Positions 1 to 64,000 of a stretch of 64,000 bases of DNA are shown in pieces (within the stretch, counting starts at the first letter, position 1; each line of letters opens with the position of its first letter). This DNA is from Mobula hypostoma (taxonomy: Eukaryota): positions 27,468,001 to 27,532,000 of the forward strand of contig NC_086108.1 of the NCBI RefSeq assembly GCF_963921235.1, given 5' to 3'. The translations under genes and the position numbers were made by a program. The notes below the pieces were generated by a model. The model had not been told where the DNA came from and ran no database searches. It saw only the letters and a program-made list of their open reading frames with translations.

Positions 1-155
1 TCTAAATGGCCTACCACTTATTCTCAAATTGTGGCCTCTGGTTCTGGACTCCTCCAACATTTGAAACATGTTTCCTGCCTCTAGCGTGTCCAATCCCTTA
101 ATAATCTTATATGTTTCAAACAGATCCCCTCTCATCCTTCTAAATTCCAGTGTAT
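1..155 (-). mobile_element. CR1 LINE ORF2 3' fragment, cut by window edge
   Basis: Reverse complement resembles the LEFRRxRGDLxETYKIxKGLDxLxAGxxFPM..SRTRGHxLRI region of the young CR1 at 31300-31460. Confidence 0.85.
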
Positions 156-469
156 GAAATTGAGGGAGTGTGTGTCAGCATGATAAAGACATTCTCAGAG
201 AATGAATTCTACTGTGTACTAGACTTCTCCATTACAAGACCTACCAGTAGCAATTGTGGAGTGCCAGACAATCAGTCAAGAGAGAGTGGTTTCGGCTGTC
301 TTCAGTTTTGACTCCAACCCTGTGAAGAGTCTGGCCAAGGAAACAATTGATGACTACTACTTCCTCAACTGATAGATGACTAATCTTCCATGATTAGCTA
401 AGCAGCTGCAAGCTGCAAGAGCACAAGGTATAGTTAATTAAGGATGTCACAAGGAATGGCTCAGCACCA

Positions 470-812
470 AGTTGTATACGACAGAAACAGGCCCTTAGGC
501 CCACCATGTCTGACCATAGCCTTGGCAAATCAAGTTTCTCCTCAGGCTGTACATTCCAGATTCCAACCACTCTCTCTTGACAAAAATCCTCTATAAACCT
601 CCTCCATCTCACCATTTACCCACATTGTCTTAGCCTTTTCCCACCTTTCAACACAGGGAAACGATTCTTAGCATCTACCCTATCTATCTCCCTCATAATT
701 TTGTATATCTCTCTCAGATTACCCCTCAGACTCATCTGCTCCAGAGAAAACAAACACAGCCTTTCCAAATTTTCTGTGCAATTAAAATGCCATATACCAG
801 GCATCAATCTTC
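470..812 (-). mobile_element. Decayed CR1 3' end
   Basis: Minus-strand remnants ERVVGIWN and LRGNLREIYKIMREIDRVD; acagaaacaggccctt-type tail. Confidence 0.7.
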
Positions 813-814
813 TA

Positions 815-920
815 AGCAACATACGCAAAATGCTAGAACAGCTCATCAGGTCAGGCAGCATCTATGGAATGAATAAATAACAGTCGACATTTCAGGCTTG
901 AGACCCTTCTTCAGAACTAC
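815..920 (-). mobile_element. Penelope-like element (PLE) 3' terminal fragment with hammerhead-like core at 881-918
   Basis: Homologous to 3187-3290; minus strand reads agtt CTGAAGA agg..cct GAAA tgtc gactg. Confidence 0.75.
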
Positions 921-1669
921 TAAGTCTTCTCTGCATCAACTCCAATGCAATTGCATTTTTTTCTATGGTGTAATCATCAGAACTGAACTCAGAACTCCAC
1001 TTGCTGTCCACATCTAAACATGACCTCTCACCAATCAAGTGGTAACATGACACCCTAGCTCCTATACTATGTGTCATTAGTGTCCTTCACCATTTTCTCC
1101 ACTTCTGTTTTTATGGAGATGAATCTTGACGAAAATCTTTTTTATTGCATTGTCACTGTGTTGAAATGAATAGATTCAGAACAAACATGACACTCCCAAA
1201 GTAGTCTTCATAAGGAACAGTAACCCACCAAGAACATCAAAATTGTATTCTACACGACCTGTGACCTCATGCCTCCCTCTTATTATTCACTCCACCATTA
1301 AGATCGATACAGGCAATCCACTTGGCTTAACAATGAGAATAACAAAATATTGCAGAAATAACGCCACACTCTGGAAATGAAAAATCAACTTGATGAAGAC
1401 TAGACAAAGGGAGAAACATGTTATAAGCAGACCCTAAGTAAATACAGACAAAATTAATCAAATCAAAGCTCTGTTGCCCTGCCACATTCATTAGTGAATG
1501 AGGGCGGACGATTGAACAATCAAACAAGGAAAGTGAAGCTCTAAAAATTCTCCATGATGCCAGGGTCAATACAAATGTGTGAAAGACAAGGCTAAATTGT
1601 TTGCAATCTAGAGAATCCCCCCAAGTCTTCAACCAATTTGATTTACTTGATATGATATCAAAAAACAGC

Positions 1670-2075
1670 CAAGAGCAGTGGATATAGCAAAGGCAATGGG
1701 ATCAAAAAATATTTCACTGTATCACTAAAGACATGCTTTAAAGCCAGCTACACTTTCAGCTAAGCTGCTTCAATACAGAAGCTGTACTGGCTTCCACCTA
1801 ACAATGATAAAAGTTGCCAGTTGCATATCATGTCCAATAAAAGGATAAATTGAATCCCGTTAATTATCATCCATCACTGTACACTTAATCCAACAAAGTG
1901 ACAATACTACTTACTCACCGATGACCTGCTCACTGGTGCTAAGTCTGGGCTTTGCCAGCATCACTCAAACTGCAAGTCTTATTCCAACCCACATCCAAAC
2001 ACAATTAAATGTGCCAAATTCCAGAGGTGAGGAGGAAGTGACTGCCTTCACATTGAGCAGCCTTTGACATCACAA
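1670..2075 (+). mobile_element. Very decayed CR1/L2-type reverse transcriptase fragment
   Basis: Frameshifted remnants read approximately LKTC..AKLLQY..DKLNPVNYHP..DLLTGAKSGL..RGEEEVTAF..AAFD, resembling the NYRPISL..QFGF..AFD order of RT motifs. Confidence 0.6.
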
Positions 2076-2592
2076 GTCCTTGATAAAAAACCGTCTTGAT
2101 GGCATCAAAAGAAAATGCTCCTCTGACTCGTGGCCATGCTTTATACAATGACTGATAGTTATGATTGTAGCCAGCCAATCGACTTTCTTGTAAGGCATTG
2201 CTGCAACAGATAGTCGGGGTGCCCAACTCCTTTCAGCTGCTTCCATAAGGAACTTCCTCCATCAGAACAATTTCCTCACTATTTGCAGTTTCATTTATAA
2301 CTCCACTGTAAATGAAGCCATGTTGCTGCATTACAGGGACTATTTTTACAGACAAGTATGCAAGAAACACAAGAAATTCAGAGTAGCCCACCAAAGCCCT
2401 TAAATCTATCCCATCACTCAATAAGGTCATAACTGATCTATGCTGGCCTCACCTCCTAATCTTTGTGAATTGCCAATAGTCCTCAATTCCTTGATCTTTA
2501 AAATAATTGTATATCTCATTTATAAATGCTTCTGATTATCTAGGCTTCCATGTATAGATTGATTGTAAGTTGAACGGACACAACTCAGGCAT

Positions 2593-2725
2593 CGGACACT
2601 GTGAAAGAACTAACAGGTCGAAGTGTGCGAGATATCATTGACTCTGCGAGGGATCGTTCGATGTGGAGAGCCATGATCGCCCAAGTGTGTAATGCGCAAG
2701 GCACATGAAGAAGAAGAAGAAGAAG
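2593..2725 (+). mobile_element. RTE-clade LINE 3' end with (GAA)n tail
   Basis: ARDRSMWRAMIAQV..QGT* followed by (gaa)6; same terminal pattern as the RTE ending at 33884. Confidence 0.7.
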
Positions 2726-3249
2726 GTTGAGACCTGGGGAATATTGTAGGACTGGGGTCTAGGAACCTAGGAGTACAAGTACTTAGTTTCCTGAAAGTGA
2801 CACATAGACAGGATAGTGAAGAAGGTTTTTGGTGCACTGGCCTTCATTAGTCAGAGTATTACGTATAGGAAGTGGGGTGCTATGTTGCAGTTGTACAAGA
2901 TACTGCTGAGGCCCCACCTGGGGTATTGTGTATAGTTTTGGTTACCCTGTTATAGGAAAGACATCATTATGCTGGAAATAATGTAAAACACATTTACAAA
3001 AAAAGATGCCAAGATTTGAGGGCCTGAGTTAAAGGGAGAAGTTGGATAGGCAAGGACTTTATTCCTTGGAGTGCAGGAAACTATGGGTGACCTTACAGAG
3101 GTGTATAAAATCACGAGGGTCATAGGTAGGGTGAGTATGCATTTTTTTTAGGGAAAGGGAGTCAAAAACCAGAAGACATGGGTTTAAGCAACACACATCA
3201 AAGTTGCTGGTGAACGCAGCAGGCCAGGCAGCATCTCTAGGAAGAGGTG

Positions 3250-3287
3250 CAGTCGACGTTTCAGGCCGAGACCCTTCGTCAGGACTA
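3250..3287 (-). ncRNA. Minimal type-I hammerhead ribozyme, PLE type
   Basis: Minus strand: uaguc CUGACGA agg-gucucgg-ccu GAAA C GUC gacug; helix I uaguc/gacug, helix II agg/ccu, palindromic ACGU for a dimeric helix III, GUC cleavage triplet. Confidence 0.8.
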
Positions 3288-3766
3288 ACTGAAGGAAGAG
3301 TGAGTAAGAGATATGAAAGTTGGAGGGGGAGGGGGAGATCCAAAATGATAGGAGAAGACAGGAGGGGGAGGGATGGAGCCAAGAGCTGGACAGGTGATTG
3401 GCAAAAGGGATACGAGAGGATCATGGGACAGGAGGTCAGAGAAGAAAGACAAGGCGGTGGGGGGGGGGGAACCCAGAGGATGGGCAAGGGGTATATTCAG
3501 AGGGACAAAGGGAGAAAAAGGAGAGTGAGAGAAAGAATGTGTGTTTAAAATAAATAATAGTTGGTGTACGATGGGGAGGTGGGGCATTAGTGGAAGTTAG
3601 AGAAGTCAATGTTCATGCCATCCTGTCCCATGATCCTCTCGTATCCCTTTTGGCAATCACCTGTCCAGCTCTTGGCTCCATCCCTCCCCCTCCTGTCTTG
3701 TCCTATCATTTTGGATCTCCTCCTCCCCCTCCAACTTTCATATCTCTTACTCACTCTTCCTTCAGT

Positions 3767-3804
3767 TAGTCCTGACGAAGAGTCTCGGCCTGAAACGTCG
3801 ACTG
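3767..3804 (+). ncRNA. Minimal type-I hammerhead ribozyme, inverted copy with one helix II mismatch
   Basis: tagtc CTGACGA(3772-3778) aga-gtctcgg-cct GAAA(3792-3795) c GTC gactg. Confidence 0.72.
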
Positions 3805-4554
3805 TACCTCTTCCTAGAGATGCTGCCTGGCCTGCTGCGTTCACCAGCAACTTTGATGTGTGTTGCTGAGACATGGGTTTAAGGTGAGAGAGGAAAGAGT
3901 TAAAAGGAACAGGAAGACAACCTTTTTTGTGTAAAGATGGTGCATGATATGAAACAACTGGTGGAGGAAGAAAGAGCTTAAGGCAGTTGCAATACAACAT
4001 TTAAAAGACAGTTGGTCAGATACATAGACAGGAAAGATTTAGAGGGACATGGGCCCAACAAGGACAAATAGGACTAGTTTAGATGGGCATGTTTGTCAGC
4101 ACGGGCAAATTGGGCCTGAGGGCCTGTTTCTGTGCTGTCTCGTCCTATGACTCCATGACCTACAATGCACTGGTGGTAGACCTGTGGAAACAGATTCAAT
4201 AAATGCCAATGAAAGGGATACAGACTTGAGAGAGATAAGTTGCACAGCCTAAGGAATAGGACTGATAAGAAACCAGAAGAGACTTCATAAGCAAAGTGGT
4301 CTTATATGTTGTAGCAATGCTACAATTCTGTGAACAAACAAGGGCTGATCAGGCATTGCATTCCCAGCAAAGTCTAACTAAAATATGGCCCACAATCTCT
4401 CAGCAAAACAGGCCAGTAATTGGAATCTCAGGAAGTATTTAATGGGATCAAAGATCCTGGTGGACTTCAGGTATTGTGAAGTACCAAAAAGATGTTAAAA
4501 TACTAGTGGAGAAAAAAAGAAATGTTATAGAAGGAGAATTGAAGTTCAATTTGA

Positions 4555-5020
4555 TCATAAGGCCATACGATACAGAAGTACAATTAGGCCATTTGGCACA
4601 TTGAATCTGCTCCACCAATCAACCACAGCTGATTATTTTGCACTCAGCTCCATTCTCCTACCTTCTCCCTGTGACTATTAAACTCTTTGTCAACCAAGAA
4701 ATGATTAATCATTGCCTCAGATGCACCCAATGACTTGGCCTCCACAACCTCTGAGACAACAAATTCTATGGATTTGCTACCCTCTAGCCAAAGAAAATCC
4801 TCCTCATCTCAGTTCTGAAGGGATGTCCATTTATCCTGACGCTGTGTCCTCGGATCCAACACTCTCCTAATAATGGAAACATCCTCTCTACATCGAATCT
4901 TTCCAAACCTTTTTAATATCCAGTAAGTTTCAATGATATAACCCATGTCCTTTAGACCTCCAAGGAGTACAGGCCCAGAACCGTCAAATGCTACTCATGA
5001 GTTAAATGTTTCATTAAAAA
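4555..5020 (-). mobile_element. Decayed CR1 3' end
   Basis: cataaggccatacgatacag tail and reverse-complement similarity to the CR1 3' ends at 31300-31730 and 40100-40530. Confidence 0.75.
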
Positions 5021-5149
5021 GGCTTAAACTATCTTTCTTCAATAGCAGTGGCTTCTTTAAAATTCTTGTACACAGCTCAACCACTGAAATAATCGGCACT
5101 ATATCTTGAGCCTGGAAAAGAAGCAGCTCTTAACTTACAAGGGAATCTG

Positions 5150-5408
5150 AAATCATTCCACCGAGATGCAGCACTGAACGTCATAGGAAGTCATTCCTGC
5201 CTGTGGCCATCAAACTTTACAACTCCTCCCTTGGAGGGTCAGACACCCTGAGCCAATAGGCTGGTCCTGGACTTAGTTCATAATTTACTGGCATAATTTA
5301 CATATTACTATTTAACTATTTATGGTTCTATAACTATTTATTATTTATGGAGCAACTGTAACAAAAACCAATTTCCCCTGGGATTAATAAAGTATGACTA
5401 TGACTATG
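5150..5408 (+). mobile_element. Rex1/Babar LINE 3' end
   Basis: PRCSTERHRKSFLPVAIKLYN, then ttaataaagta and a (tatgac)n tail. Confidence 0.85.
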
Positions 5409-5877
5409 AAAATCTTTTACTATGGCCAGGAATGCAGAGTTCATTCAGAATAAAAGTCTGAACTGGAATGAAATCTTCAAAGTGTTACCACTCAAGAGGT
5501 TAAAACATAGTTCAGAGGCCTCATAACGTACAAATGGAATTTCATATCAACTGAAACAAAGCAGGGAACATGCCAGGATTGGCAAGAGCCAGCTGGTGGG
5601 GTGGAAGGAAAGTTGGTTCAGTGATGGATTATCTAAGGAATGACAGTCAGTTCGAAGGATTGCCGAGGAGAGTCCTGTAGCACAGGCTGTGGTATGAATA
5701 TCCAGAATACAATAGATTCATATCACGACTCCTGGCTGCATGGGTTATTTTATGGTTGCTTGCCTTTGGAAATGTAAAATCTGCAACGCGTTGACAAATG
5801 AAGAGCTAAAGCTGGTAGCGTTCCACTGAGAACATGTCCATCAACTGATGATGTGGCAGTAACACAAATAGTGCTTT

Positions 5878-6430
5878 CATAGAGTCATAGAACACTGCAG
5901 CACAGAAACAAGCTCTTCAGCCCATCTAGTGCATGCCAGACTGTCACTCTGCCTGGACCCATCGACCTGCATCTGGATGACAGCCCTCCATACCCCTCTC
6001 ATGTATGTACCTATCCAAATTTCTCCTAAATGTTGCTATCAAACCCACATCCACCAGTTCCACTGGCATCTTGTTCCACACTCACATCACCCTCTGTGTG
6101 AAGAAGTTCCCCCTCAGGTTCCCTTTAAATATTTCATCTTTCACCCTTAATAGATGACCTCTAGCTCTAGTCTCACTGAACCTCAGTGGAAAAAGCCTGC
6201 TTACATTTGCCCTATCTACTGTACACCAGTCATGCTTTTGTTTACCTCCAGCAAATCTCCCCTCATACTTTACGCTCCAAGGAATAAAGTCCAAACCTAT
6301 TCAACCTTTCCCTATTACTGAGATCCTCAAGTCCCAGCAGCATCGTTGTAAATTTTCTCTGTACTCCTTCAATCTTATTGATATCCTTCCTGTAAGCAGG
6401 TGACCAGAACTGCACACAATACTCCAATGT
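5878..6430 (-). mobile_element. CR1 3' fragment
   Basis: ORF track: LEYCVQFWSPAYRKDINKIEGVQRKFT and RARGHLLRVKDEIFKGNLRGNFFTQRV. Confidence 0.88.
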
Positions 6431-6617
6431 TTCAGCAGGGTGTCCGCTCCAACACAACATCCCAACGCGCAGCTCCTGTGCGATACGATTTATCTGATAT
6501 TTGCACAGTCCAGAATCCCAAAGGCTGATTTGAAATGGATGGCATCAACCCAAGGGAAAGAATAAATATTTGCTGAATATTTGGACAGTGACTCTGAAAA
6601 TAAGATTATGTTAACTA

Positions 6618-7153
6618 CAGTACTGTGTAAAAGTCTTAGCCACGTATATACAGCCAGGGTGCCAGAGACTTTTCTACAGCATTGTAGTAATTTTATATAC
6701 TGCATTGTTCTGCTGCAGCAAGAAAAAAAGAACAAATTTCATAACATAAGAAAGTGATGATAAATCTGATTCTGATATTTGTCTCTTTTGTGGATTGAGA
6801 GTGGGAAGGGGGTAGGGAGAGGGGAATCATAGTTGGGAAAAGGCAAAGGGAGAGGGAAAGGAGCAGGAAACACCAAAGAGACATTCTAATAATGATTAAT
6901 AAACCAGTTGTTTAGAATCAAGTTACCTTGCGTGGTGTCTCAGGGCTGGGTGTGTCTGCAATTGCACCACCCTCCAACCTGCCACCTGTCTCACACCTCT
7001 CCCATGTTGCTCAGCTTCATTCCCAACATCCTTTGCTCCCACCAGATTTACAAACTTGTTCTCAACTCCATACGTATTGACTAATACAGTACTGTGCAAA
7101 AGTCTTAGGCACCCGAGCTATTTATATGTGACTAAGACTTCTGCACATTGCTG
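6618..7153 (+). mobile_element. Tc1/mariner-type MITE with self-palindromic ends, copy 1 of 4
   Basis: cagtactgtgcaaaagtcttaggcac-type TIR pairs at both ends, TA on both flanks; interior colinear with 8404-9032, 22435-22985 and 44675-45209. Confidence 0.85.
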
Positions 7154-8403
7154 TACATAGGTGATGCAGGACAAGAACACACACGTCTCCAGAGTACAGC
7201 TGGATTTCAAAGGATCTGCAGCTTTTGAGATGGTAAAATGGGCTGCTTTGTTAAGACTTGCTTTCGAAGCCTTTTCAATTCAAACTGCAGTGTTTCACCC
7301 GCCTTCCATTCTTATAACTGAGATTGACAAGCGGAACAATTGATTTGCATGAACATTACCATCTCATTTGCATGAATATTTCCAGCATTGTCATTTCCCA
7401 TGCTCTCTGCCTGTCTTTGCTTGTGCTGGTTGACCTTAATTACGTTGCTGTCTCCAAGATTCCTCAAAATATCTGGCAGAAAGATCCCCCTGGGATTCAA
7501 TCCAAACCCCGCCTGGCCATTCCCAATACAAACAAGGGCAAATTCCTGACAAGTTGCCACACTTTCCAAAGGAAACCCTTGCAGATGTTAGGAGAGTCCC
7601 AGAAACCACCACGTTCCACTGCAGGTAAACTTTGAGTGATTCCTTCAAATTACAACATTCCTTCCCAGGTACCACCCCAACCCCTCCACTAATTCTGATG
7701 CATTCCTCTGAGGCTCCTTGTAAGTATTAGTATGTTGCTGAGGAACATTTGTTCTAATTGGCAAAATATAGCAACAGCTAACTGTAGCAAAAAATATCAT
7801 GTTAAAGCTAAAAATTCATTATCTGACATTTTACAGCAAAAATCATGTGATGGTAGACTAGCTGAAGAGGAATTTTAATTCTATCATTTTTTATTGCTGC
7901 CCCAGTATCAGCTGCTCTCAGGTTAGCGGACAGGGCTTTGTGTTTCATACAAAGGAGCTAGTAATAATGTTGAGTATGAATGGAACCATTCAGCAAGAGA
8001 GATACGGTGAGTGGAATGAGGGTGTTGTCAAGTCAAGCAAGTCTAGGTAGTCTGGGGTTTGCATCCCTCAGAGTTCAGAAGAATGAGGGTGGCCTTATAC
8101 AAACCTATAAGATCCTCGGGGGCTTGAGATGGTAGATGCTAAGATGTTCTCACTAGTGAGAGAGTAACAGAGTCACAAACAAAGGGACACAGGCACAAAA
8201 TAAGGAGCTGGTCATTTAAAACAGAGGTGAGTAGAAAACACAAAATGCTGGAGGAACTCAGCTGATCAGGCAGCATCTGTGGAAAGGAATAAAGAGTTGA
8301 TGTTTCAGCCGAGACCCTTCAGTGAACCTCTGGAACTCTTTGCTCCTTAAAGTGATGGGGGGGGGGCGCAGATCATTAGATGTAAGTAATGTGGAGAAAG
8401 GTA

Positions 8404-8898
8404 TAGTATTATACAAAAGTCTTAGGCAATTGTATATAGATAGGTTACCTAAGACTTTTGCACAGTACTGTAATAATTTTATGTATTGCACTGTACAGCT
8501 GCCACAAAAAAACAAATTTTATGTTAGCTGTGAATGATGATAAGCCTAATTCTGAAATGGATTTCTATTGTGGTCTGAGAGTGGGAAGGGGGCAGGGAGG
8601 GGTATCATTGTTGGAGAAAGGGGAAAGGAGAGGTGAGGAAGTGGGAAGCACCAAAGGCATTCTGTAAAGATCAATAAAGCAGTTGTTTGGAATCAAGCTA
8701 CCTTGCTGGGTGTCTCATGATGGGTGTGTCTGCATCCGTGCCAACCTTCCACCCCGGCACTCCTTCTCCATCACCTGTCTCACATCCATCCCATGGCGCT
8801 CCACCCTCACCATTCCCAACATCCTCTTGCTTGCTTACAAACTCGCTCTACACTCCACATTGACAGATTCAGTACTCTGCAAAAGTCTTTGGCATCCC

Positions 8899-8996
<98 letters not shown>

Positions 8997-9032
8997 CAGT
9001 GTGTGTGCGTCTAAGACTTTTGCACAACTCTA
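8404..9032 (+). mobile_element. Tc1/mariner-type MITE, copy 2
   Basis: Same TIRs and interior as copy 1; TA on both flanks. Confidence 0.85.
8901..8995. repeat. Compound microsatellite (CT)n(AT)n(GT)n
   Basis: Directly visible; lies in the spacer of the right terminal palindrome of MITE copy 2. Confidence 0.98.
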
Positions 9033-9553
9033 TACATATTTGATGATTAAGGCATTGTGAATGATGGGGAACTGGCACAGAAGAGGAGTCGAGGGCCAAC
9101 ATTGATCAACAATGATCATATTGAATTGTGGGGAAGGACAGAATAGCTGTGTGACCTACTTCCACTCCAGTTTTCTTGGGAGGACATGAGATGTATCAAT
9201 GCTGCATTCTGTTGGAGTGTGTCCATGTTGCTATGGTAAATGTCTTCACTCAGAGGAACTTTGACACAGTTTTTGACCTATTTCCTTCTACGTTTCACCT
9301 GTCTCCACCACATTGTCAGTGAATCATTTTGGAAAAGTGCAAACTGTGAACAACTTTGATCCTACTAACTTTGCAGTTAAGTGTTGGGAAGTTGGGTGTG
9401 GATTATTTTCAGCATCTAAAACTTTATTTGGAATGACTTCGTATTCTTCACAAGGCCTTTGGCACAACTAGCAATGTGGCTCAATCATGCTGGTTGAAGT
9501 TTTAGTCTGTCCTAATCTTTCATAGCCTTAAACTTTAAAGCATATGGAACTGC

Positions 9554-9745
9554 AAACACGAGGAAATTTGCAGATGCTGGAATTTCAAGCAACACACATA
9601 AAAGTTGCTGGTGAATGCAGCAGGCCAGGCAGCATCTCTAGGAAGAAGGATCCTGACAAAGGGTCTCAGCCCGAAACGTCGACTGTACCTCTTCCTAGAG
9701 ATGCTGCCTGGCCTGCTGCGTTCACCAGCAACATTTATGTGTGTT
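9554..9745. mobile_element. Short palindromic PLE-derived element with a degenerate hammerhead in the loop
   Basis: Inverted arms about 9589-9646 and 9690-9747; loop contains ctgacaa agg..ccc GAAA cgtc gactg; duplication gcatatggaa(c/t)tgc at 9540-9553 and 9746-9759. Confidence 0.85.
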
Positions 9746-10608
9746 GCATATGGAATTGCCATGTGTTTGCAAAAGGACCCGCTTTGACTCTGGTCTGATC
9801 TGTTCTGTTAGAGTAGTTTGAATGTACCTTCATATATTTCTCTGGAGTAAAGTTGTGAATTTGAAATGACAGCAGTGAAATCAATCTGTGTTGAGCTGTC
9901 AGTTAGTCCATCCATCTTTAAAATTTGACTGTTCTCATTACTTGCTACAATGGTAGGTAGCAAGATTGCCACTCATCCAATTTGCAAAAGAGGACAATCA
10001 CACAAATATTAAAAAAAAGAAAACAAAAACACATGAAGCATTAACTGCAGAGTCCCTGAAAGTGAGTCCACAACTGCGGAGCCCGTTCAGCACTGAGACG
10101 AGTGAAGCTCGTCCAGGAGCCTAATGGCTGCAGGGAAACCACTGTTCTCAAACCTGGCAATGTGGGACACGAGGTTCTTGCACCTCCCACCCAACTGTTG
10201 TAGCGAGAAGAGAGAGAGACAGACCAATCAACAGCAGGCAGACAGTGCTGAACACTTGTTCATTTTCTACTCTCATCAACAACGATTTTAATCTTTCTTG
10301 ACGCTATAATTGGTGCGGAGTAATGGAGCCAACCTCGGATTCATATTCCATTATCAGGCCTCGACACTGTATCCACCCCCTGAGATGGCCATATCTGCAA
10401 TCTCGAAAGTCTACTTCACCAAGTCCCCTAGGAGATCGCAAGCCTACCAAATCACTTAGGGTTCAAAACTGCATCCATAAAATGGAAATTAGAGGCTACA
10501 GACTGCAGCGATTGCAGTTCAGAGGACCGGGGAATTAATATAGTTCACATAGATGTCATACAGATTTGAAAGGGATGATGGCAAAACAGGCCAATAGCAG
10601 ACATGGTA

Positions 10609-10792
10609 CAGGGATAGGCAACCTTAAGCACAGATTATTTTCTAGCATGCGCTATTCATTAATTTGAGGCAAAACATAACCAGATGTTTTTAAATGGATA
10701 CATTTCAAGTTTTTTATGGCATTTATCCGGCCCACCTTCCGCTCATTAATACGCGATCCGGCCCACAGAGGCAAAAAGGTTGCGGACCCCTG
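10609..10792. mobile_element. hAT/Charlie-like MITE
   Basis: Imperfect TIRs cagggataggcaacct / aggttgcggacccctg; two internal atccggcccac motifs; no TSD seen. Confidence 0.5.
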
Positions 10793-11967
10793 GAAGAAAC
10801 AGGGTAGTACTTACATTGTACTTTCGATTATAATGGAAATCCAGTGCCGGCAGATAAGAAGAAATTTAGCTTTAATGGAGGAGAGTTGATCATAGATAAG
10901 CAAACTCATAACGGAAAGATGTCCATAAATTAGAGCACTCATCTGCAGGGAAAATATGGGAAATGTCTCTTTGGTAAAGGAAGGCAAAGTCCCATCTGTC
11001 AAGGAGTTAGAGGAAACCCCTGTGGTGATATAGCAAAGATCAAATACTGTGAATAAAAGTGGAATAGTTACAAAATTGTGAAATCCACACGTAACTCATG
11101 TGAAATGAATGGGTCAGTGAAGGATCGTTGAGCTCTCATTTAAAGTGCTCCTCAGTGTACACTGTAACGGGACCTGAATAATCCAATTTGTTTGAAAAAC
11201 TCACCACTGCTGTACGTGAGATTTTCTTTGTGTGTGGTCCTGAAGTGTGTGATAATTAAGAGGGCAATTGGGTCCTTGGTGAAAGCAGATTCAGGGTGCA
11301 CAGCTCAAAATACACACAAGTTCCCCTGGCCAATTGTTAGTTCCTTTCTGAAGCACATAAACAAAGCTTGCCATTGGATGGACCTTAAACAGTTCAGTTA
11401 TCTGAATTGCAGTATTTTAGTTCCCTCCGGCCTGTTCTCATCAAACAGTACACCCCAAGAGAATCTGCCACAAAAACAGTCACAGGCTTTTAGACACGTT
11501 AAACTGCACTTGGCAATTTCAAATTAGTAGGAGCTCCTGAAAGTATTCTTTTTGTATAATTATCTTGCTTACAATATGTTCTTATGCAATGGCACTTAGT
11601 GGAACCAAAGAACACTCGAACTGAAAACTGCGGTGCCAGAGATTGGCTTCAACACGTGGACTGAATGAAATAGCTTTTGAAAGGCATAAACAATTGAATT
11701 GTTGAGACTGCACTCCATCTGGTTTCTGTATTAAGGAGACATAGTGAAAGGTACAAAAATTGGAAGAGATGCAGTGAGGGCAAATCGGAAGAAATGCAGT
11801 GAGCACACTTCCATCAAGAATGTTACAATGAGAGGCACATTGTATCAGGATTGTGGTATGAAGGGCCCAGCATTACTAGGAGTTTCATTGAGGAGACAAG
11901 TGTGCCAGGGTTTTATACAGTAGGACATTGCATATCAGGAATGTCATTCAACAAGCCTACTATCTCA

Positions 11968-12087
11968 GTGGTTAACATCGGATTAGAGTGTCCTGCATTT
12001 ATTAGCTCTGTTTTTCCAGCATTTTCTATATTTCCTTTTTATAACAAATACTGCATTGTAACTGCATTTCAAATATTCCTCTGTTTT
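11968..12087 (+). repeat. Flanking direct repeat B; partner at 15444-15565; candidate long TSD
   Basis: ggattagagtgtcctgcatttattagctc...cattgtaactgcatttc versus ggattacagtgtcctgtatgtattagctc...cattgtaactgcttttc. Confidence 0.85.
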
Positions 12088-12157
12088 ACATAGAACATAG
12101 AACAGTACAGCACAGTACAGGCCCTTCGGCCCACAATGTTGTGCGGACCCTCAAACC
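12088..12157 (-). mobile_element. 70 bp CR1-type 3' tail fragment
   Basis: catagaacatagaacagtacagcacagtacaggcccttcggcccaca; ttttaca on both sides. Confidence 0.7.
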
Positions 12158-12177
12158 TTTTACATTGCTTTTACATT

Positions 12178-12378
12178 GCTGGAAATCACGAGCCAATGGG
12201 AAGTCACTTGGCCACCACTGCTGACCCACCAACTGGAGAGTGTACTGGTAAATGGTCGGGACACTCTATGAAGGTTGGGCAACACCTGACGATATCTGCC
12301 CCTGCCCAAAGACTATGGTTACCTCATCAGGTAACTGAAGAGTTCATCCCGGTGTATGATGCAAGCGACATCTGGTTC
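12178..12378 (+). repeat. Terminal direct repeat A, 5' copy; partner at about 15249-15445
   Basis: Ungapped alignment at offset 3071; I counted 14 mismatches in the first 60 nt. Confidence 0.9.
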
Positions 12379-15300
12379 ACTAGAGACTTCCAGGAAAGAC
12401 TGGATGGCAATCAAGAAAGGTCAGTGACGCTGAAAATACTGCTGACCTCCAGGAAGACTGACATGGGCACACAAGGCTAGCAACCCTGCGTGTAGCACTC
12501 ATAAGAGGCCACCATACAAGCTATGGATGAACTAAATACTCAATGCTAAAGAGTGATTTGGCCCATTGAGAAGAAAAGGGATCTTAAACCATCATGGCAA
12601 CCGAACAGGAGGGAAAGGGGGCCTTGCCACCTGAGAATTGAGGTAAAGACCCTGAACAAACAATTCAAAAACAGTTCACCTGATGAAAAAGAAGGTGTCA
12701 AAGATCTAACCAGCAAACTGCAGAATCAGCTGCGAAAGTGAAGAAGGGAGAAAGAGAGGAGAGTGCAGTTTGTTAAAAACCCATTCAGGTTCAGCAGGGC
12801 ACTTCAAAGCCAGCAAAAATCTGGCACCCTAACCAGCTCGAAGCAGGAGGTGGAAGGATTTCTGTCGGAATCCCCATAGGAATCAGGGAATAGAATTCAA
12901 TCAAAAAGTCCCCCAACCAAGAGTTGAATGTGGCAGAGCCCACATAGCAGGAGGTCCAGGATATCAGCAAGAGAGCAAAGTCATCTGCTGCCACAGGACC
13001 ATGTGGTATACAAGGTATATAAGAAATGCCCAAAACTCCTCCGGAGGTTGTGGAAGATAATGAGGAAGATTTGGACCAAAGGCTTTATTGCACCAAGCAG
13101 GAGAATGGCTGAAAGATGCTTTGTTCCCAAAGAAGAAGATTAGTTCACAATTACCCAGTCTAGGACAATCTCCCTCCTTAGCATGGAGTGCAAGATATTC
13201 TTCTCAGTGCCTACGAGAAGATTGACCTCTTATATCAAAACAACACATCCATTCAGAAGGGTGGCATCCTGGGTCTGTTTGGGTGCCTTGAACACTCCTC
13301 AATAATCAGCCGATTGATCCGCGAGGCCAGGTAAAAGAAAGGTGATCTAACAGCTCTCTGGTTAGACCTAGCCAATGCCTAAGGATCAATTCCACATATC
13401 CTCATCCAGGTTGGCCTGGACCACTACCATATCCTGCCAGTGACACAAGACATGATCACCAGCTACCTAGGAGGATTCAAGCTATGCTTTACTTCAACCC
13501 ACTTTACAACCAGGTGGCAAGACTTTCAAAAACAGGTTATAATTGGCTGTACCATCTCCCACATCTTGTTTGTCATGGGTATGAACCTCCCCATATGAGC
13601 AGCAGCAAATATAATCCGAGGCCCAGTGTTGGAGCCCGGCAAATGACAACCTGCATGCGGGGTTTCATGGATGACATCACAGTAACCACTGTAACACATA
13701 TCCAAGCAAGATGGATATTAGAAACCCTGAACAATGTAGCTACGTGGGCTAGGATGATCTTCAATTTGAGTAAGTCCAGATGCATGGTGATCAAGAAGGT
13801 CAAGGTTACTAGCAAGTTCAGTCTTCAATTACAGGGAGAAGCCATTCCATCCATAGAGAACAACCCAGTAAAGTGTCTTGGAGAGTGGTTAAATATAGCA
13901 ATGATGGACAGCACCAACATCTGCGACACTGTAAAGCAATCTGAAGAGTGGCTGAAGAAGAACAACAAAACCGGATTCCCTGATCAATTTAAGACATAGC
14001 TGTACCAACATTGTCTTCTACCAAGGCTGCTCTGGCTTTTCATGATGTACATGTTCTTAATGATCACTGTAAAGGGCATCAAGAGGAAGGTCAACAAACA
14101 CCTGTGGAGGTGGCTGGGGATTTCCCCAAGTTTTTCTGCAGTGAGGCTCTACATAAGATCAGGCCAGCTACAACTCCCGCTATCATTGGTAGTGGAGGAA
14201 GTTCAAGGTGGCAAAGTGTAGAGTTGTGTTAACACCGTGAGGCTCTGATGACAAGCTAACAAACCAAACAGGAGTCACAACAAGATTGGGCCAAAAGTAG
14301 GTCACCAACTCGACCATAGAAAAGGCAATGAGCTGGTCACTGGCAGCCTGTGCCTGGGACAGCAAGGGCTCAGCTCTGCACATTTCCAATGATGGGGGAG
14401 TGCAAGGGGTTAGTGTGATATGGTCCACGCAGAGGTACAGAACTGTGAGTAAGAAGGGCAGGGATCAAAGGCAGTGGAGTCGGAGTCACAAGGCACCGGA
14501 GTCGGAGTCACAAGGCACCTGGGTGAAATGGGATCTTCCCAAGAGCAAGATCACTTGCTTTGAAGACTGCAGACCTTCCACATTTCCTTCCTTCTGTGTA
14601 TGACGCTCTCCCTACACCATCACAGCTACACACATGGGGGCTGAGAGAGCACCCTAACTGCAAGCTTTGTGGTCAGTGGGGTTCACTGTCAGGATGCAAA
14701 GCAGCTTTAACACAAGGACGGTAGAGATGGCACCACGACAAGGTCCTGCTGTCCCTTGCTGACACACTGGAGTAGGAGCGTTGTAAAAAGAGACCAGCTG
14801 GCATTGTGGCAAACAGGGCAGTCATTTTCATCGAGGAGAGTGCCACGCCAATCATATCAAAGATACCTAAATCCAAGATGCTGCAAACTGCCAAATCCTG
14901 AGAGATGAGGGTCGATGTGGGGAGGAAGATACAGTTCCCAGAGGTGGTGCATCATACTGTGTCCACCAAAGACAAGAAAATTGTCCTGGGGGGAGTTCAC
15001 AGTACCATGCAAGGAGGATCATGAGAGGAAGACCCTAAAGTACCAGTCTTTAGTCCAGGAGGACAAAGGATGGCAGACGTGGCTATTCCCTGTGGAGATT
15101 GGCTGTAGAGGGTTCCCAGCAAGGTCAGCACGGAGGTTGTTGTCTGTGCTGGGCCTTGATGAAAAGAGCAAGAACCAAGCAGCTCACAGGATAGGGGAGG
15201 AAGCAGAAAGAGCCTCTTACTGGATATAGAGCAGGCGAGAAGAGTTGAGCTGGAAGTCAGGAGCAGATGGACAGTGACTTGACTGCCACTGCTGACCTGC

Positions 15301-15443
15301 CAGCCGGAGAGTGTAGTGGTTAAGTGTCGAGTCACTTGATGAAGGTTGGGTACCATCTGATGACATCTGCTCCTGACCAAAGGCTACAGTTACCTCAACA
15401 GGTAACTGAAGAGAGCACCCCAGTCTATGAAGTAAGCAAATAT
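12178..15443 (+). mobile_element. Decayed Hero/NeSL-like non-LTR retrotransposon (RT plus restriction-like endonuclease)
   Basis: Frameshifted motifs: WLDLANA*GSIPH, RGFMDDITV (RT), CKLCG..SGC..LTQGR*RWHHDKVL (zinc-knuckle region), EFTVPCKE..ERKTLKY..WLFPVEIGCRGF (endonuclease); ORF stop at 15275-15277. Confidence 0.85.
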
Positions 15444-16193
15444 GTGATTAGCACTGGATTACAGTGTCCTGTATGTATTAGCTCGGTTTATCCAGCACCT
15501 TCTATAATATTTCCTTTTATACTAAGTACTACATTGTAACTGCTTTTCCAATATTTCCCTGTTTTGTTCTTCCATTGCTTCTTGTGTTCATTTGTTGCAC
15601 TGATATTTTCCGAGAGGCCCTGGGTGCTATTGCAATATCTTTTCTAATTCTCTGCTGTACCTAGATTCTGCTTTACTTTATGCTAGTCTAGTAATAGTTG
15701 TTCTGATAAATCAGGGCCACAGGCATTTACGAAGGCTTCTATTTGCTTTTACAGTAATCTGACATAGTTTTATTGCAGCTGTAGTGCTTTTTTTTGGTTA
15801 TAAAGTACTATGCATTTGTGTATATCAACTTCTCTTTGCTGTTAAATTGCTTGCTTCAGTTACATTTGTGTTTACCATTTGCTATTAAATTTGTACTTGC
15901 TCTGTTGATGGTAATAGACAGGGAATTGTGTTAATTTTCTGCATTTCCTATATGGTATTATTGTACTGTTTAGAACAATTACATTCATCATTGCACCAAC
16001 TGCTGCGCAGTTTATCTGTATCACTGCGATAACCTCTGCTGCCTATTGGCAGTTCAGTATTTCCCCCAGTAATAAGCTGCTGCGATGCTGTCTATTGCAA
16101 TATTTTTGGTGCTGCTTAACTGTTAGTAAACTACTTTTGTCTCGATTGTGTTGCAGGTCATGAATTACCATGCTTCAATATGTCTTGTGCTGC

Positions 16194-16600
16194 ATCATCA
16201 AGGACCCCCATGATCTAGACCATGCTCTCTTCTTACTGCAGGAGGCCCAGGATCCTTAAGTCCCACGCTGCCAGGTTCAAGAACAATTATGGCCCTGCAA
16301 ACATCAGGCTCCTGAACCAGCGTGGATAATTTTGCTCACTTCAAATCTGAACTGATTCCATTACCTATGGACTCACTTTCAAGGACTCGTGTTCACAGTA
16401 TTATTTATTTATTTTCTCATTTGTATAGCTTCTCTTCATTTTGGACATTGGTTGTTCGTCAGTCTTAGTTTGTGTAGTTTTTAATTGATTCTGTTGTATT
16501 TTGCTGTTCTACTGCGAATGCCTGCAAGAAAATGAATCTTAAGGTAGTATATAGTGACAAATACATATTTTGGTTATAAATACATACTTCAAAATTTGAG
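16194..16600 (+). mobile_element. Decayed Rex1/Babar-type 3' end
   Basis: IIKDPHDLDHALF..RFKNNYGPANIRLLN followed by a T-rich 3' UTR. Confidence 0.7.
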
Positions 16601-16624
16601 CATTATTTATATTGATGCAAAACT

Positions 16625-17365
16625 GAGCATTGCATTAGCACAAAGTAGATGTGATGAACTTCAAGGAGACTAAACCTGCACTGTTCCCTGTTACTATTCA
16701 TGGTGAGGACGTGGATGTGGTGAGGACCTACAAGTACCTGGGAATGCACCTGGATGACAGACCTGAGTGCAGCACCAACACAGAAGCTATGTACAAGAAG
16801 GGCCAGAGGCACTTCCACTTCCTGAGGAGTCTGAGGTCCTTTGTTGTATGCAGGCCTCTCCTTCACATGTTCTGTCAGTCTGTTGTCGCCAATATAGTCT
16901 TCTATGTGGTGGTGTGCTGGGGCAATGAAATCAACATGGGTGATGCCAACAGGCTCAATAAACTGATTAAAAAGGCTGGCTCTGTTACAGGAGTCAAACT
17001 GGACCCACTGGAGGCTGTGGTAGAACAAAGGACCCAAAGGAACAGCCTAGCAATTCTGGACAACGTTTCTCACCCTCTGTATGCTGCCTTGGCTGAACAG
17101 AGGAACAGTTTTAGTAATAGACTAAGACAAATGTGCTACTCCAAAGAGAGCCATATGAGGTCATTCTTACCCTTGGCTATTAGGCTCTATTATAAGTCAA
17201 CTTATAGCCAAGGAAGTGATGACTCCCTCCTGTTAGACTGTTTGAGCTAACTTATTTTTTATTCCTTCTTATATTTCTCCTAATATTGGTATATCTATGC
17301 ACTTATAATGCTACAGTGACACTGTCATTTTCTTTGGGTTCAATAAAGTATCTATCTATCTATAT
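16625..17365 (+). mobile_element. Rex1/Babar LINE 3' fragment (ORF 16651-17250)
   Basis: YKYLGMHLDD..KKGQRH.HFLRSLRSF..SHPL..RSFLPLAIRLY; caataaagta(tcta)n tail. Confidence 0.9.
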
Positions 17366-17524
17366 TTTGTGTCCTGCTATCTTATGATAGTTTGTGTGCT
17401 TTGTTCTAAATGTTCAGAATCAGAATCAGAATCAAGTTTGCTATCACCAGCATGTGACGTGAAATTTGTTAACTTAGCGGCAACAGTTCAATGCAATACC
17501 TAATCTAGCAGAGAGAAAAATATA

Positions 17525-18197
17525 GTTAGATTAGATTATTAGATTATGAGGACACTCAGTCCTCGTTTATTGTCATTTAGAAATGCATGCATTAAAAAAT
17601 GATACAATGTACCTCCGGTATGATATCACAGAAACACAGGACAGACCAAGACTAAATCTGACAAAAACCACATAATTATAACATATAGTTACAACAGTGC
17701 AAAGCAATACTGTAATTTGATAAGAGCCGACCATGGACACAGTAAAAAAAAAGTCTCAAAGTCCTGATAGCTCCAACATCTCACGCAGACGGTAGAAGGG
17801 GGAAACTCTCCCTGCCATGAGCTTCCAGCGCCGCAAACTTGTCGATGCAGCGTCCTGGAAGCACCCGACCACAGTCCGACTCTGAGTCCATCCGAAAACT
17901 TTGAGCCTCCCACCAGCCCTCCGACACAGAGCACTGAGCACCATCCAGACTTTGACCATGACCCCAGCAGCCAAGCAACAGGCAAAGCTGAGGATTCGGG
18001 GCCTTCCCCTCCAGAGATTTCAGATCACACAGTAGCAGCAGCAGCGAAGCAGGCATTTCAGAAGTTTCACCAGGTGTTCCTCTGTGCTCTCATGTCTGCC
18101 TCCATCAAATCAGAATTGTGCACGGCCTCCTACTTGACAGATTACAGATATTCATCACCGGAGAGGCCGCGTGCACTGCATCGCACCACCATCTTCT
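17525..18197 (-). mobile_element. Non-coding retroposon inserted in the Rex1 3' UTR
   Basis: (ttaga)n tail and tttattg at the left, caccatctt (aagatggtg on minus strand) at the right; Rex1 UTR resumes afterwards. Confidence 0.6.
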
Positions 18198-19632
18198 CTT
18201 CCTATTATTATTTAATAATAAATAAAATTAAAATAATAATAATAATAAATAAACAAGTAAATCAATTACATATATTGAATAGATTTTAAAGATGTGCAAA
18301 AACAGAAGTACTGTATATTAAAAAAAAGTGAGGTTGTCCAAAGATCCAATATCCATTTAGGAATCGGATGGCAGAGGGGAAGAAGCTGTTCCTGAATTGA
18401 TGAGTGTGTGCCTTCAGGCTTCTGTACCTCCTACCTGATGGTAACAGTGAGAAAAGAGCATGCCCTGGGTGCTGGAGGTCCTTAATAATGGACACTGCCT
18501 TTCTGAGACACTGCTCCCTAAAGATGTCCTGGGTACTTTGTAGTCTAGTACCCAAGATGGAGCCGACTAGATTTACAACCTTCTGCAGCTTCTTTCGGTC
18601 CTGTGCAGTGGTGCCCCTATACTGGACAGTGATGCAGCCTGTCAGAATGCTCTTCACGGTACAACTATAGAAGTTTTTGAGTGTATTTATTGACATTCCA
18701 AATCTCTTCAAACTCCTCACAAAGTATAGCCACTGTCTTGCCTTCTTTATAACTATATCGATATGTTGGGACCAGGTTAGATCCTCAGAGATCTTGATAT
18801 CCAGGAATTTGAAGCTGCTCACACTCTCCACTGCTGATCCCTCTATGAGGATTGGTATGTGTTCTGTCATCTTATCCTTCCTGAAATCCAAAATCAGCTC
18901 TTTCATCTTACTGACGTTGAGTGCAGGTTGTTGCTGCAACACCACTCCATTAGTTGGCATATCTCACTCCTGTATGCCCTCTTGTCACCACCTGAGATTC
19001 TACCAACAATGGTTGTATTGTCAGCAAATTTATATATGGTATTTGAGTTATGCCTAGCCACATAGTCATGTGTTATAGAGAGTAGAGCAGTGGGCTAAGC
19101 ACACACCCTTGAGGTGCGCCAGTGTTGATCATTAACGAGGAGGATATGTTATCACCAATCCACACAGACTGTGGTCTTCCAGTTAGGAAGTTGAGGATCC
19201 AATTGCAGTGGGAGGTACAGAGGCCCAGGTTCTGCAACTTCTCAATCAGGACTGTGGGAATGATGGTATTAAATGCTGAGCTATAGTGGATGAACAGCAT
19301 CCTGACGTAGGTGTTTGTGTTGTCCAGGTGGTCTAAAGCTGTGTGGAGAGCCATTGAGATTGCATTTGCCATTGACCTATTGTGGTGATAGGCAAATTGC
19401 AATGGGTCCAGGTCCTTGCTGAGGCAGGAGTTCAGTATAGTCATGACCAACCTCTCAAAGCATTTCATCACTGTCGATGTGAGTGCTACCGGGCAATAGT
19501 CATTAAGGCAGCCGACATTATTCTTCTTAGGCACTGGTATAATTGTTGACTTTTTGAAACAAGTGAGAACTTCCGCCCATAGCAGTGAGAGGTTGAAAAT
19601 GTCCTTGAATACTCCCGCTAGTTGGTTGGCAC

Positions 19633-21207
19633 TGTCATGGTCCAGTCCGTGAAGTCCGCATTCCGGTTCACGATCTGGTCTGTGGACTCAGGACTCCAGG
19701 TCTTCCAGCCGTCCCTTGTTTTGGTTGGGTTAATCATAGGCACCTGATTCCCATCTTGAGGCTTTGAATATGTAGCCTTATGGTTGAGTGTGGGTGGCTG
19801 GTTTGTCTTGTCAAGATTCCCTGGGAGCAACCGGCTGGTGGAAGGCTAAAGCGGCCACTTGCCACCTGTAGGCCACTTTGGAGAACCACCACTTCATGGA
19901 GCCTTGCTATCGGCAGTTGGAGCTGTCTTTGCGGTATGAATTTGGTCATTTCCCTGGCCAGCTGAGTGGCCGTCCAGCCACTCCGAGCTAGGTAGGGATC
20001 TGGCTGTTTCTGTAGTCTCCTGAAGTCTTGCCATGCCCCTGCAACCTGTGTCTGAAGCCTCGCCTTGCCTGAAACCTTGCCTTGCCTGTAACCCTTGCCT
20101 GCACCGCTGTCAAGTTCATTCGCCGGAGCAAGATAAGGAACTGTCTATCGTTGTTTTGAACTGTCTCTGTGTCCACGCCTTTGCTAAGTAGATCTGGCTG
20201 TTTACCGCTACCTAGTGTTGGGATCTGTCTTTGCATCCTCGCCTTCGCTAGGTATGTCCGACCGTTTGCCACTACCTAGTGTTGGAAACCGTATGTATCC
20301 ACACCTTCGCTAGGTAGGTCTGGTAGTTTGCAGCTACCTATTGTTGAGAACTATCTATGTCCACGCTTTCGCTAGGCAGGTCCAGCCGTCTGCCGCTGCC
20401 TTGTGTTGGGAACGGTCTCAGAATTCTGCATTCTGTGTAATTAATCCCAACCCTACGTCCTGTACTCAAGGAGGGATCCCGGCTCTGTCTTCCATGTTCC
20501 TGTCTCTCTCTTGACCAAGGCTCTGTGTCCCTGTCTCTCCCTTGATCAAGGTTCTGCATTCCTGTCTCTCCCTTGACCAAGTCAAGGCTTCATGGTCCGT
20601 CCAGTCCTAGCCACGTCCAAGAAGGTTGTCCTGTCCAATCCATGGCTTTGCGTTCTCATCTTGTCCACGGCTCTCGTCCCGCCTGGTGCTGGGGTTCCCT
20701 CGTACTGTACTGGGTTCCCTTGTCCTGTCCAGGAGTCTCACGTCCAGTCCTGTTGCCTCTCCTCATCCTGTTGCCACGTCTTGCCCTCACTTAGTTCTGG
20801 AGTCCGAGCCCGAGTCAAGTCCTAGGTTCTGGGTCCTTGCCCAGTCTCTGGCTCGGAGTCCATACCCAAGCCTCGAAGTACCCTAGCCTCGAAGAACCCA
20901 AGCCTCGTCATGTCTTCGCCTAGATCCAGGGTCCGAGCCCGAGCCAAGACCCAGGTTTCGGGTCCTTGTCCAGTCTCTGGCTTGGAATCCAGCCCAGGCT
21001 CCTAGTTCCAAGTTCCATGCCCTGGTTTCGCTATCCTAGTCAAGTCCTAGCCCAGGCCCTGTATGCTTGTCTTGCCCAGGGCCTGTGTCATGTCCAGCGT
21101 CCTTTCTTCCTCTCTCCCTTGCTTCCTTGTCATGCCTAGTCCTGTTCCTAATACCTCAGTGTCTGTGCCTCACATTTGGGTCTGCTCCCAGCACCCCCAT
21201 TATGACA
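19633..21207. mobile_element. Solo-LTR-like element, 1575 bp, copy 1
   Basis: TGTCAT...ATGACA termini; 5 bp TSD ggcac (19628-19632, 21208-21212); Rex1 ORF continues on both sides. Confidence 0.88.
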
Positions 21208-22434
21208 GGCACAGGTTTTCAGACCCTTACCAGGTACTCCATTGGTACCTTCCACCTTGCAAGGGTTCACTCCCCTTAAAGATAGTCTAACATTGGCCTC
21301 TGAGATGGAGATCACAGGGTCATTAGGTGCAGCAGGGATCTTCACACCTGTAGTCATGTTCTTCCTTTCAAAGCATGCATAGAGGCATTGAGTTCATCTG
21401 GTAGTGAAGCATTGGTGCCATTCGTGCTATTGGGTTTTGTTTTGTAGGAAGTAATGTCTTGCAGACCCTGCCAGAGTTGTTGTGCATCTGATGTCACCTC
21501 CAACCTCATTTGAAATTGTCTTTTTGCCCTTGAGATAGCCCTCCACAAATCATACCTGTTTTTCTGGTACATGCTTGGGTTGCGAGACTTGAATGCCACA
21601 GATCTAATCTTCAGCAGACAACGTACCTCCTGGTTCATCCACAGCTTTTGGTTTGTGAATGTACGGTAAGTCTTTCTAGGCACACACTCATCCACACAGG
21701 TTTTAATGAAGTCGGTAACAACTGCAGCATACTCATCCAAGTTTGAAGATGAATCCCTGAATACAGTCCAGTCCACCAATTCGAAGCAGTCCTGTAGGCA
21801 CTCTTGTGTTTCCCTTGTCCATACCTTCTTGTTCCTCACTGCTGGTGCTGCAGTTTTCAGTCTCTGCCTATACTCAGGGAGTAGACATGCAGCTAGGTGA
21901 TCAGACTTCCCAAAGTGAGGTCATGGAATAGCACAGTAGGTATTCTAGGTGGTGGTGTAGCAATGGTCCAGTGTGTTGTTTCCTCTGGTATTGCAAGTGG
22001 TCTGTTGATGGTAGTTGCTCAGTGATTTTTTTCAGACTGGCCTGGTTAAAATCTCCCAAAACAATGGTGAAGGTGTTAGGGTGTGCTGTTTCGTGCATGT
22101 TAATCCCATTACTCAGATCATCTAAAGCCTGCTTGACATTGGCCTGAGGTGGAATGTATATTGCTACCAAAATGAACCCAGAGAACTCCCGTGGTAGGTA
22201 AAAAGGACGGCACTTTACTGCTAGATATTTCAGGTCTGCTGAGCAGAATTGGGACAGCACTGATATATTTGTGCACCAAGAAGAGTTGATCATGAGGCAT
22301 ATTCCTTGACATCTGCTTTTGAGAGACGCTATAGATCTATCCTGACCGTGTATAGTAAACCCGTCAATCTGAATCGCTGCATCCGGTATGGAAGGGGTTA
22401 ACCAGGATTTCGTGAAACAAAGGACAAACGCGGT

Positions 22435-22985
22435 CAGTACTGGTCAAAAGTCTTAGGCACACATATACAGTTAGGGTGCCTAAGACTTTTGCACAGAATT
22501 GTCGTAATTTTATGTATTGCACTGCACTGCTGTCACAAAAAAGGTACATGTCAAATGTGAGTAATGATAAGTTTACCTGATTCTGATATGGGTCTCTGTT
22601 GTGGGGACTGAGAGTGGCGAGGAGGTCAGGGAGAGGAGAATCGTGGTTTGGAAAAGGAACAAGGAGAGGGGAGGGAGCAGGAAGCACCAGAAAGATGTTC
22701 TGAAATGATCAATTATCCAATTGTTTGGAATCAAATGATCTTGCCTGGTGTCTCAGGGCCGGGTGTGTCTGCATCGATGCTATCCCCTACCACTAGCAAT
22801 CCCTCTCTGCCACCTCTTCCACACTTCTCCCATGGCACTCCACCATCACCATTCCCAGCATCCTTTGCTCCCACCAGATTTACAAACTCGCTGTCTGCTT
22901 CATGCTGACAAATGCAGTACTGTGCAAAATTCTTAGGCACCCTAGCTATATATATATATATACCTAAGACTTTTGTACAGGATTG
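22435..22985 (+). mobile_element. Tc1/mariner-type MITE, copy 3
   Basis: Same TIR pairs and interior; abuts the truncated 5' end of Rex1 with no left TA. Confidence 0.85.
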
Positions 22986-23225
22986 TAGTGAATTGTATCC
23001 ATGTTTTGTTCTGCACCTTTGCATTATTTGTCATCTTTGTGCAGTCAGTGAGCTGCTTTTATTTGTTATATTTCAGTTCTTGCAGTATTGTGATTTCAGG
23101 CACATTGCACTAAACGTGGTGTTGCACCAGGTTTTACGTCAATGCTGTTGCAGTGATGCAATTTATTTACACTTGTGTTACTTTCTTGTTAATTTTGCTG
23201 TACTTGCTTGTTGTGAAATTGGATG

Positions 23226-25517
<2,292 letters not shown>

Positions 25518-25654
25518 TCATGCAAAAGTCAATCTTCACAGCACTGGTGAGGATTGTTTGAATATTACTGAAAGGAGATACAGGAGCAGCTCCTTATTCC
25601 ATCTTTCCTACGGCATAAATTCAGGCCATTTACCCAATAAGTCTATACCAGCTC

Positions 25655-25885
25655 ATTACTGCCGCTGCCTATAAGGAGCCTGTACATTCTCCCTGTGACT
25701 GCGTGGGTTTCGCTTGGATGGTCTGGTTTCTGGCCACAGTCCAAAGATTTACTGTTTGGTAGGTTAATTGGATGTTGTAAATTGTCCCATGATTAGGCTA
25801 AGGTTATATTGGGGGTTGATGTGAAGCTTGGCTCAAAGGGTCGAAAGAGCCGATTCTGCGCTGAATCTCAATAAATAAATGAATA
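25655..25885 (+). mobile_element. V-SINE/HE1-like SINE fragment
   Basis: ctccctgtgactgcgtgggtttc..ctggtttc..cacagtccaaaga V-domain-like core; aataaataaa tail. Confidence 0.65.
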
Positions 25886-25979
25886 AGTATTCTCCAGCTA
25901 ATTTTCCACAGAATATATTCACAACCCTTTTAATGTCAATCAATTTCTTTGGATTTTACCACTCACCAATGCTCTGGGA

Positions 25980-26168
25980 GAAATTGACAGTTGCCTATTA
26001 ACCTAACAACCCACATGTCTTTGGGATATGGAAGGAAACTCTCGTAGTCACGGGGAGAATGTTTAGACTCCGCATGTAGGGTGGTATAAGTTAGGATTGA
26101 ATCAAGGTACTGGAGATGTAAGGCTGTGAGGGAAGAGCTTTACTTACTGAGCCACTGTGTTGTCCATG
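25980..26168 (-). mobile_element. V-SINE/HE1-like SINE fragment
   Basis: Reverse complement of the same core (atgtctttggga..gtcacggggagaat). Confidence 0.6.
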
Positions 26169-26299
26169 GAGTCTGTCACTGAGAACTGGCCTCAGTAGAC
26201 CCCTTTAACAAACTTACTCATCTCCGTTCTAAACACCTCTGAATATTTAACCCATCTGCTCATGCCTTGACATCTAGTAGTGGTAGTGCATACACTCGA

Positions 26300-27085
26300 G
26301 TTGAGTGTAATGTTTTCTTAAGGGGTGGTTTAATGGTGGGTCCTCAGGTGGCTGCAGAGGTCAGTCAGGGATCCACAGATTCTGGGGCAGTGTGGGCAAG
26401 AGTAAGTGGTGGCTGTAGTTAGTCATTCAGTCTTTTGGTTGTTCTGTCTCTCCTTTTGCAGCTGACACTTGTTCTCTGAGGCACAGCAGGGAGCATTCTC
26501 ATTTAACACAACTCCATCTTGGACGGATTTCCTGCAGGCGTATCTATTGAGTGCAATATCTTCCCTGTTTTAGATATGGTTGAATTTCTTCAGCCTGATT
26601 TTGATATTATTTTTGAAGAATTTCCTTTGCTCACAAGGGAGTCACTGACCCTCCTTCAACTGGGAATAAGGGATCTGTTTGGGGAGACACAAGTTAGGCA
26701 TATGCATGACAGAAGTTGGTGTTGCTTTATTGTGGTGGAGATACTGTTCACATTGGCCTTCTCCCAAAAGCTGGTGTTAGTACATCTGTCCTTCCAATGA
26801 TCCTCAATCCTTCATAAGGTTCTTTGTTAATTTGTTCCAGGGCTTTCAGGTGCCTACTGTAGGTGGTCCATGAGTCAGCCCCATACAGTAATGTAGGAAG
26901 GACAACCACTCCATGGACCAAAAGTTCCATTTGAAACTGTAGGTCACTGTCTTCAAAGATTCTTTTCCTTAATCTTGCATAGCTTCTCTAGAACTACTCA
27001 GGCGATGGTCGATCTGAGTTGATGCCTGCTTTTCGGGCGAGAATACTACCAAGTTAGGGAAAGTGGTCAACATTTACAACAGTGA
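26300..27085 (-). mobile_element. Decayed RTE-clade LINE fragment
   Basis: VDHFP*LG and VVVLPTLLYGADSWTTYSRHLKALEQ on the minus strand. Confidence 0.7.
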
Positions 27086-29123
27086 TGCATCGTTGTTTAT
27101 TCAAATGACTATCAATCTTCCCTATCAATCTTCCTAACACCATTTCCATCCTCACAATGTACTCACCAAACCATTCTTCTGCCCCCCCTATATGACTAAA
27201 AATCCCACCCCATAGTAACCAAATCACTCTCCTTGGCCAATTTACCACCAATCCTCTGCCTAAACCTAGTATTCAGTATTCACTCAGATTTGTGGTCCCT
27301 ACAGAGAGCACGTACAAATCCTGATCCTCCTCCCATCATGCTGCCTTCTCTCTCAATGACTACTTGCCTTCTACAGCCACCAAAACCCACACTTCCACCC
27401 ACCACCATCTTTCCCCTCCCCGCTTCACGCCCAAACAGTGATCCATCGCTGGACTTTCAATTCTTTCATTTGAGTACTTTGCCTGTTGCATTAGAGATAC
27501 ATGCTGTCTGTGTATTTTTTTGAGATACAGTGTAGCAGAGACACTTCCACCCCAATGAGCCCATACTGCCCATTTATAGCCATGTAACATGTTGTGTGTG
27601 CACAACTACATAGCGGTTAAATAAAAGCACGGACATGGGAGATAGCTTTAACTGGTGTATTCACATTGCAGCGAGAGCGAGAGATCAATGCACATGCACA
27701 GACAACAGATGAATACGTAGTGCTAAGGGGGGGGTGGAGTCATTGCCCTAAAAGAAATACTGTATATCCATACATTAGACTTCCTCAATGCAACATAAAC
27801 TGTACATGTACAAAACATTCAATTTCCCTTTCATAAACCCATAACCCAAATTAACATGTTTTCACAATAACAGTCCATAACTAACTTCACAGTTCTAAAT
27901 GTTCAGACTTTTGGGTGGTGCTCTGTCTCTTTCAGGATAGCCCCTCTGGACCTGTGGAGTGGCATCAGGTTTGGCAGATGTCTTGTCAATGAGAATGTTC
28001 TCGTCACGCCTCTGGACCTCTGGAATGGTGTCAGGTTTGGCAGATGTCTTGTCTAAGACAGTGTTCTCAGCTTCTGGTGTCACATTGCTGTTAGTGACAT
28101 CATCACTGAGAGGTAAGTCTGGTGACTGTAATGTGTCCGTCTTGTTGGATGCAATCGACTCAGATGTGTTCTTTGGTTGAGCATCCAGTATCTGGTCCGC
28201 CTAATGTCTCCATGTCTGATCTCTAACATCCACTGTGTACGTCAGTGGCCCAGTTCTTGTAACTATCCAACTGGGTGTCCAATTGTCTTCTTGGTAATCA
28301 CGCGCTAGGACTTCCTGTCCAATCTCAAAGCTCCTTCTGCTTCACTTGGCAACTGGTGGAACTGCTTATTCTGTAATTTCCTCCAGAGGTCTGGTTTCAG
28401 GAGGTCCATGCAAGATCTCAGATTCCTGTCCATGAACAGCATTGCAGGTGTTTGATTTGTCATCGCATGAACAAAGTTCCGATATACAAAAAGAAAGTTG
28501 TCCACCTTGTGCTGTAGAGAAATGCCCTCCTTGCCCATTGCTTTAATAGACTTCTTGAAGGTTTGGATAAACCTTTCAGCTACCCATTCATTGTTGGGTG
28601 GTGAGGAGATGACTTGAAATATCTGCTGCCATTTTTCTTCATGAACAGTTGGACTTCTTCTGACATTATTGTGGTCTGTTGTCACTCACAATTTGTTCTG
28701 GTAAGCTATTTCTAGTGAAGATATTCCTCAGAGTGGAGACAGTCTTTGCTGAGGTCATTGCCTTCATTGGTATAACCTCTGGCTAATTTGAATGAGCATC
28801 CACAGCAATCAGAAACATGGAGTCCATGAATAGCCCAGCAAAGTCAACATGTACTCTCTGCCATGGTGATGGCAGTCACTCCCACAGGTGTAACGGTGCC
28901 TGGAGGGGTGCATTTTGAACTCTTTGGCATCCTGAACAGCTTTTGGCCAAGTCTTCAATCTGTTTATCTGTTCCCAGCTACCACATGTAGCTCCAGGCAA
29001 GACTCTTCAATGTTTGGAAGAAACCAGTAGTAGTATTTTATAAAGCCGAAGTATGATCTAAATTGTGACACGTTTTCCAGTTTAGGTACCTGTAGCACAG
29101 CTTCAATCTTCTCTTGTAATGTA

Positions 29124-29444
29124 TGAGAGGTGATTGATAAATTCGTGGCCTAAGGTAGAAGCAATCAATTTTAGAAAACCTAGCACATTTATTTTTCAAC
29201 GTAGTCCCCTCCTACATGTACACACTTAGTCCAGCAGTTGTGAAGCATACGGATCTTGGACCTCCAGAAAGTGTCCACAACAGGGGTGATTGATAAGTTC
29301 GTGGCCTAAGGTAGAAGGAGATGAGTTATTAACTTCAAACTTTCTGCATAATCACTCAAAGAGTTGAACTGCATGTGCTTGTAACAAAAGCTGTATAACT
29401 CATCTCCTTCTACCTTAGGCCATGAACTTATCAATCACCCCTTG
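29124..29444. mobile_element. Mariner-type MITE with three TIR copies
   Basis: ggtgattgataagttcgtggcctaaggtagaag at about 29129, about 29285 and inverted near 29440; TA TSD; removal restores Gypsy DKHGLHTLQEKIEAV. Confidence 0.88.
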
Positions 29445-29643
29445 TATGTAAGCCATGCTTATCAACAACATGTCCACAATATGAAATTTCTTTCTTGAAA
29501 AACCCACATTTCTCTCTCTTTGCACATAGACCACATTCACTCAACCTGGTAAGCACTTTACCAAGGTTCCAGAGGTGTTCTTCGTCATTTTTGTCAATCA
29601 CAATGATGTCATCAAGGTAACATTAAGGAGTTTCTTGGAGCAC

Positions 29644-31732
29644 AAAGAATAAATCTTGGCAAAAGAATAAATCAAGGAAGGTAGTGCACCCGTGGCTGAC
29701 AAGAGAAATTAGGGATAGTATCAATTCCAAAGAAGTAGCATACAAATTAGCCAGAGAAAGTGGCTCACCTGAGGACTAGGAGAAATTCAGAGTTCAGCAG
29801 AGGAGGACAAAGGGCTTAATTAGGAAGGGGAAAAAAGATTATGAGAGAAAACTGGCAGAGAACATAAAAACGGACTGTAAAAGCTTTTATAGATATGTAA
29901 AAAGGAAAAGACTGATAAAGACAAATGTAGGTCCCCTGCAGACAGAAACAGGTGAATTGATTATGGGGAGGAAGGACATGGCAGACCAATTGAATAATTA
30001 CTTTGGTTCTGTCTTCACTAAGGAGGACATAAATAATCTTCCAGAAATAGTAAGGGACAGAGGGTCCAGTGAGATGGAGGAACTGAGTGAAATACATGTT
30101 AGTAGGGAAGTGGTGTTAGGTAAATTGAAGGGATTGAAGGCAGATAAATCCCCAGGGCCAGATGGTCTGCATCCCAGAGTGCTTAAGGAAGTAGCCCAAG
30201 AAATAGTGCATGCATTAGTGATAATTTTTCAAAACTCGTTAGATTCTGGACTAGTTCCTGAGGATTGGAGGGTGACTAATGTAACCCCACTTTTTAAAAA
30301 AGGAGGGAGAGAGAAACCGGGGAATTATAGGCCGGTTAGCCTAACGTCGGTGGTGGGGAAACTGCTGGAGTCAGTTATCAAGGATGTGATAACAGCACAT
30401 TTGGAAAGCGGTGAAATGATCGGACAAAGTCAGCATGGATTTGTGAAAGGAAAATCATGTCTGACGAATCTCATAGAATTTTTTGAGGATGTAACTAGTA
30501 GAGTGGATAGGGGAGAACCAGTGGATGTGGTATATTTGGATTTTCAAAAGGCTTTTGACAAGGTCCCACACAGGAGATTAGTGTGCAAACTTAAAGCACA
30601 CGGTATTGGGGGTAAGGTATTGGTGTGGGTGGAGAATTGGTTAGCAGACAGGAAGCAAAGAGTGGGAATAAACGGGACCTTTTCAGAATGGCAGGCGGTG
30701 ACTAGTGGGGTACTGCAAGGCTCAGTGCTGGGACCCCAGTTGTTTACAATATATATTAATGACTTGGATGAGGGAATTAAATGCAGCATCTCCAAGTTTG
30801 CGGATGACACGAAGCTGGGTGGCAGTGTTAGCAGTGAGGAGGATGCTAAGAGGATGCAGGGTGACTTGGATAGGTTGGGTGAGTGGGCAAACTCATGGCA
30901 AATGCAATTTAATGTGGATAAATGTGAAGTTATCCACTTTGGTGGCAAAAATAGGAAAACAGATTATTATCTGAATGGTGGCCGATTAGGAAAAGGGGAG
31001 GTGCAACGAGACCTGGGTGTCATTATACACCAGTCATTGAAAGTGGGCATGCAGGTACAGCAGGCGGTGAAAAAGGCGAACGGTATGCTGGCATTTATAG
31101 CGAGAGGATTCGAGTACAGGAGCAGGGAGGTACTACTGCAGTTGTACAAGGCCTTGGTGAGACCACACCTGGAGTCTTGTGTGCAGTTTTGGTCCCCTAA
31201 TCTGAGGAAAGACATCCTTGCCATAGAGGGAGTACAAAGAAGGTTCACCAGATTGATTCCTGGGATGGCAGGTCTTTCATATGAAGAAAGATTGGATGAA
31301 CTGGGCTTGTACTCGTTGGAATTTAGAAGATTGAGGGGGGATCTGATTGAAACGTATAAGATCCTAAAGGGATTGGACAGGCTAGATGCGGGAAGATTGT
31401 TCCCGATGTTGGGGAGGTCCAGAACGAGGGGTCACAGTTTGAGGATAGAGGGGAAGCCTTTTAGGACCGAGATTAGGAAAAACTTCTTCACACAGAGAGT
31501 GGTGAATCTGTGGAATTCTCTGCCACAGCAAACTGTTGAGGCCAGTTCATTGGCTATGTTTAAGAGGGAGTTAGATATGGCCCTTGTGGCTACAGGGGTC
31601 AGGGGGTATGGAGGGAAGGCTGGGTTCTGAGTTGGATGATCAGCCATGATCATTATAAATGGCGGTGCAGGCTCGAAGGGCCGAATGGCCTACTCCTGCA
31701 CCTATTTTCTATGTTTCTATGTTTCTATGTTT
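29644..31732 (+). mobile_element. Young 5'-truncated CR1 LINE
   Basis: Uninterrupted 557 aa RT frame, 3' UTR and (ttctatgt)n tail; splits the Gypsy RT, cac duplicated at the junctions. Confidence 0.97.
29957..31630 (+). CDS. CR1 ORF2 reverse transcriptase portion, no endonuclease domain
   Basis: KSPGPDG, NYRPVSLTS, QHGF, YLDFQKAFD, GVLQGSVLGP, FADD, RDLGV. Confidence 0.9.
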   Translation: MIMGRKDMADQLNNYFGSVFTKEDINNLPEIVRDRGSSEMEELSEIHVSREVVLGKLKGLKADKSPGPDGLHPRVLKEVAQEIVHALVIIFQNSLDSGLVPEDWRVTNVTPLFKKGGREKPGNYRPVSLTSVVGKLLESVIKDVITAHLESGEMIGQSQHGFVKGKSCLTNLIEFFEDVTSRVDRGEPVDVVYLDFQKAFDKVPHRRLVCKLKAHGIGGKVLVWVENWLADRKQRVGINGTFSEWQAVTSGVLQGSVLGPQLFTIYINDLDEGIKCSISKFADDTKLGGSVSSEEDAKRMQGDLDRLGEWANSWQMQFNVDKCEVIHFGGKNRKTDYYLNGGRLGKGEVQRDLGVIIHQSLKVGMQVQQAVKKANGMLAFIARGFEYRSREVLLQLYKALVRPHLESCVQFWSPNLRKDILAIEGVQRRFTRLIPGMAGLSYEERLDELGLYSLEFRRLRGDLIETYKILKGLDRLDAGRLFPMLGRSRTRGHSLRIEGKPFRTEIRKNFFTQRVVNLWNSLPQQTVEASSLAMFKRELDMALVATGVRGYGGKAGF

Positions 31733-32955
31733 CACTTACTCCATTGCTCTTTGCCAAATTGCTGGAGCTGATGTGATGTCAAAGATGAGACGATTATACT
31801 GAACTGTCCCTTGTGAGTGTTGATTGTGAGGAACATCCTGCATGACTCCTTAATCTTCATTTGGTGATAGGCTGGAGACAATTCAATCTTTGAAAACCTC
31901 TCCCTGCCTGCCAAAGATGCAAAAATTTCTTCTATTCAAAGCACAGTATGCAACACCAGGTTGATGCTCACCTTCAAATGCACACATATGTGAATGGCTC
32001 CGGCCTTCCCTTTCTTGATCACTGGGACAATGGGCATGGCCCAATTGCTCCACTCACCGTTGGAGAAAATTACAGACCCCTCCAAGCTCTGCAGTTCAAC
32101 ATCCACATTAAGATGAAATGCGCAAGGAACTGGATGCCCTTTATGAAATCATGATGTTACTGTTTCATCCAGTTCAATTCTGGGGCCTTCATGCCTTTGA
32201 GTTTACCAATCCCCTTCTCAAACACCTTCTCATCAGCATTAAGCAGCCGTGCCAGTCTCTGGTTGGTGCTCCCATTTGGGCTGCAGTTGCCTGTTGATGC
32301 CACACTGAGAGCTTTGACTGAGTGCCAGTCTAATTGGATTTTTCTCAACCATTCACATCTGAAAGTTGCTGGCCCTCCACTTTTCAATACATAAAGTACT
32401 AACTGGTGTGTTTGGCCACCATATGTCACCTTCACTTTCAGTTTGCCTTTGGCGGACACTTCTTCACTTGTGTAGGTCTTTAGCATCACTGAGTCTTCTC
32501 TAATGATACCTTAGAAACCAGTCTGTTGTAGTCAGCCTCTGGAATTATGGACAAAGCTGACCCCCTATCCAGCTCCATTTTCAGCTTTGCACTGGACACA
32601 GCTACTGTGATCCATATTGTATTGCGATCTGCTTCAGTAATGCTATGCAGTTCTATGCATGGCAGTTCACCTTTGTCAGACTCTATGTTGTCTGATTCTG
32701 TTTTACATCCGGTAACTTTATGCATTTATTTAGCTTTGTGTTTGAGACTTTTCACTTAGTTGTGCATTTTGTCTGTCTTGCACAGACTCTATGTGAGCTT
32801 GTTTGTGACTCTTTCTGCAGACTTTATCTTTGAACCAACAGTCATTTGCATCATGGGAGTGTTTGTCACATCGATAACATTTTTGGCTTTTTGCATAATT
32901 CAGGTACATCTTGTGCATTTCACATTCTAACCTTCTTTTCTGTAGTTCTGCTGCA

Positions 32956-33884
32956 GCCTTCTGTCAGAAGGCTGGATCCTTTCCACCAAGGCTGCATCCT
33001 TTCTCCACACCTTTTTAACATCTACACTGAGATGATCCTGAGACTTGCAATTCCAGACAACACTGGCATTAAAATAGAAGGAAGAACCATCAGTAACTTG
33101 AGATACGCAGATGACTCAGCCCTGCTAGCCACAACAGAAGAAGACCTATAAGCACTACTCAATAATGTTGCAAAAGTCTCCGCTGAATTTGGATTGCTGA
33201 TAAATGGCAAAAAATAACAAAGTTATGGTGATAAGCAAAACTGCAGTTGAAGCTGACATCCACATCAGAAAAGACAAGATCGAACAAGTGTCCTCCTTTA
33301 TGTACCTTGGTGCAGAACTAACTGACACAAATGAATGCAGCAAGGAAATAAGTTGAAGGCTAGCAATGGCACACACAAGCACTACCAAACTCTGGAACAT
33401 CTGGAAAGATAGATCTGTGAACACTGACACCAAGATACGCCTTCTCAAGAGTCTCGTCTGGCCAGTAACCCTATATCACTATGAAACACGGACCTTAAAA
33501 GCAGCTGATGAAAAGAAGTTGACAGCATTTGAGATGTGGACGTACAGACAGATCCTCAGGGTATAGTACATTGAAAGGAGATCCAACAATTTCATCCTAG
33601 AAAAGATTGGCACGAAACCAATACTTCTGGAAACACCTATTCAAAGGAAACTCCGCTATTTTGGACACATCTCAAGAACTGATGACACACTGGAACGCAC
33701 TGTGCTTGAAGGCAGAGTAGAAGGAAGCCTCTCCTGAGGCAGACAGAGGACAACCTGGATCAACAACATCAAGAAGTGGACCAGCCTCACCATCAGAGAT
33801 GCAAGAGGTTTGACTGCTGACAGATTGCAGTGGAAGGAAGTGGTTGCCAGGCTCTGGCAGAGTATGGCACATGATGATGATGAT
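32956..33884 (+). mobile_element. 5'-truncated RTE-clade LINE nested in Gypsy gag
   Basis: QGCILSPHLFNIYTE, NLRYADD, TKIRLLKSLVWPV, AFEMWTYR; (gat)n tail; removal restores ETAAKGAAELQ. Confidence 0.92.
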
Positions 33885-34316
33885 GCACCCTTTGCTGCAG
33901 TCTCTAACGATATTTCAATGGTCAATGCCTGTTCTAAGGTTCCGTCTCTTTTAGACAGTAGCCTCTTTTGAGTGCTTTGACTATGTATGCCACATACAAG
34001 CCCATCTCTCAATGCATCAGAAAGTTCATCTCTAATGTCACAGTACTGGGAAAGTTTGCACAGTTCTGCAATGTATTCAGAAAGTTTTTCATCTTTTGAC
34101 TCGTTCCTTTTGTAAAATCTAAATCTCTCAGCTATTATCGGTGGTTTAGAGCTCAATTTCATTGAGCGTCTTGCTTGTTGGCTTTGCATAGGTTACTAAG
34201 TTGCAAAAGAGACCATACATTCTTGGCCCATTAAACTAAGAAGTGTAGGGGTTTTCTTTTGCCCCTCCATGATCGTGTTACAATATAGTTCAACTCTCTG
34301 AATATACAACTCACAG

Positions 34317-36021
34317 AAGGGTTGCCAGCTGTCCCGTATTAGCTGGGACATCCCGTATATCGGGCTAAATTGGCTTGTGCCATACGGGACCGCCCTTGTC
34401 CTGTATTTGACTGCTACTATTCTGTAATCACCAGAGGGCACGCTTACAGACAGATCCTAGATCTGATACAACAGCATGTGTGCGTGTTGCATGTGCTGTT
34501 GACGCCACGCATGAGTGATTCACCAATCATCCAATCACAGGCCCCCTTATGCGCATCAGTTGTGTGCTATATTTTGCCAATTCCTGCCAAAACAGAAAGT
34601 TTCAGTAACATCTCATGTTGTTCCGTCGGTTTGGCATGTGCCAATATGGATAAACCTCCAAAAAAGAAAGGACTGTGCAGCTGTAACAAGCAATGGGAAG
34701 CAAAGAAGACGTGGGTAAGCCCATCAGCGGTGACTCAACATCGACGAAGGCCTTCTGTACTTTATGCCGTCGGGAATTCTCAACTGGCCATGAAGGTGAG
34801 AATGACCTAACTCAGCATGCTTCCACAGAAGTGCACAAGAAGGCCACACTCGCTCAAGGTGCAAGCAATATTGGTGCATTCTTTGTGAAATCTACTGTGA
34901 AAAATGACAAAATTGCAGCAAGTGAAGCCTCGTATGTGTACCATATGGTTAAACATGGACTCAGCTACAATAGCACCAACTGTCTTGCTAAGCTCAACAG
35001 TGCTTTGTTTAAGGACTCAAATGTTGTGAAGAAGATGCACTTGGGAAGAACGAAAGCTGAGATGATTACAATGAATGTTTTAGGACCAAAGACTGTGCGG
35101 GATATTATGGATGATCTGTCACTGACTGAAGAAGGTGAGCTCTCCTTCACTGACCTGGAGCAGGTGGTGGCTGCCCTCAGAATGACAGAAGCAGTCAAAA
35201 TGGACCACCAGTGAGAAGTGGGTGGCAGTTTTCCAAAACATAGGGAAAGCCAACTTAATCAACATGTACAGAATTGTCTCCTTTGTCCTCAGTGTGTCAG
35301 GCTTGAATGCCTTTGTAGAGAGGATCTTCTCTCAGATGAGCATTAAATGGTCAGACTCAAGAAACAGATGCAGCACATAGCTGATCAAAAATGAGCTTCA
35401 AATATCTGTGAACTGTCACTTGTCATGTAAGGACTTCTCTCTGGCTGTGCAAAAGGACAAAGGACTACTTGAATCAGTCAAGAGCAGCAAGAAACATCCA
35501 TGGAAAAAGTAGATTTGGTGAGTCCCCCCCGCCTTTTTCTCTTTTGCAGTGATTATATGTCTACTCTATAGGCACATACAGATAGTCTCTTTCAAATCTC
35601 TTACTAGCTTTTCTTTCATTTTCTCCTGACGAAGGGTCTTGGCCTGAAATGTCGACTGTACCTCTTCCTAGAGATGCTGCCTGACCTGCTGTGTTCACCA
35701 GCAACTTTTATGAGGGTTATTTGGTGTTATTTCATCTCTGACTGGTAGTCAGATTATGCTCTGTATTATGGTCTGTTATAATTTGGTGTTAAATTTCATA
35801 TATAACACTGAAGGTATGTATACGTGGTTCATATATTAGATTTGTTTACTTATTTAGGGTTGTTTTCTCTCTCTCTCTCTCTCTTTTGAAAAAGGTCCCT
35901 GTTACCATCTACCAGCTGCCGGCCCCCTCAGTCACTTCATCCCAGGCCTGCACCATACCCACTCCGCTGCGGTACGCCACCTTTTGTCCCTTATTTGGGA
36001 GTGAGAAAGTTGGCAACCCTA
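34317..36021 (+). mobile_element. Internally deleted hAT DNA transposon, 1705 bp
   Basis: TIRs aagggttgcca / tggcaacccta; 8 bp TSD actcacag / actcccag; BED-type finger CTLC..H..H in ORF 34693-35214; C-terminal NAFVERIFSQM..W motif near 35300-35400. Confidence 0.92.
35588..35712 (+). mobile_element. PLE 3' fragment with hammerhead core, inside the hAT
   Basis: CTGACGA(35626-35632) agg..cct GAAA tgtc gactgtacctcttcctagagatgctgcc, matching 3772-3860. Confidence 0.85.
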
Positions 36022-36220
36022 ACTCCCAGTCTTCAATAGCGCTATCAAATTTATCACCTTTCCCTGCTGAAGCCATTATCATATTATTTTCAATTTAACT
36101 TCAGTGCATCTTTCACTGTTACAATGCACTGTACTCACCTGTTTGTTAGCATCTGTGACAAACCTCCAGCCTCCAGTGTGTCCAGTCATTGGTCTAAAAA
36201 AAATAGATCCATACAGTACA

Positions 36221-36402
36221 TGACCAATTAATCTACAGTACTCTCCCTCCTCCATGCCTTAAGAAAATGGGAGGAAATTGGAGCATTCAGGAAAACCCCA
36301 TTCGGTCATGGGGAGAACATATAAACTCCTTACAGACAATGGCAGAATTGAACTTGGGTAACTAATGCTGTAATACTGTTACTCTAACTGCTGCACTACC
36401 AT
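36221..36402 (-). mobile_element. V-SINE/HE1-like SINE; its tail lies at about 27520-27589, split by the Gypsy insertion
   Basis: tgaccaattaatctac..gggaggaaattggagc..gtcatggggagaac; joins plausibly to gagatacag..gcccatactgcccatttatagccatg. Confidence 0.65.
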
Positions 36403-37201
36403 ATTTGCTAAATACGGTAGTCTCTATCATTGACTTTGCTGCCTTGTACAATATAATTTGTTATAAGGCTTGCTGCATTCCAGGAACACAGAAGCAGCTG
36501 TAGAATCTCTCTGACCACTCAACAAGACCACAGTTGTTCTATCATCTAATTCCCATGACAGGCCCTGCACCCACGACCCCCTGCCCCTGCACATGCCCCC
36601 CCCCCAGTTAGGGAACACCCGACTTAAGGACACTCCTTACATAGGAATGGGCATTTAGAAAACAGATGTAAATTAATTTATGGGCTGCTGCAGGGATGCT
36701 GGGTGCATGAGTTATATTGTGGCACCTTCTCTCCCCGCAACCCCACCCCCCCACTCCAGTCCTGAGCTGAGCAGAGCTGGGAACACTGGGCAGACTCATT
36801 CACTCGTTCACTCAGTCATTGAAGATGGCTGGTGCCTCCTCTTCCATGCTTGTTCAATCTCCTGTCATAGCTGCTTTACTGATCCTCTCCCACACACTGT
36901 TGTCCATCTCCAACTGACAAACAGTCCAGAATTATGAACAGTTGTCAGAAATAACACTCTTATAAATTGGGGGCAGCCTGTACGCCCTTTTCACTGACTT
37001 CCCCAATAGGATATCCAAAATTTGTCAAAATCAGATTTAAAATCAACCAGCTTCAAATGACTTGTGCAGTGGGGAATGCATTTAAACTATTTACACTCTT
37101 TTAGTATTGTTTATATTGCATTGTTAATTACTTTTGTGCGTTTTTCATATAGGCTGTTACCCAATGAGTAGTTTTGTTTGCTATGTTTCATTATGTGCCT
37201 A

Positions 37202-38096
37202 CAGTTGGCCCTCTTTATCCGCGAGGGATTGGTTCTGGGACCCCTCAAGGATACCAAAAAACGCGGATGCTCAAGTCCCTTATTCAACCCGTCCAAATAG
37301 GGTGGACCTTAGGACCCAACGGAACCCTGGACCTTATTTAACCTGTTTCAGTGCGGTGGACATTAGGACCCGGTGGTGGAGGTCTGAATCCGCAGTGTTT
37401 CTGTTCACGAAAATAATCACAATCACGATTGAAAATAAAGTGGAAATAATAAAGTGATTGGAAAGAGGTGGAACGCCATTGGTCATTGGAAAAGTGTTAG
37501 GTTACAGTCAGTCAACGATTGGAACAATTTTAAAGGATAAAGTGAGAAAGGCCCTGCCCCGATTAAAGCTACAATTATTACTAAGCAACGTAGTGGTTTA
37601 ATTATTGGGTTTGGGGTTTTGGGTTTTTGATCCTCCGCATCAACCCAGCATGGCTCAGGAGCGATTTGTCACTGGATCGAACTCGGGAATTTCCATTCCC
37701 GAGCCCGGCGCTGAAACATACATTTCTTAAGTGTTTTATATGCATAGAAAGGTAAAATATATACTATATACTAAGAGAAACGTTTGACTAACTGACACTA
37801 AATAATACCGGATGTACTTAGTAAGAGAACTTCCATTTTTTTTAATCCAGATCCACAATAACCTACGCACATCCTCCCGTATACTTTAAATCACCTCTAG
37901 ATTACTTATAATACCTAATACAGTGTAAATGCCACGTAAAATAGTTGTTCTACTGCATTGTTTAGGAAATAATGACAAGAAAAAAAAGTCTGTACATGTT
38001 CGAACAGCAAGTGCTGGAAGAGCACTTCCGGGTTTTCTCGAGTCGCGGTTGGTTGCATCCGCGCATGCGGAACTCGCGGATAAGGAGGGCCGACTG
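37202..38096 (+). mobile_element. Tigger/pogo-derived non-autonomous DNA transposon
   Basis: TIRs cagttggccctctttatccgcg / cgcggataaggagggccgactg; TA TSD; CENP-B-type HTH remnant ITIENKVEIIK*LERG..GYSQSTIGTILKDK. Confidence 0.9.
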
Positions 38097-39204
38097 TATT
38101 TGCATTATTTCTAGTACTATTCTTCTTGATAAATGCATTATTTACTATTTATTTGCTGTCATTAAAACAGGGTGCACTTATAAATAATACCAATGCTGGA
38201 ATTTTGAAAAAAAACAGAAAATGCTGTAAAAATTCAGCAAGTCAAAGTTAATATTCCACATCAAAACATCTCTTGAGAACTGGACAGTACTGGTTCTGAT
38301 TAAAGAGCGTCAACCTGAAACATTAATTCTCTCCTGAGATTAGAGGTTCCCAACCTTTTTTATGCAATGCACTCCTACCGTTAACCAAGGGGTCTGCTGC
38401 ATGATGTGCTGAACATTTCCAGCAGGTTGTGCTTTTGACCTGCAGTGTTAAATTGTATCGGATGTTTAGGTAAAACAATGTTGCACAATTTGTCTTGTCT
38501 TGGTATTAGCTACATTGAATAATCTGCTCTTTTGTCTATTTGCTTGATCATAATTAATCTCAAAGTTTATAAACTGACTGTTGCAACATTTCCATTCCTT
38601 TAGCGTAAACAGTGTTTTATTAGCTGCAGTGTTATTTTCACTTGAGATGCTATGGTATTAATTGCTGTACACCAGTAAATATTTCACTGCTTACGTGTTT
38701 CAATTCCTATTGTTGTGTTGTATCTTTTTTCTGTATTGCAGGACCGGTTTGGCTTCAATTTTCACTCATCCTAGTGTTGCTGTTTCATGCTATTTGATCC
38801 ATTTTAGTACTTACTGCTTTTCTTTGTGTGTTGTGGTGTGTGTGTGGTACAGGGAGAATGATGCTCTGTAGGAAATGCTGTACTTTATGCAAGAGGCAAA
38901 ATGCAGAGCCCATTTGCTGTCTCTTGTGGGAATTTAAGATTTCACAGCACCATCTGAAGATGAATGAAAGAGTTTTCCAGAATATTCAATGCTCTACTCT
39001 CAATCAATATTCTGAAAGCAGCAACCTATCGCCATCACATTGCTGCTTAAGGAAGCACAGCCAATATGAATCAGCTTCTTACATTATAACATTGACTATG
39101 TTCCATAAAGATTTCTTCTGGATGTGGTAAATTAAATCTTTTATATTGTTTGACATCTGATCCTACTTCTATTTCTGCTTATCGATTCAGAGTTAGACAA
39201 CACA

Positions 39205-40530
39205 GAAACCCTTCTGGAAAGAAATGGATCCATCAGGCAGACACAGCATGGATTCAGCAAAGGCAAGTCCTGTTTGACAAACTTATTGGAGTTCATTGAG
39301 GATATAACAAGTGTAGTGGATAGAGGGGAACAGATGGATGTTATTTACTTGGATTTCCAGAAGTGTTTGATAAGGTGCCACATAAAAGAATTATCCATAA
39401 GATAAGGATGCACAGAGTTGGGGATGATGGATGCATGGACAGAGAATTGGTTAACCAATAGAAAGCAGAGAGTTGGGGTACATGGGTGTTGCTCTGGTTG
39501 GCAATCAATGGTGAGTGGTGTGACACAGGGGTTGGTTCACCTGCAACTGTCCATGATATACATGAATGATTTAGAAGGGGAAACCAAGTGTAGTGTATCT
39601 AAGTTTGCTGATGACACTAAATTGAGTGGAAAAGCAGACTATGCAGAGGATATGGGGAGTCTGCAGAGAGATATAGATAAGTTAGCTAAGTAGGCAAGGC
39701 TGGCAGATAGAGTACCATGTTGGTAATTGCGAGGTCATCCACTTTGGAAGGTAAAATGGAAGATGAGATTATTATTTGAATAGTAAAAGATTGCAGCATG
39801 CTCCTGTGCAAATGAACTTGGGAACGCTTGTGCATGAATCACAAAAGGTTGGTTTGCAGGTGCAGCAGGCTATCAAGAAGGCAAATGGAACGCTAGCCTT
39901 CATTGCTAGAGGGATTGAATTTAAGAGCAGGGAGGTTATGTTGCAAATGTATAGGGTACTGGTGAGGCTGCATCTGGAGTACTGCATGCAGTTCTGGTCT
40001 CCTTACTTGAGGAAGGATAGACTGCTTTGGAGGCAGTGCAGAGGAGGTCCACCAGGTTGATTTCAGAGATGAGAGGATTAGACTATGCGGAGAAATTAAG
40101 TCGCCTGGGATTGTACTTGCTGGAATTCAGAAGGACATGTGGAAATCTTATAGAAACATATACAATTATGAAAGAGGTAGATAAGAAAGAGGCAGGAAAG
40201 TCGTTTCCACTGGCAGGTGAGACAAGAACTAGGGGACATAGCCTCAAGATTCGGGGGAGAAGATCTAGGACGGAGATGAGGAGGAACTGCATTTCCCAGA
40301 GGGTGGTGAATCTGTGGAATTCTCTGCCCAGTGAAGCAGTGGAGGCTACCTCAGTAAATATATTTAAGAGAAGGTAGGATAGATTTTTACATAGTAGGGG
40401 AATTAAGGATTATGGGGGAAAGGCAGGTAGGTGGAGATGAATCCATGGTCAGATCAGCCATGATCTTATTGAATGGCGGAGCAGGCTTGACGGGCCAGAT
40501 GGCCTTCTCCTGCAAATATTTCTTACGTTC
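39205..40530 (+). mobile_element. 5'-truncated decayed CR1
   Basis: QHGFSKGKSCLTNL, KFADDTKL, LVRLHLEYCMQFWSP, RTRGHSLKI and 3' UTR. Confidence 0.92.
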
Positions 40531-40534
40531 AGCT

Positions 40535-40830
40535 TATCTTGTCCATGGTGATCAAGCTGCCAACCTGAGTTAGGCCCATTTGCCTACATTTGGCTCATGT
40601 GCCCTCTGAGGGAAAAACCTACTTCTCAGATCCCCTCATAACTTTTCTAAGTTTCTATAAGATCTCTGTTCAGAGAGAAAAACGCCATTCCACCCTGACT
40701 CTCCTTATACGGTAAATCAAGGCCTTCAGTCCCAGTAACATCATTCTGAATCGTCTTTGCACTCTTTCCACCTTGATGGCATCACTCCTGCAGGTAGGCA
40801 ACCGGAACTGCACGCCGTCTTTTGCTAAAA
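40535..40830 (-). mobile_element. CR1 3' fragment
   Basis: VQFRLPTCRSDAIKVERVQRRF on the minus strand. Confidence 0.65.
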
Positions 40831-40949
40831 TCCTCCTCTGAACTATTGTTCTTCCTTGGTTTGGCTCTTGCAATGAATTCTTGGTTGACCTCTCTAGCTT
40901 TGGACTTTGGTAGCTGGAAAATTGTGTTTGGTTTAGGTCAGTTAACTTA

Positions 40950-41995
40950 AAGGATGTGCTTGCCAGAGAAGGAGCACAGTGAGGGATCATTAGGCTGATT
41001 GCAAGGACAGCTGGAATGCCTTATTACAAGAGGTGCAGTACATTATGTTCTTCAGAGTTTAAAAGAATGAAAGGAGATCTAATGGATAGTAACAACATTT
41101 TTGACAGGCTTCATGGGCTTCAAAACTTCTGACAGCAAGGATGAATCCCCTGGCCAAGAACTTTAGGACTAAAGGACATTTTATAAATAAGAGGAAGACC
41201 ATGTAAGAACTGAGATCAAGAAAAAAAAAATCTTCCAGCAGAGGGTGGTGATTCTCTGGAATCTCAACCCCCAGAGAACAGTCATTAAAAATGGGATTTA
41301 TCGAAAAATAAATTTCTCCATATTAAGAAGATGAATGGATATGATAGTATTAATGGTAATTAACACTGAGCTAGAAGATCAGTTATGATTTTGATGAATT
41401 CCAGAGCAAAGGACCAGATAGATTTATCCTACTCCTGGTGCAAAGGGCCTCATGCAGGATTCCCAAAAAATAACTTGCAGGTTGAGTTGGTGGTCAGGAA
41501 TATAATGTTAGCATTCATTTTGAGAGGACTAGAATATAAAAGGATGTAATTCTAAGGCTTTGTATGGCAATGATCAGACCTCATGGAGTATTGTAAGCAG
41601 TTCTGGGCCCCATATCTAAGAAAGGACGTGTTGGCACTGGAAAGGGTCCAGAGGTGGATCACAAGGACGATCTCAGGAATGAAGAAGTTAACATATGAAG
41701 AGCATTTGATGGCTCTGGATCTGCACTGCTGGAGTTTAGATGAATGAATGTGAATCACATTGAAACCTATCAAATATTGAAAGGCCTCGATAAAGTGGAT
41801 GTGGAAAGGATGCTTCATATTGTGGGGGAGTAAAGGACAGGAGGACACAACATCAGATTACAATGTCCCTTTGGAACAGAGATGAGGAGGAATTTCTTTA
41901 GCCAGAAGATGGTGAATCTGTGGAATTCATTGGGTATGTTTGAAGCAGAGGAGCTGAATGACATAATTCTGTTCCTATGTATTATTAGTCTTATG
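40950..41995 (+). mobile_element. Two adjacent decayed CR1 3' fragments (about 40950-41440 and 41445-41995)
   Basis: Two separate runs ending in QRVVILWN and QKMVNLWNS, each followed by CR1 3' UTR-like sequence. Confidence 0.75.
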
Positions 41996-42775
41996 CCCTA
42001 TGTTTTACTCCAAGAAAGTTTCTGATCATCAATGAACATAGTGAGCTGAGCCCTGATCTCCAGTCATCATGCTTAATGACCTACATTATTTTGACTCCCA
42101 GTTAATCAATGCTTTGTTTTAATTTAAAAATAGAGAATGCTGGTCATTCTCAGCAGGACATGCAACATTTGTAGAGACAGAGAAAGAAACATAGTTTACA
42201 TCCTGATAAGAGTTCTGAAAGGACATTGACCTGAAACTCCACTAATTTTCTCTCCACAGGTACTGAAGATCTGATGAGTATCTCCTCTGCTCTCAGATTA
42301 TACTTCAGACTTCTAGCACTGGTAGTAACTGGCAAACGTACAACTGTGTTTAGCAAGCCATGCACTAACTGATAGAAAATACTTGGTAAAGAAAATAAAA
42401 CATCAGGTATAAAAATATAAGAAATAATACAACACAAGATGGCAAATAATACAACACAGTTCATCATAGTTCTATACAAAAATTGTAGGACCACAAATAG
42501 ATGCTGCCTAATCAGCTCTATAATTTCAGAATTTTTTTCCTATTTAATTTTTCTGGTGTCCATAGTATTTTCTACCATAATTTAAAAACTTCTGGAATTT
42601 GTTTCAGTTCTGTCAATTCTCCCCTCCTTTGTACTGGAATTCCTTGATTTATCAACATTTCAATGCCGGGCCAGATGGATTGAAAAGACAGTGTGTCAGG
42701 ACCAGAGGAAAGGGTTGGGCTGGTTTGCTCGCAGCTCCATGATGTTTATTCTGCAACATGCTGAACAGTGACAGA

Positions 42776-43205
42776 AGCCCAATTTATACTTCTGCGTCAA
42801 ATGTACACCGTAGGTACCGTGTACCCTACGCCGTAGGGTGACATGCACCTCCCCAAAAATGTAACTCGCGCATCGCGGCAACGCAGACCGCCACCACTGT
42901 GATTGGTCCGCTTGGTAGCATCGCATTTCCTCCTACGCATTTCTGGTTGTTTTCTCCGCCATGTCTGTACACTGATGTGAAATAAGTGGTTGAAGACAAT
43001 GAACCAAATCATCAAATCTACCTGCCGACATCTGAAAATATTTGAAATGCATTTCTTCGTCCACGTCTCTCATGAAGAAACTCAACACAGTAGCATAGAA
43101 ACCCTACCACCAACTAGTGTTTTGACGGTGAATTGCAGAGCGACGCAGACACAACTACGCATGCTCGCTACAGCATAGCCCGTACACACAAGTATAAATC
43201 AGCCT
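42776..43205. mobile_element. MITE, possibly PIF/Harbinger type, inside an older retroposon fragment (about 42690-43430)
   Basis: Imperfect TIRs agcccaatttatacttctg / cacaagtataaatcagcct; CpG-rich interior unlike the flanks. Confidence 0.65.
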
Positions 43206-44674
43206 TGAGGCTGTGGCTGTGGCCAGCTCCAGCTGCTCCAGGCTTTGTGTCTGAGGACTCACTTTTGTTCTAAATCCCATTTGCTTACTTTTATTGTTTG
43301 CATGATTTTGATTTTTTTTTCTCCCTTGATGCATATTGGATGCTTGTCAGTTTTTTACGGGTTCTTTTAGGTTTCTGCAAGGTTGTATAATATACACATT
43401 GATAATAAATGTACTTTGAACTTTGATTTGATATAGAAATGTCCGCTTTATTACCAATGTCTCTTCAAAGTGCTTGTCTTTCACTTGCAAACTTATTTTT
43501 TGCCACAAAGTAGTGTTCCATTCTTTATATTTAGAAATATACTGCACTGAAATGCTCACAAATTATAATATGCAATATTTCCAAGTTACGCAATTTTGCC
43601 TTACAGAATGCTTTCCAGGAAGGTATCCCTTATGTAAATTGAGAAATGAGCCTTATCTCCTTCAGCCCTTTCACCTTCTGTATTATCTTCAGTTCTAACC
43701 TTTTGCATCCATGTATTTAATCATTTCATTATTAGTGTCCATGCCCTGAAAAGTTCTCTCCCAAAAGATCTCGAAGTACTATACCCCACTTCTCCTTCTT
43801 CCTTACAGAGTCACATGTAGAACACGTTTAGTTTTATATATGGCTCAGCATTTTCTTTCTGAAAGATAGCACTCCTGCAAAGTCCCTTGGAAAGTTTTTT
43901 CTACTTTTGAAGTGCAAGGTAAAGGTTTTTTCCAGTGCTGTCTTTCAAGATACTATTCAAGACATCATTTATATTAGGTGCACTGCTCTACCAGCTACGC
44001 TTTCATAAATGACGGTGGCTTTACTTGCTTTGTTTCAGCATTCATTTGTGGAATAATACTTTTCTACATATTGCATTTATATTGCTCTGTACTTGCTAGC
44101 TTGCATTATTTTCTTTGCCATCATATTTGTTGTGTTGCATTGTTATTGCAGTGCAGCACTGATCACTGTCCTTGCTGTATTTTATTATTCACCATGATAC
44201 TACTTTAATTAAAATGTTCCATTACTTAGAACATTTGAGTTCTTTCTGTGCTGAAGATTTACCATGTATCTGATTGTTTTACATTGCATTATTTGCTAAG
44301 CATCTATGCTTAAGGTGTTGCATTATTAGCTGTGCATCTGTGTTTGGTGTAGAACATTATGTATTTGCTCAGCACTCAGAGCTGACTGCTGACTGACTGC
44401 ATTGTTGGCATTGATGCATTCCTCGTACCTGCACACCACAGAGTGAAAGTGCAGAACAAGCTGGAAGTCAAGTATGGCACAATTCACTTCTCACTCCGTC
44501 CAGCACATCTAGAGAAGCCTCATCCATTTGAATGAATTCATCATACTTACCAAAAGAATAAGTGAAATTTTTCTTTATGAACTCATTTTAATGTTATTAA
44601 TTTAATGATGGTTAAATAAATTTGTAAATTGATTCATGTTCTTAACATCTTTTAATAATTTTGAGTTTTGGAAG

Positions 44675-45209
44675 CAGTACTGTGCGAAAGTTTTAGGCAC
44701 ATACTGTATATATCACTAGGCTGCCTTAGACATTTGCACAGTTCAGTATTTGTCAACGGAGCAGTGAGCGAGTTTATAAATCTAGCGGGAGCAGAGGATG
44801 TTGGGAATGGCAAGAGTGCGGTGCCACGGGTGCATTGTGGGACAGCTGGCAGAGAAGGAGCACCGGGGGGAGGCGTGGGTGCAGACACACCCAACCCTAA
44901 AACACCAGACAAGGTCATTTGATTCCAAACAACTGTTTTTTTTGATCTTTATGAAATGTTACTCTGGTGCTTCTTGTTCCCTCCCCTCTCCCTTCCCCCT
45001 TTTCCAACCAGGATTCCCCTCTCTGTGCCCCCTTCCCACTCTCAGTCCATGATTGAGAACTGTATCAGAATCAGGTTTATCATCACTCATACATGTCATT
45101 TTTTTCTGAGACAGCAGTACAGTGCAATACATAAAAATACTTAAGTACAGAGCAAAAGTCTTAGGCACCCTAGCTACATATGTGTGCCTAAGACTTCTGC
45201 ACATTACAG
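44675..45209 (-). mobile_element. Tc1/mariner-type MITE, copy 4, opposite orientation
   Basis: Interior is the reverse complement of copies 1-3; palindromic TIR pairs at both ends. Confidence 0.85.
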
Positions 45210-46291
45210 TATGCCACAAACAATTGAATATGCTTGTCTCATCAGCTGCTTTATGTTGGTGTAATCCTTTATGGAAAGTCCTACAGAAATCAACAAGCAC
45301 AGCGAAAGAATAACTACTGTACAAGGAAATGCAGAGCACAGGGTGGGCACCGATAGATATTTCAAGTCCCAACACCCTCGACAAGCGCTCGGACAAAGAC
45401 TGATGGCAGTGTCATGAGCACATTATCCACCATTATACTGCCTCATATTGAAGCTCAGTCTCGTTTTCCCCCAGTGCAACACCCACAACAGAGCACTGGA
45501 CCATAAAAGCAATTGCTGTGCCGAGCTGTAAAAAATAGTTCAGTTTGATAAGGCAACTTTTAAATGCCAAGCTCCTGAATTAATGAACCATGGTTTGGCT
45601 GTCTTGATCCGGTTCTGAGTTGACATAGCTGCCGCAGGTTAGTGTAAGTTCTCACATCAATACAGCTTGGCAGATATAGCAAAGACAGGCATCACTGAAG
45701 GAAATGGAACCTTCGTACACTCGAGTTTACAGAGCGGGCTTTGCAGATCAAGTATAGTAAAGTCACCAATTGACAAGTCTTTTTCAGCCATGACATTGTC
45801 TCAATCTGGCTGGCATGGAATAAGTTCAAGGGATTCTGTTTGATTGATGTATACAGCCGAGCATACGGATCAGTTGATAGATTTTTGCTGTTATTTTCCT
45901 CCCACAGGGTCTCAGCTGAACCTGCACAAAAACTGAGCAGGGCATTGCTTTATTCCATTCTTCCCTTTAATGGTACTACTAAAATTTGTCAACATAGTTA
46001 TTTCTGGTGTCCTGTACTACACTTGCCCTCCAAACAAAAGAATGAAGAAACAGATTATCTATATTTTGGATCTTGCTTGGCTGCCTTATTTTTAACATTA
46101 GGAGAACAACACTGTGTCAGTATTAGTAATCTGGGTATAAAGCACGGTGGGACACATACGCTTTCTGGCCACTTTATTAGGTTCACCTGTCCAACTGCTC
46201 TTTAATGCAAGTAACTCATTAGCCAATCATATGGCAGCAACTCAATGCATAAATTGCATGCAGACATGGCCAAGAGGTTCAGTTGTTCAGA

Positions 46292-47022
46292 TATAATATC
46301 TCTATTCTTCCCTTTCAGGGTTCTTTTGAAGACCCTGACCTGGAGTTACACACTGACTACAATTTTTTGTGGGAATGGGACCCACTCTCAGGGTTTCATA
46401 ACTGGCCGTAGTTTGGCACGCCAAGGGCTAGGCCTAAGAGCTCTGCTCGCCTTTGGAGGACCGAGTTTTTGTGGCTCTGGAGACGGGGGGATTGGAAGTT
46501 GGCGTCCGAGGAGAAGACTGGTTTGTCAGGGGAGACGGAAGATCTAAGGCTGTGTGCCCAGAGACCTGAGATCTTTGGGCACAAAGCTCAGAAAAAGTGA
46601 TGCAATGGACTTTTAACGTCGTAAACCAGTGAGTTGTTTGTTATGTCTCCCCTCTTGCTGTGAAATGCAGACACCTCTTTCTCCCTTATTAGGAGAAAGG
46701 GAGAAAGAGTGTGTGGTATGTTCAATGCCGGGTAAACAATGTAGTCTTTGGAGTGTCTTTTCTGTTGTCTTGCTCATGCTTGAGTGCTTGCTGATGGGCA
46801 CCGATGCTTTTTTTGGCCGGCGGGAGGAGGGGAATTGTTGCTTACTGCCACTTACACATGGGAGGGAGGGAAGCTGTGGGGGACTTCGGGGTTCTAACAT
46901 TTAACTGTCATTCATTCTTTGGGGGCACTCCTCTGTTTTCGTGGATGGTTGCGAAGAAAAAGCATTTCAGGATGTGTATTGTATACATTTCTCTCGCATT
47001 AAATGTACCTTTGAAACCTTTG
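46292..47022 (+). mobile_element. Non-coding retroposon nested in the Tc1 element
   Basis: Interrupts the Tc1 sequence; ends cattaaatgtacctttgaaacctttga. Confidence 0.55.
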
Positions 47023-47160
47023 AGATCAAGTTTCAGAATGGGGGAGGAAACGTGATCTAAGTGGCTTTGACCTGTGGAATGATTGCTGGAGCTAGATGGG
47101 CTGCTTTAGTATCAGAAACTGCTGAACTCTTGGGACTTTCATGTACTACAGTCTCTAGAG

Positions 47161-47240
47161 CAGGGGTTCCTAACTTGGGGTCTACAGACCCCTTAGTTAA
47201 TGGTACGGGTCCATGGCATAAAAGAGGTTGGCAACCCCTT
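47161..47240. mobile_element. 80 bp hAT/Charlie-type mini-MITE
   Basis: caggggttcctaac / gttggcaacccct TIRs; flanks ctctagag / ttctagtg fit an NTCTAGAN 8 bp target; related partial copy at about 38341-38395. Confidence 0.75.
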
Positions 47241-47877
47241 TTCTAGTGCTGATAAAGAACGGTGTGAAAAACAAGAAGAAAAAAACACCCAGTAAGTGAT
47301 TGCTCTGCTGGTGAAAACTTGCTAATAAGAGGTCAGAGGAGAATGGCCACACTGGTTCAAGATAACAGGAAGCTGACAGTAATTCAAATAACCGCATAAT
47401 ATGACAATGGTGTGCAGAAGAGCGTCTCTGAATGCACAACATGTTGAACCTTGAGGTAGATGGGCTACAGCAGCAGAAGACCATGAACATACACTCAGTG
47501 GTCACTTTATTAGGGTCAGGAGGTACCAAAGTGGCTGGCAACTCCTTTGCAACTGCTCTTGTTCGCCTTGTGCAATGTAACTATGAACTAAAGCTCTACC
47601 TGGATCATGTATGACTTTCACAATTTGGAAAATGTTACTTACCAGTTGTGAGAATGATAGGGCTGCTCCCAGAGAAAATCTCCGGGCTTGCTGAGAGCTC
47701 TTGGAGAAGAAAACTTCTGGGTTGCTGGGCAGGGCAGCCCAAAGGGCCTGAAGAGCCTATTCCTGCTCCAGCTCTAAGTAAATAAAATAAAACAGATGGA
47801 GGCTGATGGAGGGTGTGAGAAGCAAGTACAAACTGGGGAGGGATGGGGAGAGAAAATCAAACTCACATAATTATTGG

Positions 47878-48027
47878 CATAAGAGTGAGTGCAGATGCTG
47901 GACATCTGGATCAACACAAAAAAACTCAACAGATCAGGATTCATGAAGGGTCTTGGCCCAAAACATCGACTGTTGATTTTCCTCCATTGATGCTGCCTGA
48001 TCTGCCATTCCTCAGCACTTGGTGTAT
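47878..48027. mobile_element. Decayed palindromic PLE-derived element
   Basis: gcagatgctgga..ctcaacagatcagg, then atgaagggtcttggcccaaaacatcgactg..gatgctgcctgatctg; similar remnants at about 38190-38340, 42130-42300 and 49920-50030. Confidence 0.65.
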
Positions 48028-48674
48028 GAATCATAGAGATGCAAGGAGGAGATGGAAACAAGAGGCTAGACATAGGAAGGCCAACAGAGCCTCAAAGGAG
48101 CGACCTAGTGACACCATTAGACAATTCATTCCCTCCAAAACAATGACTCCGGTAAGGTACTGAATAAGAGTTCTCTAAAATAATCATACAATGTGGGAAC
48201 CATATGCCAGTTACAATTAACTTGGCAAGATTAGACTGGAAGCAAAAGGGCTTAATGGTGGTAGTTAAGGTAACGATTAGTAATTAAAGGTGCTCAAGGA
48301 CCCTAGAATCTTGACACTCTATGCCAAGCTGCGGAGCGCATGACATATAATTCTGTTTTCTTTTCTGTATTCCTTTCTATTTCTTGCCTATTCATGTACA
48401 AATGCCTTATAAACACTGTGATTGTACCCTCCTCTAGCACCTAATCTGGCAGTGTGATTTACTGATTCCGTAATTTACGTGGTTTCTTGTTAGACCTTTG
48501 TCTGCAAATGTCTTCAAATCTATGTTTTCCCCTGGAGTTGTGACTGTACTTCCAGTTCAATGACACAGTCTGGTAATGATTAATTAGTTCCCAGGCCTGT
48601 GGGTTATTTTGATTAAACCAGTTGCAATCTTCTTTTAAATTATCATTTGACTGAAAGTTGCAAACGAAGCTTCC

Positions 48675-49790
48675 ATTCAAGATGGCGCCTGTGTACAGCA
48701 CTCACTTGGTCGACACCTTCTGGATAGATCATGAAACCATATATTTCACTTGTTTTATGACTTATACGTTTGTTCTCCATCTTGGATATGAAACCATTGG
48801 AGCCTTTGATTTTCAGTTTGGAGATAGTTTAGGTGTTCCATCACTCTGGTCTTCAAAAGGATTCTGGAAGGCAGAGGTGACAAGCACAAGCAGACTGCGG
48901 GAAGGAGCGCGAGTCAATGTTCGACTCCATTTTGCTAATTAAAGCTTCCATTGTTTGCCAAGCAAAGCGATGAGAGAGATTGAAACATCGAGGTGAATGT
49001 AGATGCTTGGAGATCATTTGGGTGCTTCAGAGCTCTGCATTCTCAGAGGATTCTCGGAGGCAGAGGAAGCATGCATGACCTTCAGGCAGACAGGCTGTGG
49101 GATGGCTGCTGGGCACGAGCCATTGTTCAACTCCATTTCACTGATTATAGCTTCCATTGTTCGCCAATTAAAGCAACGAGGGATATTGAAGCACTGAGGT
49201 GAGTGCTATCTTTGATCTCTCTGCTATGGAGAGGGAAAAGTTCTGCCACTGGGCCTGGAGAGTGTTGCCCAGGTTTCTGTGTTTTGGATGTGGACTTGGA
49301 CTATAGACTTTTCTTCAGTCTTGTAGTTTTTTTTTATATTCTGTGCATTTTGCCTGATCTTTCTTGTTCATTTTTGTGCGGGGAGAGGCATTTGGGAATC
49401 AATGTGCCTGTTTTGTTTTGTTCATTTTTTTGAGCAGGGAGAGGGCTTTCTGGATTGATAATGTGTTCTGTTTTGGGTTTTTTTGCACGCGGTGGGGGTG
49501 GGCTGGATTTGTGGATTGATGCCTGTTGCTTTGTTTTCTTTTTTTTACACAGGAGGGAGAATTTGTGGATTGATGTGCCTGTTCTGTTTTTGTTCTTTTT
49601 TTTTTGAGTGAGGGGAGGGGATTTGGGAATCAATGTGTCTGTTCCGTTTTTGTTCATTTTTTTTTGTGTAGGGTGAGGGATTTGGGCTTTGATGATCATG
49701 CTGTCTTTCCTTTCTTCCTTGGTTTCATGGCTATCTGCAGAAAAAGAATTTCAAGTTGTATACTTTGATAATAAATAAACCTTGGAGCCT
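48675..49790 (+). mobile_element. Non-coding retroposon with a T-rich internal tandem repeat
   Basis: Starts caagatggcg, ends tgataataaataaacctt; about 60 bp units at 49375-49700. Confidence 0.55.
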
Positions 49791-50379
49791 TTTTTCTTTA
49801 ATATACCCACTCCCATCACTCCCCAGCTTGTCACTATTTCTCTGCCTAGTTTGTCTTTCATTCTAACTCTCATGAAACTAGGACTCTCCAGTACCCTCAG
49901 AACTGGAATGGGGGCAGTAAATCTTAGCCCGAAACGGCAACTGTTTCGTCTTTTCCATAGATGTTGCCTGGCCTTCTGAGTTCCTTCAGCATTTTGTGTG
50001 GGGACAGCATCTGCAGATCTCCTCTTGTTTGGAATGGAGGCACATGATCTTTCAGCCCACTCTACCTCTGGAGAGTGGAAGAATAAGTTAACCCTTGCAC
50101 TATGAACTTTCTCTGCTAATATCTGCATGCCCTTCTCCTTTGGTATCCTGTAGCAAAGGGGCTCCCTCAACTTTAGCTTTTCTTTTTCAAGAACTGCACT
50201 GCCCTAAAGTATGACAGCAGTGAACTCTATTATAACCTGTCAAACGTAATTAATTAAATACCTGAAGAGGAAAGGTTTGCAGTTTGTGTAAGGAACAGGG
50301 GTCTGGGACCAACTGAGTAGTTTTCTCAAAGAAAGTGATCAGATTTAGTGACCTGGCCAATCACCTTCTACAATAAAAT

Positions 50380-50760
50380 ATAGAACAACACAGAAACAGA
50401 CCCTTCAGCCCACAATATTGTGCCAAACTAATCAAGTTAATGACACCTAATTGCTTCTGCCTGCACATAGTTGACATAACGCCTTTCTCTGCATATCCAT
50501 ATGCCTATCTAAAAGCCTCTGAAACATCTCCACTGGCAGCACATTCCAAACACCCACCACTCTCTGTGTAAAATCTTGCCCCATTTATCACTTCCGAACT
50601 TTCCCTCCACACCTTAAATGCATACCCTCTAGTACTGGATATTTCCACCCTGGGGAAAGTTCACTGGCTGTCTACTCTAACTGCACCTTTCATAATTTCA
50701 TAAACTCCTAGCAGATCTCCCTTCAGCCTCTGCCATTCCGGAGAAAACAACCCTAGTTTC
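50380..50760 (-). mobile_element. Decayed CR1 3' end
   Basis: tagaacaacacagaaacagacccttcagcccaca tail; cccaccactctctgtgtaaaa reads FTQRVVG on the minus strand. Confidence 0.75.
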
Positions 50761-53580
50761 CTGTACCTTCTCTGCAATGTGTAGCTGCAGTTCTCATTGG
50801 CTTATGTTAAAATGCAAAAGAAGATCAACATTAAAATTTATAAATCACTGTAAGCATGCGGAGTTAAAGGTAACAATACATTATCCTCTACATTAACCCT
50901 CTGTCTTTCTATGAACTCAGTAAATCATGGTGCATGAGCCGAACATTTCGGAGACCTCAATCACTGAGGGCTCTCTATTTTTCTTCTACAATGAAAGAAT
51001 AATAAAGGAAATAGAATATGTGGTTCAGGTCCCTTTCAGGGAAATAAAACACCTTTAATGTCAGAGTGAAATTGTCAGCATTGCCTTTGGTGCTTGCAAA
51101 TTTTGTATCTTTCTCAGGAGTATGAGGGAGACTACTGGAAATAAAATAACCCAGACAGGAACACAATATTTACGTCTTGGATGGGCTCTGAATTTAAATT
51201 AGACTATCCTGAATTCCATCTGTTAAATCATCCAGCATATGCGAATATTATCACACATTAACTACCCGCCTAACGTGCTACAGCTGGAGACAATGTGCCA
51301 TTTCTGGCAATTACTGGAGTTCTGCATCATCTCTACAATATCAAACAGCTGTAATAGGCTGCATCAACAATCTAAGCATGAGAGGATTGGTCCTATTTGG
51401 CAGAGCCTGGTTTTGTCACCTCATAGAGATCTACACTTCATTTCTTTTTTGTAATCCATTTTACAAATTTAGCCCTGCATGTTTTGCTTCCCCAAGTTCA
51501 GCAAAATCAACTGTTCCAATCTGAGCATTTTCATTTAATGGTTGACTGATATTGTCCTTTGTTTACTGAAACAATAATACAGCCCAATATATATTCAATC
51601 ATCCTGAAGTATGGTGTCTTCATAACAGTCAAGATGAGGTTTAGTTTATATTCCTAAGAAGATGTAAAAAAGTTCAAAGTACATTTATTATCAGATCATG
51701 TATACACTATGTATCCTTGAAACTCATCTCCTTTCAGTCAGCCACAAAACAAACAAACCTCAAAAGAACCCACCAAAAAGACCATCAAACACCCAATGCA
51801 TAGAGAAAGAAAAAAATAAATAACGCAAACAACAAAAGCAAGAAAATAGGTTCAGAACTAAAGCTTTATGAAAGATATGAAGCCAGGTGTCACTGCAGCT
51901 GGTGCTGGCAACAGTTCCAGTTCATACCAAAGCCGAGTAAACATTGCGAGACCATAGGCACAAAGCCAGCCATTACTGCAGCTGACAATACACTCCAGCA
52001 TAGGGACAGATGTTGCATTTTCTCTGCTGGTTCCGTGGTGCAGAAGGGAAAGAGCAAGGTGAGGAATACAGTAGTCACAGGGGATTCTATAACGAGGGGA
52101 ACAGACAGGAGGTTCTGTCAGTCTGATAGAGATACCCGCATGGTGTGTTGCCTGCCAGGTGTCAGGGTATGGGATGTCTCAGATCAGGTGCAGAGTATTC
52201 TGAAGGGAGAGGGTGAACAGCCAGAAGTCTTGCTACATGTTGGTACCAATGACATAGGCAGAATAAGGGAGGAGGTCCTGAAGGGAGAACTCGGGGAGTT
52301 TGGTAGAAACATGGAACATAGAAACAAAAAAAACCTACAGCACAATAAAGGCCCTTCGGCCCACAATGTTGCCGAAAATGTACTTACTTTAGAAATTACC
52401 TCGGATTACCCTATTTTTCTAAGCTCCATGTACTTATCCAAGAGCCTTTTATAATACCCTATTGTATCCGCCTCCACAACCATCTCCATCACCCCATTCC
52501 ATGCACTCACCATTCTCTGCATAAAAAAACTTACCCCTGAGATCTCCTCTGTACCTGCTTCTGAGCACCTTAAAACTGTGTCCTCTCGTGCTAGCCATCT
52601 CAGCCCTGGGAAAAGATCTGTATCCACATGATCAATGCTTCTCATCATCTTGTACACCTCTCTCAGGTCACCTCTCATCCTCCATCGCTCCAAGGAAAAA
52701 AAGCCAAGTTCACTCAACCTATTCTCATAAGGCATGCTCCCCAATCCAAGCAACATCCTTGTAAATCTCCTCTGCACCCTTTCTATGGTTTCCACATCCT
52801 TCCTGTAGTGCGGCGACCAGAACTGAGCACAGTACTCCAAGTGGGGTCTGACCAGGGTCCTACATAGCTGCAACATTACCTCTTGGCTCTTAAACTCAAT
52901 CCCACAGTTGATGAAGGCCAATGCTCCATATGCCTTCTTAACCACAGAGTCAACCTGCGCAGCAGCTTTGAGTGTCTTATGGACTCAGACCCCAAGATCC
53001 CTCTGATCCTCCACACTGTCAAGAGTCTTGCCATTAATACTATATTCTGCCATCATATTTGACCTACCAAAATGAACCACCCCACACTTATCTGGGTTGA
53101 ACTCCATCTGCCACTTCTCAGCCCAATTTTGCATCCTATTAATGTCCTGCTGTAACCTCTGACAGCCCTCCACACTTTCCACAACAACCCCAACCATCAG
53201 GAAATTTATTAACCCATCTCTCCACTTCCTCATCAAGGTCATTTATAAAAATAACGAAGAGTAGGGGTCCCAAAACAGATCCCTGAGGTGCACCACTGGT
53301 CACTAACTTCCATGCAGAATATGACCCATCTATAACCACTATTTGCCTTCTGTGGGAAAGACAGTTCTGGATCCACAGAGCAATATCCCCTTGGATCCCA
53401 CGCCTCTTTATTTTCTCAATAAGCCTTGCATGGGGTACCTTATCAAATGCCTTGCTGAAATCCATATATGCTACATCTACTGCTCTGTCTTCATCAATGT
53501 GTTTAGTCACATGCTCAAAAAATTCAATCAGGTTTGTAAGGCATGACCTACCTTTGATAAAGCCATTCTGACTATTCCTA

Positions 53581-54226
53581 ATGGCATTTATAGCGAGAGG
53601 TTTCGAGTACAGGAGCAGGGAGGTACTACTGCAGTTGTACAAGGCCTTGGTGAGACCACACCTGGAGTATTGTGTGCAGTTTTGGTCCCCTAATCTGAGG
53701 AAAGACATCCTTGCCATAGAGGGAGTACAAAGAAGGTTCACCAGATTGATTCCTGGGATGGCAGGACTTTCATATGAAGAAAGACTGGATGAACTGGGCT
53801 TGTACTCGTGGGAATTTAGAAGATTGAGGGGGAATCTGATTGAAACGTATAAGATCCTAAAGGGATTGGACAGGCTAGATGCAGGAAGATTGTTCCCGAT
53901 GTTGGGGAAGTCCAGAACGAGGGGCCACAGTTTGAGGATAGAGGGGAAGCCTTTTAGGACCGAGATTAGGAAAAACTTCTTCACACAGAGAGTGGTGAAT
54001 CTGTGGAATTCTCTGCCACAGGAAACAGTTGAGGCCAGTTCATTGGCTATATTTAAGAGGGAGTTAGATATGGCCCTTGTGGCTACAGGGGTCAGGGGGT
54101 ATGGAAGGAAGGCTGGGGCGGGGTTCTGAGTTGGATGATCAGCCATGATCATAATAAATGGCGGTGCAGGCTCGAAGGGCCGAATAGCCTACTCCTGCAC
54201 CTATTTTCTATGTTTCTATGTTTCTA
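53581..54226 (+). mobile_element. Young CR1 3' fragment, same subfamily as 29644-31732
   Basis: About 16 differences counted by eye over about 650 bp versus 31086-31732; same tail. Confidence 0.95.
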
Positions 54227-55576
54227 TATTATGCCTCTCCAAATGTTCATAAATCCTGCCTCTCAGGATCTTCTCCATCAACTTACCAACCACTGAAGAA
54301 AGACTCACTGGTCTATAATTTACTGGGCTATCTCTACTCCTTTCTTGAATAATGGATCAACATATGCAACCCTCCAATCCTCCAGAACCTCTCCCTTCTT
54401 CACTGATGGTATAAAGATCTTTGCCAGAGGCTCAGCAATCTCCTCCCTAACCTCCCACAGTAGCCTAGGGTATATTTCTTCCAGTCCCGGTGACTTATCC
54501 AACTTGATGCTTTCCAAAATCTCCAGCATATCCTCTTTCTTAATGTCTATATGCTCAAGCTTTTCAGTCCACTGTAAATCATCCCTACAATCACAAAGGT
54601 CCTTTTCTGTACTGAATACTGAGGCAAAATATTCATTAAGTACCTCCGCTATCTCCTCTTGTTCCATACCCACTTTTCCACTGTCAAACTTGATTGGTCC
54701 TATTTTCTCACATAGTATCCTTTTGCACTTCACATATTTATAGAATGCCTTGGGGTTTTCCTTAATCCTGCTCACCAATGCTTTCTCGTGGCCCCTTTTG
54801 GCTCTCCTAATTTCATTCTTAAGCTTCCTCCTGCTAGCCTTATAATGTTCTAGATCTCTATCATAACAAAGGTTTTTGAACCTTTTGTAAGCTCTTCTTT
54901 TCTTCTTGACTAGATTTTCAACTGCCTTTGTACACCACGGTTCTTGTACCCTACCATCCTTTCCCTGTTTCTTTGGAACGTACTTGTGCAGAACGCCATG
55001 CAAGTATCCCCTGAACATTTGCCACATTTCTGCCATACATTTCCCTGAGAACATCTGTTCCCAATTTATGTTTCCAAGTTCCTGCCTGATAGCTTCATAT
55101 TTCCCCTTACTCCAATTAAATGCTTTCCTAACTTTTCTGTTCCTATCCCTCTCCAATGCTATGGTAAAGGATATAGAATTGTGATCACTATCTCCAAAAT
55201 GCTTTTCCACTGAGAGACCTGACACCTGACTAGGTTCATTTCCCAATACCAGATCAAGTACAGCCTCTCCTCTTGCAGGCTTATCTATATATTATGACAG
55301 GAAACCTTCCTGAACACACCTAACAAGCTCCATCTCATCTAAACACCTCACTCTAGGGAGATGCCAAATAACACTGGGGAAATTAAAATCCCCCAGCATG
55401 ACAACCTGTTATTAGTGCACCGTTCCAGAATCTGTCTCCCTATCTGCTCCTTGATGTCCCTGTTACTATTGGGTGGTGTATAAAAAAACACCCAGTAGAG
55501 TTTTTGACCCTTTCCTGTTTCTAACTTCCACCCACAGAGACTCTGTATACAATCCCTCCATGACTTCCTCCTTTTC

Positions 55577-56889
55577 TGTCATGGTCCGGTCCGTGAAGTC
55601 CGTATTCCGGTTCACGTTCCAGTCCATCCACCCTTGCTCCAGGTTTTCCTGTTTACCCTGTTTCTGTTCTTGTTGAGCTCTAATTGAGGCAGCTGATGCT
55701 CGTTGGGGTTGGCTGCATAAATACCTCCAGAGACCAGGGTGTGGTTGCTGGATTGTTCTTGTCCTTACTCCTTGTATCCCTTCCTCTGCCTTCTGTTTCC
55801 TCGCCTGAAGCCCTGCCTTGTCTTGCCGGTAACTCTCACCTTGCCTGAAGTTCTTGTCTCGCCCTGCATTGCCTGAAGCCTTGCCTGGTCTTGCTGGTAA
55901 CTCTCACCTCGTCTCGCCTTCAGTCTTGTCCTGGAGCCACCCCGTACCTAGCTCCATGCCTGTCCCTTGCCTCCGCCGGGTAAGTCAGGTTGTCTTGCCA
56001 TTACCCTGTGGCTAGTTCTGTCCCTTCCTGTCCCTTGCCTCTGTCAGGTAAGCCAGGCCGTCTTGTCATTACCTGCAGTTGGTTCTGTCCCTTCCTGTCC
56101 CTTGCCTCCGTCGGGTAAACCAGGCCGTCTTGCCGTTACCTGTGGTTGGTTCTGTCCCTTCCTGTCCCTTGCCTCCATCGGGTAAGCCAGGCCATCTTGC
56201 CATTACCTGCAGTAGGTTCTGTCCCTTCCTGTCCCATGCCTCCGTCGGGTGGAGTACCACGCCCTGCCCAGGAGGAGCCTCTAGTCTCCAGTCTCCAGCC
56301 AAGTCTCTAGCCTCCTGCCTCCAGCATCCTGCCTCCAGCCTCATCTCCAGTCTAGCCTCCAGCCTCCTGCCAAGCCTCACCTCAAGTCGCTAGCCTGAAG
56401 CCTCCTGCCAAGCCTCGCCTCAAGTCTCTAGCCTGAAGCCTCCTGCCAAGCCTCACCTCAAGTCTCTAGCTTCTAGCCTCAAGCCTGAAGACTCCAGTCC
56501 CCTACCTCCTGCCAAGCCTCGTCTCTAGGCTCTAGCCTCTAGCCTCAAGCCTGAAGACTCCAGCCTCCTGCATCCTGTCAAGCCTCGCCTCAATTCTCTA
56601 GCCTCTAGCCTCAAGCCTGAAGACTCCAGCCTCATCCTGCCTGCCAGCCAAGCCTCATCCTTGCCTAGATCTGGGGTCCGAGCCAGAGGCAAGACCCAGG
56701 TACTGGGTCCGTGTCCAGACTCTGGCTCGGAGTCCAAGCTCGGGCTCCTAGCTCTCTTGTCCAGTCCTGTTCCAGGTTCCTGGTTTTCCTGTCCATGTCC
56801 TTGCCATCACCCTGTATCCTAGTCTTGTCCCTAGTACTTCAGTGTCTGTGTCTTGCACTTGGATCCGTTCCCAGCCACTCCTTATGACA
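55577..56889. mobile_element. Solo-LTR-like element, 1313 bp, copy 2
   Basis: TGTCAT...ATGACA termini; TSD ttttc (55572-55576, 56890-56894); first 40 bp nearly identical to 19633 onward. Confidence 0.88.
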
Positions 56890-59800
56890 TTTTCTGCAGC
56901 TGTGACGCTATCTCTGATCAGCAGTGCCATGACCCCACCTCTTTTGCCTCCCTCCCTGTCCTTTCTGAAACATCTAATGCCTGGCACTCTAAATAGCCAT
57001 TCCTGCCCCTGAACCATCCAAGTCTTAGTAATGGCCACAACATCGTAGCTCCAAGTACTGATCCACGCTCTAAACTTATCCGCTTTGTTCATGATGCTTC
57101 TTGCATTAAAATAGACTCATCTCAAACCATCAGTCTGAGCATAGCCCTTCTCTATCACCTGCCTATCCTCCCTCTCACACTGCCTACAAGATTTCTCTAT
57201 TTGTGACTAACTGCCCCTTCCTCCGTCTCTTCAGTTCAGTTCCCACCCCCCAGCAATTCTAGTTTAAACTCTCTCCAATAGCCTTAGCAAACCTCCCTGC
57301 CAAGATATTGGTCCCCCTCGGATTCAAGTGCAACCCATCCTTTTTGTACAGGTCACGCTTACCCCAAAAGAGGTCCCAACGATCCAGAAATCTGAATCCT
57401 TGCCCCTTCCTCCAATCCCTCAGGCACGCATTTATCCTCCACCTCACTCTACACTGAAACTCACTGTCACGTGGCACAGGCAGTAATCCAAAGATTACTA
57501 TCTTTGAGGTCCTGTTTCTCAGCTTCTTTCCTAATTCCCTGTAGTCTGTTTTCAGGACCTCCTCCCTTTTCCTACCTATGTCGTTGGTACCAATAAGTAC
57601 CACGACCTCTAGCTGTCCATCTTCCCACTTCAGGATATCGTGGACGTGATCAGAATCATCCCAGTCCCTGGCATCTGGGAGGCAAACTACCATCTGTATT
57701 TCTTTCTTGCATCCTCAGAATCACCTGTCTGTCCCCCTAACTATAGACTCCTCTATCACTGCTGCCATCCCCTTCCTTTCCCTACCCTTCTGAGCCAGAG
57801 GGCCAGACTTTGTGCCAGAGGTATGGCCACTGTTGCTTCCCCCAGGTAGGCCGTTCCCCCCGACAGTACTCAAACAGGAGTACTTATTGTTAAGGGGAAC
57901 AGTCACAGGGGTACTCTCTAGTTTCTGACTTTGCCCTTCCCTCTCCTGGCTGTTATCCACTTACCTGTCTCCCGAGTCCCCAGTGTGACTACTTGCCTAT
58001 CGCTCCTCTCTGTCACCTCCTCACTTTCCTTTACCAGACGAAGGTCAGCAAGCTGCATCTCCAGTTCCCTAATGCGGTCCCTAAGGAGCTGCATCTCGAC
58101 GCACCTGACGCAGATGTGGCCATCCAGGAGGCTGGGAGTCTCCCAAATGTCCCACATCTAACACCCAGTATAGAACACCAACCTCACGGACATATTTCCT
58201 GTTTCTATTCTACACAAGCAACTTACCTCGCCTCGACCCGTTATCGTCAAAGCCCTGTTGAGACAAAGCCCTCCTACTCTGGCTCTCTGTACTCCATCGC
58301 CTGCTCATCAATACCCACTCTATCACCTGTCTTCTTTTTAAATCTGTCCCGCCGGTCTAACTCACTGATGTTCACGTGCTTGTGCAGTCGTGCCTCAATC
58401 AAACCGCTGAAGAAAAGACTCTTCCCCTTTTAGATCCTTCCCGCCGGTCTAACTCGCTGACGTCCATGTGCTTGCGCAGTCGTGCCCTGATCAAAATGCA
58501 GGGAAGCTGAAAAGTAGGACCTCCAGGGTAGGAATCTCAGGATTGCTGCCTGTGCCGTGTGCTAACGAGTGCAAGAAAGCATGATCAGGCATAGTAGGGG
58601 GCAGGACTTTAGATTCCTGGATCACTGGGGCCTCTTCTGAAGGAGGTATGATCTGTACAAAAAGGGCGGATTACACCTGAACCCAAAGGGGTCCAATATC
58701 CTAGCAGGCAGGTTGAATAGAGCTGTTAGGGAGGACTTAAACTAATTTGGGAGAGGGAAGGGAACTGGAGTGATAGGGCTGAGGAAGGGGAAAACAGAAA
58801 TAAATCAAAGATAACATGCAACAGAGATGATAGAAAGGACAGGCAGCCGATAAGGCAGTGGGATAATTTACAGGGCAATAGAGGTGTGGTGCAGTTAAAA
58901 CAGAAAGCAACAAATACTGGACTGAAAGTGTTATATTTGAATGCACATAGCATAATAAGTAAAATGGACGATGTTGAAATTCAGCTACAGTTTAGAAGTA
59001 TGACATCATGGCCATCTCTGAGACTTGGCTAAAGGATGGCTGTCATTGGGAGTTGAATGTCCAAGGATATACGGTGTATCAGAAAGCTGGGTTAGTAGGC
59101 AGAGGGGGTGGTGTATAAGAAATAATATTAAATCATTAGACAGGGATGACATAGGATCAGAAGGTGTAGAGTCTCTATGGGTTGAGTTGAGAAATGGCAA
59201 GGGTAAAAGGACCTTAATGGCAGTTGTGTACAATCCTCCAAACAGCAGCCAGGATGTGGATTACAAATTACAACAGGAGACAGAAAAGGCGTGTCAGCAG
59301 GGCAATGTCATGATAATCATTAGGGATTTTAACATGAAAGTGGATTGGGAAAACCAGGTCAGTACTGGACCTCAAGAGAGAATTTGTAGAATGTCTGAAG
59401 GATGGCCTTTTAGAACAGCTTGTTACTGAACCCACTACAGGATCGGCTGTGCTGGATTGGATGCTGTGCAATGATTTGGAGATAATAAGAAAGTTTAAGG
59501 TTAAGGAACTCTTAGGGAACAGTGATCACAATATGATCGAGATCACTTTGAAATTTGAGAAGGAGAAACTAAAATCCAATGTGTTGGTATTTCAGTGGAA
59601 TAAAGGAAATTACAATGGCATGAGAGGGGAATTGGCCAAAATTGACTGGAAAGGGGCACTAATAGGATGGACAGCAGATCAGTAATGGCTGGAACTTCTG
59701 CGAAAAATGAAGGAAGTGCAAGACAGATATACTCCAAATAAGAAGGAATTTTCAAATGGAAGAAGGACACTACTGTGGCTGACAAGTGAAGTCAGAGCAA

Positions 59801-61899
59801 AAGTATAAGCAAAAGAGAGGGCATACAAGGAAGCCAAAGCCAGTGGGAAGCTTTTAAAAACTTGCAGAAGGAAACTAAGAAGGTCATTAGGAAGGAAAAG
59901 ATGAATTGTGAAAGGAAGGTGGCGACTACTATCAAAGAAGATACTAAAAGCTTTTTAAGTATATACAGGGTAAAAGTGAGTCGAGGGTAGATATAGGACA
60001 AATAGAAAACGATACTGGAGATATTGTAATGATAGACACAGAGATGACAGAGGATCTGAATGCATATTTTGCATCTGTCTTCACAGTGGAAGATATCTGC
60101 AGTATTCCAGAGATTCAAGAGTGTCAGGCAAGTGGAGTATGTGCAGTGAAAATTACGACTGAGAAAGGTGCTCAGGAAACTTAATGGTCTGAGGGTGGAT
60201 AAATCTCCTGGACCTGATGGAATGCACCCTCGGGTTCTGAAGGAAGTAGCTAGAAAGATTGCAGAGGCATTAACAATGATTTTCAAGAATCGATAGATTC
60301 TGGCATTGTACCTGATGTCTGGAAAATTGCAAAAGTTACACCGCTATTTATGGAGGGTGGGAGGCAGCAGAAAGGAAACTATAGTCCTGTTAGCCTGACG
60401 TCAGTGGTTGGGAAGTTGCTGGAATCGATTGTTAAGGATGAGATTACAGAGTACCTGGAGGCACATTACAAGATAAGCCAAAGCCGGCATGATTTCCTGA
60501 TAGGAAAATTCTGCCTGACAAACCTACTGCAATTTTTTGAGGAAATTACAAGGAGGGTAGACAAAGGAGATGTAGTAGATGTAGTGTACTTAGATTTTCA
60601 GAAGGCCTTTGACAAGGTGCCACTCATGAGGCTGCTTAGCAAGATAAGAGCCCATGGAATTACAGGGGAATTACTAACATGGGTGGAGCATTGTCTGGTC
60701 GGCAGAAAACAGAGAGTGAGAATAAAAGGATTCCATTCTGGCTGGCTGCCAGTTACCAGTGGAGTTCCACAGGGGTCGGTGTTGGGACTGCTGATTCTTA
60801 TGATGTATGTCAATGATTTGGACTATGGGATTAATGGATTTTGGCTAAATTTGCCAATGATACAAAGCTAAGTGGAGGAGCGGGTAGTGTTGAGGAAACA
60901 GAGAGCCTGCAGAGAGACTTAGATAGTTTAGGGGAATGGGCAAAGAAGTGGCAAATGAAATACAATGTTGGAAAGTATATGGTCATGCACTGTGGTGGAA
61001 GAAATAAACAGGCAGACTAATATTTAGATGGGGAGATGCAAAGGGACTTGGGAGTCCTTGTGCAGGATATGCTAAAGATTAACCTCCAGGTTGACTCGGT
61101 GGTGTGGAAGGCAAACGTAATGTTAGCATTCATTTCAAGAGGTATAGAATATAAGAGCAGGGATGTGATGTTGAGGCTCCCAAAGGGCACTTCTGAGACC
61201 ACAAGGAATATTGTGTACAGTTTTGGGCTCCTTATTTTAGAAAGGATATACTGACATTGGAGTAGGTTCAGAGAAGATTCACAAGAATGATTCCAGGAAT
61301 GAAAGGGTTACCGTATGAAGAAAGTCTGGCAGCACCTGGGCTGTATTCCCTGGAGTTCGGGAGAATGAGGGGTGATCTCATAGAAACATTCCAAATGTTA
61401 AAAGGCCTGAACAGATTAGATATGGCAAAGTTATTTCCCATGGTAGGGAATTCTAGAACAAGAGGGCACGACTTCAGGATTGAAGGATATCCATTTGGAA
61501 CAAAGAACCAGAGAAATTACTTTAGTCAGAGGGTGGTAAATCTGTGGAAATTGTTGCCACGAACAGCTATGGAGGCCAAGTCATTGGGTGTATTTAAGAC
61601 AGAGATAGATAGGTTCTTGATTACCCAGGGTATCAAAGGATATGAGGTGAAGGCAGGGGATTGGAGATGACTGGAAGAATTGGATCAGCCCATGATTGAA
61701 TGGCAGAGCAGACTCGATGGTTCAAATGGCCTACTCCTGTTCTTATATCTTATGGTCTTATGGAATTTGGTATACTTCTCCTAACTCTGTGTACTATATT
61801 CAGAACATCTCCACTGTGTAAGATTGGCTTATCAATTCGCAGAGACTTCTGGATCACTCCACAAGAGAAACTCTGTGTTTGTAGCTGCTTGTCGTTTTA

Positions 61900-62480
61900 A
61901 CTCACCAGCCCTTTCTTCTTCCTCTGTCTATATCCGCCTGCCTTGTTCCAGTGAAGCTCAACATAAAGTCATGGAGCAGCACCTTGCATTCTGACTAACC
62001 ACATCACAGGCTTCCTGCCTCAGTGTTTCAAATAATTAACTTCTCCAGAAACCTTCAGATTTCTAGCATTCACAGCATAGTTGCTGAGATGCTTCTTTAG
62101 ATATCTTTATGCAGAGAGTGGTGAGTGCACGGAATGGGTTGCCGGTGGCGGCGGTGGAGGTGGAAACAATGGGGTCTTTTAAGAGACTCCTGGATGACTA
62201 CATGGAGCTTAGGAAAATAGAGGGCTATGGGTAAAGCCTAGGTAGTTCTAAGGTAGGGATATATTCGGCACAGCTTTGTGGGCCTGTATTGCACTGTAGG
62301 TTTTCAATGTTTCTATATTCACATCCTGTTTCTCTTTCCCTTTCACTTAGTTCATCTCCCTTGCCTTCCATCCCATCATCGACCTTCCCTTTGATGTACT
62401 ACCTGTGCGCCACAGCTCACATCACTTTGCTTTGCATCTTTAAGCCTATTTAATCTCTAACTGCTCCCAGATCTGATAGA
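61900..62480 (+). mobile_element. Old PLE 3' end interrupted by a CR1 3' fragment (about 62105-62320)
   Basis: CSSEAQHKVMEQHLAF*L resembles the PLE GIY-YIG domain end; pyrimidine-rich UTR follows. Confidence 0.55.
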
Positions 62481-62559
62481 GTCATGAAGCACAGAAAAGT
62501 GGTAATCTAGTGGTAAAAGTGGAAACTATAACTGATGAAAGACCGAGTAGTGGTAAAAT

Positions 62560-63600
62560 AAAGTTCAAGTTCATTGTCATTGAACCATACACATATATTC
62601 TGCCAAATGAATCAATGACACAAGTTAAGAAGTAAACAGTATAATATTATTGGCATTGCATAAGTGATGAGGTGTGGGTAGTGGAAAGGTGTTTGGTCAT
62701 CTTACTGCCTGGGGGAAGAAGTTGTTTTCCATTCTAGCAGTTCTTGCCTTAATGCTATGAAACCACCTGCCTGATGGTTGGGGTCAAAGAAGTTGATGGA
62801 CAGTTGGGATGAATCATTGATAGTGCTAGGAGCCCTGTGTACACTGCATTCTTGATAAATATTCACTAATGGGTGGAAAAGAGACCCTGATGATCCTCAG
62901 CAGTCCTTTGTAGGGACACACACTCAGATGCTTTGTAATTCCCCTGCCAGATGATGATGCAGATGGTCAGGACACTCTCAATGGTGCTCCTATAAAAATT
63001 GGTTAGAATGGAGTGAGAGAGTCACGTCTGCCTTAATCTCCTCAGGAAGTGGAGATGCTGTTGTGCTTTCTTGACCAAAGAGGTGGTGTTGAGGGACCAT
63101 GTGAGATCATCCATTTTGTGCACTTGCAGAAACTTTGTGCTCCTAACACAATCCATGGAGGAGCTGATTATGTACAGTGATGATTGGTCAGCCTACGTCT
63201 TCCTAAAGGCCCAAATCAACTCTTTGGTCTTGTCCGCATTCAGACACATTATTGTGCTCACACCAATCTCTCAGCCACTCTAAATCCACTCTGTATGCCG
63301 TCTTGTCATTATTGTTGATGATGTCAAACACTGTGGTGTCATCAGTGAATTTGATGATTTGGATTGAACTGGATCTAGCAGTGCAGTCATACTCAGCAGT
63401 ATGAACAGCAGTGGGATGAGCACACAACCCTGGGGAGCGCTGGTGCTCAGCATGAAGCTGCTAGAGAGGTTTCTGGCAACACAAACTGACTGTGGTCTTT
63501 CTGTAAAGAAGTCCAAGAGCCACTTATAGAGAGAGTTGTTGAGACACAACGAGAAACAGTTTGCACATCAGCTTCTGAAGGATGATCAAAAACCCTCAAC
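62560..63600 (-). mobile_element. Decayed Rex1/Babar LINE 3' fragment
   Basis: WLLDFFTERPQSV..SAPQGCVL and IIKFTDDTTV; gttcaagttc tail. Confidence 0.85.
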
Positions 63601-64000
63601 AAGTCAGGCAGTGTCTGAGCGATAAGTAACAGTTCATGATTCCGCTGGAAGACCTTTCTGCAGAGCTGATTGACAAAGAGTTTGCAGTTCTGTGTCTCTT
63701 GATACATCCTCACATACTGAGAATTTCCAGCAATTTCTCTTTATATTTTTAGTAAGTCATAGAACATTCACTTTATTAATGAATAATGCACATTATCCCA
63801 CATATTGTTGTACAGATTTCAATCTGACTATCCTCCTACTCTCTAACTTTTGCAAGGAATTTGCTGGATTTCTTCCAAAATAGAATTTGACTCTCCCGGT
63901 AAGTGTCCTGCTATAGAGTCTCTGTTCAAGTCTTTTTGTCTCACTTTAACACATGACCAAGAGAAATTGAAGGGATTTACAGCAGAGTGTGAGATGTTAT

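What the first reader, a model, noticed from the sequence alone, without database searches (positions are those of the whole stretch)
3187..3867. Young Penelope-derived foldback element with a hammerhead ribozyme on each strand
Seen: 247 bp near-perfect inverted arms, a 15 bp TSD inside a CR1, and the last PLE codons (DGMNIDFSNFH*). Each arm has CUGANGA, helix II, GAAA-C-GUC and a 5 bp helix I (uaguc/gacug). Established: PLE terminal repeats carry minimal type-I hammerheads that lack a monomeric helix III and are thought to act as dimers through a palindrome (here ACGU). Inference: transcription from either direction would include one sense ribozyme (cut between 3255/3254 on minus, after 3799 on plus). 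The same RNA would also form a ~250 bp hairpin that masks it and could feed ADAR or Dicer.
Basis: partly seen in the sequence, partly recalled or inferred. Interest (0 to 1): 0.75.

Follow-up and report, generated by a model that had tools for sequence, protein, structure and literature searches.

The report
Ordinary head-to-head Penelope retrotransposon insertion
This hairpin-shaped insert is real but ordinary: it is two cut-short ends of a very abundant Penelope-type jumping gene joined head to head, likely when the element landed, a layout already in print, and its two self-cutting RNA motifs are predicted to be inactive in any RNA read through it.

Summary
In detail: 247-bp arms with 5 mismatches, a perfect 15-bp target duplication, the end of a Penelope-like (PLE) reading frame, and a minimal hammerhead on each strand. 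One correction: the right ribozyme has a helix II mismatch. It is not a spreading foldback element. The ribozyme core has 45,252 exact genome matches. 34 of 67 sampled insertions have such an inverted partner. This junction occurs twice in the genome, the second time in another subfamily. Opposite-strand PLE hammerheads 100-700 bp apart, inverted ends with a one-sided tail, and siRNAs from inverted Penelope copies are all published. In either direction the antisense arm is transcribed first and no second sense ribozyme exists, so cleavage is unlikely. The family pattern (74 of 75 pairs with exactly one tail, arms mostly from one template) points to twin priming on one RNA; this copy is the one tail-less pair. 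The scan has noted this layout many times before, in this and other genomes. Expression was not tested.

The parts
3174..3188 (+). left copy of 15-bp target-site duplication
   Evidence: 15 of 15 identical to 3869-3883
3189..3622 (-). long arm: 5'-truncated PLE 3' end (last 11 codons, stop, 3' UTR/pLTR), no 36-nt tail
   Evidence: aligns to family reference from about -429 to +6
3587..3622 (-). last codons and stop of the PLE RT/GIY-YIG frame
3250..3287 (-). minimal type-I hammerhead with family-majority sequence; predicted cut 3255/3254
3434..3620 (.). 187-bp spacer: the part of the long arm that has no partner
3621..3622 (.). head-to-head junction, 2-nt overlap (TC) shared by both arms
3621..3868 (+). 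short arm: second 5'-truncated PLE 3' end, no tail
   Evidence: aligns from -245 to +2
3767..3804 (+). minimal type-I hammerhead with G>A at 3781 breaking helix II; predicted cut after 3799
3869..3883 (+). right copy of target-site duplication
2860..3188 (+). interrupted decayed LINE, part before the insertion (CR1-like; label recalled)
   Evidence: translation; both flanks collinear in L045, L101, L115
3869..4160 (+). interrupted decayed LINE, part after the insertion

Best explanation
This is a single dead-end insertion of an endonuclease-bearing Penelope-like retrotransposon: two 5'-truncated copies of its ribozyme-bearing 3' end sit head to head between a 15-bp target duplication, likely because both nicked target strands primed reverse transcription on one element RNA and the two short cDNAs were then joined. 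Shown: the anatomy, the parent family, the frequency of this layout, non-propagation of the junction. Inferred: staggered nicks 15 bp apart; priming from both strands; truncation at about 434 and 247 nt; joining at a 2-nt overlap. The ribozymes are passengers of the terminal repeat. In a read-through RNA from either strand they would be zipped into the arm-arm duplex and have no second sense partner, so they are predicted not to cut. Confidence is about 0.92 for the identity and about 0.65 for one-RNA twin priming.
For: Parent: RT with YIDD and C-terminal GIY-YIG (Pfam E 8.6e-5 and 2.6e-4), and a long copy preceded by a tandem terminal repeat whose tail runs into the body. 45,252 exact core matches, 0 for the reversed control. 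34 of 67 ribozyme-anchored insertions have a head-to-head partner; 26 of those 34 show 12-17-bp duplications. Exact junction at 2 places; 23 distinct junctions among 25 nearby matches; the second same-junction copy differs at 28 of 423 sites, 11 of them polymorphic family sites. 74 of 75 pairs carry exactly one tail. Arms disagree at 79 of 753 subfamily sites (10.5%) against 42.4 +/- 3.5% in 1000 shuffles, and share rare variants at 0.22% of sites against 0.03% shuffled. The tail is on the shorter arm in 40 of 63 unequal pairs, which a fold-back copy of the longer arm cannot give. A lizard PLE protein nicks and extends both strands and has two RT start sites bounding the tail (PMC11167929, parts 1-2 read). 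Folding pairs 37 of 38 and 38 of 38 ribozyme bases with the other arm.
Against: This very copy has no tail on either arm, the only such case among 75 pairs, so it departs from the rule used to infer the mechanism. A few pairs mix subfamilies (L010 9 of 33, L083 6 of 15, L093 5 of 16 sites), which one template does not explain. Arm agreement could also come from co-active subfamilies or later gene conversion; the shuffle does not match ages. Only 6 of 50 pairs show any shared rare variant. In vitro, both strands used the same RT start sites. Both Pfam scores are below the curated cut-offs. The frequency sample comes from the first 4.4 Mb of one contig.
Confidence: 0.8

Rival explanations
1. Same PLE insertion, but made by a dimeric enzyme copying two different RNA molecules (or the two terminal repeats of one tandem RNA), one per target strand.
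For: Mixed-subfamily pairs exist; here the arms differ at one common polymorphic site (3249/3805). The lizard protein is predicted to be a dimer. 6 of the 50 listed palindromic loci have discordant arms (read by eye).
Against: 16 of 17 subfamily sites agree in this copy and both arms share a variant seen in 3 of 109 copies. Free choice of start site by two RNAs would not give one tail in 74 of 75 pairs.
Confidence: 0.2
2. Fold-back self-priming: one cDNA or an antisense template folds on itself and is copied back, as proposed for rotifer Penelope palindromic junctions.
For: Proposed in PMC3846280 (passages). Explains identical arms and short overlaps at junctions. This tail-less copy is compatible with it. 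84 perfect palindromic joins at a 6-nt palindrome.
Against: In 40 of 63 unequal pairs the shorter arm carries a tail that the longer arm lacks; a copy cannot hold what its template lacks.
Confidence: 0.1
3. A self-propagating non-autonomous foldback element whose ribozymes process its RNA.
For: One other locus (L002) has the same junction. PLE terminal repeats alone can mobilise sequence in trans.
Against: L002 is 6.6% away, farther than at least 8 other sampled copies of 61, and has a tail this copy lacks. Junctions are heterogeneous. The right ribozyme is damaged.
Confidence: 0.03
4. The locus has a host role as a source of double-stranded RNA for Dicer or ADAR.
For: Predicted hairpin of about -547 kcal/mol. 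siRNAs map to inverted regions of Penelope copies in Drosophila (PMC3681739, passages).
Against: No host-gene domain among 140 of 141 open frames of 85+ codons in the window, only mobile-element-type domains (short exons would be missed). No A>G excess in arms of 75 pairs: A>G 0.84%, T>C 0.61%, G>A 1.1%, C>T 1.3%. Nothing singles this copy out from thousands like it.
Confidence: 0.1

Closest known systems
Inverted-pLTR insertions of endonuclease-positive PLEs (PMC8557442 Fig. 2 legend and text; PMC3846280; passages read)
   Same: Inverted 5'-truncated copy next to the 5' end, inverted repeats flanking the unit, target duplication, head-to-head order, 30-40-bp tail usually at one end.
   Different: This copy has no tail at either end; family duplications are 12-17 bp against 8-10 bp in the rotifer examples; both halves are short and non-coding.
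Minimal type-I hammerheads of metazoan PLEs (PMC4209133, parts 1-2 of 4 read)
   Same: Core, 5-bp helix I, extra base between 9 and 10.1, no monomeric helix III, palindromic dimer junction. The paper reports dual motifs about 100-700 bp apart on opposite strands; here the cut sites are 545 bp apart.
   Different: Helix II is short (4 bp) and position 11.1 is U (G-U, or A-U in another register) rather than the usual G10.1-C11.1; C occurs in 47 of 183 sampled copies.
PAc (Poseidon of Anolis) in vitro system (PMC11167929, parts 1-2 of 4 read)
   Same: Tail bounded by two RT start sites; both target strands nicked and extended; ribozyme not needed for insertion.
   Different: Different PLE lineage; there the ORF starts inside the ribozyme, here the first ATG seen in one long copy lies after the tail. 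That study did not report inverted products in the parts read.
L1 twin priming (recalled, not from a call)
   Same: Two target strands prime on one RNA and the cDNAs are joined at short overlaps, giving an inversion.
   Different: L1 products invert non-overlapping parts of the RNA; here both arms copy the same 3' end.
Non-LTR retrozymes (bioRxiv 10.64898/2026.07.22.740005, part 1 of 5 read)
   Same: Non-coding, PLE-derived, type-I hammerheads.
   Different: Retrozymes are head-to-tail tandems with two or more same-strand ribozymes; this is a head-to-head pair.

Membership tests
Endonuclease-positive PLE | One ORF with RT and C-terminal GIY-YIG endonuclease in the parent | tested here: met
   E 8.6e-5 and 2.6e-4, both under Pfam cut-offs; nearest clusters carry GIY-YIG in 12-32% of members
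Endonuclease-positive PLE | Tandem pseudo-LTR whose tail continues into the body | tested here: met
   L019/L020 long copy
Endonuclease-positive PLE | Inverted 5'-truncated copy and target duplication | tested here: met
Endonuclease-positive PLE | Optional 30-40-bp tail at one end | tested here: not met
   absent at both ends of this copy; present once in 74 of 75 family pairs; described as optional
Neptune/Nematis PLE clades | Zn-finger-like motif between RT and endonuclease | tested here: met
   CKRNKCYTC in parent frames; criterion
Neptune/Nematis PLE clades | Placement in an RT tree with named references | not tested
   no named reference sequences were fetched
Minimal type-I hammerhead | Core CUGANGA/GAAA/NUH, helix I of 4-5 bp, palindromic 15.1-16.1 junction | tested here: met
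Minimal type-I hammerhead | Stable helix II | tested here: inconclusive
   left -2.3 kcal/mol (met), right +1.8 (not met)
Minimal type-I hammerhead | G10.1-C11.1 pair | tested here: not met
   U at 11.1 in both arms and in 134 of 183 copies
Minimal type-I hammerhead | Match to an Rfam hammerhead model | tested here: not met
   none at E<=10
Minimal type-I hammerhead | Self-cleavage as a dimer | not testable with these tools
   needs a bench assay
Non-autonomous foldback element (MITE-like) | Many copies sharing one internal structure | tested here: not met
Non-LTR retrozyme | Head-to-tail tandem with two or more same-strand ribozymes | tested here: not met
   definition

The most novel reading that the evidence does not exclude
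The family's inverted insertions are a genome-scale record of the unexplained PLE integration step: one RNA is primed twice, once at each of the two RT start sites 36 nt apart, which forces one tailed and one tail-less arm. This copy would be a rare case in which target sequence resembling the tail's inner end (5 of 6 bases) let both strands use the inner site, or let the tail be deleted afterwards.
Probability: 0.55. Interest if true: 0.45.

Novelty: already known. Interest (0 to 1): 0.17.

Why it matters
The locus itself matters little: it is one of roughly ten to twenty thousand similar insertions (a rough extrapolation). The family statistics matter more. Published work says the origin of PLE tandem and inverted structures is still undefined. 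The one-tail rule, same-template arms and tails on the shorter arm give sharp predictions for the existing in vitro system. So many hairpin-forming inserts could also be a sizeable source of double-stranded RNA in this host, which is untested.

Tried and rejected
Rfam scan: no hammerhead family; the PrrB/RsmZ hit (20.7 bits, cut-off 44) taken as chance. Sequencing runs: no RNA holder listed; all 23 rows are contigs, so no reads were laid. Genomic trace of ribozyme cutting: among the 100 listed of 2,831 copies truncated or rearranged within the ribozyme region, read by eye, 1 starts unambiguously at the cut site and 5 are perfect palindromes centred on it. Genome-wide, palindromic joins number 84 at the cut site (6-nt palindrome), 27 at the 4-nt palindrome beside it and 5 at a 4-nt palindrome 18 nt on (the last covers one variant only). 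Cutting and microhomology give the same sequence there, so this is inconclusive. That is weak support for selection on source elements and says nothing for this copy. A-to-I footprint: none. Paper search 'Penelope, inverted, twin priming' gave 2 papers whose titles are not about PLE integration (listing only); 'Penelope, hammerhead, elasmobranch' at 2 of 3 terms listed no paper with all three among the 15 shown. Supplements of the cited papers were not opened and may hold tail or junction counts.

Full report
Observation. The window shows inverted arms 3187-3433 and 3621-3867 (247 bp, 5 mismatches, no gaps) around a 187-bp spacer, and a perfect 15-bp direct repeat at 3174-3188 and 3869-3883. 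The longest perfect inverted match is 62 bp against at most 18 in 200 shuffles. The flanks are collinear parts of one decayed LINE; three other loci carry both parts in order, and in L101 they overlap at the duplicated site. 'CR1' is my recalled label. The minus-strand frame ends DGMNIDFSNFH* at 3622-3587. A hammerhead core descriptor hits once per arm; Rfam has no hammerhead match.

Anatomy. Against a long family copy, the left part is the last 434 nt or so of the element on the minus strand and the right part the last 247 nt on the plus strand, joined 5' to 5' at a 2-nt overlap. The spacer is just the unpartnered part of the long arm. [quoted passage not shown] One long copy is preceded by a tandem terminal repeat whose tail runs into the body. 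This is an endonuclease-bearing PLE with the linker motif of Neptune/Nematis (criterion); no tree was built.

How common. The 34-nt ribozyme core has 22,605 + 22,647 exact matches in the 3.48-Gb genome and none reversed. I fetched loci for the first 74 of the 100 listed places. They resolve to 67 insertions; 34 have a head-to-head partner, 30 of them with both outer ends in view, and 26 show a 12-17-bp duplication. The window holds a second, smaller example near 9550-9750.

Not a spreading unit. The exact junction occurs at 2 places. A gapped pattern finds 25 nearby junctions, 23 of them distinct. The other same-junction copy differs at 28 of 423 sites, is farther than at least 8 of 61 compared copies, and has its own tail and duplication, so it most likely reused the same overlap.

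Mechanism. The 75 pairs analysed pool junction-selected, ribozyme-anchored, truncation-selected and random-block loci; 8 duplicate loci, copies under 84% identity and copies ending more than 60 nt short were dropped. 74 of 75 carry exactly one 36-nt tail (p=4e-21 against one half). Arms disagree at 79 of 753 subfamily sites against 42% in shuffles and share rare variants about eight times more often than shuffles, though in only 6 of 50 longer pairs. The tail is on the shorter arm in 40 and the longer in 23 unequal pairs, against simple fold-back copying. A lizard PLE protein nicks and extends both strands and starts RT at two sites bounding the tail. Twin priming on one RNA fits best. Against it: some pairs mix subfamilies, the shuffle is not age-matched, gene conversion is not excluded, and in vitro both strands used the same start sites. 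I reached this reading before seeing earlier scan notes that say the same; they are not independent support.

This copy's oddity. It is the one tail-less pair of 75. The last 6 bases of the left duplication match the tail's inner end at 5 of 6 positions (sequence), so priming at the inner site or later deletion of the tail are both possible.

Ribozymes. The left one has the family-majority sequence and a 4-bp helix II (-2.3 kcal/mol). The right has G>A at 3781, found in 1 of 172 copies, and no stable helix II (+1.8). Head-to-head geometry puts the antisense arm first on both strands, and folding pairs 37 of 38 and 38 of 38 ribozyme bases with the other arm. Sense plus antisense gives -77 kcal/mol against -30 and -23 for the best homodimer folds, which are not the active fold. 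Published minimal PLE hammerheads show no monomer cleavage and low dimer cleavage; the lizard one needs protein and is dispensable for insertion in vitro. Core conservation across copies is marginal (p=0.047) and there is no A>G excess. Tests for a genomic trace of cutting were inconclusive. Transcription was not tested; Pfam found only mobile-element-type domains in 140 of the window's 141 long frames.

Known. PMC4209133 (parts 1-2 of 4 read) reports dual minimal hammerheads about 100-700 bp apart on opposite strands. PMC8557442 and PMC3846280 (passages) describe the inverted truncated copy, the one-sided optional tail and head-to-head order. PMC3681739 (passages) reports siRNAs matching inverted regions of Penelope copies. 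The scan's own index returns 1,775 notes in this genome for 'Penelope hammerhead inverted' and 24 closer ones in at least 13 genomes.

Verdict. Interest 0.17. What remains of value is the family-level evidence on how PLEs integrate.

Noticed in passing
window 9540-9760: Second, smaller head-to-head pair of the same family, with the tail on the left arm and a decayed duplication; its ribozyme core is mutated.
   Followed up: partly
window 35589-35718, 844-919, 8246-8320: Further older single fragments of the same or related PLE ends (75-88% identity).
   Followed up: no
G000, 84 loci, e.g. L153-L158: Perfect palindromic joins centred on the predicted ribozyme cut site; 5 of 6 fetched have one full tail and a partner ending near the family end. 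Cutting and 6-nt microhomology cannot be told apart.
   Followed up: partly
L031-L122: Many arms stop about 90-125 nt from the family end, near the front of the ribozyme; part of this is forced by the search anchor.
   Followed up: no
L010, L083, L093: Pairs whose arms differ at 5-9 subfamily sites, suggesting two templates or a template switch.
   Followed up: partly
L003, L067, L071, L083, L092: Tail-less arm ends 32-53 nt short of the usual end.
   Followed up: no
window 3791 (and 3263): Position 11.1 of the ribozyme is U in most copies (134 of 183) and C in a minority; the only subfamily site inside the ribozyme.
   Followed up: partly
L019:6995-10000 and L020:1-576: Near full-length 3.6-kb family copy with stops and frameshifts, preceded by a tandem terminal-repeat stub.
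   Followed up: partly
window 29780-31627, 57262-57714: A 616-codon open RT frame and a GDSL-esterase frame, both of LINE type by recall.
   Followed up: no

Follow-up and report, generated by a model that had tools for sequence, protein, structure and literature searches.

How does a retrotransposon come to carry a copy of its own 3' end ahead of its 5' leader, with a second repeat on the outside of both? The question is raised by a locus of Mobula hypostoma (contig NC_086108.1) lying in a stretch of 64,000 nucleotides, hereafter the window, whose numbering we use throughout; features are on the plus strand unless stated otherwise. The initial annotation described a Hero/NeSL-like element in the order B-A-body-A-B and proposed an old insertion with an unusually long target-site duplication (TSD).

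Two nested repeats in the window

Repeat A is 194 bp long. Its copies at 12178-12371 and 15249-15443 share 152 matches, with 42 mismatches and one gap near the end (78% identity), and their local score of 222 compares with a best value of 34 in 200 shuffles. For repeat B (11968-12087 and 15444-15565), 100 matches and 19 mismatches correspond to 84% identity, and the score is 149 against a shuffle best of 46.5. Since both scores are far above those of shuffled sequences, the two annotated pairs are real, except that A, described as ungapped, contains a gap. The pairs had also been judged similarly diverged, by 20-25%; the similarity holds, as the difference between 22% for A and 16% for B is not significant (Fisher p=0.24), and the measured value for B is below that range. 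No further copies of A or B were found within the 64-kb window.

The right copy of A begins 26 nt ahead of the ORF stop at 15275-15277, in agreement with the nine codons estimated previously. It comprises the end of the ORF and the 3' UTR, lacks poly(A), and finishes at the usual 3' boundary of the family. The left copy places the last nine codons and the whole 3' UTR ahead of the 5' leader, as a pseudo-LTR, and the right end of the element in the window is identical to the base with the left A/leader junction. Summed contig depth was higher over A than over the leader, but the depth of contigs is not readable as copy number.

The left copy of B (11968-12091) is interrupted by the 3' tail of a minus-strand repeat at 12092-12157, which we take to be of the CR1 type. 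This later insertion is bordered by an 8-bp duplication (12084-12091 and 12158-12165) and belongs to a high-copy repeat, with a summed depth of about a million and thousands of loose ends in the contigs of four runs. When it is set aside, B resumes at 12166-12180 and extends to 12180 on the left and 15579 on the right, approximately 136 bp. The right copy (15444-15579) begins on the first base past the 3' end of the element, and the final 3 nt of the left copy are also the start of A, a microhomology at the 5' junction. B had been said nearly to abut A once the CR1-type tail was removed, and the two in fact overlap.

Identity of the element

Between the repeats lies a conserved 5' leader (12372-12540; profile match 12369-12531, E 7e-28), 81% identical to that of the related locus L018. 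It opens with a short hairpin, and its first base directly follows the position at which insertions end. Relative to L018, from which positions 1-323 and then 852 onward are represented, about 530 nt have been deleted at 12536-12544, including the N-terminal zinc-finger region. A broken single ORF follows (12568-15277) with several frameshifts and stops, encoding a reverse transcriptase (RT), the remnant of a CCHC knuckle, and a restriction-like endonuclease (RLE) region. This order of domains in one ORF is the Hero layout, with decayed motifs in the window copy. In tblastn comparisons, the ORF pieces share 43-63% identity with intact fish and lancelet proteins; the Pfam matches, RVT_1 (E 9e-4) and zf-RVT (E 8e-3), are both below the cut-off, and the best PDB matches are R2 proteins (E 6e-34). 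In the available part of a published alignment (PMC5678591 supplement), the RT motifs of the relatives agree one by one, by eye, with the HERO-2_DR row. The element has no fixed target, as 28 of 46 tails lead into unrelated DNA and the flanks of L056 and L057 differ.

No integrase, RNase H, or protease was found in the eight ORF pieces or their relatives, and no protein relatives were found in viral contigs. An LTR retrotransposon was rejected, as there are no such domains, no short TSD, and no TG...CA ends. A Penelope-like identity was rejected too, because a telomerase-like RT with a GIY-YIG endonuclease was not found. The Hero-type assignment of the initial annotation is thus retained on the identity to relatives, and the choice of Hero over NeSL depends on the alignment row compared by eye. 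Judged from its sequence, the window element is one old, dead Hero-type insertion.

The tail-to-leader junction across the family

For comparison, we gathered 83 related loci from public contigs; many of them share a few source assemblies, and at least six are collapsed short-read contigs. Leader starts are present in 23 loci, and a match to the A profile stands directly upstream in 19 of them, counting 12 leaders that trained the profile. Two of the remaining four carry shorter pieces of tail, exact over 37 nt in L056 and of 20 nt with CUGAGGA on the minus strand of L055. Viewed from the other side, the tail is followed by a leader in 18 of 46 cases and by unrelated DNA in 28. L056 and L057 stop on the same base with different flanks, and this same base precedes the leader of L056. 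The 3' ends of insertions are found 0-8 nt ahead of the leader hairpin, without poly(A), and the junctions are colinear, with no added bases, across distant families. The tail stumps upstream of the leader range in extent from tens of bases to more than 1 kb, and those of L032 and L019 include 0.85-1.05 kb of ORF. The hairpin itself is of ordinary stability (z -1 to +0.9), and a role in priming is suggested because of its position alone. The genome with L080 has a single copy.

The frequency with which a 3' copy precedes the 5' end at the same junction, which the initial annotation proposed to determine, is 19 of 23 leaders among the related loci, and the tail-to-leader junction is almost certainly family-wide. 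Because the pseudo-LTR is a family trait, the one-off duplication offered there in case other copies never showed the 5' A fails for A. In its general form, a local duplication after insertion would have produced both repeats. The order B-A...A-B is not that of a tandem duplication and the A/leader junction recurs in leaders of other families, which refutes this origin for A. As no long TSD appears in 21 other loci, B by itself may represent a duplication of the repair type; as an account of both repeats, a local duplication is extremely improbable.

The same layout could also result from two steps, in which a short copy produced B-A-B and a full copy then inserted exactly at its 3' end. The final arrangement would be identical, and Penelope elements are said, in the available text of one report, to insert beside earlier copies (PMC6765202). 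However, such self-targeting would require a stump to have been in place ahead of almost all leaders, the A/leader junction lacks a duplication, and most tails (the 28 of 46 above) are followed by unrelated DNA. We consider this course of events quite improbable.

Repeat B as a probable target-site duplication

B matches none of the 83 related loci, which speaks against its being part of the element consensus, as the initial annotation had allowed. In 4 of 4 runs it has single-contig depth, equal to that of its flank (measured at 15458, 15475, and 15526). Paralogous contigs part from the window sequence at 15430-15439. B adjoins both junctions of the element. Among the contigs of four runs from three organisms no orthologous empty site was found, and the 3' end of the element is joined to B in all three organisms. 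Of 21 other loci, most with poorly defined ends, none yielded a clear TSD. Three candidates were rejected: around L002, a repeat of 137 bp represents a 60-bp host tandem array; in L056, the 37 bp that are repeated come from the tail of the element itself; and in L057, a weak score is AT-rich noise.

The unusually long TSD of the initial annotation is thus favored by the host-specific nature of B and its contact with both junctions. The R9 element of rotifers, which belongs to the same enzyme group, reportedly makes an exceptionally long TSD of 126 bp, a precedent for a long TSD. We regard B as host DNA and, with reasonable confidence, as most likely a rare long TSD.

A hammerhead-type fold in the tail

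Repeat A contains a fold that had escaped the first reading and that offers a candidate mechanism. In an alignment of the tails, the words GAAAC and CUGANGA are near-invariant. A descriptor with the order cleavage site, GAAA, CUGANGA, plus stems I and III, gave 38 matches in the 83 loci, compared with 0-3 in shuffles. All of them lie at the tail position in the sense orientation. None of 120 viral stretches that had been selected because they contain these core words gave a match.

Thirty of these matches and the two window copies were aligned without reference to structure (32 sequences), leaving out the near-duplicates L018 (first copy), L046, L051, L057, L063, and L072, as well as L020 and L080, whose inner segment is shortened. 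A further alignment held 20 close loci and the window. Four helices are 93% paired, and 18 of their 22 pairs change on both sides, a result reached in 0 of 500 shuffles and compared with 31-48% pairing in slid controls. Pairing in stems I and III is partly selected by the descriptor; stem II (91% paired), which is independent of it, and an extra fourth helix (92%) are not demanded by it. Two further helices are 91% paired, with covariation in 15 of 17 pairs, and the six helices occupy separate nucleotides without mutual conflict.

The relatives keep CUGANGA, GAAA, G10.1-C11.1, A15.1-U16.1, and the NUH/H17 cut site. In 18 copies found by the profile only, the core is near-invariant (G12 in 12 of 15, at most one exception at other positions) and N7 varies. 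The cut-site base H17 in such copies is G once in 16 and otherwise A, C, or U, an avoidance of G that by itself has p=0.06. Of 48 distinct ORF ends, 44 are followed by a profile match to the motif (45 of 49 rows, as L050 is listed twice), and the motif is present in 18 of 21 loci outside the profile training set. Regarding the four misses, L078 passes the descriptor, visual inspection reveals the motif in L075, the sequence of L058 is truncated, and L083, at 25% identity, is without the motif. Comparison of 13 loci with the Rfam models gave no match up to E=1, and the window stretch gave one chance-level match.

In the window the fold is decayed in both copies of A. The left one (12178-12306) has G10.1 at 12223, the predicted cut after 12244, and CUGANGA at 12286-12292; at its GAAA position (12258-12261), A13 and A14 are lost. 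The right one (15256-15377, closing helix 15256-15269/15364-15377) has G10.1 at 15294, the predicted cut after 15315, and CUGANGA at 15357-15363, with A14 and A15.1 lost at 15329-15332. A paralogous contig of the host family retains GAAA, and the natural copies in L002 (8020-8150), L003 (2332-2460), and L018 (3694-3822) are intact. From this pattern of conservation, we predict with good confidence that live relatives actively cleave themselves.

The same fold could instead be a non-cutting docking structure for the element protein, perhaps derived from a hammerhead, with the partial tandem arising through internal priming on uncut read-through RNA of tandem copies. Its placement in the 3' UTR, where LINE proteins bind, would suit docking, as would the split link between A9 and 10.1 described below and the finding that the insertion of a Penelope element in vitro is independent of its ribozyme (PMC11167929). 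The conservation, however, obeys hammerhead rules position by position (free N7, an unpaired A/C/U cut site, G10.1-C11.1, A15.1-U16.1), positions 15.2-16.2 covary as in hammerheads, and the six separate helices do not conflict with a ribozyme. Docking is consequently an unlikely reading, and it is the least unlikely of the alternatives we weighed.

Connectivity of the fold

The order of cleavage site, GAAA, and CUGANGA in the Hero tails is that of the type-SGC hammerheads, including HRIMA-1 (PMC10085705). In the available text of that source, the resemblance extends to covarying stems I and III and to a short linker from the 5' strand of stem I to the 3' strand of stem II. The two differ in that the 5' strand of stem II follows CUGANGA in type-SGC, whereas in Hero it lies upstream of the cut, opening with G10.1 at 20-21 nt from the predicted site. 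CUGANGA continues directly into a long helix; from the opposite strand of that helix, a hairpin connects to G10.1. The resulting four-way junction is free of unpaired bases in 17 of 34 copies (0.5 in shuffles). Two other readings were rejected, the published type-SGC stem II, which is 51% paired with its first pair unpaired in 29 of 32 sequences, and the classic type II hammerhead. The observed helices conflict with this published stem II, and the conflict disappears once the upstream strand is used instead.

As presented in the text available, Eckert et al. 2023 assume the CUGANGA block to be indivisible (PMC10085705). With its stem II strand upstream, the Hero fold splits this block between A9 and 10.1, for which we found no precedent in the accessible parts of the published hammerheads examined. 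Permuted hammerheads are known from metatranscriptomes, and the same text gives one weak type-GCS case for genomes of known organisms (PMC10085705); the Hero fold, by contrast, resides in animal retrotransposons.

A proposed replication cycle

We propose that a ribozyme-cut unit RNA, likely primed internally, was copied past one unit, and that B is likely a long TSD; our probability for this full model is roughly 0.6. Read-through RNA from an A-body-A copy would be cut at the predicted sites in both copies of A. The monomer would then start 128 nt ahead of the leader and would either be ligated to a circle or be bridged when the RT jumps from one end to the other. Target-primed reverse transcription would begin at the tail/leader boundary and copy the tail, the ORF, the leader, and then the tail again, stopping at variable points. 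In the window it would have copied 194 nt of tail, 67 nt beyond the predicted cut, so that a complete upstream ribozyme would be rebuilt. A second nick about 136 bp away would have duplicated B, with joining through the 3-nt microhomology. Later events were the entry of the CR1-type tail into the left B and the decay of the core in both copies.

Internal priming has been demonstrated for a Penelope element, for which ribozyme mutants were without effect on insertion in vitro and no reads ended at the cut (PMC11167929). The extent of the upstream stump relative to the predicted cut differs between loci, at about +2 in L014 and -67 in the window. Because the window stump passes the cut, continuity across it is needed. 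The L014 stump starts about 2 nt after the predicted cut, as expected from a linear RNA that had been cut; this is one case, and the only stump starting at the predicted cut among the few that are delimited.

In an alternative scheme, the RT would reach the end of a linear RNA at the leader and then switch to another Hero RNA at its 3' end, leaving the ribozyme another job such as the trimming of read-through RNA. R2-type RTs jump templates without homology, according to the available text of one study (PMC12203849). In addition, L001 contains two families, 68% identical, joined head to tail, an arrangement not obtainable from one circle, and A is nominally more diverged than B. Nevertheless, the switch in L001, which adjoins a motif of high conservation, may reflect chimeric assembly, and the A/B difference has the p value of 0.24 given above. 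The colinear junctions without added bases also count against a jump, as do the 3' ends in L011/L032 and L054/L009, which by eye are 3-7 nt short of bases kept by the junction copies. We therefore hold a jump between two RNAs to be unlikely, slightly more so than docking, and retain the internally primed, ribozyme-cut unit as the preferred reading.

Significance and comparison with known systems

R2 elements are now used for gene insertion. If the model is true, their little-studied sister, the Hero clade, would gain a defined RNA cycle, at variance with the textbook view that LINE reverse transcription is primed at the RNA 3' end. The assumption of an indivisible CUGANGA block would be broken, and the failure of genome descriptor searches to detect the fold would be explained. 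Non-circularly permuted hammerheads would move from anonymous metatranscriptomes to animal genomes with a proposed job, and the open question of the role of hammerheads in pseudo-LTRs would gain an independent case. The most inclusive statement, that the predicted ribozyme is a seventh natural hammerhead connectivity, active and spread through animal genomes, with a four-way junction separating stem II from CUGANGA, and that Hero converges on Penelope through a ribozyme-made circle and internal priming, is put forward tentatively, at somewhat short of even odds.

The comparisons that follow draw on the available parts of the cited papers. Members of the Hero clade include HERO-2_DR, HEROTn, and HERO-1_BF (PMC4640811, PMC3636483, PMC9004415). 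Our family resembles them in its single ORF with RT, CCHC, and RLE, in RT motifs that are collinear by eye, in its occurrence in fishes and lancelets, and in having no fixed target; it differs in that those descriptions, in the same parts, are without terminal redundancy, internal priming, or a ribozyme.

Penelope-like elements share the partial-tandem layout, a hammerhead motif in the terminal repeat, and fixed internal 3' ends (PMC11167929; PMC6765202). They differ in their telomerase-like RT, GIY-YIG endonuclease, and classic-order, often minimal hammerheads (PMC11167929; PMC6765202), in contrast to the large six-helix fold and non-circular order of the Hero tail. R2 belongs to the same enzyme group as Hero and shares the ribozyme processing of read-through RNA and template jumping, but its ribozyme is HDV-like and located at the 5' end (PMC12203849). 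Unlike Hero, R2 and R9 are rDNA-specific and, in the material available, have no repeated tail. Retrozymes resemble the proposed cycle in that their hammerhead-delimited monomers are proposed to circularise and re-insert, and differ in being non-coding, in carrying classic type I hammerheads, and in being linked to Penelope (bioRxiv 10.64898/2026.07.22.740005).

Our literature search found no report tying Hero to a hammerhead, to terminal repeats, or to this connectivity; a prior mention is possible in Repbase Reports, Kojima and Fujiwara 2004, Fell et al. 2025, or bioRxiv supplements. Hero elements, pseudo-LTRs, and permuted hammerheads are each known, and it is their combination, together with the split core, that appears to be new.

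Leader motif and hairpin in Hero elements

Among the Hero-related loci, a 45-nt purine-rich motif (L001:3783-3828 and its equivalents) is strongly conserved across distant families; it forms the end of the leader, immediately upstream of the zinc-finger region, is deleted from the window copy, and is a possible translation or binding signal. Downstream of the ribozyme-type fold, the window carries a small palindromic hairpin (12316-12341 and 15383-15408), which is retained with altered sequence in loci L001, L002 and L018 and is lacking in more distant families.

Tandem and paired copies

Locus L001 (85-7300) holds a head-to-tail pair of Hero families, with a mutual identity of only 68%, joined through a tail/leader junction; the pair is either a genuine tandem of two families or a chimera produced in assembly at a conserved leader motif. 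In locus L055 (3048-3660), two oppositely oriented Hero copies lie head-to-head with about 450 nt between them, and one of them carries a stump (a tail copy upstream of the leader) of at least 20 nt. The stump in locus L014 (5470-5590), preceded by unrelated host DNA, starts about 2 nt past the predicted cut, a single case.

Sequence changes and other elements

The dead ORF of the window copy contains a recent 22-bp tandem duplication (14468-14519), at which a 98% identical contig from sequencing run X5 shows 23 gaps. The internal deletion (window 12394-12770) is spanned by one contig from run X1 that differs from the window at 22 positions and has 18 gaps, while other X1 contigs match the window exactly; another copy may have the deletion as well. 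Decayed LINE fragments of an unrelated RT type were found at 23800-24860, 29700-31730, 39240-40530, 53580-54230 and 60180-61760 of the window, two of them sharing 97% identity. Hero sequences were also found within bacterial genome records (L080-L083), where they are likely host contamination. Protein P0016, which is related more remotely at 37% identity, possesses an additional N-terminal domain annotated as PF02902.

Follow-up and report, generated by a model that had tools for sequence, protein, structure and literature searches.

The 64,000-nucleotide stretch of Mobula hypostoma DNA analyzed here, which we call the window, contains a dead copy of a Hero-like retroelement (Table 1). Two direct repeats of 189 nt each, 79% identical to each other, flank a decayed open reading frame (ORF) that bears a reverse transcriptase (RT), whose RVT_1 match is weak and below the cut-off. 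The tail-to-head junction of the 5′ repeat recurs in other genomic copies, and the repeats are spaced by 3071 nt, as against about 3.7 kb in a younger subfamily. The conserved hairpin close to the 3′ end possibly has a role in recognition by the RT.

The element is enclosed by a flanking duplication, the copies of which are 82-83% identical and of an age similar to that of the terminal repeats; it may be an unusually long target-site duplication. A genome search with it yielded no further copy, and the same search also missed the local second copy. The roughly 90 bp between the left flanking copy and the element resemble, by eye, what is presumably a fragment of another repeat. Inverted arms about 6 kb apart (10050-10187 and 16241-16388, 74-95%) bracket the region, and downstream of it a 203-aa frame (16639-17250) is similar to the C-terminus of another LINE. 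The start of the 5′ UTR (12370-12470) carries repeated units with GGAAAGAC/GGAGAGAC, which are conserved in distant relatives, standing just after the 3′ end in L065, L066, L068, L069, L074, L077, L086, L120 and L127. They possibly represent a structured element for cap-independent translation.

Table 1. The Hero-like element of the window, its flanks and the predicted folds of its two terminal repeats
Feature	Positions	Strand	Remarks
Flanking duplication, left copy	11968..12087	+	about 120 bp
5′ terminal repeat	12178..12366	+	partial upstream duplicate of the 3′ end of the element itself, joined tail-to-head onto the 5′ UTR
5′ candidate ribozyme copy, decayed	12185..12306	+	predicted cut after 12244 (GUA)
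5′ copy, P5	12185-98/12293-306	+	8 of 14 paired
5′ copy, P6 hairpin	12199-222	+	
5′ copy, stem II	12223-27/12253-57	+	with G10.1-C11.1
5′ copy, P0 (putative I-II contact helix)	12229-34/12273-78	+	
5′ copy, kink-turn-like loop	12235-37/12267-72	+	
5′ copy, stem III	12238-43/12261-66	+	
5′ copy, stem I	12245-49/12281-85	+	3 of 5 paired
5′ copy, core	12286-92 (CUGACGA)	+	G12-A15.1 reads GGGA (broken)
5′ UTR and decayed single ORF	12367..15277	+	RT, CCHC knuckle, restriction-like endonuclease
3′ terminal repeat	15249..15437	+	ORF end, 3′ UTR, element's 3′ end
3′ candidate ribozyme copy, decayed	15256..15377	+	predicted cut after 15315 (GUA)
3′ copy, P5	15256-69/15364-77	+	14 of 14 paired
3′ copy, P6	15270-93	+	
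Stop codon TGA	15275-77	+	inside P6 strand
3′ copy, stem II	15294-98/15324-28	+	4 of 5 paired
3′ copy, P0	15300-05/15344-49	+	
3′ copy, kink-turn-like loop	15306-08/15338-43	+	
3′ copy, stem III	15309-14/15332-37	+	
3′ copy, stem I	15316-20/15352-56	+	5 of 5 paired, one G-U
3′ copy, core	15357-63 (CUGAUGA)	+	G12-A15.1 reads GAGT (broken)
Hairpin near the element's 3′ end	15389..15406	+	conserved in the family
Flanking duplication, right copy	15444..15565	+	begins 7 nt past the element's 3′ end

The repeat has at least 1290 candidates in its own genome. A 502-aa frame read from a less decayed genomic copy is homologous to RT proteins that occur in fishes, amphioxus and bivalves and are about 1100 aa long. 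The single ORF of the element comprises the RT, a CCHC knuckle and a C-terminal restriction-like endonuclease, which we take to be marked by a PD...ELTVPWE motif seen by eye. Over 418 aa, the own-genome protein is 47% identical to the Tetraodon polyprotein Q7T1J8, presumably Zebulon/HEROTn of the Hero clade. Zebulon, reportedly described by Bouneau et al. in 2003, is said to resemble our element also in having partially tandem, LTR-like ends; to our knowledge, no ribozyme has been described in it. In the sections of PMC7650587 available to us, HEROTn is placed in the Hero clade. A quick tree of C-termini, computed without named Repbase HERO sequences or outgroups and excluding L135 and L137 as too short, nests Q7T1J8 among carriers of the RNA motif described below, and these carriers spread across the whole protein tree.

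Both terminal repeats contain a decayed copy of a hammerhead-like RNA. An earlier note had proposed a pseudoknotted hammerhead core in non-circular order in both of them, which our analysis bears out. Its component strings lie where it placed them: AGAGTGTA at 12237-12244, ACACTCT at 12261-12267 and CTGACGA at 12286-12292 in the 5′ copy, and GTA followed by GTGGT (15316-15320), ACCAT (15352-15356) and CTGATGA (15357-15363) in the 3′ copy. The same is true of the broken GAAA site, which reads GGGA (12258-61) and GAGT (15329-32), so that neither copy is complete. The extent given for the motif, 12237..12300, misses its start, about 50 nt farther upstream at 12185. Helix II, described as not evident, does exist and uses an upstream strand (12223-27 with 12253-57). 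Of the 7-bp helix III, the outer A-U pair more likely belongs to a kink-turn-like loop. An Rfam scan of window positions 10000-18000 matched no ribozyme family.

The sequence held by the majority of 29 genomic and the two window copies comprises GUA, a 5-bp stem I, a 3-nt linker, GAAA-C and CUGA(U/C)GA. A consensus lacking GAAA had been named as grounds for abandoning the motif; in 76 distinct full-span copies from the own genome, GAAA, NUH and CUGANGA are each the majority state. G12 is kept in 57 of them and replaced by A in 18, A13 is kept in 73, A14 and A15.1 in 70 each, U16.1 in 74, and the six fixed CUGANGA bases in 63-75 each. The main losses affect C11.1/G12 and G8 and, like the G12 to A changes, are consistent with CpG decay. 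Every core base is intact in only 12 of the 76, and the two window copies are ordinary dead copies of the family.

To follow the motif beyond this genome, we scanned metagenome contigs with an alignment of the C-terminal region and found 271 relatives, of which 79 loci were retained. Viral contigs contained no relatives, and three short matches in prokaryote contigs were left out of the analysis. Contigs from sequencing runs show the family and its fixed 3′ end in relatives. A descriptor that requires at least 3 bp in each of stems I and III, and the core elements in the order site-GAAA-CUGANGA, matched 44 of the 79 RT-endonuclease elements, in the 3′ UTR just past the stop codon. Reverse complements, the upstream ORF and each of 20 rounds of shuffling gave no match at all. 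By eye, 14 further relatives hold the motif with a defect in core or stem, 13 have a 3′ UTR that is cut off or ambiguous, and eight with a sufficiently long 3′ UTR lack it (L110, L114, L118, L119, L124, L128, L134, L139). The 3′ UTRs of these eight are repeat-rich or look structured and, again by eye, at least L118 and L128/L134 run on into a 5′-UTR-like stretch even without a hammerhead. An Rfam scan of 17 loci matched neither a ribozyme family nor a hammerhead model. Rfam gave no ribozyme in six scanned relatives lacking the hammerhead, which may therefore hold other, undescribed ribozymes.

Dereplication at <80% identity reduced the 44 carriers to 30 loci. Their cleavage triplets are GUC (12), GUU (10), GUA (5), AUA (2) and GUG (1), so that 29 of 30 keep the NUH rule, and stems I and III, both part of the selection rule, show many pair types. 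Compensatory changes in these two stems, proposed earlier as a check on the motif, thus occur throughout the family together with GAAA, CUGANGA and NUH. Swap tests of stems I and III are biased, because at least 3 bp of each is required for selection.

Along the RNA, the strands follow the order P5, P6, II, P0, III-UH-I, II′-GAAA-III′, P0′, I′-CUGANGA-P5′. In the 30 loci, stem II formed with the upstream strand, which sits about 20 nt 5′ of the cut, has a native run of 4.50, compared to 2.55 when swapped (0 of 20,000 permutations). The canonical G10.1-C11.1 pair, also outside the selection rule, is present in 27 of 30. P5 is a long helix between the bases after A9 and a strand farther upstream (8.55 vs 4.58 swapped, 0 of 20,000), and P6 is a hairpin between the upstream P5 strand and G10.1. 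In 18 of 30 loci the hairpin abuts both of these without a linker, a number that falls to 0-1 when the junction is shifted. On this comparative evidence, P5 and P6 form a linker-free four-way junction inserted between A9 and G10.1. The standard alternative, a stem II directly after CUGANGA with 0-1 inserted base, was also tried and rejected (1.24 vs 1.18 swapped, 7730 of 20,000).

P0 pairs the strand after stem II with the one that precedes stem I; the 22 loci that allowed its registration gave 3.91 vs 2.62 of 5 pairs (0 of 20,000). By analogy to the type SGC hammerheads discussed below, it would be a contact between stems I and II. P0 and stem III are joined by a loop that in 18 of 30 loci consists of a 3-nt bulge and tandem G•A pairs. 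The kink-turn consensus is a bulge of about 3 nt, followed by tandem G•A/A•G pairs, between two helices. The GA/GA core of these 18 loci has a helix of at least 3 bp beyond it in 13; the core is also present in both window copies and is absent from several lineages.

In a MAFFT alignment of 20 rows (the two window copies and 18 of the 30 loci), 89.5% of cells are paired, compared to 34-45% in slid controls, and 32 of 37 pairs show two-sided changes; as these 18 loci were chosen for similar length, the anchored tests on 30 loci are the fairer ones. Folding of single strands, in which pseudoknots are not possible, recovered P5 and P6 in all four sequences from outside the window, and stem III with P0 in L065 and L083. 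From this comparative evidence we conclude that the motif is real at the level of the family: a conserved, covarying 3′-UTR RNA with every base of the hammerhead core. In active elements, this fold very probably self-cleaves after NUH.

As the earlier note recognized, the order of the core lies outside types I, II and III and needs a pseudoknot; the order S-G-C as such, however, was already published as type SGC (PMC10085705). This type was validated by Eckert et al. (2023), who in the sections available to us report it only in metatranscriptomes and name no SGC RNA in the genomes of known organisms (PMC10085705). The Hero motif resembles SGC/HRIMA-1, as far as described there, in the order site, GAAA, CUGANGA with at least two pseudoknots, in the short linker from stem I to the GAAA-side strand of stem II, and in a contact helix whose strands adjoin the 3′ strand of stem I and the G10.1 strand of stem II. 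The folds differ in that stem II directly follows CUGANGA in SGC, whereas P5 and P6 interrupt the Hero chain at A9/G10.1, and its contact helix is joined to stem III via the kink-turn-like loop; the words 'kink' and 'k-turn' do not occur in the portion of the PMC10085705 supplement at hand. In the SGC-1 and SGC-2 oligonucleotides, A9 is followed by a single additional U, and the contact helix is positioned like P0 (PMC10085705, same sections), for which reason the Hero motif looks like an SGC circle reopened at A9/G10.1.

The count of six possible orders arises because PMC10085705, in its accessible text, assumes that CUGANGA stays attached to stem II. Its block C allows no more than 1-2 inserted bases between A9 and stem II, and its search pattern demands CUGAUGA(U)G and then stem II. 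In the Hero motif, helices P5 and P6 intervene at this point, and its wiring therefore falls outside the six permutations as set out there. The required attachment would also explain why Hero elements in RefSeq went unreported. Core insertions catalogued by Perreault (2011, PMC3088659) are, in the sections available, of only one or two bases, and those of Forgia (2023, PMC10162972) describe nothing resembling the Hero wiring. Within the literature we searched, partly as excerpts, no insertion at A9/G10.1 has a tested natural precedent, and no publication on Hero/Zebulon hammerheads or on such wiring was found in a search that most subscription papers lay outside.

The ends of genomic insertions bear on what the RNA may do. 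We examined 136 loci, of which 114 have the 5′ UTR start and represent 79 distinct insertions after merging of duplicates; three reference loci were censored at edges, and two queries favored copies that include a portion of the repeat. The tail-to-head junction does not vary among genomic copies, and several distant relatives show it as well. Of 20 young loci fetched, 16 are complete, and all 16 end at the same 3′ base without poly(A). A uniform target-site duplication was rejected, as only two of these (L255, L260) show one, of 35-40 bp and within 400 nt. Past the fixed 3′ end, T follows in 12 of the 16, TA in seven and TAA in five; these match the first bases of the tail-to-head junction, which suggests that priming occurs through microhomology on a continuing template.

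At their 5′ ends, 43 of the 79 junction-bearing insertions extend upstream past the predicted cut, some by more than 1.2 kb and with a roughly steady drop-off of 0.002-0.004 per nt, 31 begin more than 5 nt 3′ of it, and five begin at 0 to +4. The five ends at the cut exceed the 1.06 expected (P=0.005; P=0.04 with a ±5 window), but this excess is weak, as it is matched by an equally large cluster at +41 to +49. We therefore discarded a sharp pile-up at the cut as decisive proof, the signal being neither strong nor unique. The +41 to +49 truncations lie at or just after CUGANGA, where the long P5 strand starts, and possibly reflect stalling of the RT at the junction. The 5′ and 3′ repeats of the same insertion share 16 derived variants, compared to 5.9 expected from repeats of different insertions (2 of 20,000). 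In only 6 of 16 insertions, however, does the own 3′ repeat rank first, and gene conversion or a shared source lineage could also explain these variants.

Both the end pattern and the shared variants fit a single RT pass running through the junction of a self-cut, closed RNA. In such a model, cleavage of one repeat and of the next would release an RNA of unit length, which is plausible and fits the insertion ends. Since P5, II, P0 and III link both cleavage products, they would keep this RNA clamped in a circle, either nicked or ligated, and could thus hold the monomer ends together for ligation or an RT jump. Target-primed reverse transcription would then always begin at one internal position, about 125 nt 3′ of the cut, and proceed across the junction until the RT falls off at random, leaving repeats of any length. 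Only insertions in which the 5′ repeat extends to about 60 nt 5′ of the cut would have two complete ribozymes and could therefore release a monomer again. To this full sequence of events, in which self-cleaving repeats yield a unit-length RNA, this RNA becomes circular and the RT copies it for more than one round, we incline slightly.

Alternatively, the ribozyme may act in a linear manner comparable to that of R2: only the 5′ copy would cut, separating the RNA from a read-through transcript of the host, the 3′ copy would be silenced by an alternative fold or by ribosomes ending at the stop codon inside P6, and the repeats would stem from multimeric transcripts or RT template jumps without a covalent circle. 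The R2 precedent (PMC7650587, in the sections available), the 5′ ends at 0 to +4 of the cut, the position of the stop codon in the P5/P6 strands, and the nested folds of L254 and L069, which favor stem II over stem III and P0, agree with this. A template starting at the cut, however, cannot yield the 43 of 79 extensions past it without a jump or ligation, and a cut in the 3′ copy would lose the last 125 nt, which every complete insertion retains, so that we regard this explanation as unlikely.

More improbable still is that the RNA, derived from a hammerhead, is non-catalytic in cis and instead provides the ORF protein with a site for binding or priming, or acts as an element in the termination of translation. 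Such elements bind their own protein near the 3′ end, and the fold overlaps the stop codon, adjoins the 3′ end and has its core split at A9/G10.1. Yet selection for catalysis would be expected to preserve the core and leave the stems free to covary, and this is what is seen: all catalytic-core bases are retained, as are NUH (29 of 30) and G10.1-C11.1 (27 of 30), alongside freely covarying stems. Chance resemblance or an alignment artefact, which the incomplete window copies and the absence of a match to any Rfam hammerhead model might suggest, is refuted by the controls (44 of 79 vs 0 in three kinds) and by four helices outside the selection rule that prove sequence-specific, and we give it practically no credence.

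The nearest parallels to self-cleavage in the repeats are the hammerheads in pseudo-LTRs of Penelope-like elements (PLEs) and in retrozymes, which likewise sit in terminal or tandem repeats of retroelements and for which unit-length and circular RNA has been proposed as template (bioRxiv 10.64898/2026.07.22.740005 and PMC7229834, in the parts available). Those are type I or III hammerheads in GIY-YIG elements or non-coding retrozymes, whereas the Hero element is autonomous, encodes its own RT and restriction-like endonuclease, and differs in wiring; the retrozyme definition as non-coding and non-autonomous does not describe it. The word 'Hero' does not occur in the available text of bioRxiv 10.64898/2026.07.22.740005. 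The HDV-like ribozymes of R2 and other non-LTR elements, as described in the accessible sections of PMC7650587 and PMC13725137, are self-cleaving RNAs that process the transcript of a non-LTR retrotransposon, as is proposed for the Hero motif, but they belong to another class and lie at the 5′ end only, in contrast to the 3′-UTR location with duplication at the 5′ end seen here.

The broadest reading combines a widespread, autonomous LINE-type clade that would transpose via ribozyme-made circular RNA with a seventh natural hammerhead wiring, split by a four-way junction at A9/G10.1, bent by a kink-turn and with four helices clamping the ends; we hold it tentatively, doubt slightly outweighing belief. 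If true, it would establish a hammerhead architecture not covered by the six permutations considered possible and, as far as our literature search shows, the first non-circularly permuted hammerhead in animal genomes, in a motif that is abundant in this genome but was missed by Rfam models and published search patterns. With the motif, the LTR-like and partly tandem ends of Hero/Zebulon elements gain a testable explanation. Circular-RNA retrotransposition would then extend from Penelope elements and retrozymes to a LINE clade with a restriction-like endonuclease, whose members are relatives of the R2 elements now engineered for gene insertion.
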